NCBI RefSeq assembly: GCF_022045235.1
Contig: NW_027266280.1
Location: forward strand, 6,138,001-6,202,000
Reading direction: 5' to 3'
DNA: 64,000 nt
Source: Haliotis cracherodii
Taxonomy: Eukaryota
The notes beneath the pieces are model-generated. The model had not been told where the DNA came from. It saw only the letters and a program-made list of their open reading frames with translations, and did no database searches. Shown one piece after another: positions 1 to 64,000 of this stretch; positions within the stretch are counted from its first letter, which is position 1; every line of letters starts with the position of its first letter. Position numbers and translations under genes: made by a program.

Positions 1-211
1 AAGTTGGTTGAGCTGTCACAGGCGTTGAAGAACACCACGGAGAGTTATGCCATGTGGCAGCAGAACGCGACCAGGTTGGTGGAGACATTTCAGATGGAAG
101 TTTTCGAGTTGACAGCCTTCAATGGCTGGGATGGTCAGGAACCGGAAGATGAATTGCAGTGGTCGTTTCCCGGTGCGTTGCTGTACGCCATCACCGTCGT
201 CACAACTATCG
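1..211 (+). CDS. Two-pore-domain (K2P/TWiK family) potassium channel, internal exon (cap and P1 pore helix); upstream exons lie outside the window
   Basis: Translation ...QWSFPGALLYAITVVTTI G ends at donor G|GTGAGT (211/212). Splicing to 8603 completes the TIGYG selectivity filter. Confidence 0.93.
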
Positions 212-1298
212 GTGAGTGGAGTCTATCAATAAACAAGTTTAAACAGATTTCACATATTGAATTACCCAAAAGTCCCCAAACAGCTTAGCGTGCACAGTTT
301 AAAACATCCATTTCATGTGCGAACTATTTGAGTTGTATTACTGTAAATAAATTCAAGACCACATTGACTCGTTTTCGGCTTAGTTAGAAATTGAACGTTG
401 GCGACATTTTTATATTCCTCATGAATTTAGAAAATATAAAGTTTATAACCTAAACCATATCAAAAATGAATATCTCTTTTTGTTAATTTGTCCAGCATAT
501 AGCCATCTTAAGCCCAATACATAAAATCAAAATTTTACATTTTTCCAAATATTCTGAAGTTTAATACACAACTGACATCGCAAGACCCAATTACCAATAT
601 GAATACAGCAAAGTATCTGGTTAATGCTCTTGTTGTAAGAACACAAATACTCCAACTATGATAATGTACGTTATCTTAACACTGCTATTGCTAAAAATAC
701 AAAAATGAAATGTCTTGTATTTTATACTGTTTGCACCTGAACTGTATTTCGTTTGTACAAACGGGACCGAGGTCTACAAGTACAGAAGTGAAACAACAGT
801 GAACACAACTCAAAATACTACATAATACACGCTGTTTTAACTTTGTAGAAACCAACAACAGCTGCTTAAAACAGGTAGAGAGAAGGATACTTTTGTTTCG
901 TGTGTCGTTTAAAGTAGCGCTCCGCAAGACTACAGCAATATGAAGGTGGATGTAAATATAACAATCGGGTCTTGACCAGACAAAACCGTGATTGATATCA
1001 TCAGTTTTATTCTTGGAAACTATGTGCATTACAATGAGTCAAAGTCAACGTCGTTGATTAGTAACTGGGATATTCACCCAAATACACTATACATAAACCG
1101 TCAACGCCAGAGAACAACCAGTCAAGACTATCCACCGAAACAACGTCTATAGGCCATAACAGGCACAGCGGTGAAAATTGAATGAGTGAACGACTAAAAA
1201 TGAGGGATAACACCAGGCCACCGCTCCACGAAGCGATCTTAGCGCTACGACTATCGTAAGCCAGTGTTAAAGTATGGGAGTTACTTCTTTGATAGGCT

Positions 1299-1578
1299 GG
1301 GGCACGGGTGGCCCAGTCGTCTAAGGCGCCGCGATTCGCAGAGTTGCGTCCCTTGGGCACGCCAGAAACCTATGATTGTGGGTTCGAATCCCGGTTCGCT
1401 CCGATTATGTTTCTAGGTTTGTCAGCACCATACCCGTGCTCGTGGGTTTCACCGAAGTGGTAAACGTCTGAGACCTGCATCACTTCGGGCTTTCTTCCCA
1501 CATTAAGCTGACACGCCGCGATATGACTGGAATACTGTTAAAAGCGGCGTTAAACCCAACTCACTCACTCACTCACTC
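1299..1578 (+). mobile_element. SINE family A (tRNA-Leu-like head, (ACTC)n tail)
   Basis: A box TGGCCCAGTCGT, B box GGGTTCGAATCCC, tail GCGGCGTTAAACCCAACTCACTC, flanking repeat tttgataggc; six copies in the window. Confidence 0.9.
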
Positions 1579-1599
1579 TTTGATAGGCATTTAGAAGTT

Positions 1600-1700
1600 G
1601 GAGTACTAAGTAAGGATAAGAATTTATGGATGAACAACTTCTTTATTACAATTAAGAGCGACGTTTCGGTGTAGGTTCTAACACCGTTATCAAGGAAGTG
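1600..1700 (-). mobile_element. Penelope-like terminal repeat remnant with a degenerate minimal hammerhead motif
   Basis: Minus strand reads CTTGATAA-CGGTG(ttagaaccta)CACCG-AAAC-GTC followed by AATAAA. Confidence 0.45.
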
Positions 1701-1710
1701 GTTTACAGAG

Positions 1711-2908
1711 TCTGACTGACTGACTGATATAAAAGATTTAACGTGCGCTTTCCGACTGTAGCGTATTTCGCACACGGGCCTGGCCAGACCATTTAGTGTA
1801 TTCCGAAAAGGGTGAAAGTGGGGTGTGCAACCCAAGAGGGGGCTTTTAGGGGTTGCTTAATTATATTGAATTTTTGGAATTTTTAAATTTGGAATAAATG
1901 CCGAGGTGGGTGGAGGAGGGAACTAAGGGAGCCGGGTGAGGTGGGTGTTTGTTTGTATGTTTATTGGATTTTGGATTGGTAGATTAATTAGTTTTTAGAT
2001 GCGCTTAATTAGGTCTGTTTTGATTAGGAATACACCTAGGGCCTTGAAGTTTTCTAGTTTATTTTGAGGGTTTAGTATTTCATCTAGAGTAGGAACCTTA
2101 TTTAGATTGAGGGTGGTTTGTAGTGTGGTTCTGTGTGTTTTGTACTGGGTGCAGTGGATGAGTGCGTGTTCTGTGGTTTCGGGTTGTTTGCAGTGGGGGC
2201 AGTTGGCTGTGGTGTGCCTTTTAAGTTTTTTTAGGTGGTTATTTAGGTTAGTGTGTCCTGTTTGGAGTTTTGTAATTGATCTGTCAATTTGTTTTGAGGG
2301 GTGTAGGATTTTTGGTTTGGCTAGTGGTTTTCTGAGCACTTTTTTGATTTGGCTATTTGTGTTTTGATATTGATTATGCCATTTTTTGGTTATTTTTTGT
2401 TTGTTAACACTTTTAATTTCTGATTTTGAGATGGGTAGGTTTAGGCTTATTTCTGGTATTTTGAGAGATAATTTAGCTGCTTTATCGGCGCTTTCGTTGC
2501 CGTAAATTCTTACGTGGGCGGGGATCCACAAGAAGGTTATTTGTTTGCCTGCTTTTGTTAGACCGTTGGAGCTTTTAAGTATTTGGTTTATTAATTTAGG
2601 TCGTTTTTTTGTATTTTTGTTTTGGAGGGCTTGTAGTCCACTAAGGGAGTCGGTGAGAATTAGGATTTTATTGTTGTTTTTAGATTGTTGGTTATGCAGG
2701 GCTGAGGCCTTGCCCATAAGTTCGGCCATGAATATAGATTGGTTGTTGGGGAGTCGGTAAGATTGTGTGGATATAACTGATTGTGTGGTATGGACTCCGA
2801 AGCCTGTGTGGTTGGAGATCGGGTCTGAAGATCCGTCAGTGTATATGTGACACCAATTTGGCCAATTTTCGTGTATGTATGCGAGTGTGGTGGTTTTAGC
2901 TATGTTTG
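1711..2908 (-). mobile_element. 5'-truncated LINE (I/Nimb/Ingi-like group): RNase H, C-terminal zinc knuckle, 3' UTR and (CAGT)n tail
   Basis: Open frame ~2907-1995 with YTDGS..AEL..TDSLS..WIPAH..GNESAD RNase H motifs and CPHC..ETTEHALIHC; 3' end GGAAAGCGCACGTTAAATC plus (CAGT)n. Confidence 0.92.
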
Positions 2909-3775
2909 AGTTACTTACTTACCTACGTTTGGAGATTTAACGTGCGCTTTCCGATTGGAGCGTATTTCGCACACGAGCCCGGTCGGGCCATTTAGCGTGG
3001 TTTTGAAGGGAAAATAAAGGTGTTGCAACCAGAGGGGGGTTTTAGTGGTTGCTTATATAAGTTTTGGAGATTTTGAAATTTGGAATGCATGCCTAGGGGT
3101 GTGGTAGTGTACTAAGGGAGTGTGTTGGTGTGTGTTTGTTTGTTTATGTGGTGTGGTTGAGTGTTTTTAGATGCGGATCATTAGATTGGTTTTAGTTAAG
3201 TATACGCCTAGTGCTTTAAATTTTTCTATATTGTTATGTGGATTTAGGATTGATTCTAGGGTTATGGCTTTATCTAGTTTTAGATTTGTTTGGAGTGTTG
3301 CTCGGTGGGTTTGGTAGTGCGTGCAGTGTAAGAGTGCATGTTCTATTGTTTCCAGGTGTGGGCAGTGTGGGCATTTTCCGGTTGCGTGTTTTTTTATTTT
3401 TAGGAGTTGACTGTTTAGTTTAGTGTGACCTGTTTGGAGTTTGGTGATTATTCTATCAATTTTCTTGGATGGATGGAGGATTTTAGGTTTGGTTAGAGGT
3501 TTTTTGAGGATTTTGATTATCTGTGTGTTTGTTTTTAGGTATGTCTTATGCCATTTTTGGGTGATTTTACGTTTGTTAATGCTTTTGATCTCTGCTTTAG
3601 ATATTGGTAGATTAAGGCTTATTTCAGGAATTTTGAGGGATTTTTTGGCGGCTTGATCGGCGTTTTCGTTTCCATATATTCCTACTTGGGCTGGGATCCA
3701 GATAAATGCTATTTGTTTGCCTGCCTCTGTTAAGTTATTTGCGCTTTTGAGTATTTGGTTAATATGTTTGAGTGC
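2909..3775 (-). mobile_element. Second 5'-truncated LINE of a related subfamily (RNase H C-terminal half, zinc knuckle, (AGTA)n tail)
   Basis: WIPAQVGIYGNENAD and CPHCPHLETIEHALLHC motifs; same 3' terminal motif as the first copy; stop at 3167. Confidence 0.9.
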
Positions 3776-3840
3776 AGTAGGCAAGTATATATACACGTAG
3801 GAGGCAATGTTTATACAGAAGGGGAGATATTGTATACTGG

Positions 3841-3963
3841 AGTAGAGAAGCCTGTTGTGTACACACAAGGGCAGTGATGATGGCCATGGGTGAAGTCAGT
3901 GCCATGAACAAAGGATGAAGCCGGTAATGAAGCCCTTGTGTGTACACAACAGGCTTCTCTACT
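3841..3963. repeat. Perfect 32-bp inverted repeat with 59-bp spacer
   Basis: agtagagaagcctgttgtgtacacacaagggc (3841-3872) and its reverse complement (3932-3963). Confidence 0.85.
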
Positions 3964-4991
3964 ATAGGTTTTTCAAAGCAAAAGACTATATTACGTGACA
4001 CATATTTCATGGAATTTAAGATTTCGGATCTTTTTAAAAATGCATGGTATATAAAATATTGCTGGTTGCTTGTTTCATCCTGAGATGTTCACAGCAAACT
4101 CATAAATTTATTTGCAGTTGGACATTCTGGATGATAAGCTTTCCACAGTTTATTTTATAATATTTACAAATATGTACACAATTATACTCATCCTCAACCG
4201 CAAACAGGGCAAATACGTAAAACTGATTCATCCGATTGCCATCCCCTTCTTCTTTTGTTGAGTTAAAATATCCATCTTAATTTGATTAAAATAATACGCG
4301 CATGTATTTCAGTGACAAGGCTAAAATATATTTGAGGTTCAAACACTGTTTTGTGGTAGACATGTGTACAAGATTTCAAGATTTGATACACCTGTGATAA
4401 AAATGTTAAACCTGTGTATCAAATATGTTAACATACATTTTGGGTCAAACATTCCAATATTGTTTAAATATATATTCGTTATTTCCACTGGACCCCTTTT
4501 GCACGATATTTCATTGATGCAATTTGCAATTTGAAAAGTGCTAGAAAAAATTACGCTTAAGAACTTAATAATTGTTAACTGTGGCCTGTGTGCTGCCTTG
4601 TACATCCGTTTTTCCTTGGAAGATGAAATACCACTATTTCTAAAACAACGTTAGTTTTTTTCGAGGTTAACTGTCAGTCCTGAATATAATTTACCAGAAA
4701 ACAAATATCCAAACGTTGAATTGCATCTCTTTCAACATAATCAAATATTTTCTTAAAATCTACGAAAGTGGTGTAAAATAGTTTTCTTTAGGTCTTTATC
4801 AAACAAGCTCTTGATAGAATGTAAAATATGGTGCGTTGTGGAAAGCAACATCGTAAACCTGCTTGCGACTCAGGAATGTAATCTTCAAGTTAGCCACTAT
4901 AGTAATGGCAGTTTGATATGACTGTAATAGCCAACGCTTTGGTATTGTTTGCGTTGTATCAGGTGTTAAAACTCCATTCAGTTACATGTAA

Positions 4992-5254
4992 GTTCGTGAA
5001 GATCCGGTGTAGAATAGGTCTTCAGCAACAAATGCTTGCCGTAAAAATCGACTAGGCTTGTCGTAAAAAGCGTAAACGGGATAGTGTGGTCAGGCTCGCT
5101 GACTTTGTTGATGCATATCATCGATCCCAATTGCGTGGATCGATGCTCATGATATCAATCACTGGATTGTCTGGTCCAGACTCGCTTATTTACAGACCTC
5201 CGTCATATAGCTGGAATATTGCTGAGTGCGGCGTTAAACAACAAACAAACAAAC
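4992..5254 (+). mobile_element. Short retroelement family C (no tRNA head, (AAAC)n tail)
   Basis: Matches the copies at 35396, 55767 and 62644; tail GAGTGCGGCGTTAAACAACAAAC. Confidence 0.85.
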
Positions 5255-5789
5255 ATATATGTTCTTGTCCTGAAATGCAAGAATAGCCCTGATTATATCT
5301 CGATTATATTACGAAGTTTACCAATATGATTGTCTGTCATCCTTTATGTTTCATTCACCATCAACACGCTGCTTGACGGACGTGCAGACGCACTCCTTTG
5401 TCCATTTGTTTAGCAGCAAGTTCGAATGAGTGTTAGCTTGTTTTAGGTAAACGTTTCATTGTTTCTCCATGAAGGTTTGCACATTAGCGCAGATTTTAAG
5501 GTTATTTCTGTTATACCTTACCAATGTGACAAAACAATAAAAAAAAATATGGCAATGTTCCCCTTAATCACTCACCTCCAATTACGTATACTTTATTTCT
5601 TCGAACGTTATTCCAGATCGACAATGAGAAAATGGCGGCCCCACTAAAACTCCCACAGAAGTAAGGTTCCAGGGTCTATTACTGTTTGTGCAATCTCTGG
5701 TTATTCATGAATACCCTTTCCTCGTGAGTAATCACAGTTGATCTGCCACATGACAGACATATTCATGTTCAAAAGCGTTGATGTTTATA

Positions 5790-6165
5790 GACTGTTTGAG
5801 TCCCAATCGTGAACGAGGGTTCTTGGAAACCCAATGGCGAACGACGGAGCTTGTTTGAATACCAATGGTGGGTTACCGATTTTGTTTGAATCCTAATCCG
5901 GAAGTACCGAGCTTGTTTGAATCTGAATTGTGAAGTACCGGGTTTGTTTTAATCTGAATTGTGAAGTACCGAGCTTGTTTGAATCCTAACCGTGAAGTAC
6001 CGAGCTTGATTGAATCCTTATCGTGAAGTACCGAGCTTGATTGAATCTTAATCGTGAAGTTCTGAGCTTGTTATAATCCCAATGGTGAACGAAGGAGCTT
6101 GTTTGATTCCCAATGGTGCACAACGGAGATTATTTAAACCCCAATCGTGAAGGACGGCCCTTGTT
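5790..6165. repeat. ~31-bp minisatellite, about 12 units
   Basis: Unit gaagtaccgagcttgtttgaatcctaatcgt. Confidence 0.85.
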
Positions 6166-6239
6166 TATACATTGACTGTAACATATACATCAAAGAATAT
6201 CGATTGCAATTGTGTATAGAGTTATGAACCGGTCAACAT

Positions 6240-6650
6240 TTTTGTAGCACGGCTGTCTTCACACCTCATAGAGCAGTGGAAATTTATGGCTACGGATCCT
6301 AAGGGGTTGAAGTGACCTTGAAGTTCAGATTAGTGACTTTTTCAGAAAAAGGCTTTTACCCTGATTTGGGGGACATGTAAAAGGCAAGACTGGTATGACA
6401 TCAAACTCTCAAAACCCTAGGGATAGATAAAGAAGTTTGTTTTCACAGCAGCAAGTGAAGAGACCAAAGTTCTATAGGTGTGAAGAGGAGCACAAAGTTT
6501 CAGAGTGTCCGACGTTTGCTATTTCATCTGTATCAGAACGTGTACAGAAAGTTAAAGATCTCAGACTGTATTGCACCTGTCTGGGGCGGAGACACGTCGT
6601 AGAGAGTGCTAGGCAAAGAAACAGCTTTCTGTGAATGGTTGCACACGGGC
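6240..6650 (+). pseudogene. BEL/Pao LTR-retrotransposon gag fragment
   Basis: CEEEHKVSECPTF..SVSERVQKVKDLRLYCTCLGRRH resembles the Pao gag zinc-knuckle region; reading frame is disrupted. Confidence 0.65.
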
Positions 6651-6692
6651 TTACCATATGTCGGGATGTTTCCGTCCGTGATTTACGAGGAG

Positions 6693-7047
6693 GATGTGAT
6701 GTGTGATGTGAAATGGGGTTTAACGTCGCGTCCAAGATTATTGCACTTATATAGCGACGTGCATGCACGTGTGTGTGTGGCTGCTTGTACTAGTCCGGAC
6801 TGATGCCGACTTATAGTGCTAGCACACTGAGATACCATGCCGCAGTTTAACATGAATACCCCACTCAGACACAGTATACTGACTCCGAGCCGACCAGTCC
6901 TTGTTTTAGCCCCTTAATGCCGAGCGCCAGACAGGGTAACAACAAGTACCATCTTTTAACGTCTTTTGGTATGACGCGGCCGGGGATCGAACCCCGGACC
7001 TTCCGCTGTCCGGGCGGACGCTTTACCACAAGACCACGGAGGCGGTC
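6693..7047 (-). mobile_element. SINE family D (tRNA head plus Meta/MESC-like core)
   Basis: Reverse complement of 44199-44556; B box GGTTCGATCCC; core GTCATACCAAAAGACG..ATGGTACTTG..GCTAGCACTATAA. Confidence 0.85.
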
Positions 7048-7319
7048 TACTGAGAAGGAAATGCGTACGCCTTGCATTGAAGGAAACAATATAATGTGCC
7101 CTTGCTTTGCAAACAAGTGTCCAAATAATTCTTTATTTTTATTTGTTTAAAGGTAATAACTGAGCACCTGTTTATGTATATGAAAACATAATTGAGCTTT
7201 TAAACATAAAACAATGCTGATTTCAAACCAAACGGATGGTCAGGCCCGCCTGACTGTGGTTGGTCCATCGTTCCACGACGGCGATGTATAGCATGACATC
7301 CTTGGACTGTTTAATCCAG

Positions 7320-7496
7320 GGGGGGGGGGGGGGGGGGGGTCGGGTAGCCTAGAGGTTAAAGCGTTCGCTCGTCACCCCGAAGACCCGGGTTCGATTCCCG
7401 ACGTGAGTACAATGAGTGAAGCTCATTTCTGGTGTCCCCCGCCGTGGTATTGCTGGAATATTGCTAAAATCGGCGTAAAACCATAGTCACTCACTC
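7320..7496 (+). mobile_element. SINE family B (tRNA-Asp-like head, ~170 bp) nested in a decayed family C copy
   Basis: 14-bp TSD actgtttaatccag (7306-7319, 7497-7510); poly-G at the 5' end; B box GGTTCGATTCCC. Confidence 0.9.
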
Positions 7497-8384
7497 ACTG
7501 TTTAATCCAGACTCGATTAGTTTGTGAACATATTGCTGGGACGAGAACAACAAACGTTTTCATTTACGTGTTTCAATAAACATTGTGTAAATTACATGGG
7601 TTTTGTTGTTGGGATTGAAGGTAAAAACTATACCAGATTATGCTTCTTCTGAACTTTGTGGGTGAGATAAGGGCTTAGATGATGAGGATCTTATACCTAG
7701 GCCACCGTGGGAGACCGGTGCTGTAAATGCCTACGAATATAATATGCGCCGGGCTGTGTTTCCTAGGATCAGTAGTGGCGGGCAGTGGTGCCGGTGTCCT
7801 AGGACAGTCAGTACTGGGTAAATATAAAAAAGCCAACTTTAGGGAGCACCACGCCTTGTTCATTTTGACGAAACAGATTCTACCGGGCGTAAAAAGCAAA
7901 AAACTGAAAATTATATGAATTGATCACTGAAAATCAGTGATGACACCAAGTCTTAGCGAAAATGGCCCAAGGCCATACATGTACCTAAGGAATGGGTGTC
8001 CTGTCAGTGTCGTCGTTTTGCTCATTAAGATCAGTGTCCACGCCAAATAAAAGTAACACTTCGAGGTGTATCATAGTCAATGTATATATTAAATGTTATG
8101 GACACATTTGTCACAACGCTTGGATTCGCATGTCCCTAAAAATAAATGGATTAAAAACCCAGTTCTAACGACAATGTTTCTACAGAAATTCGTTGAATGT
8201 GCCACCCCAAGAGATAAATACTTGAACTAGGCTGGTGTATTACTCATGCTTATAGAAATTCATTCTTTTTAAATTTAAAAATAGAGAGACAAAAACGAAC
8301 TGGAATTGGTCTTCCCATGCTAGTCGCTACTTATGCTTATTGAAATTAATTCTTTTTGAAATATAAAAAAAATGAAAGAAATAT

Positions 8385-8545
8385 ATTTAAAGTGGTCCTC
8401 CCAAGCTTGTCGTAACGGGTCTGGGTGGCCAGGTTCGCTGACCCTGGTTCATAGATCGATGCTCAGGATTGTCTGGTCCAGACTAGATTATTTACAGGCC
8501 GCCGTCATATAGTTGAAATATTTCTGATTTGTCGTGTAACAACGA
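8385..8545 (+). mobile_element. Degenerate family C element
   Basis: ggattgtctggtccagact..tttacag..cgtcatatag core. Confidence 0.6.
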
Positions 8546-8602
8546 AATGAATAAACACATATGTATAAACTACTATAACACTCCCCACTACTTTATTGGC
8601 AG

Positions 8603-9402
8603 GTTATGGCCACATCACACCTAAGACCAGCTGGGGTCGGATCGTCACTATCGTCTACGCAATCGTCGGCATCCCCCTCACGTTTCTGTGTCTCCGGAAC
8701 ATCGGCTCCTTGCTCAGCTCCTGCGTCAAGCTAGTCTATAAACATGCTTGCTTAGGGCTCATGAGCAGATGGCTTCTCCTCAAACGGAGAATGCGGAAGT
8801 CTCGCAGATTATCGAAGATACGAGAAGCTGCCGAGAGAGCCAGGAAATGGAGTCGTCAGATGAACGGGGGAACCGCTGAGGCCTGCGGGGAGAACGTCAA
8901 AACCGACTATAATTCAGAACTCCTAGCCGAAGATGAAAACAAACAACAAGATGAATCGGAATCTCGAGAAATAACGTGTTATGAAACTGAAGGAGAGTTA
9001 TCTCCCTTAGACGAAGAGCCAGTTCATACTAAGCTGACGGAGGTTCGCGTCCCGGTGTCGATAACACTCTTCATCATGACCGGATACATCATAGGTGGCG
9101 CTATAATGTTTGCATTGTGGGAGAAGGACTGGGACTTCCTGATCGCCTCCTACTTCTGCTTCATCACACTGAGCACCATCGGCTTCGGCGACTACGTCCC
9201 GGGGAGCAGCATCGACTCGTGGGGCAGCCAGGAGAAGCTGGTGATGTGCTGCCTGTACCTGGTGTTCGGGATGGCCATGCAGGCCATGTGCTTCCACCTG
9301 ATGCAGGAGGAGGTCCGCTACAAGTTCCGCAAGCTGGCCAAGAGGGTTGGGCTACTGGAGGAGGAGGAGAAGAAGACGGGGGAAGAGGCAGTGAGTGAGT
9401 GA
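8603..9402 (+). CDS. K2P potassium channel, last coding exon (GYG, M2, M3, P2 pore TIGFGD, M4)
   Basis: Acceptor ggcAG at 8601-8602, then [25 protein letters not shown] and [18 protein letters not shown]. Stop TGA at 9400-9402 lies inside the first repeat unit; AATAAA at 10592. Confidence 0.95.
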
Positions 9403-10017
9403 GTGCGTGAGCTAGCCAAGAGGGTAGGGCTACTGGAACAGGAGGAGAAGAAGAAGACGGAGGAAGAGGCAGTGAGTGAGTGAGTGAGTGAGTGAGCTGG
9501 CCAGGAGGGTAGAGCTACTGGAACAGGAGGAGAAGAAGAAGACGGGGGAAGAGGCAGTGAGTGAGTGAGTGAGTGAGTGAGCTGGCCAAGAGGGTAGGGC
9601 TACTGGAACAGGAGGAGAAGAAGACGGGGGAAGAGGCAGTGAGTGAGTGAGTGAGAGAGTGAGCGAGCTGGCCAGGAGGGTAGAGCTACTGGAACAGGAG
9701 GAGAAGAAGACGGGGGAAGAGGCAGTGAGTGAGTGAGTGAGAGAGTGAGCGAGCTGGCCAGGAGGGTAGGGCTACTGGAGCAGGAGGAGAAGTAGAAGAA
9801 GGGGGAAGAGGCAGTGAGTGAGTGAGTGAGTGAGTGAGTGAGTGAGTGAGTGAGCTGACCAGAAGGGTAGGGTTACTGGAACAGGAGGAGAAGAAGAAGA
9901 CGGGGGAAGAGGCAGTGAGTGAGTGAGTGAGTGAGTGAGTGAGTGAGCTGGCCAAGAGGGTAGGGCTACTGGAACAGGAGGAAAAGAGGAAGACGGGGAA
10001 AAGGCAGTGAGTGAGTG
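9334..10017 (+). repeat. Eight-unit tandem array made of the last ~20 K2P codons plus a variable (GAGT)n tract
   Basis: Units start near 9334, 9412, 9497, 9582, 9668, 9754, 9855 and 9948 (ctggccaagagggtagggctactggaacaggaggagaagaagacgggggaagaggca-(gtga)n). Confidence 0.95.
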
Positions 10018-10719
10018 ACACTGACACACCTATGTAAAATGTCATGCGAGCGTATAGTGGCGCATAGGTGTGAAGTGTCAAAAACGTGTATAGTGACGCC
10101 CAGGTCTGAAGTGGGACGCTAGTGTATTGCGATACACCCGTGTATATTGACATGGATGTGAAGTGACACAAGAAGTGTGCATTTACACACTCATGTAACG
10201 TGACATATCAGTGGTTAGCCAATATAACGTGACAGGGAATACACCTGTGTGTAGTGGCCAATTAGGGTACATTATTTTACCAGTCGACACACAGGCGGGA
10301 AATGACAAACTTTGGCAGCGTAACTCAAGCGTATCACGGGGCATTCCATGGGGCAGGGGAAGGATCTCAGGGTGTGTTGAAAGGATCTTGACGTGTAGGG
10401 CAAATATGTATCCTTCTTGTCCCCGCTACACCCGAGGATGGAATCCTCCAGGAGATCTGTGCAGTCACCAGCGACACATGGCCTTCCTGAACCATGATAC
10501 AGGATACCTGGTACATGTTATACGGTGTTGATAGAGATGAGATGTTAAACCTGTAAAAATGTAAAATCTTGCTTAAATAGCTGTATATATGAATAAATAC
10601 CTTGACTATATAGCTGATAGAATATGAATATTGTTATCAGGTTTAGAACAAGAACATATATAACAATAGATTAATGTCGGTTAAAAAGCAAGGCGAAGTT
10701 GTGTTAAATTCCCCCAGAA

Positions 10720-11295
10720 AGAGACAAGAAAGTGACAGTGTGACCTGGTTGAGTGACAAAGAAGTGACAATGTGACCTGGTTGAGTGACAAAGAAGTGAC
10801 AACATGACCTGGTTGAGGTGCGAGGAAGTGACTCAATGTGACCTGGCTGAGTGACAAGGAAGTGACAATGTGACCTGGCTGAGTGACAAGGAAGTGACAA
10901 TGTGACCTGGCTGAGTGACAAGGAAGTGACAATGTGACCTGGTTGAGGTGCGAGGAAGTGACAACGTGACCTGGTTGAGTAACAAGGAAGTGATAATGTG
11001 ACCTGGTTGAGTGACAAGAAAGTGACAAAGTTACTTGATTAAGTGACAAGGAATTGACAGTGTGACCTGGCTCAGTGACAAGGAAGTGACAATGTGACCT
11101 TGTTGAGTGACAAGGAAGTGACAACGTTAGTTGGTTGAGTGACAAGGAACTGACAATGTGACCTGGTTGAGTGACGAGGAAGTCACAATGTGACCTGGTT
11201 GAGTGACAAGGAAGGGACAAAGTTACTTGATTAAGTGACAAGGAATTGACAGTGTGACCTGGTTGAGTGACGAGGAAGTGACTCAATGTGACGAA
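10720..11295. repeat. 32-bp minisatellite, about 17 units
   Basis: Unit tgacctggttgagtgacaaggaagtgacaatg. Confidence 0.95.
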
Positions 11296-11799
11296 TCAAA
11301 ACCATACTCACTCGCTCAGTGTGACGAACCAGAGTTTTCTCTACTGTCCTATCTCATCGTCCCGCATGGTAGAGTTCAATACAATGCCTGTACAGTACAT
11401 ATGTATACAATAACACAAGCACATTGTAATCAAATCGGTGTGTTTATTTCAACGAACACGACATAATAATGCAAACTGCTCATGATACAGATGGGATGAT
11501 AGAAAAACACTGTGCCATTGCAATTCTCTTTTTAAAATATAGAAAATTCAAAAGTCCTTAATTTTGAAAACTATTTACAGTTTAGAGTTTAATAACAGCT
11601 CTGCATGTCAATGCCAATATCATGAAATCACCGCCGCCTGTTGATCACATCACCTTTGTGAGTCGGCCGAAATCTCACCCCACCGAACTGCAGATGTCTA
11701 TTTTCATGTCGCTTTGGAAACCTTTGAAACTTTCTAGCTTCATATTTTCCTTTCCGTGAAAACGGTACACACATCATAACTGGTGTCCTGATATTGGAG

Positions 11800-13231
11800 A
11801 TAGTACATGAAGCCACACCTCTCTGTCACCATGACACTGATGTTCTGACACTAGAGGGAGTACATGAAGTCCCACCTCTCAATCAAATCCTGGAGCCTGA
11901 TTTCCTGACACTGGAGGGAGTACATAAAGTCCCACCTCTCTATCAAATCCTGGAGCCTGATTTCCTGACACTGGAGGGAGTACATGAAGCCACACCTCTC
12001 TGTCACCATGACACTGATGTTCTGACACTGGAGAGAGTACATAAAGTCCCACCTCTCAATCAAATCCTAGAGCCTGATTTCCTGACACTGGAGAGAGTAC
12101 ATAAAGTCCCACCTCTCTATCAAATCCTGGAGCCTGATTTCCTGACACTGGAGAGAGTACATGAAGTCCCACCTCTCTATCAAATCCTAGAGTCTGATGT
12201 TCTGACACTGGAGGGAGTACATAAAGTCCCACAAGTCTATCAAATCCTAGAGTCTGATTTCCTGACACTGGAGAGAGTACATGAAGTCCCACCTCTCTAT
12301 CAAATCCTAGAGTCTGATGTTCTGACACTGGAGAGAGTACATGAAGTCCCACCTCTCTATCAAATCCTAGAGTCTGATTTCCTGACACTGGAGGGAGTAC
12401 ATGAAGTCCCACCTCTCTATCAAATCCTCGAGCCTGATATCCTGACACTGGAGAGAGTACATGAAGTCCCACCTCTCTATCAAATCCTAGAGTCTGATTT
12501 CCTGACACTGGAGGGAGTACATGAAGTCCCACCTCTCTATCAAATCCTAGAGTCTGATTTCCTGACACTGGAGGGAGTACATGAAGCCACACCTCTCTGT
12601 CACCATGACACTGATGTTCTGACACTGGAGGGAGTACATGAAGTCACACTTCTCTATCAAATCCTAGAGTCTGATTTCCTGACACTGGAGAGAGTACATG
12701 AAGTCCCACCTCTCTATCAAATCCTAGAACCTGATTTCCTGACACTGGAGAGAGTACATGAAGTCCCAACACTCTATCAAATCCTAGAGTCTGATGTTCT
12801 GACACTGGAGGGAGTACATGAAGTCCAACCACTCTATCAAATCCTAGAGCCTGATTTCCTGACACTGGAGAGAGTACATGAAGTCCCACCTCTCAATCAA
12901 ATCCTAGAGCCTGATTTCCTGACACTGGAGAGAGTACATGAAGTCCCACCTCTCTATCAAATCCTAGAGTCTGATTTCCTGACACTGGAGGGAGTACATG
13001 AAGCCACACCTCTCTGTCACCATGACACTGATGTTCTGACACTGGAGGGAGTACATGAAAACCCACCTCTCTATCAAATCCTAGAGTCTGATTTCCTGAC
13101 ACTGGAGGGAGTACATGAAGCCACACCTCTCTGTCACCATGACACTGATGTTCTGACACTGGAGGGAGTACATGAAAACCCACCTCTCTATCAAATCCTA
13201 GAGCCTGATTTCCTGACATTGGAGAGAGTGT
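11800..13231. repeat. 60/57-bp minisatellite, about 24 units of two types
   Basis: Unit ctgacactggagagagtacatgaagtcccacctctctatcaaatcctagagtctgatttc and a 57-bp variant; it accounts for the 479-aa + strand ORF. Confidence 0.97.
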
Positions 13232-14071
13232 AAGCCGTCAGCCGCCTCACCCGTGTGTTGGAGCCATGGTTGTTCCTGGCATCGTCTCTCTGCCTCAACA
13301 CGGGGGAGAGATAGTCCAGCAGCTTGGCCTGCTCGCGGATCTTCTGTTTGCCTTGCTCGATCTGGAAGTTCAGGGACGTTATTTCTGTACATTTGTGGAC
13401 AAGCTGGGTCCGACATTGGTCTAGGTCTGCACGTGCTTTGCACATGCCAGCGTCACAATAAGTGTCCTTGAACCGCACGTTTTTCTCCACCATCTTTCCT
13501 TCATACAGATCTATTTTGAGATTTGTTATTTCTTTATTCTTCTCATCCAACATATATTTCAATCGCAATATTTCTTTATTCATTTTGTCTCTCTCTTCGG
13601 AATATTTCAGTTCCACTATCTCATACCGTTTCCTGTTATTATCCCTCAACTGATTCATTTTCAGTTCTTGCTCTTTAATAACACAGTCTTTCTGTTTAAT
13701 TTCGCTATTCATCCTTTCTTTCGCGTCATCGACGCTAGACAAAGTGCGTCTCGCCTTTTTCAAATCAGAGATCAATGTGTCGCTCTTCATGCGATATCTT
13801 TCATCTCGTTGTTGAAGAACTCTCGCGAGACTTCCAAACTCTCGCTGAAACTCTTGAGCAATCCATTTTTCTTTATCCAACTCTCGCTGCAGCGTAGTTA
13901 GGGATCGCTCATATTCCCTTTCACTGAGATCCTGTGTGGACTTGAGGTGGCGGAGTTTGAACAGAAGACTCTGGTTTTCGAATGTCACCCGTTGTTCTAT
14001 GTAGCGCCTAACAGCCGCCAACTCATCCACGCTCAGCTTCTTCGACAGTCGAGTCTGTTCCCGGAATAACA
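13191..14071 (-). CDS. Uncharacterised coiled-coil protein, large exon
   Basis: ~290-codon non-repetitive open frame rich in E/K/R/Q/L heptads; likely acceptor ttttcAG at 14073-14072. The current stop lies in the first minisatellite unit. Upstream exon not identified. Confidence 0.75.
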
Positions 14072-15182
14072 CTGAAAATACAAGGTTGAATACAGATTTT
14101 ATTCGTAAGAATTGTTTGAACATTATATCAACGCTGTAGCCCGACGATCATTGGGGATTCACAGAACACAGGACACCGTTCCACAAAGCGATCGTAGAGC
14201 TACGATAATTGTAAGCAAGCCTTGCAAAGGCTTCGTTCGCCGTGCGTCACTATTATGATGTCATATCGCTCAATGTAACGTAAGATAATTTTTAAATTTG
14301 AAGTTTACACGATATACGGCTTTTCCACTGGACGAGAGGTCGGTCACATGATCTCGAAATTGACGTTCATAAGTGTATGAACGACACAATTTGACGTTCA
14401 TACGTTTTTCACGAGACCGTGTTCTTGAAATGACGTAAACACTGATGGACTACTTCCACATTCCTGGGCAAACCCCTAGGAATTCCCTAGCACGAAAACA
14501 TACATAAGTGTTCTTTCTGATCATTTAGAACCTTTATTCTTGGTCTCAGCGTTTCAGTATACATTGAGAAATGTCAGAGAGCGTGACTGCATGATTGTTC
14601 AAGAATATCCTCGCTACGGCCTATCCTAATGAACAAACGAAGAAATGCACATCTAAACTATCGGGGTTAGCGACTCGATCCGTGTCTTCGGCTGACACTG
14701 ACCGTCTCCAGCAATCTATGAATTTACCTTAGTGTCTGTTTGACGCATCTTTATTCACCTTTCAATAATCGGCCAGTTGATCAATGATGACTAACACATG
14801 TAATCGCCACAGGTTCATTGACAACTTCGGAAATCTCTCCCGTCACGTTTATCGTGTCGGCCATATTGACGTCTTGTACTTGATGTAAATGTATTACGAC
14901 GTACTTTCATTGTGACTGACTTACTGAGGTAGTTCTTTACAGAACTTTCTCATCTAATGAGGATATGATTTGAAGACATGTGCTGCGTAAGATGTTTCTG
15001 AAGAGCAAGTTGTGCATCCATACGCACATGTCACCTCTCTTTTGGAGGAACTATTTTACTCCGCGATGTAGCTGGTTGCTGTATGGCTGTCAGTGTAAAC
15101 ATGAAGTCACACGTACTAAATAAAATTGTGTTTAGGCCTTGGCCTACATCCTTTAAGGTAAGAAATTGTGATACAAAAATCA

Positions 15183-15339
15183 TAAGAATTGACTTTCACT
15201 TTGCATGAGTTCATTGGAGTATGAACCTTCATAGAGTGAGGGCCAAACTGTATGAGCGTCGGAGCTTGCGACAGTTTGGCCCTCACTCTATGAATTTTCA
15301 TACTCCAATGAACTCAGACAAAGTGAAAGTCAATTCTTA
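15183..15339. mobile_element. Foldback (near-palindromic) element
   Basis: taagaattgactttcacttt...aaagtgaaagtcaattctta with arms of about 68 bp. Confidence 0.8.
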
Positions 15340-15369
15340 AATATTTGACGTCACAGTCGTATATAGTGA

Positions 15370-15516
15370 TCGAGTGAGTATGATTTAAGGCTGCATTTAT
15401 AAAATATTCTAACAATATCACGGCGGGGGACACCAGAAATGGGCTTCACACATTGTACCAATGTCGGGAATCGAACCCGGGTCTTCGGCGTGACGAGCAA
15501 TCGCTTTAAACCGCGG
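15370..15516 (-). mobile_element. SINE family B
   Basis: Reverse complement of 34418-34586. Confidence 0.85.
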
Positions 15517-16139
15517 CAAATAGCAAGCTTGAAATACATTCTCTTTGAAGATGTCTATCGTTTTTTGGCACGAAATATATTGCCACACATCCCTTGAATA
15601 TTGTCTTAACCGCAACTTTGCATTTCGTCGCCTGTAATTATACATATTATAATTTAAATACGCCTTCCGACAATGACAGTAAAAGTAGTAGTATTCTAAA
15701 AATATTAGCTTCAGCGCTGATGCAGCCGTCAAATGGACTGTTTCAATCAGAGGGGGGGGGTATTTGATACCTTTGACCAATCAAAATCAAATATTTTCCA
15801 AATTCACATTAGAATGGATTTGCAAGACGTTATTTCACTAAGTGAAGAAATTTTAGAAATCCCATGTGAATACAATGTTTGAGTGTATCGCCCAGTTTGT
15901 AATATAGTGCCAAATGACTTACATACATATGGAAAACATATTTAAGCACACTTGGAACGTTTGTCAATAGTTTATTACAATGAGAAAAAATACATGGCAT
16001 TGATAAATGGAGCTTGAAAGTAGTTCCTCGTTATTAGTTTTATCGGATCATGATACTTAGTTTATCGGAGTGGTTAATCGCATCGATAAAGTGTTTTGTG
16101 CATTTGAATTTTGTGTTTTCAATTTAGACTTTGTCATTA

Positions 16140-17280
16140 TGTTTCCTGTCAGCCCTGTCATCCATTTTCACATTTTGTCATCCATTCTTAAACTGTGTCA
16201 AACATGTTTACATTGTGTCAATCATGTTTTCATTGTGTCAACCATGTTTACACTGTGCTAACCATTTTCACATTGAACCATACATTTTCAAATTGTGTCA
16301 AACATTTTTACATCGTGTCAAACATTTTTACATTGTGTCAATCATTTTACATTGTAACAGCCATTTAGATATTGTATCATCCATGTAGACATTATATCAT
16401 CCATTTAAACATTGTATCATCCAATTCGATACCGTGTCATCCATTTAGACATTGTAACATCCATTGATACATTGTAACATCCATTTAGACATTGTATCAT
16501 CCATTTAGATACCCACTTATCCATTTTTACATTGTGTCATCCCTTTAGGCATTGTAACATTCATTTAGACATTGTAACATCCATGGATACATTGTCACAT
16601 CCATTTAGACATTGTATCATCCATTTAGACATTGTATCATCCACTTAGACATTGTATCATCCATGTACAATGATACCGTATTATCCCTTTAGACATTTTG
16701 TGATCCATTTAGACATTGTATCATCCATTTAGATACCGTATTGTCCCTTTAGACATTTTGTCATCCATTTAGATACAGTGTTATCCATGTAGATACCATG
16801 TCATCCCTTTAGACATTTTGTCATCCATTTAGACATTGTATCATCCATGTAGATACCGTGTTATCCCTTTAGACATTTTGTCATCCATTTAGATACTGTT
16901 TTATCCATGTAGATACCGTGTTATCCCTTTAGACATTTTGTCATCCATTTAGACATTGTATCATCCATGTAGACACCGTGTTATCCCTTTAGACATTTTG
17001 TCATCCATTTAGATATTGTGTTATCCATTTAGATACTGTGTTATCCATTTAGGTACTGTGTTATCCATGTAGATACTGTGTTATCCATGTAGATACCGTG
17101 TTATCCCTTTAGACATTTTGTCATCCATTTAGATACTGTGTTATCCATTTAGACATTGTGTCATCCATTTAGATACTGTGTTATCCATTTAGACATTTTG
17201 TCATCCATCTAGATACTGTGTTATCCATTTAGACATTCTGTCATCCATTTAGATACTGTGTTATCCATTTAGACATTGGG
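16140..17280. repeat. 20-bp minisatellite, more than 50 units, degenerate at the left end
   Basis: Units such as ccatttagacattgtatcat and ccatttagatactgtgttat. Confidence 0.95.
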
Positions 17281-18229
17281 TTTCCATAACTTATTTTATC
17301 TTTCCAGACACGGTTATCTATAGTACACGGCTGACAATTACATACTGAGTTATTACTATATCCCATAACAATACATCATACCCCGTCCTTGTATTCCCCG
17401 TGTCACAACAGGTATACTGCCTTATAATGATAAATGTGAATCTAGAATCGATGAAGATGCGACGAACATACACACACGCAGGCTTAACCAAGTACTCAGC
17501 AGCTATCGGGAACTTGAGACTGTAATTGCCTGAAGGACTTCACCGATGAGCTACTGTCAGATCCATTGATGTATTGTGAGCTGGCGGAGAGCGGGATGTT
17601 TGCTGTGTCTTCTGTAGTATTTCTGTATGGATTTCATCCTTGACGAATTATGACGCTTATACCTGGGCGTGTCCGCTCAATACAATGATTTAATGGTACA
17701 AGGACATTTCGTTTGGAGAAATGAGAAAACAGCTTAACCATTTCAATCCACTATACTGATGTTACATAGCGTTTGCCGATAGTCTAACGCAGAGACGTCA
17801 AAGTTGGCACCAGCGTGCCCATAACACCAGTACGTCTCGTAGTATTATCGAAATACTGGCATCGCTTGTACTGTATTGTCGGTACCATTGAGGCAAACAG
17901 TCCCATCACCACCTCACTGTCTCAGTGCACTTGATATATAGGACGACATTATCTGTGGTTTCATTTTAAGACTACCAAGCATGGGTTTATACCTCAGAGA
18001 GACGACGTCGTGAACGTCTCCACGTGTAGGCGACAACGTCTGTATGAACGGCTTGCCGACCAGTGATAGCGATCCAGAGAACACCGAACACGGCAAGTGA
18101 CGTGTATAAGACTGGTCGACTGACAGTCGCAGCATTTGAATGGATGTTATTTCACTGAGTGAGTGAGTAAGTATGGTTAGGCGCCGCTTCTCATTCTAGA
18201 CGTTGGTGAGTTAATAATGAGATGCGGTT

Positions 18230-18510
18230 AATGTCGATTTGAACAGTATTTCACATATATCAGGGCGTGTTGAAGAGTGTTCCAGTTATATACGGCGTGT
18301 CAGCTTGATGTGGGAGGAAAGCTCGAAATGATGCAGGTCTTAGACTTTTATCACCTTGGTGATAACCCATGTGCACGGACATATGGTGCTGACAAACCTC
18401 AGACACGAACCGGGACGATCATAGGTTTCTGGCGTGTCCAAGGGACTCAACTCTGCACAGCGAATTGCGGCGCCTTAGACTCCGAGGTCTTTGGCGACAC
18501 GACCACCGTT
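18230..18510 (-). mobile_element. Degenerate SINE family A
   Basis: cagcttgatgtgggaggaaag..ggtgctgacaaacct..ggcgccttagac. Confidence 0.75.
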
Positions 18511-18919
18511 TTATCATTAATACCGAGAAGGAATTAATGCAGAAATACATCTACTTGCCGATAAAGGCAACCGTACTTCTCGGGAGTTAATCACAGATGC
18601 TCCTTCGGGACCTTACTCTTAAACTCACATCAACCATACAGAAACAACAACGGTCAACCTCACGGTCGAGCCGCCGCTTGTGGCAAACGTGAAGAAGACT
18701 GCAGGACACGGTATTTTCTCAACAATACATGGACGGAGTTGGCTGACATGAGTGTTGCCGCCACGCGAGACATCACGAACGTACATGCAGGGATTTATCT
18801 CGGATTCCAAACTAAGTGCCCTTGGCAGACAAATTGGATAAAGTCTCTATGTTTATAAAAAATAATTTTAAAGTGATATTAGCAATCAATTTTAACACTG
18901 CAACACCAAGCATTAAAAT

Positions 18920-19093
18920 GGACGATCGGGTAGCCTAGTGGTTAAAGCGTTCGCTCGTCACCCCGAAGACCCGGCTTCAATTCACTATATGGGTACAAAT
19001 GTGCGAAGCCCGATTCTTGTGTCCCCTGTCGTGATATTGCTGGGATATTGCTTAAAACGGCGTAAAACCATACTCACCCACTCACTCACTCAC
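18920..19093 (+). mobile_element. SINE family B
   Basis: gggtagcctagtggttaaagcgttcgctcgtca..ggcgtaaaaccatactcac. Confidence 0.85.
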
Positions 19094-19624
19094 TAAGCAT
19101 TAAAGCCTCTTTCGATGTATTGGTCCTGTTATCAGTGAAATACAAGTCACCTCTACACAGACTATGACATCACTTATAAATATGACACATGAATTCGGAA
19201 ATGTATCAATGCCTATTTGGGTTTTTTACGGTCTTGCTGCAGACCCGGGACCGATTATAGACCTCTAAGTAGGTCTAGATAAAACATGGCCTGTGTTGCG
19301 ATTCCACAGTGGCACGCAGCGTCTAGACATTGTCCATGAAGTTTCACTGACGCGAACAGTATGATCGCCTACATTGACATGAACACTGTCTGTAATCAGT
19401 CATATTACAAGGGCATTCTTTGATGGGCAAACATTTGATATTCTTCAGCGAAACGTACATGTTCCACTGACACTAACAATTTTACTTACATTAACATGGA
19501 CCCGCTTCGCATTAGTCGTTTAGTAAAGACGAAACCCTTGACGGTCTACATATTAACCAGATCTTAACGGGCGCCTCCTGTGATCTGAGAGGAGGTGCAT
19601 ATATTGATGAACATTATACAGCAA

Positions 19625-19716
19625 TAATCTTATAAAATCCGATTTTTTAATCCTACACGATACTTCTCTGTGTAAAGGGTATCGTATCGGGGTAAAGATC
19701 TGATTTTATGAGATTG
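19625..19716. mobile_element. 92-bp hairpin MITE with 9-bp TSD
   Basis: TSD atacagcaa (19616-19624, 19717-19725); termini match the MITE at 42782. Confidence 0.8.
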
Positions 19717-20419
19717 ATACAGCAACTTTGTCACGGGTCATCCATCACCTTTTGTTAAAATCAATAAAAAAGTGGCCTTTTGATTTGAAAACATTTGTTC
19801 TAATTGTAAAAACAGACGAACATGACTGACGTGCGTTGATCGTGTTTCACTAATGTCAATATGTGCTTTACCTTCTAATCCAGGCAGACCTTTAGCGTTC
19901 ATCCTTCCTGCCGGGTCTACTGGCGTCTGATGAAGCTGTGTGTCGCAGACTTGTCACGTGGTGCAGACAGGTGCGCGGACGATATGGTCACAGCACTGGA
20001 GCGCTGTAGCGCTACTGTATTTAGTCAGCAAACTGTCATGTCTATTAGCGTAATTAGCCCTTGTATATAACATCATTCCAACACAAGGTGAAGTGTTGAC
20101 ACGCGTCTGTAGGCACGGGCAAGTATATATATCCTGGATTTCACAAAGTCGTTTGTATTAACATACGTTAGGATTTCCAGAGAATATGAAGAGAACAAAA
20201 AATATAAGTGTAACGTAAAATATAAGTTAAAGAGCGAAATGGAATCGACTCCAATCACAAACTGTATCAAGAGAAATAATCAATATATCACTAGCCACAA
20301 GAAGCAGTAGTTGAATCAAGTTATAGCTTATGCGAAATTCTTAGTTTATAACTGAACTTACACTTTATTCATCAATATTTCAACAGCCAAAGGAAGTGAG
20401 TGAATCTTTAAAGTATGTT

Positions 20420-21850
20420 TTCACCGTTATGAAGTATACACTATCACCGTCATGGACGTACACACTGTCAACGTTAAGTAGGTACACACCACCCCCGTCA
20501 TGGACGTGTAAACATCGTGCACGTACACCCCGTCACCGACGTACATACTACCACCGTCATGGACGTACACACCATCACCGTCATGGACGTACACACCGCC
20601 ATGTACGTACACACTTTCACAGTCATGGACGTACACCCCGTCACCGTCATGGACGTACACCCCGTAACCGACGTACATACTAGCACCGTCATGGACGTAT
20701 ACTACCTTCGTCATTGACGTACGCACGGTCATTGCCATGGATGTACCCAAAAGTACTGTCATGGATGTACACAGTATCACAACGTACCCACTTTCACCGT
20801 CATGGACGCACACACTTTCACCGTTATGGACGTACACTCTATCACCGTCATAGACGCACACCATATCCCCGACATGGACGTACACACTTCCACCGTCATG
20901 AACGAACACACCGTCATGGACGTAAACACCGTCATGGACGTACACACCGTTATAGATGTACACACTATCACCGTCATGACGTACACACCGTCATGGATGT
21001 ACACACTATCACCGTCATGACGTACACAACGACAGGGACGTACACACCGTCATGGACGTACCCACTTTCACCGTCTTGGACATACACACTATCACCGTCA
21101 TGGACGTACACACCGTTATAGATGTACACACTATCACCGTCATGACGTACACAACGACAGGGACGTACACACAGTCATAGATGTACACACTTCCACCGTC
21201 ATGAACGAACACACCGTCATGGACGTAAACACCGTCATGGACGTACACACCGTTATAGATGTACACACTATCACCGTCATGGACGTACACACCGATAGGG
21301 ACGTACACATCGTCATGGATGTACCCACTTTCACCGTCATGAACGTACACACCGTCATGGACGTACGCACTTTCACCGTCATGAACGTACACACCGTCAT
21401 GGATGTATACACTATCACCGTCATGAACGTACACACCGTCATTGACGTACCCACTTTCACCGTCATGGACGTACACACTATCACCGTCATGGACGCACGC
21501 GATATCACCGTCATGGACGTTCACACTATCACCGTCATGAACGTACACACCGTCATGGACGCACACGATATCACCGTCATGGACGTTCACACTATCACCG
21601 TCATGAACGTACACACCGTCATGGACGTACCCACTTTCACCGTCATGAACGTACACACCGTCATGGACGTACCCACTTTCACCGTCATGAACGTACACAC
21701 CGTCATGGACGTTCACACTATCACCGTCATGAACGTGCACACCGTCATGGATGTACACACTTTCACCGTCATGGACGTACGCACTGTCATTGACATGGAT
21801 GTACCCAAAGTCACTGTCATGGATGTACAGTGTCACCGTCATTAACGTAC
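20420..21850. repeat. 18/24-bp compound minisatellite
   Basis: Units accgtcatggacgtacac(actatc/actttc). Confidence 0.95.
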
Positions 21851-22561
21851 ACATTTACATCGTCATTGTTGAAACATTATCGTTGTCAATGCTATATATA
21901 TATATATTTACACTTACATCGTCATGGATGTACATGTACCTACACAATCACGCACTAAGCCGATATTGCAAGTATATGTTTGACGTATGCTGAATTTGGG
22001 ACTACTTAACCACACCATAACAGTTGTCGACTTAATCTCTTCTCGGTCACCGGCAGTCCAGATTCATCTCGACACAAACGCTACCAAACATACATGCTCA
22101 TGTACCAGTCATCTCCCTTTGCTATACAGACATACTCCTCTTTCCGTTAATTACAAACACGCATCATACGGGTTTGACCTGCAATGTCGGTCACAACACG
22201 CGGAGAATCTATTTCTTCTCGGTTTGTTTCGTTTCCATGGCAACACAGGATGCTTGCTGAATTATCTAGGCTTCACGCAGGTATAAATCGTCTTATTCTC
22301 AACGAGTGTGATCCATTTGGACTGAACACATCCAATCAATACAGTCGCGAAATGCTTTGTCCTAATTAGCAATTACTTAATTTAATGAAGAATGGAAAAC
22401 AGTGGCGTCAATAAAAAATCTCGGGTACCGTGCTGTGTTGTAGATGTAGGTTCATTAATTCTCAATAAGCAGTCTTTGTTTGGGGAGGGAGGGGTGCATA
22501 CTTGTTTTAACGAGGAACGAGAGGATTATATTGTGATATTGATGTATGTTGTGACTGCTAA

Positions 22562-22710
22562 CTTATTTGTTTGTTATTTTACGCCGTCGCCAATATTCCA
22601 GCTATATGACGCAGGCCTGTAAATAATCGAGTTTGGATCAGACAATCCAGTGATTGATATACGTGCACTGTCTCGTACTGATGACACATAGTCAAACAAG
22701 TCACCGAGAC
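22562..22710 (-). mobile_element. Family C element, 3' part
   Basis: caatattccagctatatgacg..gacaatccagtgattgat. Confidence 0.75.
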
Positions 22711-22802
22711 ATATTTAAGGTTGCTGGAAATTTTACAGGGAGACTGGTAACCGTGGCTACGGGGAGACTGGTAAGCGTGGCTTCGAGGGTCTGTTGACAG
22801 TA

Positions 22803-23140
22803 GGTGATGTGACATGGTGTTTAACTTTCAAAAATATTGAGTTAGATAGCGACGTGCATGCATGTGTGTGTGCGTGGCTCGGTCCTGTACAAGACCTGGT
22901 CTAATGCCGGTTTTATAGTGCTAGCCCACTGAGATACCATGCCGCAATTTAACAAGGATACCCACTCAGACACAGTATACTGCCCTCGATCAGACGAGTC
23001 CTTGTTTTATCCCCTTAATGCGGGACAGCAGGCAGGGTAACAACAAGCACTATCTTTTAACGTCTCTTGGTTTTCACGCGGCCTGGATCAAACCACCGAC
23101 CTTCGACCGGGCGGACGCCCTATCCTGTAGACCACGGAGG
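22803..23140 (-). mobile_element. SINE family D
   Basis: Homologous to 6693-7047. Confidence 0.8.
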
Positions 23141-23235
23141 ATGTCTTGTCAGCATGAATCTTTAATGACAACAGGAAACAAAAACATTAAATCAACAACT
23201 CCAGGTATTTTATCTCAAACCTATTCATTATCAAC

Positions 23236-23519
23236 GGGGGGCACGGGGGGGGGGCCAGTGGTCTAAGGCGCCGCGATTTGCTGTGCAGAGTTGCGTTCCT
23301 TGGGCACGCCGGAAACCTATGATTTTGGGTTCGAATCCCCGTTCGCCCCGATTATGTTTCTAGGTTTGTCAGCACCATACCCGTACTTGTGGGTTTCACC
23401 GAAGTGGTAAACGTCTGAGACCTGTATCACTTCGGGCTTTCCTCCCACATTAAGCTGACACGCCGTTATATAACTGGAATATTGTTAAAAGCGGCGTTAA
23501 ACTCAACTCACTCACTCAC
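23236..23519 (+). mobile_element. SINE family A
   Basis: Full-length copy with B box and (ACTC)n tail. Confidence 0.9.
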
Positions 23520-24314
23520 TATCAACATTATCAAAGCATTAAGGAAGCTTTTTCATATTTGCGAACAATTCAATTTGTCATTTCGAAACAAGTAATCAAT
23601 CCATATAACTAACTATCTCCGGCAGAATTATTGATCATACATCATTGTTTCTACTGAGTAGTGTTCTACAGACGAGCACCTGGAAGCTCAACTCAACATT
23701 GAAATGACGTAGGTTGAGACGCAGAGCCCAGCTGGAAACCCTGACGTCAGTCGTGGCTTTTTAAAGGTATCCATCAAACGCTCATTTAATGAACGGCGCG
23801 ACTGTGAGCTTTGGGTGACAGAAACACTGGACGCTTTCGTTTACTCATGTTTTCTTGTGGGATACAGTCGATCAAAATGTTGAGGCTCATGGGACAGGAT
23901 GGTGAATTGTCGCGTGGTAATTTCAAATTGGCGCAGTTACGTCACGTGACAATTTAAGTCTCCAGCCTTTGGGTAAAACTTGGTGGCTATTATTAACTCT
24001 TAACAAAATGATCATCAGTGAACATACGAGCTTAGGACTGTCACGTAGAATATACATTTGTATCATGTCAACCATGCGATTGTCCTTCTCCGTCCGTCAA
24101 TCCATATTTTTGCATTGTCGCCTGTGAAACTAATCGGGCTATACATTTCATCAATACAGCATCATAACCTGTTCTTTTGCAAAATTAAAAAAAAACTACA
24201 GCAGGGAATATCAGTTAGAACTACAACCTTCACGTAACACTGTTACCAAATGTTTGAGGGTGTTACTGAGATCATCGGAAACAATTTGAAGGTTGATTTC
24301 GAAATATGTAAAGT

Positions 24315-24481
24315 GGACCAGACAATCCAGTGATTGACATCATGAGCTTCGATCCACGCAATTGGGATACGATGACATGCAACAGCGATCCACACCACCT
24401 GATCCCGTTAGTCGCCTCTTGCGACAAGCACAGTCGCCTGTTAGGCAAGCATGGATTGCTGAATACCTATTCTTCACGGGA
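24315..24481 (-). mobile_element. Family C element, partial
   Basis: ggaccagacaatccagtgattg..ttagtcgcctcttgcgacaagca..cttcacggg. Confidence 0.75.
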
Positions 24482-25160
24482 CAGGTTCAGACACTGTCCC
24501 ATTGTGACAGAATGTCAGTCTAGGTTCAGACACTGTCATTGTGTGACACAGTGACGTCAGTCTAGGTTCAGACACTGTCCTTGTGTGACATTTGGTGATG
24601 TTAGTCTTGGTTCAGACACTGTCCCTGTGTGACACAGCGATGTCAGTCTAGGTTCAGACACAGTCCCTGTGTGACACAGCGATGTCAATCTAGGTTCAGA
24701 CACTGTCCTTGTGTGACACAGTGATGTCAGTTTAGGTTCAGACACTGTCCCTGTGTGACAGTGATGTCCGCCTAGGTTCAGACACTGTCCTTGTGTGACA
24801 CAGTGATGTCAGCCTAGGTTCAGACACTGTCCCTGTGTGACACAGCGATGTCAGTCTAGGTTCAGGCACACTGTCCCTGTGTGACAGCGATGTCAGTCTA
24901 GGTTCAGACACTGTCCTTGTTTGACACAGTGATGTTAGTCTTGGTTCAGACACTGTACCTGTGTGACAGAGTGATGTCAGCCTAGGTTCAGACACTGTCC
25001 TTGAGTGACATTTGTTGATGTTAGTATCGGTTCAGACACTGTCTTGTTATGACGGTGATGTCAGAAGTGTAGGTTCAGACACTTTCGCTGTGCAACACAG
25101 TTAGGTGACAGTCTAGGTTCAGACAGTGTGCAACATCGCAAAGATGTCAGTCCAGGTCCA
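24482..25160. repeat. 42-bp minisatellite downstream of GST copy 1
   Basis: Unit gtcagtctaggttcagacactgtccttgtgtgacacagtgat. Confidence 0.95.
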
Positions 25161-25581
25161 GATGATAAATTCCGATCACACAAGACACCAAAGCTCCATT
25201 CACCTAGATCTCCAAATGGTAAGATAAACTGACTAAAACCCTGTTCTGCCCTGGCTAAACTTTCCCTTCGCGTCTGAGTAAGTGAATTAGGACAACTTCA
25301 TATTTGAGGTATATCAATTTATTGGTCATATACACTTCTTTATCACAGTAGTATCACATATTGAATAACTGACATTCAACTGTCATGATGAAACACAGAT
25401 AATATACTTCTGTGGACAAACAATATATAATCAAACGATCAATTACTCAATTCACTTGAATCATGAGTACACTATATTATTAACCATAGCCTGTGTTACA
25501 GTTTCACGTTTCACGTTTGTTTACTGCCATATGAGTCGAAGCACAACACATTCTGATTATTGTCACCTTTGGGTCATGTCT

Positions 25582-25920
25582 TCACAGATTAGATCCGAGT
25601 GAGGACTTGGTCACATCACGGGCTCGATACACCATCTTGGAGGACTCGTCAAACACAGACTGATGCCGCTCTCGCACTCGCTGCATCCAAGCTTTCACGG
25701 TGGGGCTGCTCTCATACAGGTTCTCCTCTTGTACGGCGTACAGCTGTATGAGTTCACAAGCTCCGAGTATGTCCGCTATAGAGATGTCATTCCCACACAG
25801 GAATGGCTGTGATTTGAGGAAATGTGTTTCAATACCGGTGACAGCTTTACGAACCAGTTTGCGATATTTCTCCACCTTATCCATGTCAATTGGTTGATTC
25901 TTTGCCCTGGGGATTATTAG
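25582..25920 (-). CDS. GSTT1: Theta-class glutathione S-transferase, copy 1, exon 4 (339 nt, includes stop)
   Basis: Acceptor ttgcAG 25922-25921; FLCGNDISIADILGACEL C-domain motif; AATAAA at 25323-25318. Confidence 0.93.
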   Translation of the reverse strand, partial: LIIPRAKNQPIDMDKVEKYRKLVRKAVTGIETHFLKSQPFLCGNDISIADILGACELIQLYAVQEENLYESSPTVKAWMQRVRERHQSVFDESSKMVYRARDVTKSSLGSNL

Positions 25921-27631
25921 CTGCAAACAAATATATTTAGTGATACCCAAATTAATATTAAAAATATTTTGATTCCAAAAACTACATCGACACCATCATT
26001 AGAAAGTGACCACTGTGGTCTACAATCTTCCTCAGGGGAGACAATCGATACTCAAATTCTACAGAAATTTTCAAGTATATTCCATTTGGTACAGATCCAA
26101 GGATGGCGTGTTTAACGTACTGTACTTGGAAATTGAGCCGGGAAGCGAGCCATATTTTGTGATTTTAATGCAGCATTATGCAAGCTGTGCACAGTTGTAC
26201 ATGGAATAACTCTTGAATTCCTAATTATTATTTAAATAACATAGTGTTTCCATTAAGAATGGGAAAACAGTTAGTAACCAGGGAAAATAGTTGGTAACCA
26301 GAAATGACAATTGCTCCCTTATAGGGGAGACAATCTATCCCAACCAAGGGGAGACAATATGGTCAAACTCAGGGGAGATAATCAATACTCAAACTCAATC
26401 TCTGACAAATGTCACCTCCCTCTTGGATGCAAATAGGTCTCTTCTGGCCACAAGAAATCCAAATGCTACTGCTACTACTTCTTATCCCCTTACAGATGAC
26501 CAATCTGTAACATACTTCATCCCAAACATAAAAACTGAACGGGTGTCACAAGAACTATCAATTCATGTTGCAATTCTGCATCAAAAAGGTTTCAAAAATT
26601 GTGGAGCCAAACAAACAGGCAATGACATAACCTCACTTGACTTTCAGTCAGAGGAGCATAAAAAAGAACCTCCTCAAATATCAATAACCAGTATGTGTTC
26701 CATTGGACACAAATGATTATGTGGATTTTGGAATGATCGAAGCAAATTTCGTTCAAGCAGGGATACCAACCCTAATCAAAGCTTTGGAGAAATTAGGGGA
26801 AAAAAATTAATTTCATGTGAAAAAACATAACATTAACTTTTTTTAGAAGGGTCATCACCTTTGAGAAGCAGTTTCTCGCTACAACATTTTCGTTAGGCCT
26901 AGACGTAAGTTAAACATGTGATAGCTCCTTGCAATCATAAAATTCAACATGTGGCACTAATTAACTGTTTTTCAGAAAGAAATAGTGGAGTTTCAAGTTC
27001 AAAAGTAATGTCAGTGTACATGCAATTAGTTCCCTGTCTGCACAATGACTGATCAATATGACACCAGTGTGTTTTACATGACAACCACTTAGAGACCTTG
27101 TATCAACACAATGTGAATTAAAAGCATGGCTCTCAATGGTCTTGTTGTTGAATACTTCATGTCACCATAAACAATTTCCTCCCTGTGATATTTTATGCAT
27201 GTAAATAGTTCATGAAGAAAAATGACAGAAGTTATTTGCCTACTTCTGGACTTTTTTGCTTTCTTAAACAGGAAGTAAAAACGAAACGTGTGTCGGACTT
27301 TGTCATAATAAGGGGGATGCCGGAGAACCAAGATTATTATTGTTTTTAGCCTTAGGGAAGGACAAGCATAACTGGACAATTTTAGGCTCAAAATTGTAAC
27401 TATTTGAATAGACAAAATAGTAATGGTTGACATTTCCAATTGAAGCATATATTAACAAACTAGATTCAAGACTAACTCTATACTGACAACATCTGAGATA
27501 AACAAAAATAAAAAAGTACATCAATATTTGAGATAAATGATTTCTGAGATAAACAATTTATGGGACAAATAACATTTATGAGAAGTGAGTTTGAGAGAAG
27601 GGGAGGTAACTGTGGTGATGTTGATACTCAC

Positions 27632-27785
27632 AAGTTCTCGGAAGAGCATGGCGGCACTGCCTCTTGTGTTCATGTGCTGCCAGTTGCAGTATTCATCAAT
27701 CTTTGCCTGGGCTCGGAGGTCAGTGCGTGGGTACCAGTGATCAGGTACATTGTATTTACAGGAAAGGTACTTCAGAATGGCCACA
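27632..27785 (-). CDS. GSTT1: Theta GST copy 1, exon 3 (154 nt)
   Basis: SVAILKYL..PDHWYP..AKIDEYCNWQH; AG/GT boundaries in phase. Confidence 0.93.
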
Positions 27786-27942
27786 CTGAAAAGAAGGATT
27801 AGGTAGACAGAAAAGACCACAGCCCTACAGTGTCTGAGAACAATATTGCCAGGCTGCCATCAGGACATACAGACTTTAGAACCAGCAGGCCCTGAATAAA
27901 CTCTTCAGGCCCTCAGTTAAAAACTGCAGCTCATTGTACAAA

Positions 27943-28293
27943 TACCGTAATCGACGTAATAAGCCCCCAGGGCGCTTTCAAAATTAGAAATAGGGGGCTC
28001 TTATTAGAATATTAATTTGGCAAAAGAAACACAGAGTTGAAAGGTAAATTTCGTGGTTTATGCTGACAGCCTGAAATGTTTACATACGACAGATATATTT
28101 TTCCAGAATTTAATTGCCCATAATTAAGGGTGCATATAACACATGAGTGCGTATTAAACGCGAACAAATAATTCTTGTGTACACTAATCAATCAGACGGG
28201 ATGCTAATTGGGATTGTTCACTAGCCAATATATCAGCAAATATCGCCGTGGGCGCTTATTAGAGACGGGGCGCTTATTACGTTGAATACGGTA
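27943..28293. mobile_element. Tc1/mariner-superfamily MITE (TA-CCGTA...TACGG-TA)
   Basis: Terminal inverted repeats. The paralogous site in GST copy 2 (ttgtacaaaTAaatcaac, ~53555) is empty with a single TA, confirming a TA TSD. Confidence 0.9.
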
Positions 28294-28519
28294 AATCAAC
28301 ACACAAATTAACTGCAGGCCATAAGGACCCATACAAGTTTGAAACTACGGGCCCAATATAAGATCTACCTGAAACATTCGGGGGACACTCTTCAGCATTA
28401 TAAACTGTTTTAACTTTAGGTTCAAAAGGCAAAGGTCATAAAGATCAACTAAATTCTTGTATGTCATTTTCCCAAATACATTTTGAGTGAGTAAAGAATG
28501 TTATTCAATGCTGCTATGT

Positions 28520-28860
28520 GACTGCAAATAATTCTGGATGAGTGAGTGAGTGAGTGAGTGAGTGAGTGAGTGAGTGAGTGAGTGAGTGAGTTAATTGGAT
28601 TTAATGCCGCTATTAACATTATTCCAGTTATATCACGTGTGTCAGCTTAATGTGGGGGGAAAGCCCGAAGTGATGCAGGTCTTAGACGTTTACCACTTCG
28701 GTGAAACCCACGAGCACAGGTATGGTGCTGACAAACTTAGAAATATAATCGGGGTGAACTGGGATTCGAACCCACGATCAAAGGTTTCTGGCGTGCCCAA
28801 AGGACGCAGCTCTGCACAGCAAATCGTGGAGCCTTAGACAACTGGGCCACCTGTGCCCCC
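28520..28860 (-). mobile_element. SINE family A with long (GAGT)n tail
   Basis: Reverse complement of family A; absent from intron 2 of GST copy 2. Confidence 0.9.
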
Positions 28861-29324
28861 TTGAATGAGATAAACCTATGGTTGAAATAATGAGCGACAT
28901 TCAACACTGTGAGGGTAAGGACATGAAATCAACCAGACCACTGAATCTGACCACACAATCCATATTAGTTGCCTGTTTTGACAAAGATAGCATAGTTGGA
29001 ACCCTTCATTGGGTTGAACCAAATGTATTGTCATATATTTAAAAAACAATCATCTGCATGCAACAAATACTTTGTGAAAACATGTAGAATCTTAAAGCAA
29101 TCCTTATCATATTCTTGAGTATTAGAGCTTCTCATGTTAGCTTTTGTAGAGCTCCAGCATTTTGGTTGTACTTAGAGTAAGTTAATTGAAATTGTATTAG
29201 TCACAATTAAACTTTTCATTAGTTTCAACTAGATGGTAAGTAACATCAATTAAGTCAGTCTGGATTATGGCCTGTGATGAGCTAAAAGATTATTGAAAAT
29301 ATAGGACCCAGTAGAGTACCATAC

Positions 29325-29412
29325 CTCTCTGTCAAAACAAATCCATTATCATCAATAACTGGCACCAGCTTGAAGGGGTTGATTCTTGCATATTCCTCTG
29401 AGAAGTGTTCTC
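29325..29412 (-). CDS. GSTT1: Theta GST copy 1, exon 2 (88 nt)
   Basis: GEHFSEEYARINPFKLVPVIDDNGFVLTE; AG/GT boundaries. Confidence 0.93.
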
Positions 29413-29539
29413 CTGTAATAAAGTTGCACAAAAACCAGCATGTATTACAGAGAGTCAGAAATATTATCATAACAGTCAAAATTATCCCAATAATATCATG
29501 TCCACCACAGAACTCTGTAAATAAGTAGTACAGGCCGGA

Positions 29540-29697
29540 GTGATTGAGTGAGTGAGTGAGTATGGTTTTACGCCGCTTTAAGCAATATTCCAGCAATATC
29601 ACGGCAGGGGACACCAGAAATAGGCTTTACACATTGTACCCATGTTGGGAATCTGGGTCTTCGGCGTGACGAACGCCTTAACCACTAGGCTACCTGA
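29540..29697 (-). mobile_element. SINE family B
   Basis: gagtatggttttacgccgc..accactaggctacc. Confidence 0.85.
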
Positions 29698-29736
29698 CAA
29701 TCCCTGTACAGGCCAGACAAACGAGTGGTTGACAGA

Positions 29737-30119
29737 CAGGGCTGGGACGGGTAACTGGTATGGGTCCTGAGTAGGATCCGGGTACCCACAGGACTACCTG
29801 GACCAGTGGTTAGTCACGTGATATGTTCCTTTAATAAAATAACAATAGAAGTTGCTTATGTTTGCATTTTTTCTGACTATTCATGCATTTTTTCTGAATT
29901 TTATACGCTAAAGATAAAACTTCAGTCAACTTCAGTGTATGCATGATCTGAACGTTATATATATGTGTATCTAAATAGTATTTGCCAAGGCTTGGGTAAA
30001 ACAATTTCCAATTGGACATTATGTACCCAACTCTTGAGACCTACAGGGGTTACCTAGGTAGGGTCAGGTTATCAGGGGTCAAGTACCTGGGTAGTAAATA
30101 TGGACTCGTCCCAGCCCTA
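29737..30119. mobile_element. hAT-like MITE
   Basis: TIR AGGGCTGGGACG...CGTCCCAGCCCT; shared with GST copy 2 (53886-54271); third copy at 62369-63050. Confidence 0.8.
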
Positions 30120-30992
30120 CTGACAGGGTTATCACACAGAAATAGTGGCTCATGATTATCCATCAACATCTACATGATCTAAATACTTATCACACTCAAC
30201 AATACTTTCAGTCAGCTGGGATAGTTGGGTTTTAACACTTAGACAGTATTTATAGTTAATAACAACTAATATCAGACAGGTCATTATGATCTGTTGGAGC
30301 AAGGTTTGCCAGATGGTCAAGCTTATATCCACACCCAGTCACTACGATCGTATGCCTTTCATGCCTATGGACTTGAGGAAAAAGATAATGAAACTTTTAA
30401 GAGGTTTTTAAAATGAAACTATAACAAATGTCGTCATAATGAGTGAGTATGGTTTTACGCCACATTTAGTAATATTTGAAAAATATCACGACTGTGGACA
30501 CCAAAAATAGGCTACACACTTTGTACCCATGTCACATTGGTGAGTGGGATTTATTAATGATCATCGCATATACAACAGCATATGTCTCGGTTAGACTTGG
30601 CCTAGTTAATTCGGTAAAATTAACGTCAGTCATCACTGTCAAGTGCCGCAAGTCCCAGTCTCCTAGTTCCTGTACTAAACTTAAGAGTTTTACAGGGTTT
30701 GACCCTGATCTATATAAAGTAATGTACTGTTAAATGGAATAATTACTTTAATTACAGGAACTTTATATTTCTTGTGAAGAATTTTAGTACAAGAAATATT
30801 ATTGTGCGTCCCTCGGGACGGAATTTATAGTTTCCTGCCGCCATTCTATACATTTCTGCGTCACGTAAAAACCCTGTCTTAGCGGCTGCTGCAACATTAT
30901 GCTGGGTACAAATTCCATTACAGGTGAACATATTTCATTACAACTTTTGTCAAATAGAGTGTCATGCAAAAAAGCTTCCGTTCGTGGCATAC

Positions 30993-31104
30993 CTTTTCGT
31001 AACGCAAGTACTTTATCTTCAAACGGTATCTTGTTTAACTTCAGAAACATATAAACAGCCCTCGATGGCTGAGACATCAAATCATAGTACACTTTCAACG
31101 CCAT
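30993..31104 (-). CDS. GSTT1: Theta GST copy 1, exon 1 (112 nt); spliced product 230 aa
   Basis: MALKVYYDLMSQPSRAVY with the catalytic Ser in SQP; donor AG|GTATG. Confidence 0.93.
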
Positions 31105-31174
31105 GTTTTCCGTAGATTAGTTCCCGAATCCTCCACTAAGTGTCGCTGCCCTCCCTTCCAGGTGACCTTTGATC

Positions 31175-31297
31175 TAGACTGGTTCCCGTTCGTTCCTGCG
31201 AAAATCTTACGCATATATAACAATCCACATCTTACGCTTTGATTGGAAAGCGGAACAAGTGCAGCGACACCAAGCGGAGGATCCGGGAACCAGTCTA
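31175..31297. mobile_element. 123-bp Academ-type MITE (TAG...CTA termini, 9-bp TSD)
   Basis: TIR tagactggttccc/gggaaccagtcta; TSD cctttgatc (31166-31174, 31298-31306); site is empty upstream of GST copy 2. Confidence 0.85.
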
Positions 31298-32027
31298 CCT
31301 TTGATCGCAAGTTCTCGTCGACTCCCCATGCGCGTCGTCAACTTGCGCCAAGTATATTTCGATATAAGACGGGACCAAGCTTAGCTCCTCACAGCGATAG
31401 CCCATTCATGAAGCTCTCAACACAGGGAGTGCACTCTCCTACCCAGAGCTCCATGCGGTCGGCAGCCAGCCAGCATAGTACTAGTAGGCTGGTTCCCGGC
31501 TCCCTATGCACGTCGTCAACCTGTGATATTAGAGACGGGCCCAGCTTAGCCAGCATGGTACCTCTGCCACAGGCCAGCGCCATGTGTCGATTCGTCACAT
31601 CTTACACACTCCAATTAAGCAAATAAATAAACTCATATCCTCGTGTCATGGAAGTTCTATCACTTACGAAAAGTCGCTGAATTTTCATGATAGTAACATT
31701 CATATAATCTTTTTTTCAAATATCTTACCTGTGAACTTTTTTATTTATGACAAACATTTCACAAATCCAGGGATTTTCATTGAAATGGACACTCGCTGTC
31801 AACAGAAGTGACCCAGAAAGCTACGTCACATAAGTTTGATTGGTTGGCTTGTCGCATAACCGGGATGACATGTATGGACGCTCTCTTGTGTCAAAATCCG
31901 AAGTAGAACAGTCCACAGTTGTTTTATGATATCTTTGTCCATCAAACGTTCATTTTATGTTTTAATATTTAAAAAAATATATGAAAAGTCTCAAATATCC
32001 AGATTAATTATAAGGTTGATGCAGGGA

Positions 32028-33800
32028 GTTATTCTTCAGGTTCATCATGACAGGGACATCAAAACTCAGAATGTCGACGCACAACACGAACTGGCGTGCA
32101 GAAACGTAAATGTGTCCAGTGCTGACATGTAGGGTGGGTACATTGTGCCCAGGTTGTAATGATCAGTGAGACATTAGCTCGAACCTCATCGGGTACAAAT
32201 TGGTTACATTTGCAGCAGAATTCGTCATCACTTGTCAAATCACTATCGTACGAATCATAACTATCGTCCTGATGCGCGTTGGACCGTGAAGTTCCAGAAG
32301 TACTTGCATTCGTTGCAGTGACAGTATTTTTTTTTTAAAGATTTACTTGGTTTAGGTGCTTGCTTCCTTTTTTTGGTGCCAATTTCACAGTCTGGTGGAA
32401 AATTATTTTATTCAGAATGACGACTTCGGTGATGGCCTTGTCCCCGACAACAGCCCTCAGAACGTTTCTCTTTTTGGTAGGCACAGCTTTCTTAAAAAGT
32501 ACAGTCGTCTTGTCTTTAAAGAATCCTGCTACATCATTGCCCTCAGTAGGTGAAGTGGCACTCTTGTCTCCAACTGGCACACTTGAATCAATAACACCAG
32601 CATAAGGATGCAGCAAACGTTCAGTCGACATAAAAGCTGTTGATATTGGCGGTGGTAGACTTGTCAAATGGGTAGACTCCACATTTCCTGAAAGAGGATT
32701 GCAGATTTGTTGGTGTCAGCGACAGGTTATAAGCTCTACAGCCAAGTTCACAAACATAATGTTTATCTACTGAACTTGTAGCATTTTCCCGCATATACGT
32801 ATGGCGGAGGTTGTTGTAAATTTCAGCAAAAGGTCCAAAGCAACCTATATCCATTGGCTGCAAAACAGGGGACGTGTGTGCAGGCAGTACAAACAAAATA
32901 ATGTGATGCTGACGTGCCAATTCGATGAGTGGAATAGATACGTAGGATCTATGACCATCGTACACAATAAGAAGTGGACAATCTGCAGACGCGGCGACAG
33001 CATGCTTCAGGAAATGCTGTCATATAGTGCTGAAAAATCTCCGTGTTTGACCAGCTAGTGTCGCTCACAGTGACTGCTGCTCCAGGGGTACTTCCTAAAA
33101 GGAGTTCTTCCCGCATCCTCTTGCCCTTGAATACAAAATACGGTGGTGAAGAACTACCAGACGCATTGCCGCAACCTATAACAGTTGTAGTACTTGATCT
33201 TGATCACTGCAGCTGGAATACTCTGACTCGATGTAACAACTGATGGTGGGGTATGATGCTCCACAAGTCCCTTTTCGTCAACATTATAAATGCGATGAGG
33301 GCATGTCTTCAGGTTGTACTTATCCATGATGTGCCCAAGCTCAATAAAATAATGAGTGACCGTCTCCTCCTCTGTATCTCATGGGATCGTGGCTTCTTCA
33401 CTGATCAGGCCATCGCTTCATAAACCCATAGAACCAATGAAGTGATAGGGGTTGTTCATCCTTTGACTTCTTTCCAACATATATTGCTAGGTCTGTGGCA
33501 ATAGTAGTAACTTCAGCCCTATTATAGCCATACCCAAAATATGCCATGGCTTCAATATGTGAAACAAGTCCCCGTTCTTCTTCCATGGACAATAATGGTT
33601 CTCCACCAGTGGTACTACATTCAATAGAAACTTTCCCACTAATCCTGTCAGGCAATGTAGCAAATGGAACAGCAAAGTTTGTGCATGGCAGCTTTCCTAA
33701 TTGCCATTCCATCGAAAACAGCATTATATGCCTTGTCTAGGGCTGCAGACAAATATTGCCTATATTGGCCTCTTCTGGTTGGTTCACCATTGGTCAAATC
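32028..33800 (-). pseudogene. Pogo/Tigger-like DDE transposase fossil (HTH, CENP-B-like HTH, DDE_1, C-terminal PHD-like finger)
   Basis: LSMEEERGLVSHIEAMAYFGYG..WFYGFMKRWP; YDGHRSY..LPAHTSPVLQPMDIGCFGP; C-terminal CCKC..WAQC..CQHWTH..CPCH; multiple frameshifts and stops. Confidence 0.88.
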
Positions 33801-34417
33801 CTGTAAAAATAAAGCTTTATTTTATATATCACCAAAACTCCAGAGACAGAAGTTCTCAAAAAGCATAAAGTTTTCAATAATAAATGACAGAAATGACCCT
33901 AATTTGTTTCCATAGTTTTAAATTTTGGTGAGCACATCACGTGTCTGATCACGTGACATTTACAGCATGAAAGTAAACAAGCAGACGACAGGTGTGCCTT
34001 CGATTTACAACGTGTGCATTTATTACAATTGACATTTTATTTGAGCTGATCAAATTACATTAGTGATCTCGGGTTAAAAAGTAGTTGTTTGCTGAATATG
34101 AGCTATTACTTACGTTTGGTAACTTGACACGAAACATTTTCCGGTCTAAGCGAACGAAAGCGGTGTTGTCAGAAGATCAAAGCTGCAGGTACCGTAATTT
34201 CTCGTTACATATCGCGAGAAATATCATTCAAAATGGCCGATCGAATTTACATGTCGATCGAACTTGTGTGACTTTCCCCCTGGTACAATTATACTCACTT
34301 AAAAAGCGCCAATAAAATTATAATAAAAGGAAGCAAATGTTGCAAAATGCATCGCACTATTTTTTATGCGCGCAAGGACCCATCGTTTACATTCCTTGTA
34401 CGGTTCACGTGCTGACC

Positions 34418-34586
34418 GGGGCGGTCGGGTAGCCTAGTGGTTAAAGCGTTCGCTCGTCACGCCGAAGACCCGGGTTCGATTCCCAACATGGGTACAATGT
34501 GTGAAGCCCATTTCTGGTGTCCCCCGCCGTGATATTGCTGGAATATTGCTAAAAGCGTCGTAAAACCATACTCACTCACTCACTCA
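34418..34586 (+). mobile_element. SINE family B, full length
   Basis: tRNA-Asp-like head with GTC anticodon region; TSD cacgtgct(g/c)acc. Confidence 0.92.
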
Positions 34587-35395
34587 CGTGCTCACCTTGA
34601 GAAGTATTCCACAGATTGATTTGTGCTTGAAAAGGAACATTTTGGAAGAAATTGAGAGTTCATGTATAGATTTAACATCAAACTAGAACCCATCAGTTCT
34701 CAGAGCTAACCGTCAGGACTTGATTGAGGTAGATTTGCCTTACAAGTGTGGAGAGGTAAGGGTGTAACTGGGTCTAAACTTAACAAATAATTGTTTAAAT
34801 TATTAGTTAAGGGCTATCTTCAACTTTATGAAAGATTGAGATTACTGACATAAAAAGGGTACATATTTTGATAATGACCAAACTGTTTAGATTATTTTTA
34901 GAACATATAAAAGTTCAAAGTGTGTTTGTAAATCAATGAAAGATATTAAAAATATTTACTGGTCATGAAACTACCATTATATGATGAGGATACCTGATGA
35001 ATTAGGATTTTAATTGGCATGCTGTGAAAAATATTCTCTCATACTGTTACAACAAATCTCTAACAGCAAACAAGCACTTTCAGCTATATCATTTGCATGA
35101 CAAGTGGCATCAGTAGTACTGATTTGATCCTGTGATTCTATATTGAGTGGTTCATTTCGAGAATTCAAAAATATAATTTATTAAAGATTTAACAGAAGTA
35201 ATGGTAACCAATGAAACACATTATCCCAGTAAATAAAAATATTATCAGTTTATCAAAAGTAAATAAGATGTCCCTAGCTATTGTGTTATTGGTGCTTTAT
35301 GTAGGTTATACAATATAAAATACTGCAAATGTACCCTGCATTAAAATTTACATACATCATGCTGGGAAAATAATGTACAAACCTCAAAACTCAGA

Positions 35396-35657
35396 GGCCC
35401 GTGAAGATTCCGGGGTAGAATAGGTCTTCAGCAACCCATACTTGCCGTAAAAGGCGACTATGCTTGTCGTAAAAGGCGACTAACGGGATTGGGTGGTCAG
35501 GCTCTCTGACTTGGTTGATACATGTCATCGATCCCAATTGCGTGGATCAATGCTCATGCTGTCTATCACTGGATTGTCTGGTCCAAACTCGATTATTTAC
35601 AGACCGTTGTCATATAGCTTGAATATTGCTGAGTGCGGCATTAAACAACAAACAAAC
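35396..35657 (+). mobile_element. Family C element, full length
   Basis: TSD aaaactcaga; starts GGCCCGTGAAG. Confidence 0.9.
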
Positions 35658-36205
35658 AAAACTCAGAAATACCAGCCCACGTTCACAATGCCCCTATGCC
35701 TGGCATCAATTATCTGTATTTGTAAGTTAGAGTGATTTCCCCTTGATTAATGAACGAATAAATTAAAAATATTTTATGTGTGATTCAAACAATAAGTTTT
35801 GTTATTATTTTGTAATCATTGTTATTTTGTAAATTTGCATATTACATTTTAAATATTTTAATCTAAATCCATACATAAAATCTACAAAGAAAGCTATCAA
35901 TATAATTTGTAACGCTATCAGTAATTTGTTTGTTTTATAACTTTAGAACTAATATCAGAAAAATAATGAACTCAAAAACATGTAAATTAATATTACTTGG
36001 CTTTTTTACAGTATTATCATGATTACAGTGTGAATGGAGACGTTTCTTTCATAGTTGACCTATATTCTAACTAGATCAGTTGCATGTACGTGAAAATGAA
36101 ATACATCATTCATTGAATAAAGCAAGAAGTAGATACATAGTTATTCAACCAGGCATGTTTTGTCAGTCATTTAATTAGCATCCCCAAATGTTAAATGTAT
36201 TACAT

Positions 36206-36345
36206 TTAAGGATTGACTGTGTATTTATTTACGTTTCATTGCGGTATGAATCGAAAAACCAGTGTGCAAACTTTTGTAAGAATCCGCTACGCGGATTCAT
36301 ACAGTTTGCACACTGGTTTTTCCGATTCATTCGAAAACGTAAAAC
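36206..36345. repeat. Palindromic element end; partial second copy at ~37500-37580
   Basis: gaatcgaaaaaccagtgtgcaaac...gtttgcacactggtttttccgattc centred on gctacgc. Confidence 0.7.
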
Positions 36346-37206
36346 ATGTTTTATCTACAATAGTTTAACCAAAAACAGTTGTATATATCAAAACAGACAA
36401 AAATGACGAGATTGATAAACAGTCCAGGTGTAGGAATACATACTGTGGCGTAACATGAATCAGGTGATTGTTTAGTTTATGCACATAAATTGACACGCCT
36501 ACACTGTCAGTAGCCAATCAACGGAGAGCAGGATCAAAACAATGTTCATTGGACCTGTCAGTTAAGGCAAGTTGCGAAAAGAACTGGAACAGTCAGACTG
36601 TAACGAACTGGAAGAAATATGTCCGGGAGAAGGCGGCTGTTTCAAATTACATGGTCAGTTACTGCCAGATTCAAACATTACTTCCCTGATTACGGTAAAA
36701 CACAGTTGGAAATATGCTAGTTAGAAAGGAAACCCGAAGACATGAAAGTTGAACCGAGGCGAGCAGAAAAAAAACCAGGCGATCGAGCCTGCACGTTTGC
36801 TGTTTCATACATTCTCGGCCTTCGGTTTCAAAGGTTTGTTTGGGCAATGAATATGCATGAAAGTCGCTAAATGTCCTGTGCATGACGATACACGTGAGCA
36901 GAAAGGGAATTCCCTCGGCTGTAATATTGGGATTACCCGACATTCCGAAGTAATAAAAATAGTGCGCCTCGGTGGGCGTGGCTTAATTTTTTACATTCTT
37001 TGGGAAATGAATGCAATAACACGTGACCAATTCAGCCAATCAGAATACAGGAATTTCAATGAACACAACGAAAATTTAATTATTAGACAGTGGTTGTCAT
37101 GAACTGGATGCAATGAAGTTTATATCAAGACAATTAATCTTGTACATGTATATGGAGGACTATTGTCCCCAAATAGTGTTCTAATGTGGTTTTCCAATGT
37201 TGTGTA

Positions 37207-38998
37207 GGTTCATCAACTGAACTTGAGAAAACGAAAGTGCCATTCTGGGGTGATCAACTTACTAGGATCCGATTACAGTATGCAAAGCCATTAGGGGCAC
37301 TTGCACCAAATCCTGTGAAGATATTTGAAGATGTTCGCCCTTTCATTCGTACTTTGTGGCACAATAAGCAGGATTTTTTACATGTATGTTCATACTTTTT
37401 TAACATGGTCGTTTATGTTGTAATTGATAAGAAAATAATAGAGTAAGGCTTTTGTAATTAAAATGGCTTGAAAAATGTAATACATGCATGAAAATTATTT
37501 TAAGGATTGACTGTGTATTTTTTTCGGTTCATTGCGGTATGAATCGAAAAACCGATGTGCAAACTGTATGAATCCGCGTAAAATTTATTAAAAGAAAGGG
37601 TTTATTCTTTCATTTTTAGAAAGCATACAGGCGCTTCTATGACAAGGACTCTGGGCGTGTTCGAGGGAGTCTCTTCTACTTCAAGGTGTCTCTCCGCCGG
37701 ACAAGTGTGAATGGGAAGGTCAAGAACAACTACACTGGCCATGAGGAATTATTTTTACTTCTTGGAGACATGTTGATGACGGAACAGGCCCTTGAATACC
37801 TGGGAATGGAAACATATCAATCCCAACCAACTAGGATAAAATATAGTATGAACATTGATCAGAGCAACAAATTTGTGGGAGATGTAACTAAAACATTAAT
37901 CTAGAACAAACATAGACTATGCCCTTGATTGGTCAGAATAATGTTGCTCAAGATAACCCAGTTTAAGTTTGTCACCTTTATGACAGTCAATTTTTAAATG
38001 TATATTTATAACAATTGTATTAGAAACTGCTGATTCCATCAGTGATGGTTCTAATTTTTATATATTCAGATCAGTATTCCTGACAACATCATGAGGCTAC
38101 CACGTTAAAGAAGGGTGGATCTGGCCAACAACATCCTGATGGGAATCCTCAATAGATATGAGTATGGGAGATTCAACCTGTCCAACCCCATTGGAAGCTT
38201 GATCAACCCACCAGCTAATCATGAAGTACCCGGTACAAAATATCCATGCTGTCACAGGCCTACCTCCAGATGGTGCTATCATTGTTACCCCACAGGAAGT
38301 CCCAGCTCAAGAGGACAAAGTCATGAGTTGCTGTAATGATCTAACTCATTGGGCAATGCATCTAATGCACATGAACGACATTGCCAAGGAAGGAGACATT
38401 GACAGAATGGTGCTTGCCTGTTAAGCCAACATACCCTTCTTCTATGCTCACAGTAAGCTGTCAAAATATTTTGTGGAGAACATTGACATATTACTGAAAA
38501 CTCAGTATCTACTTTCTCCACAGATGCAGCTTAGGTTGTTGGAAGGAAGCTATGTCAACCCACATGGTAATGAAGGCAACAATGTGGAGACTGACCTTGT
38601 TATGGAGCACTCCGTGAGGAACAAGAAGGATCTTATCTGTCAGCTAGGGGCTAACAAGACAGAAAAGGCCATACAATGAGCATCCTTGGCAGCTGACACA
38701 GTGGCAAAACTTACAGCATCACTGAACCGGAGCATTGGTACCAGGTGCAAATCATCTCGACACACAAAGCGTGAATCGGAAGCAGACAAGAAAAAAGTTC
38801 AAGATGTCTTTCGGCAGGTGCGTCCATTTCAATTCATGGCTGGAAGAATGTTTGATGGAGGAAAATCTCAGCACAACATTTTTCGTGACATTGAGAAAGG
38901 ATATGGAACGTGTCATCACAAGATCGTGTAGAGGACAAATAGTTGAAGTAGAACTTTATGATGAATGTGAAGAGAATGATAGCTTGCCATCAATTTGA
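37207..38998 (+). pseudogene. AcademH-type transposase fossil (spliced, disrupted)
   Basis: GDQLTRIR..WHNKQDFL, KEGDIDR, YVNPHG..GNNVETDLVMEHSVRNKK..LGANKT and SSRHT motifs; stops and frameshifts. Confidence 0.72.
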
Positions 38999-39317
38999 TG
39001 CTGTTTATAGGGAAAATCATAATTGTATGCTATATATTCATTCATCTGTAACTGCTTGAATGATTTGTTGCCTACTTACATGGAACATTGTATGTACATG
39101 TTTCTTCCTACCACATCAATGTCTCAAAATCCAACTCATCCACTACCAGCACCAGTGTTTGGAGTTCAGTCGCATGGCTTCAGTACATCAAATTTATATG
39201 TGCATTTAAAGAGTTGGTGCTTATTACAGTTGCACTTACACATGCAACAAGTTCATTGGTTCAGTATGGGATATTTTGAAAGTTGTGTATGCATTTATCA
39301 TGTACTTAGGACATTTA

Positions 39318-39612
39318 GTGAGTGAGTGAGTGAGTGGTGAGTGTGTTGGGTTTAAGGCCGCTTTTAAACTGTGTTACAGTCATATCGGCGCATGTCAGCT
39401 TAATGTGGGAGGAAGGCCCGAAGTGAAGCAGGTCTCAGACATTTACCACTTCGGTGAAACCCACGAGCACAGGTATGGTGCTGACAAACCTAGAAACATC
39501 ATCGGGGCGAACCAGGATTCGAACCCACAATTGTAGGTTTCTGGCGTGCCCAAGGGACGTAACTCTGCACAGCGAATCACGACGCCTTAGACGACTGGGC
39601 CACCCGTGCCCC
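39318..39612 (-). mobile_element. SINE family A
   Basis: Full reverse-complement copy. Confidence 0.9.
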
Positions 39613-41194
39613 CTTAAGATATTGACATGTTCATGATATGAGTTATGATTTCATTTAGAAAACATTACTGGTCAAATGCAACAAACTGAACATATATCTC
39701 AATTGGCTTATGTGAATAAATACTGGTTCAACTTTCCTCTCACATAAAACTGCCGATGTAGATATAAAAGAAACAAAATAGTTGTCAGTACCAGTGTCAA
39801 CTTGTTGATAAGGACAATTGAATTAATAAGTAACAATTGTTATCAAGTGTCAACATGATGAAATTTATTACAAATTTTAATCTGAACTATTATGCATTAT
39901 GACATTATGAATTACTATGCATTATGACTTGATATATTAGTTACATAATAACATTTTAGCAGCCATGGTGAACATTTAACATTGGAGAAGTAATTACATC
40001 AGGCAGATGGATAATTGTAGTTTCAGTGTAATGGGAATTATCAACAATCAAACGACTTCTTCTTCTGAAACACTAATCGGAAATTAATGAAATTATACTA
40101 GAAGCACCCCTAGGTGGCTATATTGCTTTAAACAGCTTCTTCTCTCGAACTAAGAGATAGATATCAACCATATTTGGTTGGAAACATTCTCCGGTGGTGA
40201 GGATTCAAAATTGTACAAATGGAAGGGCTGAGGGGCTGGGCCAAAAAAAGTTTATAACTTGGACACAGTTAAGATCCCCATCGTATAACCATACCGGTAT
40301 GTACAATTGCTGAGTATAATGAGAGGCATTATGCTACCATGACTGGCCCTTCTGTTCATATGTCCGGCACTCCAAAAGGAGTTAGAACCTTGACCATAAC
40401 ATGCAAAACCTATATTATCCCCACCCTATGATAAACAGATACATTGTATACATGTGTTTGTTATGAAGGGAATAATACATTTATGCCAATAGGATTCTCC
40501 CTGGGGTCCAGCCTTGCCTCTGGAAACTTAGATCCTGGATCATAACATCGAAACGGTTCCGATCTTTATGCTACATTTGTATCTAGAGAAGTACATTGTA
40601 CATTGTTCATGCTGTCAGATTTGCCATCCACCCATTTCAAAATTACGAAATATTTGCAGTATTATATACATGTACAATGCAAGTGTATATTTTGTCATGA
40701 TTGAGTAAATATCCAGGTGAGCGATACAGGCCCTATGTGTCTCTTGTCTTATTATCTCGGTCTCAATTTCATCAACTGAATCAAAAGGTACATTAACATA
40801 ACACTATAGACGAATTACTGAGTTTAGGTGCCAGTATTGTTTCTGTGAGAAATGATTGGTCTGTTGATAATGCACACATTGAACGGTAAATGGAGGATAT
40901 AGATACAATGTACAGCTAAACATATGTCATTTGACAGTGAAATTGCATGTATGCGATGGATGACTGCTATTGTCTAACTTTACTATATGTACTTATTAAT
41001 GGAAATTATGGTTGAAATAAATACAATGTAACATTTAATTAACCAAACTGGAATAAATACAACATGTACATATAATACTCAAGTTTTTAAGTATTTGTAT
41101 TTATTGAGTATCTACAATAACAAGAATGTCTATTTTCAAATGAATTGTTTCTGTCAATCAATAATACATGTTAGAATTATGCTAATTCAATGAG

Positions 41195-41554
41195 TAACGT
41201 ATTCGACGTACTAAGCGCCCAGGGCGCTCTCAAAATTAGAAATAGGGGACTCGTATTGAAATATTATTTTGTTTAAAAAAAATTAAAAATTGAAAGATCG
41301 TAAATTTCATGGTTTATGGCTTTATGCTGACAGCCTGAAATGTTTATATACGACAGATATATTTTCCCAGAATTTAATTGCCCATAATTAAGAGTGCATA
41401 TTACACACGAGTGCGTATTATACACGAAAAAAATAAGTCTTGTGTACATTGATCAATCAGAAGGAGTGCTAATTAGGATTGTTCACTAGCCAATATACAA
41501 GCAAATATCGCTGTGGGCTATTAGAGTGGGGCGCTAATTACGTCGAATACGGTA
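41195..41554. mobile_element. Tc1/mariner-superfamily MITE (same family as 27943)
   Basis: TIR cgtattcgacgta...tacgtcgaatacgg. Confidence 0.88.
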
Positions 41555-41944
41555 TTAATAACTGATTAAGCTGGTAATTAAAAAGTGATTGAATGTTTCC
41601 AAATCTTATTTCTCTTTTTTCACCTTTATTTGAGAAGTCCTTATAGAACTTAAATTGAGCACTTATTCACAGCACCTTTTCATTGATTACTTTTTTTTGA
41701 CAACCTGAACTACTTAAGTTGAATATCAAGCATCATATTATGAATAGGTTTATGTTAATGAGTAAGTACTCTCATAATGGTAATATGTATTGTATTTGTA
41801 CCAAATAAATACATTTAACAAGTTAAAATGATTAATAAGATTTTACAGTCTATGTTGTATATCGATTAAGTAGTGTATTTCATTAAATATCTTCATGGTT
41901 GAGTAATAGGTAAAAAATGTTATTTGTTCCATTTATTCCTTTGT

Positions 41945-43818
41945 TCACAACTCACACTGACATTTCATTGCACAGTTGGAACAACATCTACATTTATCAA
42001 GATAAGCAACAGCCTCTTCAAAACCAAACACCTTCAACATTCCAAACACCTTCAACATTTCAAGCCTCAAGCAGTTCTTTGAACGACAGTAATTTATTAT
42101 ATTTTCTTCAATGTGATGTACATTTTTAGCAATATCATTATCATTAAAATGTAAAACCGCTACTTCACTCTGCCCCTGTCTACCACTTCGTCCTATTTGT
42201 TGAATATAATCAATGATATTACGAGGAAGCTTCCCATGGATAACCCTGCTAACATTTGGTGAGTCAAACCCCACACCAATACTTGATGTACAGAAAATTA
42301 GTCTAATTTGTGGATTATCTTTTCTTAGTTCATTTGTTAGAACCTCCTCATCCTGGAGAGAGAAAATGGTTATGAATGATGTTGAATGCAGGCTTGGGTG
42401 ATCAAATTTGTCTAAAGCGTAAATCTGGGCTTGGGAACACCATTCAATGGGCATATACAACAAAGTTACAGGAAAATCTGGACCCAAGATATACAATTCA
42501 TCAACAATGGGCATATAAACAGACTCTGCACATGCAATGATGTCATAATTAGACATTTTTTTCTTACAGCACAAGAAGATATTGGGTTTATCAGGATTTG
42601 CCTTTATTATTTTTGGTTTCTTCATATTTAACAGACCAGGAAGTTTGTCCATAGCTTGGGATGTCAATGTTGCACTTAAAGCAATGGTTGGGCAGGATAA
42701 GAAGGTGGGCAGGATGTTGATCTCTCCAAATGCCTTTCTGAAGTCTCTTGACCTGAAACAAGTATTATTAATAGGTTGTATCAATCTCATTAAAATCAGA
42801 TCTTAGTTCTCGCTACTGCTAAACAAAGATCTGAGGACATCCCATTAAGGGTCACGTCAGACTGACCTTGTGCAAACTTTGACTGACCAATGGAATGACC
42901 AATCAGAAGGCAGCTTTCTCGTGCTTTACGGCACCAATTTTAAATTGGCTACTATGCTTCGAAACATATTTTGACAAATTCTCAATTACAAATTTGAAAC
43001 CTGAACAAAAGAACATTCTGTAATGGCAAATAGATGGTCTAGATTGTATGGATGCAGTCGTTAAACCCGTAACTATCGTTCGGAATACCCCGTGTTAAAG
43101 TTTCAGAGGTTGTATGATTAGAAATCACATTCCGACTGTCACTTTCATGATCTGGTAAGCGACGCTCTGATTGGTCAGATGAAAGGTCGTTCTGACGTGA
43201 CCCCTAATGGGATGTCTTCAGATCTTTGCTTAGCGGTAGCGAGAACTAAGGTCTGATTTTAATAAAATTGTAGGTTGTACGGTCTGAAGAATATATCTTA
43301 AAAGGCAGTAAATGTTGCATATATGTCACCAAAGAAAGAACTTTTAAAGTACATATAAACCAAACTACAATTTATAACCACAATCTTGTGGGAACTCAAG
43401 TTGAGTTACTTGCATGTCATGCTCATATCAAACAATAACAACATACTAGTATTTAGATATAAGAATAGACTTCAGATGTTCCCATATGTATCAAATGAAT
43501 GTTGCAAGGCCTGACTTTGATATCATCCACATTAGCATTAAACAAGCTGGTTTTATGCTTCAGGCAATTACATCTTTATTACTTAATTATTTTTTTTATA
43601 AAATGTTGTAATTGGTGGCTTCACATTATCATTTCTACCATGTATACTTACCATTTATCAACTGTGTGACATTCATCAATGACAACTGCCAGAACATTAT
43701 CCTGAAAGGTCTGACTGTTCAGTAAAGCGGCTCCTTGAGGTGTGGAAAATAATGCCTCTGGGTGGCATAAGATGACATAAACTCCGGACTCTATGTCTTC
43801 TATTGAAGCATCACATTC
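41945..43818 (-). pseudogene. RecQ-like SF2 helicase of the AcademH element (exons 43818-43652 and 42752-41945; N-terminal motif I not found)
   Basis: CHPEA, VVIDECH, W|SRDFR, ALSAT, FCTSSIGVGFD, YIQQIGRSGR and a C-terminal Cys cluster (RQC-like); splice phases are compatible. Confidence 0.85.
42782..43270. mobile_element. MITE with ~90-bp TIRs and 9-10-bp TSD (MULE-like) in the helicase intron
   Basis: Flanks taggttgta(t/c); TIR caatctcattaaaatcagatcttagttctcgcta... Confidence 0.88.
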
Positions 43819-44198
43819 CTAAAATAACCAAAAAATGACACCATGTTAAGCATACAGTTATCATTCCTCTACATACATATCATACATATCATCAACAATA
43901 TTGAGATAGCAACAAGATTAATAATCTCTTCTTTGTTTCTAACCAATATTATGCCATTTTAAATGAATGTTTTGAAGTTCTTAGTCTTACTAACAAATAT
44001 AAAAATAATCACATAGTAAAACAAATGTGGACATTTAAAATAATGACTACATATCATACTGGCTGGATGACAACGCAATTTTTTTAATAAATGCGGATGA
44101 AGCTGTGACTATTTCATGTTTTCGTTGCTCTATTTTTAGGGCGTAACTTGATCTATACATAGAACTGGAAAAACCGTATGCTTTATTCTTAAAATTAC

Positions 44199-44556
44199 GG
44201 GCCGCCTCCGTGGTCTAGTGCTAGAGCGTCCGCCCGGAGAGCGTAAGGTCCGGGGTTCGATCCCCGGCCGCGTCATACCAAAAGACGTTTTAGATGGTAC
44301 TTGTTGTTACCCTGTCTGACGCTCGGCATTAAGGGGCTAAAACAAGGACTGGTTGGCTCAGAGTCAGTATACTGTGTGTGAGTGCGATATTCATGTTAAA
44401 CTGCGGCATGGTATCTCAGTGAGCTAGCACTATAAAGCGGCATCAGTCCGGACTAGTACAAGCAGCCACACAAACACACACACGTACATGCACGTCGCTA
44501 TATAAGTGCAATAATCTTGGACGTGACGTTAAACCCCATTTCACCTTCACCTCACC
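44199..44556 (+). mobile_element. SINE family D, full length
   Basis: A and B boxes, Meta-like core, tail GACGTTAAACCCC, TSD cttaaaat(t)ac. Confidence 0.9.
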
Positions 44557-45109
44557 TTAAAATACAGGGCTTTTCACTGGATCTATTTATAGATATTTGT
44601 ACATGGACACTGACATATAGCGATATTGCAGGAGGTACCCATAAATTCTCTCCGCAAAGTATTGTGTAGATTCTAAATATGTTTTGTTTGTATTTATGCA
44701 TAAAAAACTGGTAAATAATAACCACAAAATACCACTCCCAATGATATAACTACAGAACATATTAACTTACCAAAAAAGTTACCATACTACATTCATTGAA
44801 GTCATAATCCTCCCGAAGGGTGGTTCCTTTTCCACTCACACTCAGTCTGCATGCTCTGGCCACGTATGCTTATCACCTGATCACCTGAATGATGTTGAGG
44901 GGAGAAATTACCAGGGCCCACTTGCACAAAGGGATCTTAGCGCTAAGATGATCGTAACTCTCATACTTTAACATAGGCTTACAATAGTCGTAGCCCTTAG
45001 ATAGCTTTTGTTGATAAAACAAGGAAGTAGTCCGCGTTTCGGTCACATGATATACATGTGAATGACCTCCATCAACTAATGCGCCTGTGGCATTGGTGTT
45101 ATGCTAAGT

Positions 45110-46190
45110 CCTTTTGTGACACAGTGATGTCAGTCTTGGTTCAGACACTGTCCTTTTGTGGCACAGATGGGTGTCAGTCTTGGTTCAGACATTGTTCTTG
45201 TGTGACATATTGATGTCAGTCTAGGTTCAGACACTGTCCCTGTGTGACACAGTGATGTCAATCTAGGTTCAGACACTGTCCTTGTGTGACACAGTGGTGT
45301 CAGTCTAGGTTCAGACACTGCCCTTGTGTGACACAGTGATGTCAGTCTAGGTTCAGACACTGACCTTGTGTGACACAGTGATGTCAATCTAGGTTCAGAC
45401 ACTGTCCTTTTGTGACACAGTGATGTCAGTCTAGGTTCAGACACTGTCCTCGTGTGACACAGTGATGTCAGTCTAGGTTCAGACACTGTCCTTTTTGTGA
45501 CATTGATGTAAGTCTTGGTTCAGACACTGATATTGTGTGACACAGTGATGTCAGTCTATGTTCAGGCACTGTCTTTGAGTGACACAGTGATGTCAGTCTA
45601 GGTTCAGACACTGTCCCTGTGTGACAGTGATGTCAGTCGTGGTTCAGACACTGTCCTTGTGTGACACAGTGATGTCAGTCTAGGTTCAGACACTGTCCTT
45701 GTGTGGCACGGTGATGTCAGTCAATGTTCAGACACTGTCCCTGTGTGACACAGATGGGTGTAAGTCTAGGTTCAGACACTGTCCTTGAGTGACACAGTGA
45801 TGCCAGTCTTGGTTCACACACTGTCCTTGTGTGACACAGTGGTGCCAGTCTTGGTTCACACAATGTCCATTTGTGACACAGTGGTGTCAGTCTAGGATCA
45901 GACACTGTCATTGTGTGACACAGTGATGTCAGTCTTGGTTCAGACACTGTCCCTGTGTGACACAGTGATGTCAGTCTAGGTTAAGACACTGTCATTGTGT
46001 GACAGTGATGTCAGTCTAGGTTCAGACACTGTCCCTGTGTGACACAATGGTGTCAGTCTTGGTTCAGACACTGTTGCTGTGCAACACAGGCAGGTGACAG
46101 TCTAGGTTCAGACACTGTTGCTGTGTAACACAGATAGGTGACAGTCTAGGTTCAGTGTGCTACATCGCAATGATGTCAGTCTAGGTCTAG
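45110..46190. repeat. 42-bp minisatellite downstream of GST copy 2
   Basis: Same unit as 24482-25160, in a longer array. Confidence 0.95.
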
Positions 46191-46618
46191 ATGATAAATT
46201 CCGATCACACCAGAAACTAAAGTTCCATTCACCAAGATCTGCAAATGGTAAGATAAACTGACTAAAACCCTGTTCTTCTCTGGCTAAACTTTCCCTTCGC
46301 GTCTGAGTAAGTGAATTAAGACAACATCATATTTGAGGTATATCAATTTATTGGTCATATACACTTCTTTATCACAGTAGTGTCACATATTGAATAACTG
46401 ACATTCAACTGTCATGATGAAACACAGATAATATACGTCTGTGGACAAGCAATATATAATCAAAAGATCAATTACTCAATTCACTTGAATCATGAGTGCA
46501 CTATATTATTAACTGCAGCCCCTGGCAACACAGGCTGTGTTACAGTTTCACGTTTGTTTACTGCCATATGAGTCGAAGCACAACACATTTTGATTATTGT
46601 CATCTCTGGGTCATGTCT

Positions 46619-46957
46619 TCACAGATTAGATCCGAGTGAGGACTTGGTCACATCATGGGCTCGATACACCATCTTGGAGGACTCGTCAAACACTGACTGA
46701 TGCCTCTCTCGCACTCGCTGCATCCAAGCTTTCATGGTGGGGCTGCTCTCATACAGGTTCTCCTCTTGAACGGCGTACAGCTGTATGAGGTCACAAGCTC
46801 CGAATATGTCCGCTATAGAGATGTCATTCCCACAGAGGAATGGCTGTGATTTGAGGAAATGTGTTTCAATATCGGTGACAGACTGACGAACCAGTTTGCG
46901 ATATTTCTCCACCTTACCCATGTCAATTGGTTGATTCTTTGCCCTGTGGATTATTAG
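46619..46957 (-). CDS. GSTT1: Theta GST copy 2, exon 4 (339 nt)
   Basis: Paralog of 25582-25920 with an intact frame. Confidence 0.9.
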   Translation of the reverse strand, partial: LIIHRAKNQPIDMGKVEKYRKLVRQSVTDIETHFLKSQPFLCGNDISIADIFGACDLIQLYAVQEENLYESSPTMKAWMQRVRERHQSVFDESSKMVYRAHDVTKSSLGSNL

Positions 46958-47254
46958 CTGCAAACAAATATATTTAGTGATACCCAAATTAATATTCAAA
47001 ATATATTGATATTGATATTGATTCCAAAAACTACATCGACACCATCATTAGAAATATGGATCACTGTGGTCTATAATTATCTTCCTCAGGGGAGATAATC
47101 GATACTCAAACTCTACAGATATTTTCAAGTAAATTTTCATTTGGTACAGATCCGAGGATGGTGTGTTTAACTTGCTGTACTTAGAAATTGAGCCGGGAAG
47201 CTAGCCATATTTTGTGATTATATTGCAGCATTATGCAAGGCTGTGCACAGATGT

Positions 47255-47704
47255 GGCCTCAGACCACAGTTATCCCCCCTAAGTTTTACCATGAACCTGA
47301 AGAAAAATAGGAGAATATAGTACCCTGTTTAAATGGGCTGTTCAGCCTGTGGCAATTGTTTTGGAGTGACTTGTGATAGCTTAAATGAAAGATAAGACAT
47401 TGTAGTTTGCTGTCAATTTTTTGTTAGCCCCAATCTGTGAAGGTATTGATTCCAGCTTCCCATGATTTGACCCCAAGTTGAAAGCCGTTGTGTGTGTTTC
47501 GGCTCGAAACTTCCGGTGAGCATTGTTGACAGTGGTTACTGCGAAAGCGAGATGGTGAATGCTGGCCGAAACTTTGCGTGTTAAGTGACAAGTGGCAGGT
47601 TGGTCAGCATGCAACAGGAGAACAGCCTACGACTGATAATAATTATGGTGGGCTGTCATGTCACTGTAGATAGCAAAGAAGGAAATTAATTGTGGTCTGA
47701 GGCC
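47255..47704. repeat. Left long terminal direct repeat (450 bp) bounded by 18-bp inverted repeats
   Basis: GGCCTCAGACCACAGTTA ... TAATTGTGGTCTGAGGCC. Confidence 0.9.
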
Positions 47705-48006
47705 TGATATGGTGAGGCTAGTGCATATGTTTGATTCACTATATCTCTATCATTATGCAAGAAATTGACTTGAAACTTGGCACATATATTCACAGTAAGT
47801 GTTGAAATCTGTGTACATGTGTTTTCAGGTTGAAATATTTTTATATTTTTTTTAATGATTTTGTGTACTTTTTCGAACATGCGATTTTATGCATGTTGTT
47901 GAAATGAGTGAATGCCAGCATCATAATAAGTCATATGAGTTCCAATATGGTAGAATCATATATCACTACACCTGTCGTGCCTCGTTTGCACTTGTACAAT
48001 ATTAAT

Positions 48007-48405
48007 ATGGCCAACATCAACGCCTTTTTTAAGAAATACAGAGAGATATTTGCTCGGCATTCAGCCAAAAGTGACCAACATGGCACGTGTCAAAACGGCC
48101 CATGTCACATCTGGTCTAGGGCATGTAAGCCCAGTGGATATGGGGTTTTGAGGTACTATTGCCCCATATCCAACAAGTGGTGCACCATACATGCCCATAG
48201 ACTTAGCTACATTGTGCATAGGGAAGATTTCGACATAGGTGATTTGGACATCAGCCATTTGTGCCATAATTCCAAATGCACCTATGTCGAACATCTGTCT
48301 GCTGAGCCGCATAGTGTAAATGCAGACAGAGTAGCCTGTGTGAACAGGGGTGCATGCAAAGGCCATGCGCCATATGCAGATTGCCTTTTGGCTTTGAAGC
48401 TGTGA
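48007..48405 (+). CDS. His-Me finger (His-Cys box, I-PpoI-like) endonuclease
   Basis: CHIW..GYG..HAHRLSY..DISHLCHNSKC..HLSAEPHSVNADRVAC..CKGH..C; frame intact. Confidence 0.88.
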   Translation: MANINAFFKKYREIFARHSAKSDQHGTCQNGPCHIWSRACKPSGYGVLRYYCPISNKWCTIHAHRLSYIVHREDFDIGDLDISHLCHNSKCTYVEHLSAEPHSVNADRVACVNRGACKGHAPYADCLLALKL

Positions 48406-48598
48406 AAGGAGACAACAACAAGCAAAGTAAATGATTAAGACTTTATTCATTAACTGATGTTCATCACAGTGACAGCTGATTGTAGCATTGCATATACCAA
48501 AAAACATAGCTGTACAGCAACTGTTACCTATTTTAACTCATTTTTTTACACAAAGTCAGTCATAAGCTAGTCATTAGCTACAGTATTACTGCACATGT

Positions 48599-50585
48599 TC
48601 ATTTCTTTGAAAATGAATGGTCAGCTTGTTCACTAAAACATGGCACAGGGTCAAGTTGACCCTTTTTGTAGCCCCCCCTCTGTTTGTCACTCAGTTTTGA
48701 CTTTAAATGTTCACTAATTTTGATCCCATGCTGCACAAGCTTTCTTTTCACAACACTGGGACTTTTCTGGTATTTCTTCTGATAGGCAGCTTCCTTGTCC
48801 ATTTGTTCAAGTGACCGCACTGCTCGACTTGATAGTTCAACACCAGAGTTTTGGCACTTGTCGATTGCTGATGTCCCGGGGACATTGTTGAGCCTATGAA
48901 TAGTCGATGAAGCCCTCCCAATCATATTTCTTGAAAAGTTCACGTTCTTTGGCAAAGAAATACTCATTGATCGGTTCACGGCTTCACATTTCTGTGTGTC
49001 TGTGTACAGTTTCATTTGTTCGACAACTTCGACACTCAGCTTCATCTTGAGAATTTCATTCATCAAGTGTTTATCATTGTCATCCATATTGAAATGAGTG
49101 ATTTTGTTGCAGCCGAGGAACATGGACCGCTGCCACCAGCTGTTTGTTACACCGCCTCGACACACAACAGAGTACCAGGCACATCTGGAGCAGTCGCCGC
49201 TGTAGCACTTAAGGGTTGCTTCGAGCACTCTAGGTAAGATACTACGAAGTGCTTTCATGTCGCCTGCATGATCCTTCATGAGTTCTTTCAGTATCAGGCT
49301 GCACAGTGCCTTTACATCCTGACTTAGCACCTTCTTAGCCTCCAATTTCTGTGTACGAGTAGTGCCGGGGAACATATCTGGGTTGAAATCAGCTCTGTAG
49401 CATTGCCAAAACTGTCCTTGAGCCAAGTGGGTGGGATCAGCTAGCCTCTGCACCTTCCACATAGGGTCTAAGACTTTCAGAGCTTGGTCTATTCCATCTG
49501 CAGACTTAGAATCCCCATCGGTAGTAGCATACTTAATGAGCACACCCTGTAGCGCAAGCTGATTTCCAATGTCCTCTCCCATATTGAACTCGGAGAACGG
49601 AGCGAAGGCCGACATGTTTGCAGTACAGTCTGGGTGCCCCCCTGGACACTTCACATCCATTCCTTTTCCTTTCAGCCAAGCACCAGTCCAGCACAGCTTA
49701 TTCTGGAATGACGCGCCGATGATGAACTTCTTATCGGTAATAGTTTCGCAGGCTATGCCGATTGCTTGTGATGCATTCTGCCCTGGCTTCTTCCTGCTGG
49801 CTATTGTCGTTGAGTTGTATCGGCCATCCTTGGCAATATACATCTCGCATGGCTCAGTACCCCTCTTCCTTTACCAATTCAACTTTTTCAGCCATATCCT
49901 GTGTATTCAGTTCAGTAACAGCAATAGCCGCCTTGGTAGAGGTCCTCTGCATACTGCTCCTGCATGGGGGCGGAATGTCCATGTTCGCCATCAGTAACCT
50001 GGCTCTTGTGTTTCCAATAGGGGTGTCTTGAAGACCCAAGGCAAGTCCTACGTTAGGGGCTGCTGGGTTTGGTCCAGGTTTGCCTGTCTTGATTTCTTTA
50101 TACAACTTCATTTCAGGTGCTGTGAAGTCACATACAACACATTTCAGTGTCACTTTCCAGCATGCTCCCCATTTTCTCTCCTTGGCTATCTGCAGCTGAG
50201 GGTCGTCGCAGTCAGTGGATGTCGAACGATGCAGTCGCAGAGCTGTGTTCCATGCTTCGGCCACCATTTCATTGTCGACTAGTCGCATACCCTCCAAGTC
50301 ATCTTTACTTGACTCTTGTTTCAGGTCTTGCATGCTGGCTGCAGTAGGCCGCAACAGCCTCACAGAGGTAGAGATGCCCTCACAGTCAGGTGTCGACAGC
50401 CCAGTGCCATCCAACCTAGACTTGGTAACCAGTGAGAAGTCTTCAGCACTCATCCTAGTGACAGTCCTGGGTATCTGGGGTGGAGAGTCACTTTCTGTCT
50501 CTTCAGACTCAAGGGTGAGACCTTTGTTCCAGGGAGTGTGGCCCTTGCTGAACTGTGACTTGATTCTCTTGCGATCGCCTTTCAT
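48599..50585 (-). pseudogene. Kolobok/Mutator-like DDD/E transposase with one frameshift near 49865
   Basis: Starts MKGDRKR (50585); CxxC N-terminal domain; putative catalytic DGRYNS, TTDGD and TQKCE; DPTH motif. Confidence 0.85.
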
Positions 50586-50619
50586 CGTGATTGTCTCGGA
50601 CAGAACTAATGAGCTCTGA

Positions 50620-50681
50620 CTGACTGACTGATATAGAAGATTTAACGTGCGCTTTCCGACTGCAGCGTATTTCGCACACGG
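50620..50681 (-). mobile_element. 62-bp LINE 3'-end insertion with 9-bp TSD
   Basis: Matches ~1711-1778; TSD gagctctga (50611-50619, 50682-50690). Confidence 0.9.
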
Positions 50682-51373
50682 GAGCTCTGAGCACAAGATG
50701 TAGCTACCCCATCACTGTGTAATGTCAATGGCAATGACAAGCGTGTAAATGTATTAGAAACTCTCGAGACATACATATGTCTTGTGCCAGCAGTCCAAAT
50801 TGCAGTTGAGCTGTACACACAGTTTGACACCTTGGCGTGTATTGGCCGAGTGTCAGCTGAGAGTGGTCACACCTGGTGACTCGCTGCACTTGATTGGCTG
50901 TACACAGCTACCTTTCCCACCAATCATTTTAATGAGTAGAGACAGAGCTTTCATGTGAATAAAAATTTAACAGTTTCAGTTTTCATTTTTGTTGAAAAAT
51001 ATGAACTTTAATTCAATTTTTTTGTTAAAAAATGCATGCATGTATCTAAAAATAGGCCCCCAAAAAAAGAATTGATTTACCGGACTGAAATTGATGTCTG
51101 TTGATAGTATATGTAATGACGAGACAGGAACACTTGCTTGTTTTGTCCATTTCCTTTTGGTTATGGAGTTATGGACAAATTAGAACTGTATTTGAAATGA
51201 ATTCATGCCAAAAATGTACTCTCAAGTGCTATGGATGCAGCATGATTTCAAATGACTATAAGTCAAGCTGTGTATGAGTTAGGGATTCCAAATTTTCTGT
51301 GAGCCTTCAACAGTGTATGGGCTTAGTATTGATGAAGTTTTATTTGAATTGCATACTTTTTTCTGTCCTGATA

Positions 51374-51563
51374 GGCCTCAGACCACAGTTATCCCCCCTA
51401 AGTTTTACCATGAAAATAGGAGAATATAGTACCCTGTTTAAATGGGCTGTTCAGCCTGTGGCAATTGTTTTGGAGTGACTTGTGATAGCTTAAATGAAAG
51501 ATAAGACATTGTAGTTTGCTGTCAATTTTTTGTTAGCCCCAATCTGTGAAGGTATTGATTCCA
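51374..51563. repeat. Truncated right terminal direct repeat
   Basis: Near-identical to 47255-~47454 apart from a short deletion. Confidence 0.9.
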
Positions 51564-52495
51564 ACTCAATCTCTGACAAATGTCACCTCCCTCTTGGATG
51601 CAAATAGGTCTCTTCTGGGCACCAGAAATCCAAATGCTACTGCTACTACTTTTTATCCCTTTACAGATGACCAATCTGTAACACAGACTTCATCCCAAAC
51701 ATAAAAACTGAACGGGTGTCACAAGAACTATCAATTCATGTTGTAATTCTGAATCAAAAAGTTTTCAAAAAGTAATATTTACAGTTTTGCATGGACGGTT
51801 GCTGTATGGAGACATAAGCTCACTTGACTTTCAGTCGCAGGAGCATAAAATAAAGAACCTCTTCAAATAGCAAACAGCAAATAGCAAGTGTGAGTTTCAC
51901 TGGACAACAAATGATTATGTGGATTTTGGAATGATCGAAGCAAATTTAATTCAAGCAGAGATGCCAACCCTAATTGAACTTCGGAGTAATCACGGAAAAA
52001 AAAGTCATTTCATGTGAAAAAACGTAACATTAACTTTTTTAGAAGGGTCATTCATCACCTTTGAGAAGCAGTTTCTCACTATGACATTTTCGTTAGGACT
52101 AGACGTAAGTTAAACATGTGATAGCTCCATGCATTCATAAAATTCAACATGTGGCACTAATTAACTGTTTTTCAGAAAGAAATAGTGGAGTTTCAAGTTC
52201 TGTCAGTAATGTCAGTGTACATGCAATTAGTTCCCTGTCTGCACAATGATTGATCAATATGACACCAGTGTGTTTTCATATGACAACCACTTAGAGACCT
52301 TGTATCACTGAGTATCAAGTTGTAATTTAGGCTGAATAAAATAAAAGAATTGGTTCTCAGGCAATGTTTTTTGCAAATACAGTGTGGGCAGTCTTTTTGG
52401 GAGTGGGTCGTTCAAACTAGTATGTAACCAAATAAACAGTTGTGTAACCAAATAAAAGGTTGTGTACAATCAACCTGTAAAAGGGCCTCCCTACA

Positions 52496-52803
52496 TACCG
52501 TATTCGACATAATAAGCGCCCAGGGCACTCTCAAAATTAGAAATAGGGGGCTCTTATTAGAATATTATTTTGAAAGATCCGTAAATTTCGTGGTTTATGT
52601 GGACAGCCTGATATGTTTATATGCGACAGATATATTTTTTCCAGAATTTAATGTCCCATTATTAAGGATGCATATAACACACGTATTACATTACGTATTC
52701 AATCGAAAAGGGTGTTAATTGGGATCGTTCACTAGCAAATTGTTTAGCAAATATCGCCGTGGGCGCTTATTAGAGCGGGGCGCTTATTACGTCAAAAACG
52801 GTA
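52496..52803. mobile_element. Tc1/mariner-superfamily MITE (same family as 27943)
   Basis: TA-CCGTATTCGAC...GTCAAAAACGG-TA. Confidence 0.85.
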
Positions 52804-53241
52804 AATGTATTCCTTGATGAGTAAAATACTGGAACACAACTCCTGTTGGACATGGAATATTTAAGGATTTTTTTATATATTTTGAAATGGAAATAAAAAC
52901 GAAACATGTGGCGGACTTTGTGATGAAGCGGGCGGTGCCTGATAAGCGAGATTATTATTTTTTTTAGCCTTAGGGAAGGACAAGCATAAATGCATAATTT
53001 GTGGCTCAAAGTTGTAACCATTACACAATATAGTAATGGTTAACATTTGCAATTGAAGCATATATAAACAAATTATATTCAAGACTAAATCTATCATGTA
53101 TGTCTATACTGACAACATCTGAGATTAACAAAAATATTTGAGCTAAATGATTTCTGAGATAAACAATTTATAGGACAAATATTTTTTATGTGAACTGAGT
53201 TTGAGAGAAGGGGAGGTAACTGTGGTGATGTTGATACTCAC

Positions 53242-53395
53242 AAGTTCTCTGAAGAGCATGGCAGCACTGCCTCTTGTGTTCTGGTGCTGCCAGTTGCAGT
53301 ATTCATCAATCTTTGCCTGGGCTCGGAGGTCAGTGCGTGGGTACCAGTGATCAGGAACGTTGTATTTACAGGAAAGGTACTTCAGAATGGCCACA
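53242..53395 (-). CDS. GSTT1: Theta GST copy 2, exon 3
   Basis: 154 nt with AG/GT boundaries. Confidence 0.9.
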
Positions 53396-53702
53396 CTGAA
53401 AAGAAGGATTAGGTAGACAGAAAAGACCACAGCCCTACAGTGTCTGAAAACAATATTGCCAGGCTGCCATCGGGACATACAGACTTTAGAACCTGCAGGC
53501 CCTGACTAAACTCTTCAGGCCCTCACTTAAAAACTGCAGCTTATCATGCTTATTGTACAAATAAATCAACACACAAATGTACTGCAGGCCATAAGGCCCC
53601 ATTCAAGTTTGAAACTACGGGCCCAATACCAGTCAACCAGTCTGGATTATGGCCTATGACTAAAACATGAATGAAAATATAAGACCCAGTAGAGTACCAT
53701 AC

Positions 53703-53790
53703 CTCTCTGTCAAAACAAATCCATTATCATCAATTACTGGCACCAGCTTGAAGGGGTTGATTCTTGCATATTCCTCAGAGAATTGTTCTC
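53703..53790 (-). CDS. GSTT1: Theta GST copy 2, exon 2
   Basis: 88 nt, GEQFSEEYARINPFKLVP. Confidence 0.9.
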
Positions 53791-53885
53791 CTGTAATAAA
53801 GTAGCACAAATTATGCATTACAGTGAGTCAGAATTATTATCATAATAGTCAAACATGTCCCAACATAATCATGTCCATTACAGCA

Positions 53886-54271
53886 CAGGGCTGAGGCAGG
53901 TAACTGGTATTGGATGGGTCCTGAGTAAGATTCGGGTACCCACAGGACTACCTGGACCCGTGGTTAGTCAAATGATATGCTAACAATAACAATAGAAGTT
54001 GCTTATGTTTGCATTTCTTTCTGACTATTCATGCATTTTTTTCTGAATTTTATACGTTCGAGTACAGATAAAACTTCAGTCGACTTCAGTGTATGCATGA
54101 TCTGGTCATTATATATGTGTATCTAAATAGTATTTGCCAAGGCTTTGGTGAAACAATTTCCAATTGGACATTATGTACCCAACTCTTGAGACCTACAGTG
54201 GGTTTCTAGGTAGGGTCAGGTTATCGGGGGTCAAGTACCTGGGTAGTAAATATGGACTCGTCCCAGCCCTA
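53886..54271. mobile_element. hAT-like MITE (paralog of 29737-30119)
   Basis: Same position in both GST copies; ends CGTCCCAGCCCTA. Confidence 0.78.
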
Positions 54272-54572
54272 CTGACAGGGTTATCACACAGAAATAGTGG
54301 CTCATGATTATCCACCAAAATCTAAATACTAATCACACTCAACAATACTTTCAGTGAGCTGGGATAGTTGGGTTTTAACACTAAGACAGTATTAATAGTT
54401 TATAACAACTAATATCAGATAGGTCTCAATGATCTGCTGGAGCAAGGTTTGCCAGCTGGTCAAGCTTATATCCACACCCAGTCACTAAGATCGTATGCCT
54501 TTCATGCCTATGAACTTGAGGAAAAAGATAATGAAACTTAAAGAGGTTTTTAAAATGAAACAATAACAAATG

Positions 54573-54833
54573 TGTAACCGATGTTATATTTGGGATAACA
54601 ATTTCTTAGTAAAGTAGATTCTCGTACTTTTTTGGGGTTGAATCCCGTACGGGATTCGAACCCACACTTGCCAGAATGAGGCACCTAATCGCCAGCACAC
54701 AAAGTCAGCGATCTAACCCACTCAGCCACCGAGGCTTCCATAAAATGAAAGTCCGACAACTGGTAGTCTAGATCAAGTACTTGTTGCTAGGGTGAAGTCA
54801 CATGGCATTGTTTCGGCGATGGGTCTTGCAACA
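54573..54833. mobile_element. Putative solo LTR containing a tRNA-like sequence
   Basis: TGT...ACA termini; flanks aaatg/aaatt; begins exactly where homology with copy 1 breaks; A and B boxes on the minus strand. Confidence 0.55.
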
Positions 54834-55169
54834 AAATTCCACAAATTACGTCATCGTGTATTGTGACGTTATTGTAAAGTTTGAGGTACAAGCCCCGTTC
54901 CACAAGGCGATCGTATTGTAGCGCAACGACAGTCGTTAGGTCTAAGTTAAAGTATGTGAGTTGCGATAGTCTTAGCCCTACGATAATTTTGTGAATTCTA
55001 AAGGTGGTATTAAATTCATACCTTTCAACTTTTGACGTGTTTGAAGTATTATTCTGTTAAACTCAATTTGACTATGCAGTGGATCGTATAGGTGTCAGCT
55101 AGCCTATTCATACTCAACAGTATAATTCTAAAAACGTTATCAATGGCAAGTAATAAATAGAATACTAAA

Positions 55170-56307
55170 CTCGCTCCCGTGTATGGATGTTTTTCTGCAG
55201 ATCCTTTTTAAGTTTCCACCAAACATTCTCAATGATATTGAGGTCTGGGGGACTGGGCAGGCCAATTTAAGCTGTTAATATTGTTGTCACGGCGAAATTC
55301 TTGGACCACACGAGCCCGGTGCACAGGAGCGTTGTCATCTTGGAAGATATATGTGTTGTCAGGGAAATGACGGGCGATGACAGGCTAAAGATTGTCATTT
55401 AGGATATCAATGTACTTTTGTGCATTAATGTTTCCTTCCACAACACTCACGGTACCAATTCCATGATACGTAATGCACCCCCAAATCATAAGGCCAAACT
55501 TCCTCCTCGATGGTGGACATATACAATCGCCAAGCCATTCCTCCCCAACCTTTCTCCAAACTCGTACACGACTGTCAAGTCCCACAATTACTTTACATTC
55601 GTCACTAAATACCACACGTTTCCAGTAGTCATTCAGGATTCACTTCTCGAATTCTGATACTAGATAGACGTCCTCTACGGAATGTTTATTGAATCTCAGT
55701 TAATAATTTTCTTTCAATTGTCCGCTTACTGAAAGGTCTATCCCTGGTCTCATTGAAAATATTTGTTGGTTGGTTTGTTGTTTAACGCCGCACTCAGCAA
55801 TATTCCAGCTATATGACGGCGATCTGTAAATAATCGAGTCTGGACCAGACAATCCAGTGATTGATATCATGAGCATCGATCCACGCAACTGGGATCAATG
55901 ACATGCATCAACCAAGTCAGCGAGTCTGACCACCCGATCCCGTTAGTCGCCTTTTACGACAAGCATAGTCACCTTTTACGGCAAGCATGGGTTGCAGAAG
56001 ACCTATTCTACCCCGCAATCTTCACGGGTCGAAAATATTTGTAATTTCATCTGAAGTTTTTCTGCGATTCTTTTTCACGCAACGTGAAAGTCGTCGGCCA
56101 TCCCGCACATCAAATTTCACAGGTGTTCCTCGTCTGGCTCGATTTTCCACATTTCCCCTATTTACATACCTCTCAATAGATGAGTATACTGTGCTGGAGG
56201 GTATTCCCGTTATTGTGACAATTTCAGACCTTTTAATACCTGCGTCATATAAAGACGTGATCCTTTCTTTTTCAGCGGATGACAATTCTTTCGCTCGCCG
56301 ACCCATG
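55170..56307 (-). pseudogene. Tc1 (DD34E-type) transposase fossil
   Basis: MGRRAKELS..HTH, VFSDE, FQDDNAPVH and WPAQSP-DLNIIENVW; stop at 55385, a frameshift, and a family C insertion. Confidence 0.9.
55767..56030 (-). mobile_element. Family C element, full length, inserted in the Tc1 ORF
   Basis: 12-bp TSD gaaaatatttgt; 5' end GACCCGTGAAG. Confidence 0.92.
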
Positions 56308-57925
56308 TTTTTTACATTCCCGGGCGATACAAAGCAGACGACAAATGACGTCATAACTTCATTCACGTGACTGTCACGTGACGTGCTATACCCTAGCTTA
56401 AAATCCGGACCCATCTCGAGCTGAAATTTGCAACGCGCGCGATTTCCTGATTCACTGTCCAATACGTGAAAACTACTGTGTTCGTTTTCCGAATACTTTG
56501 GACGGAATGACATCTCGTCTCAATTTCCTCGGTTCGGCCACGATGTTTAATCTATTATATGGTCTCTGGTTTTATGCCAAAATATAAGCATAAAAAACCT
56601 GGCTCGTAACCTGGCACGATACATCCATGAAGTTCCATTTTTTAATATAGATGGCAATTTCCTGCTTAAAACGTTCAGAATAACACGATTTAACAAAAGT
56701 CTTTCGTCAAATTCCGAAATTCATCATACCATAGATGTAATTTGATTGGCTGACTTAGGTCACGTACTCAGATTTGATCAGTCACGAACCTTGTAGCAGA
56801 TTTTGGCAAAGAAAGCGTCATTAGAAACCAATATTATCGAAGCTTTCTAGCGATGTGTCACATGGCAGTCTTCGACGAACATGTTATTCGAAAACGGAGG
56901 TATCTCTTCATGTTACTGGACAGTCGCTGTTATCGGAAAATGGGTGATGGCAGATACAGGATTTATTTACGATTCTTTTTAAAATATTTTTCCAATTGCG
57001 TTTTTTATGAAATCTTATAGATTCTGTTTGCGAAAATCGTCAATTTTGCGCTTCCTTGGTCCTTAAGCTGGACGTTATGAATGTGTTAGATAACAGTTTC
57101 TTTATTTACAGCGAACATAATTAAGTTGTAAATGCATTATCTAAATAATGTGATAAACATAACATATATTTATATACAATAGGATTGGAACTTGAAATGG
57201 TGTATAATATGTGGTAGCAAAGATGTTTTACAAACATGAGGATATTTTCTTTGATAAATGTTTTACGAGTGTAATATATATATAATTACTTTGTTATCTG
57301 AATGTCATAACATGCATAATCAGCCATTATTTATATGCAGCATAAATCATGATCATGCAATCTTGTCATATAATTTGAAGTTTTGAGTTGAGAAAAATAA
57401 TTGCTTGTTGATTTTTTATTTTGCTTGTAACTTTTTAAACCACTTGCAAAAATTTGATTGTGCCTAAAAAAAATTAAATTCTAACCCTTTTAATGATCAT
57501 CGCATATACAATAGCATATGTCTCGGTTAGACTAGGCCTAGTTAATTCGGTAAAATTAACGTCTGTCATCACTGTCAAGTGCCGCAAGTCCCAGTCTCCT
57601 AGTTCCTATACTAAACTTAAGAGTTTTACAGGCTTTTACCCTGACCTATAAATTACTGTACTGTTAAATGGAATAATTACTTAATTACAGGAACTTTATA
57701 TATCTTGTGAAGAATTTTGGTACAATAAATATTATTGTGCGTCCCTCGGGACGAAATTTATAGTTTCGTGCGTCCATTCTATAGATGTCTGCGTCACGTA
57801 AAACCCCTGTCTTAGCGGCTGCTGCAACATTATGCTGGGTACAAATTCCATCACTTGTGAACATACTTCAATACAACTTTTGTCAAATAGTGTGACATGC
57901 AAAACAGATTCCGTTCGTGGCATAC

Positions 57926-58037
57926 CTTTTCGTAACGCAAGTACTTTATCTTCAAACGGTATCTTGTTTAACTTCAGAAACATATAAACAGCCCTCGATG
58001 GCCGAGACATCAAATCATAGTACACTTTCAACGCCAT
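57926..58037 (-). CDS. GSTT1: Theta GST copy 2, exon 1 (112 nt)
   Basis: MALKVYYDLMSRPSRAVY; donor intact. Confidence 0.9.
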
Positions 58038-58237
58038 TTTTTCCGTAGATTAGTTCCCGGATTCGCCACTTATAGTGTCGATGACCTCCCATCCAGCTGA
58101 TCTTTGATCGCAAGTTCTCGTCGACTCCCCATGCGCGTCGTCAACTTGCGCCAAGTATATTTCGATATAAGACGGGACCAAGCTTAGCTCCTGACAGCGA
58201 TAGCCCATTCATGAAGCTCTCAACACCAAGGGTGAAA

Positions 58238-58342
58238 ACATTGACCAATGAAGTAGCAGTAAATATATCGGGATTAAACCATTGGTCAATCGCTACCCAA
58301 TCAAAAACCCGTTTAATCGTATGCAGATAATGGCGGCCAAAT
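58238..58342. promoter_or_regulatory. Candidate bidirectional promoter (CCAAT cluster plus ATGGCGG motif)
   Basis: gaccaatg, attgg and cccaatc within ~65 bp, followed by ataATGGCGGcc; lies between divergent GST copy 2 and the myosin gene. Confidence 0.45.
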
Positions 58343-61088
58343 TAAAAGAAAATGTCAACACACTGGTTGCGATATTTTTCACCTTGCAGAATTAATATTA
58401 CATGTTGAATAGGAAAAATGGTAATATTCATTAGCTGATAAAACTTGTCTATTCGTGTGTATATATATATGTAAATATATATTGGTGTTAATCTGCTGAA
58501 TATATTTCGTTTCTAAGTCAAATTCACCAGCTTGCCCAAGGTTATTCATTCAGAATTTTGATCTTCATTATCACAGGATCAGTGTACACCAGTGAGACGA
58601 AAACGAAAACCTGACAACAGTGAAAGCGAAATTGTCAACGCAGACAAGTCTTCAGTTCAGTGTGTAAGTCATATTAGAACATGTCAATATGAAGTTATGA
58701 ACAGGTTTCAGAGCATGGAGTACCAATGCATTGCGTGAAGGCGTCCTCAGATGAAAACTCGACAGCAGGACAGTGGTTCGAATCCCATCACAAACATGTA
58801 CTCATCAAGTGGTCTACCCAGTATTCTGAGTATTCACTTTAGGGACTTATCTAGGAGTCCAAACTAAATGCATTTGCCAGGCAATTTGGGAAAAGTTCGT
58901 AACCTTGCTAAACTTGATGTGTCCACTGTTTTGACTATTTTAACACAGCATCCATGGCATTGGCATTCAATGTAACAGTAATCCCCTTCCTCCTATTGAT
59001 CAGTGAAATTTATATCACCTCCACATGGCCATAGGATTAGTTAGCCTATAGGTGAACTATGTTTATCATGTTTATGTTTTCAGAGACAGAAACTAATACT
59101 TTTCGTCTACTCATCACATGGTAACATGGCACAACCCCTAAAAATGGCAAATTTCTACTAGTCCTTGTGACACCTTACTACCACTAGCTCGTTGTCAACA
59201 GATATTTTCAAAATCTTTTCATGTTTTTAATCAAGGTGCTCACGTGATTTGATGCACTTCGCGATGTAAGACTCGTTTTATCACAATATAGATCTTGATC
59301 ATCGATCAGATCGTCTTGACAGGGCGCCACCGTTTTGTTTGAAACAAATGCAAGTGATGCGATAGGTGGAATCTGATTGGTCCACAGGAGAGGCATAGAA
59401 GAGACATAGCTCGTAATAGCCACTGGTGGCGCTACGATCGAGCCCAGGAATTCCAGCCTAGTTCGGCAAGGGGGGAAACTGGACTTTTAAAGTTAGTTAA
59501 CTCCCTTGCCTCGGGAAGATGCACCTTTGCATCGGTGGATCGCGATTTTATACTTCTCGATACTTTTATCGATTACAGTTGCACACAAAGTAAAAAAATT
59601 CCATTCTGGTCTTGAATGTTTGCTTTCACTGAACACTAATCAGTAGTGCAAGTTAATAGTGAAGACATAAATATTTTCATTTGTTGTGCCATGCTTCACA
59701 CTGCCAACTGTAAATCATCAGTGTGCCATGTATTTGGCCATCGTCTATATGAAAAAGATGGCTTACGCACCACAGATAAGAGCACATGCAAGTGTTGTGA
59801 TATATATCAGATCATGAGTAAGGTATCAGGATACGTATCGGATCTCACAGTTGGTGTATCGTCCCAGCCCAGAAATTATGTGTATGACAATGTTCTGAAG
59901 GTGGCTGAGCTCACAGAATTTCAATGCGATTTAAAACATGGCTACCGTGGTGGCCATATTGAAAATGTCATTTTTGCTCATTCTGCATTCAATTATGAAA
60001 AAGTTTTAGTTTCATTGTAAATTAGTTCACTACCACTTGACCCCCTTTATAATTTTTTTAATACAAGAAGCAATTGATCTTCAGAGCCTTGTGATTCTAT
60101 TTTGTGCTGCAATTCCACCTGTTTTTCAATACAGGGACAACAAATTTATATAAGAAGCAAACAACATGGTTGGGAGACTGCTGTACTGAAAGATGTGACA
60201 AGTGACAACAGTAGCCATGGTAACAAGGATTTTGTCGCAGAGACCACATCAGGGGAGGTAAGATATCAATGAGATACATTTATGTGATTAGACTTTCATT
60301 ATCTATAGTACATTCTTTAATACTGGCATCATTGACAAATTTGTATTTTTGCTTTAGGTGACACTTTTTTTATTTCTTGGTTTACGGATGCGCCGCTCTT
60401 TCAAAGTCCAAATGTTAAAAAAAATAAAAAATGAAAATTACCCCCTTTTTTTTATTACTGCCAAACTTTTTGTCAAAAAGTTCCAACAAAAACAGATTTC
60501 ATTTCCTCGTCGAGCGTAAAGCAAAGGGAAGTCACTCTGATATTTCTCACTGGGATCCTTCTCTAATACTATCAAAGCTTGTCAACGACTCACACCGCAG
60601 GGTAGACCGACCAAGTCACATCAAAATAGTTTATAATTTTATTAACCTACTTGTCATATCATTCATTTATTAAATTTATCACATTTCACAATGTTTGAAA
60701 TATGTATTCCATTTGATTTTATCATTTTTTATCTTGTAAATTAAAAATTTATTCACGAGACACTATTTCCTGCAATGTTATTGAAAATAAAATTCCAGGA
60801 CACACTTTGACAACGGGTCCTCATCGAACATGTCAAACAGCAAAATAAAGACATTTCAAGCAAATCTTTGAATATATTATACAAAGTAATAAAATCAACA
60901 AAGATGTATCTAAAAGTTGCCAAACTGACATCTAAGTTATTATTTCTATCTGTTGAAAAAGGCTACTACTTATATTAATAGGATAGCAGAACCATACACT
61001 TAACCTATGGTAGTATTGTAAGGGCTAACCCTATTGAGGTCTATATTACTAGCGGGAGACATAATAAAAATAATTCCTTTTGTGTTTA

Positions 61089-61859
61089 TTTTTATCCCCC
61101 GCCCAACAAAGTTGGCAGGGGGATATAGAAACAGGCTTTGCCCGTCCATCCGTACGTACGTACGTCCGTCCGTCACGTTTCGTTTCCAGAGCATAACTCG
61201 GAAACCGTTCAATATGTTTTCATGAAACTTTGCAGGTCTGTCAAGTACATGCTGAACTGGTGCCTTTTGCTATTTAGAAATTTTAGAATTTTTTTACGTT
61301 TCCATGGCAACAAGATACGCATCAGAAACGCAGAAATACACAGTAAAATATAATCTAAGCGTATCAAATACGCAACGAACATTACAGATACGCTACAAAA
61401 ATAAAACTTGTGCGTATCATCAAAATATTGTGAAGTAACCCTGCGTATTCGATTAGCAAATCAGCAACTTATTTTGAAATTATACGGGCATTCCGTCAAC
61501 CTTGCCAAACTCCACAATGACAGTTACATCATGATAATTTGCCATCACACTTTCTTGTGGAAGTATCGTGGTATTTTTTAGTCCTATAAAGCTCTCGAAC
61601 CCACACAACACCAGTTTGTACGGACTAGATGAATAGTGTTTTTAAATATTTAACTTAAATACCCACATGTGTAAAAACTAGTGGGTAACAGAAATTTGAA
61701 TACGCAGATAGAATTACTGATACTCAATGATTTTACAATGCATGGGTAAAATACCCACAACACCAGAAGCTTATCTGGAGCTCTGGTTAGATTTAATTAT
61801 TTCATAAATTCTTCAACAGGGGAGGGGGATAAAGCCACGTTAGTGGCAAACTCTTGTTT
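61089..61859. mobile_element. Helentron-associated (HINE/DINE-like) non-autonomous element
   Basis: Subterminal inverted repeats tttatcccc/ggggataaa, 5' stem-loop, (GTCC)n microsatellite, 3' gccac..gtggc hairpin, T-rich ends. Confidence 0.7.
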
Positions 61860-61966
61860 TTCTTTTCTCGCTGCTTGTTCGGGCACTTGGCCTGTGAACC
61901 GAAAATTATAAAATGTGTGTCCTTAGTTTGTTAAGCTGTAATACTGTACATATGTTTGTCATGCAG

Positions 61967-62066
61967 GAGTTGGTGTGCAGACAAGAGGATGTCCTCCACT
62001 GTTCCAATGTCCCCCTGTGTAGCACCGAGCGCTTGTCAGACCTTGCTCCACTCAACGAAGCCACAG
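61967..62066 (+). CDS. MYO19: Unconventional myosin (XIX-like), early exon
   Basis: ERLSDLAPLNEAT|V; AG/GT boundaries in phase with the next exon. Confidence 0.65.
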
Positions 62067-62368
62067 GTACATCAAATGATTTTCTCAGGGAGCTCAGGGA
62101 AACATATGCGAAACGAACACAAGCAGGCAGTTCCGAATGGAAAATATAATAAAGGCAACACTTGTATTATAGCGTTGTGGATATTTTCTACACCCTGTCA
62201 TTTCTAAGCATTGGGACATGTACACCCAAAGGGGAGTATGAAAGGAATATATTTGGGGTCTATGTAGGATTTATTGTAAGATCAAAATTTCGGAATCAAC
62301 GAAAAATTGAAATGAACCAGGATTATTTTAGAAAGCTGACATCTGACTGGCTGAAGAATACATGTATC

Positions 62369-63050
62369 TAGAGCTGGGACGGATTACTCGGATACTCGTG
62401 TCGGGTGTTTCCTGAGTAGACTCGGGTACCCACATGACTACCCGGACCCGCAGTTAGTCATGTGATATATGGTTAAATGACAATAACAATATAATTCCAT
62501 GTTTACACTAGTACAAGTCGCTAATGTTTGCATTTCTTTCCGACTATGGGCACATTCCTTCTGACTTTTATATGTTTGAGTAAAGACAAAGCTTCAGTTA
62601 ACTTCAGTGTATACACAATCAGATCATTTAATACTATTTCTAAGACCCGCGAATATCCGGGGTAGAAAAGGTCCTCAGCAACCCATGCTTGCCGTAAATG
62701 GCGACTATGCTTGTCATAAGAGTTGACTAACGGGATTGGGTGGTCAGGCTCGCTGACTTAGTGGATGCATGTCATTGATCTCAATTGCGTGGATCGATGC
62801 TCATGACATCAATCACTGGATTGTCTGGTCCAGACTCGATTATTTACAGACCGCCATCATATAGCTGGAATATTGCTGAGTGCGGCGTTAAACAACAAAC
62901 CAACCAACTTCTATATCTAAACACTTTTTTGCCATGGCTCAATTCCCAACTGAACATTTTGTGCCCAACTTAAGACCTACAACAGGTACGCGGGCAGGGT
63001 AATAGGGGGATGGGTACCCAGGTAGTACATTTTGTCTCGTCCCAGCCCTA
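62369..63050. mobile_element. hAT-like MITE with 8-bp TSD
   Basis: TSD catg(t/c)atc; termini TAGAGCTGGGACG...CGTCCCAGCCCTA. Confidence 0.85.
62644..62908 (+). mobile_element. Family C element, full length, nested in the hAT MITE
   Basis: Starts GACCCG; (AACC)n tail. Confidence 0.9.
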
Positions 63051-63146
63051 CATGCATCCCTCATTTAGATTAGGTGATGCAGTGTTTAGTGTATTGTGCC
63101 TGAAGCACCTGTAAAATGTCTTGATGAGTGTGTGTCATGTCTCCAG

Positions 63147-63298
63147 TCCTGCATTGTCTGTGGGAGAGGTTCAAGCTGAACTGTATCTACACCAAGGCTG
63201 GATCTACAGTGGTGGCTGTCAATCCATTCAAGGACATCTCAGGTCTCTACTCACTAGACACCGTGGAGGCTTACTGCACAAGACAGCCAGGCAACCAG
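63147..63298 (+). CDS. MYO19: Myosin motor domain exon (XIX-like)
   Basis: VLHCLWERFKLNCIYTKAGSTVVAVNPFKDISGLYS matches the myosin IYT..G..LVAVNPF motif; resembles MYO19 YTNAGCTLVALNPFK. Confidence 0.8.
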
Positions 63299-63488
63299 GT
63301 AGGTACTTACAACCTGTAGATATTACCCACAGGGCAAGCATTTTATTAGAGCTGGGTATAGCTTCGTATTTTGTGATACAATTTGTATCACGATACAGAC
63401 TGATGGTACTACAGGTATCATGATAGACATCAGATTGTAAGAAATGATGAAATCACTAAAATACAGCTCTAAAACCTCTTTCTTAATA

Positions 63489-63770
63489 GGGGGCACGGGT
63501 GGCCAAGTCGTCTATGGCGCCGCGATTCGCTGTGCAGAGTTGCGTCCCTTGGTCACGCCAGAAACCTATGATTGTGGGTTCGAATCCCAGTTCGCCCCGA
63601 TTATGTTTCTAGGTTTGTCAGCACCATACCCGTGCTCGTGGGTTTCACCGAAGTGGTAAACGTCTAAGACCTGCATCACTTTGGGCATTCTGCCACATTA
63701 AACTGATACGCCGTGATATAACTGGAATAATGTTAAAAGCAGGGTTAAACCCAACTCACTCACTCACTCA
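63489..63770 (+). mobile_element. SINE family A, full length
   Basis: 13-bp TSD ctctttcttaata. Confidence 0.92.
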
Positions 63771-64000
63771 CTCTTTCTTAATACATTTTTTTAACAATGA
63801 AAACCACAAGAAAAAAATCAGTTTTAAATGAAGGGATGGTTATTAAATGTAACAGTTAGTCAGTGTGTCCTCAGTCACCATGTCCCCATGTTCTGCCATA
63901 TTAACAGGAGGCGCTATGCTTAGCAGCTACTTCTGCCTTTACAGGAGGTAACTCTATTAGTTCCTGTTCTATTTATAGCATATCATGATCTTACACACTG

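What the first reader, a model, noticed from the sequence alone, without database searches (positions are those of the whole stretch)
47255..51563. Composite DNA transposon pairing a DDD/E transposase with an intact His-Me finger homing endonuclease between long direct repeats
Seen: a 450-bp block (47255-47704) bounded by its own 18-bp inverted repeats recurs in direct orientation at 51374, where it is truncated. Between the blocks are a His-Cys-box endonuclease ORF (+, 48007-48405, intact) and a convergent transposase (-, frameshifted near 49865). A short tgata flanks the internal region on both inner sides, and the paralogous GST intron lacks the whole unit. Established: this is the architecture of KolobokP, a described Kolobok lineage resembling bacterial composite transposons. 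Inference: each terminal repeat could move alone as a MITE or leave a solo copy. The endonuclease, whose role I do not know to be settled, might cut solo-repeat or empty alleles to drive homing-like spread. It is intact here while the transposase is broken.
Basis: partly seen in the sequence, partly recalled or inferred. Interest (0 to 1): 0.85.

Follow-up and report, generated by a model that had tools for sequence, protein, structure and literature searches.

The report
Degraded copy of known KolobokP transposon

Summary
A 450-bp repeat with 18-bp inverted ends (47255-47704) recurs in direct orientation at 51374 and is truncated near 51563-51566. The 3669-bp internal region starts and ends with TGATA. 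It encodes an intact His-Cys-box endonuclease (48007-48405, +) and a convergent transposase (-) split by an 11-bp deletion at 49864/49865.

This is the architecture of KolobokP (Kojima and Bao 2022, PMC9587614). The closest published families are KolobokP-1_HaRuf and KolobokP-1_HaRub from abalones. Strings of 26 and 36 nt from the published repeat match the window exactly, and 10-residue transposase strings occur in the paper's alignment.

The same genome holds monomers with target-site duplications, solo repeats with 4-bp duplications, arrays such as (repeat-internal)4-repeat made of identical units, and one internal-internal junction. All of these forms are already described.

The window copy is dead as an autonomous element. 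Its transposase is frameshifted, it carries a 62-bp secondary insertion, and a deletion removed its right outer end together with about 190 bp of GST intron.

The endonuclease shows purifying selection between subfamilies (pN/pS about 0.15-0.3). Its target and role remain untested. Novelty: already known. Interest is low.

The parts
47251..47254 (.). Probable left target-site duplication (ATGT). The right copy was lost with the later deletion.
   Evidence: Solo repeats and monomers of the family carry 4-5-bp duplications. The paralogue reads ...CACAGTTGT|ACATGG at the matching point.
47255..47704 (+). Complete long terminal direct repeat (LTDR), 450 bp. It lies in reverse orientation relative to the published consensus.
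   Evidence: 98-99% identical copies genome-wide. Exact 26-nt and 36-nt matches to published KolobokP-1_HaRuf LTDR text on the minus strand.
47255..47272 (+). Outer 18-bp terminal inverted repeat of the LTDR (GGCCTCAGACCACAGTTA).
   Evidence: (I4). The same end occurs in several published KolobokP LTDRs.
47687..47704 (+). Inner 18-bp terminal inverted repeat of the LTDR (17/18 complementary to the outer one).
47705..51373 (.). Internal region (INT), 3669 bp, bounded by TGATA at 47705-47709 and 51369-51373.
   Evidence: At the one INT-INT junction in the genome only a single TGATA is present.
48007..48405 (+). His-Cys-box (His-Me finger) endonuclease ORF, 132 aa, intact. An alternative in-frame ATG lies at 47935 (156 aa).
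   Evidence: Pfam PF05551 at 2.5e-8. The alignment to I-PpoI keeps the S-H-L-C-H-N...C...H...E...N...C motif. pN/pS is about 0.15-0.3 against the other subfamily.
49854..50585 (-). N-terminal piece of the transposase (from MKGDR...), in a different frame from the C-terminal piece.
   Evidence: Pfam PF20700 profile positions 1-135. ORF table.
48599..49843 (-). C-terminal piece of the transposase. It carries the D, CCHC finger, D, DxxH, Cys finger and E motifs.
   Evidence: Pfam PF20700 profile positions 153-353. Motifs read in the uninterrupted 685-aa paralogous ORF.
49864..49865 (.). Site of the 11-bp deletion that frameshifts the transposase. Other copies have CTTCCGATTAA here, between CTTCC microhomologies.
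   Evidence: The undeleted form was also seen in a contig of run X15 (table 4).
50620..50681 (-). Secondary 62-bp insertion of a very high-copy repeat piece, flanked by 9-bp direct repeats (50611-50619 and 50682-50690). It is absent from all other copies.
   Evidence: Depth is 23,445 here against about 400 for the rest of INT in run X1, and loose ends lie at both edges.
51374..51566 (+). Truncated right LTDR (repeat positions 1 to about 200-203, with an internal 10-bp deletion). The outer inverted repeat and the right target duplication are missing.
   Evidence: Comparison with the paralogue shows about 190 bp of intron missing as well.

Best explanation
The stretch is one degraded insertion of a KolobokP composite-like DNA transposon, of the KolobokP-1 family described from abalones. 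It sits in an intron of a theta-like GST gene on the minus strand.

How the family works. Shown: the unit is LTDR-INT-LTDR. Shown: it inserts with 4-5-bp target duplications. Shown: the LTDR also exists alone. Shown: arrays of identical LTDR-INT units exist. Inferred from family knowledge: the DDD/E transposase binds the 18-bp inverted ends and moves either the whole composite, using the outermost ends, or a single LTDR as a MITE-like element. Inferred and untested: the His-Cys-box endonuclease cuts a site in the family's own DNA (the LTDR or abutted ends), so that recombinational repair between LTDRs generates arrays, solo LTDRs and re-formed full copies.

This particular copy. It cannot move as a whole. 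Its transposase is frameshifted by an 11-bp deletion, it took a 62-bp secondary insertion, and a deletion removed the outer half of the right LTDR with its end. Its left LTDR is complete and could still be mobilised in trans. Its endonuclease ORF keeps the catalytic and zinc-binding residues.
For: Anatomy of the unit.

Other copies in the same genome:
- Twelve units including the window's are at least 95% identical over the transposase region.
- There are two monomers, with AGAT and AGCCT duplications.
- There is a (LTDR-INT)4-LTDR array and a (LTDR-INT)2-LTDR array, each with units 100% identical within the array.
- There is one LTDR'-(INT)2-LTDR with a single TGATA at the INT-INT junction.
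- At least 13 solo LTDRs were read, nine of them with clear 4-bp duplications.
- The LTDR search gave 269 candidates against 26-51 for INT.

Match to the literature. The architecture, repeat length, ends, duplications, solos and both multimer types are as described in PMC9587614. Table S1 lists KolobokP-1_HaRuf and KolobokP-1_HaRub at 4539 bp, LTDR 452 bp, 18-bp ends. Exact 26-nt and 36-nt LTDR matches were found. The transposase strings YATTDGDSKS and GACWKVTLKC occur in the published alignment, where the printed surrounding residues look nearly the same by eye as the copy translated.

Endonuclease. Pfam hit and I-PpoI motif. Against the other subfamily there are 10-11 synonymous and 6-11 non-synonymous changes (binomial p = 8e-5 for the C34 copy and 2e-3 for the C5 copy, 132-codon ORF).

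Damage..

Host context. A GST_C exon lies at 46619-46999 (-) and a GST_N exon at 53663-53827 (-).
Against: I could not align the element against the Repbase consensus.

Pfam labels the transposase 'Mutator-like' (PF20700), not Kolobok. The Kolobok assignment therefore rests on the published alignment and on motif inspection.

Two array ends (C67a and C34) show no recognisable target duplication.

No evidence here bears on what the endonuclease cuts. No RNA contig covered its ORF in the two probable RNA runs.
Confidence: 0.95

Rival explanations
1. The 450-bp block is an unrelated MITE that inserted twice, by chance, on either side of an ordinary transposon. On this reading the 'composite' is not a unit.
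For: The LTDR has its own inverted ends, occurs alone far more often than with INT, and solo copies carry their own 4-bp duplications.
Against: At least five other loci join the same LTDR to the same INT at the same TGATA junctions. Target duplications flank the whole LTDR-INT-LTDR unit (AGAT, AGCCT) rather than each LTDR. The architecture is conserved across phyla in PMC9587614.
Confidence: 0.01
2. Role of the endonuclease, published model. It cuts inside an LTDR (or at abutted ends), and repair from the sister chromatid in the wrong register adds or removes LTDR-INT units. This 'induced unequal crossover' offsets the loss of full copies.
For: Arrays of 2 and 4 units are 100% identical within each array, and solo LTDRs are frequent. 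The endonuclease is under purifying selection. The model is stated in PMC9587614 and was still called unconfirmed in 2026.
Against: Identical array units could arise by spontaneous unequal crossover without any nuclease, or could be partly an assembly effect. No cleavage site is known. No transcript of the ORF was seen.
Confidence: 0.35
3. Role of the endonuclease. It cuts solo-LTDR or empty alleles, and repair copies INT (or the whole element) from the occupied homologue. This would be true homing with super-Mendelian spread.
For: The protein belongs to the I-PpoI group of homing endonucleases. The INT-INT junction with a single TGATA looks like an empty site for an LTDR.
Against: Insertion sites share no sequence, so an 'empty allele' offers no common target. 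Only solo LTDRs could serve. The two LTDRs of the monomers show no chimeric old/new pattern of the kind expected if INT had been copied into old, diverged solo LTDRs. Solo LTDRs vastly outnumber full copies, which argues against efficient conversion.
Confidence: 0.12
4. Role of the endonuclease in transposition itself. It would linearise or process a circular LTDR-INT or LTDR intermediate at the abutted inverted ends, which form a palindrome around the 4-5-bp spacer.
For: Abutted ends would give a perfect semi-palindromic site of the kind His-Cys-box enzymes bind as dimers. The paper raises this possibility.
Against: Other Kolobok lineages transpose without such a nuclease. No circle junction (right end, spacer, left end) was reported among the listed joints in the laid runs, though contigs cannot show absence.
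Confidence: 0.2

Closest known systems
KolobokP-1_HaRuf / KolobokP-1_HaRub (Haliotis rufescens, H. rubra; Kojima and Bao 2022, PMC9587614, Table S1 and Data S1)
   Same: LTDR of 450-452 bp and 18-bp GGCCTCAGACCACA... ends. INT bounded by TATCA/TGATA. Total length about 4.5 kb (4512 bp for the uninterrupted copies here, 4539 bp published). A transposase whose printed alignment rows look nearly the same by eye. A convergent His-Me endonuclease. Duplications of 3-6 bp.
   Different: LTDR identity to the HaRuf consensus is only about 88% by eye, with a divergent block in the middle, so this is probably the orthologous or sister family of another abalone species or subfamily. The window copy is additionally damaged: an 11-bp deletion, a 62-bp insertion and a truncated right LTDR.
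I-PpoI and other His-Cys-box homing endonucleases of group I introns (PDB 1A73, 1CZ0)
   Same: Pfam zf-His_Me_endon. Residues conserved at the I-PpoI positions that the KolobokP paper names: Ser-His (S97, H98), H110, E114 and N119, plus aligned Cys/His positions.
   Different: Sequence similarity outside the motif is weak (E about 0.07 against PDB). The gene sits in a DNA transposon, not in a self-splicing intron. Its target site is unknown.
Bacterial composite and pseudo-compound transposons (Tn10-like; IS26 translocatable units)
   Same: Two copies of a smaller mobile unit with its own inverted ends bracket a central segment. The flanking unit can move alone.
   Different: Here the flanking units are non-coding, always direct, and fixed at about 450 bp. 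The transposase is in the centre. The arrangement is a stable lineage rather than an opportunistic assembly.
Canonical Kolobok transposons
   Same: DDD/E transposase with the DxxH motif and a Cys finger before the last E. Ends are 5'-RR...YY-3'.
   Different: Canonical Kolobok elements have simple inverted ends and no LTDRs or His-Me nuclease. From my own knowledge, they also usually make TTAA duplications.

Membership tests
KolobokP | Two long terminal direct repeats of about 450 bp (or about 660 bp) bracketing an internal region | tested here: met
   Left LTDR is 450 bp. The right LTDR is in direct orientation but truncated here. Other copies have 450 + 3612 + 450 bp.
KolobokP | Each LTDR has its own short (11-18 bp) inverted ends, 5'-RR...YY-3' | tested here: met
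   18-bp ends, 17/18 complementary, GG...CC.
KolobokP | Internal region encodes a Kolobok DDD/E transposase with a CCHC finger after the first D, a C/DxxH motif, and a Cys finger before the last E | tested here: met
   Pfam PF20700 on both pieces. In the uninterrupted paralogous ORF the motifs are AMDGRY, LCW...KCPGGHPDC, TTDGD, DPTH, CYSGDCSRC...VC and KCEAVN. 10-mers are found in the published KolobokP alignment. No phylogeny was run here.
KolobokP | Small His-Me finger (His-Cys box) nuclease encoded downstream of the transposase on the opposite strand | tested here: met
   48007-48405 (+) converges on the transposase (-). Pfam PF05551 scores above its cut-off.
KolobokP | Target-site duplications of 3-5 bp without a strict target sequence | tested here: met
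   ATGT, TGAT, AACT, ATCT, AAAT, GTAT, ATAC, AGAT and AGCCT at other copies. The window copy has lost its right flank, so its own duplication cannot be shown.
KolobokP | Solo LTDRs and multimers, (LTDR-INT)n-LTDR and LTDR-(INT)n-LTDR with a micro-deletion at INT-INT | tested here: met
   Solos. Arrays with n = 4 and n = 2, and (INT)2 with a single TGATA.
KolobokP | Sequence similarity to a published KolobokP family | tested here: met
   Exact 26-nt and 36-nt LTDR strings and transposase 10-mers match the supplement of PMC9587614. Full-length identity was not computed, because no reference was available to the tools.
His-Cys-box homing endonucleases (I-PpoI group) | Beta-beta-alpha-metal motif with catalytic His and Asn, and two Zn sites made of Cys/His | tested here: met
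   The alignment to I-PpoI has SHLCHNSKC...EHL..E....N..R..C.....C..H.....C. Pfam scores 34.6 bits against a cut-off of 27.
His-Cys-box homing endonucleases (I-PpoI group) | Sequence-specific double-strand cleavage of a defined, usually semi-palindromic, homing site, followed by copying of the gene into it | not testable with these tools
   No target is known. The literature still calls the role unconfirmed.

The most novel reading that the evidence does not exclude
The LTDR may act as a promoter for plus-strand, endonuclease-sense transcripts that are alternatively spliced. Unspliced RNA would encode the endonuclease. Spliced RNA would run from LTDR donors at 47515/47598 to an acceptor at 49113, then from 49233 to 50325. 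It would skip the endonuclease and run antisense through the transposase. That would give the element, or the host, a switch between nuclease expression and antisense silencing of the transposase. A related possibility is that the endonuclease cuts near LTDR position 190-200, where two independent truncations end.
Probability: 0.1. Interest if true: 0.45.

Novelty: already known. Interest (0 to 1): 0.15.

Why it matters
This finding matters little as a discovery, because the lineage, its architecture, its solo and multimer forms and the open question about the nuclease were all published in 2022, including for abalones.

Its use is practical. This genome has uninterrupted copies, perfect arrays, an INT-INT junction, solo repeats and a damaged copy with an empty paralogous site. 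That makes it a convenient natural set of substrates for the experiment the field still lacks, namely finding what the His-Cys-box nuclease cuts.

Tried and rejected
I tiled the 60 loci already held by their genome coordinates instead.

2. The joint 47108->51563 in runs X1 and X15 looked like an empty or excised allele. It is not one: the paralogue at 26368-26400 carries the same sequence.

3. I tested whether full copies arose by integration into old solo LTDRs, which would leave chimeric LTDRs. There is no such pattern. The low identity of the C4 right LTDR is just a 13-bp deletion.

4. Copy number from read depth. INT is about 30-40 times the flank depth in X1 and roughly so in X22, against 12 assembled units, and an INT-INT joint contig has depth 308. 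Contig mean depths are not copy numbers, and X22 reads were mostly partial. I take this only as a hint that arrays are collapsed in the assembly. The assembly itself has one INT-INT junction.

5. Expression. The two probable RNA runs (other organisms) cover the transposase region but not 48067-48428. Contigs cannot show absence, strand or level.

6. I did not align the published consensus to the window, because that would have meant typing long sequence. Only two short pattern checks and peptide look-ups were made.

7. The higher divergence of the endonuclease region (4.2% against 2.1%, p = 0.004) might mark a recombination patch. I did not pursue it.

8. Earlier scan notes gave nothing that bears on this stretch.
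Full report
**Observation**

- A 450-bp block at 47255-47704 is bounded by its own inverted ends, GGCCTCAGACCACAGTTA and TAATTGTGGTCTGAGGCC, which match at 17 of 18 positions.
- The block recurs in direct orientation from 51374. Of this second copy, 41/41 bases and then 154 bases at 99% are shared. A 10-bp deletion separates the two stretches, and the copy stops at about repeat position 200-203 (51563-51566).
- The 3669 bp in between begin and end with TGATA.

The coding content also matches.
- An open 132-codon frame at 48007-48405 (+) hits Pfam zf-His_Me_endon above its curated cut-off (34.6 bits against 27).
- Two minus-strand frames, 49854-50696 and 48599-49843, hit the N-terminal (profile 1-135) and C-terminal (profile 153-353) parts of Pfam PF20700. 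This is one transposase split by a frameshift.

**What the other copies show**

The 450-bp repeat gave 269 candidate places in the 1.18-Gb genome, and the 40 scored were 90-100% identical. The endonuclease end of the internal region gave 26 candidates, and the transposase part gave 51. Twelve units including the window's are at least 95% identical over the transposase region.

I tiled the fetched loci by coordinate and mapped them on the window unit. This gave:
- two monomers, on C5 and C4;
- a (repeat-internal)4-repeat array on C67 with period 4062 bp;
- a (repeat-internal)2-repeat array on C34;
- a truncated-repeat-(internal)2-repeat on C67, whose internal-internal junction keeps a single TGATA. 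This is the only such junction in the assembly.

Units within each array are 100% identical. At least thirteen of the thirty best repeat hits are solo repeats. Nine of these have clean 4-bp target duplications: ATGT, TGAT, AACT, ATCT (twice), AAAT, GTAT, ATAC and CATT-like. The monomers have AGAT and AGCCT around the whole unit. Two array ends show no recognisable duplication.

The recurrent identical junctions, and the duplications that flank the whole unit, rule out the 'two independent MITE insertions' alternative.

**Damage in the window copy**

The following differences are relative to the other units.
- 11 bp (CTTCCGATTAA, between CTTCC microhomologies) are missing at 49864/49865. This is the frameshift.
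- 71 bp are extra at 50611-50681. They resolve into a 62-bp insert (50620-50681) flanked by 9-bp direct repeats (50611-50619 and 50682-50690).
- That insert is a very high-copy sequence. Its depth is 23,445 against about 400 for the rest of the element in a DNA run, with loose ends at both edges.
- Substitution divergence from the other units is 2.4%.

The right repeat lacks its outer half. The paralogous GST segment in the same window (25171-26198 and 26396-27105; 92% and 88% identity) lacks the element and carries about 190 bp that are missing here. So a later deletion took the outer half of the right repeat, the right target duplication and some intron.

A GST_C exon at 46619-46999 (-) and a GST_N exon at 53663-53827 (-) place the element in an intron.

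Eight other units (C5, C4, C34 x2, C67a x4) have an uninterrupted 685-codon transposase frame and a 156-codon endonuclease frame. The two C67b units have both genes broken. The C5 copy has Arg at the catalytic His.

An intact endonuclease beside a broken transposase is therefore not a pattern of the family. It is what chance gives when one ORF is five times shorter than the other.

**Proteins**

The endonuclease aligns to I-PpoI over the catalytic core: SHLCHN-x2-C, the following His, Glu, Asn and Cys, then C-x-x-H and a last Cys.

Between the window subfamily and the others, the 132-codon ORF has 10-11 synonymous and 6-9 non-synonymous differences, and the 156-codon ORF has up to 11 non-synonymous. 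This gives pN/pS of about 0.14-0.28. The binomial p, against the 1:4 ratio of synonymous to non-synonymous sites, is 8e-5 for the C34 copy and 2e-3 for the C5 copy, computed on the 132-codon ORF. Differences among the young copies are not biased, as expected for decay after insertion.

The transposase gives pN/pS of about 0.43 for window against C5.

In the uninterrupted frame, the following motifs appear in the order the paper gives for KolobokP:
- first D (AMDGRY);
- a CCHC finger (LCW...KCPGGHPDC);
- second D (TTDGD);
- DPTH;
- a Cys finger (CYSGDCSRC...VC);
- the last E (KCEAVN).

**Comparison with what is known**

KolobokP was described by Kojima and Bao (Mob DNA 2022, PMC9587614). The paper reports the following:
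- LTDR-INT-LTDR units with LTDRs of about 450 or about 660 bp;
- inverted ends of 11-18 bp, RR...YY;
- a DDD/E transposase and a convergent His-Me nuclease of the I-PpoI group;
- target duplications of 3-5 bp;
- solo LTDRs, (LTDR-INT)n-LTDR and LTDR-(INT)n-LTDR with a 3-4-bp micro-deletion at INT-INT;
- excision of single LTDRs;
- a proposed nuclease-induced unequal crossover.

Its Table S1 lists KolobokP-1_HaRub and KolobokP-1_HaRuf from abalones: 4539 bp, LTDR 452 bp, 18-bp ends, duplications of 3-6 bp. The printed LTDR of KolobokP-1_HaRuf reads as the reverse complement of the window repeat. I estimate about 88% identity by eye. A 26-nt and a 36-nt string from it match the window exactly on the minus strand, with no matches in 100 shuffles. 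The published INT starts with TATCA, the complement of TGATA.

Two 10-residue transposase strings occur in the published alignment, where the printed surrounding residues look nearly the same by eye as the copy translated.

The window element is thus a member, or the sister in another abalone, of a published family. I did not compute a full-length alignment, because that would have required typing long sequence.

A 2026 review still calls the nuclease model unconfirmed.

**Reads**

I laid one raw DNA run, one DNA contig set and two probable RNA contig sets on 46800-52200.
- The flank-repeat junction at 47254/47255 is bridged in the DNA contigs, so the insertion is real.
- A joint 47108->51563 is the paralogue, not an empty allele.
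- An internal-internal joint (51366->47703) is present.
- The depth of the internal region is some 30-40 times the flank depth. This hints that arrays are longer than assembled, but contig depths are not copy numbers.
- The probable RNA sets come from other organisms. They cover the transposase region but not 48067-48428.
- One RNA set has three joints with good GT..AG sites on the plus strand: CCG|GTGAGC at 47515, CAG|GTTGGT at 47598, TTGTTGCAG| ending at 49112, TAG|GTAAGA at 49233, and TGTTTCAG| ending at 50324. This suggests a spliced plus-strand RNA that starts in the repeat, skips the endonuclease and runs antisense to the transposase.
- The library type is a guess, and the contig sides are only 23-26 nt.

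**Mechanism and odds**

It is close to certain (0.95) that this is a degraded KolobokP copy.

For the nuclease I put the published induced-recombination model first (about 0.35). Next is a role in processing a circular or abutted-end intermediate (about 0.2). The rest goes to other or no function.

Three results weigh against efficient homing:
- insertion sites share no sequence;
- solo repeats far outnumber full copies;
- the monomers' repeats show no chimeric pattern.

**Verdict**

The finding is already known, and interest is low (0.15).

Noticed in passing
window 50611-50690: A 62-bp piece of a very high-copy repeat (50620-50681) lies in the 5' part of the transposase gene of this copy only. 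It ends in a (TCAG)3-like tail on the minus strand and is flanked by 9-bp direct repeats (GAGCTCTGA). It looks like a 5'-truncated retroposon tail inserted after the KolobokP copy landed.
   Followed up: partly
window 47515/47598 -> 49113 and 49233 -> 50325 (+ strand): Contigs of one probable RNA run from a related organism join these points at canonical GT..AG sites, with two alternative donors inside the LTDR. This suggests a spliced plus-strand transcript that bypasses the endonuclease ORF and is antisense to the transposase (sites read).
   Followed up: partly
window 51563-51566, and L041 position 1239 (G000:C67, about 50528597): Two independent LTDR truncations end within about 11-14 bp of each other, at repeat positions about 200-203 and 189. 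They lie in the block GGTATTGATTCC, which is loosely palindromic (8/12), inside the LTDR stretch that looks best conserved against the published HaRuf LTDR. The chance of such proximity is roughly 5%. A possible fragile or cleavage site, but this is pure speculation.
   Followed up: no
L044/L049 (G000:C20:5523386-5525190) and L046/L048 (G000:C14:2091333-2092866): A short non-autonomous derivative occurs at two or more loci, about 87-90% identical to the window element. Its structure is LTDR, then INT 1 to about 1489 with a 115-bp segment (INT 556-670, inside the endonuclease ORF) repeated three to four times in tandem, then only the last 59 bp of an LTDR.
   Followed up: no
window 47905-48900 against the other copies: The endonuclease region is about twice as diverged from the other subfamily as the rest of INT (4.2% against 2.1%, Poisson p = 0.004), with a cluster of six changes at 48153-48213. 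Proportion of synonymous differences (pS) is 0.10-0.14, against 0.05 in the transposase. This may be a recombination patch or relaxed mutation bias.
   Followed up: partly
window 25171-29853 versus 46200-54000: Tandemly duplicated theta-like GST genes share 88-92% identity across introns. The KolobokP insertion is in only one of them, so it is younger than the gene duplication.
   Followed up: partly
window 45024-46191: A minisatellite of about 27 copies of a 42-bp unit (CAGTGATGTCAGTCTAGGTTCAGACACTGTCC...) lies just downstream of the GST gene's last exon.
   Followed up: no
window 55232-56519 (-): Remnant of a Tc1/mariner-type transposase in another GST intron. It gives weak DDE_3 and HTH_SB/HTH_23 hits, and the frames are interrupted.
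   Followed up: no
G000 arrays C67:13219207-13235904 and C34:9489564-9498137: Array units are 100% identical within each array, and read and contig depth over INT is some 30-40 times the flank depth, against 12 assembled units. The arrays may be longer in reality than in the assembly.
   Followed up: partly
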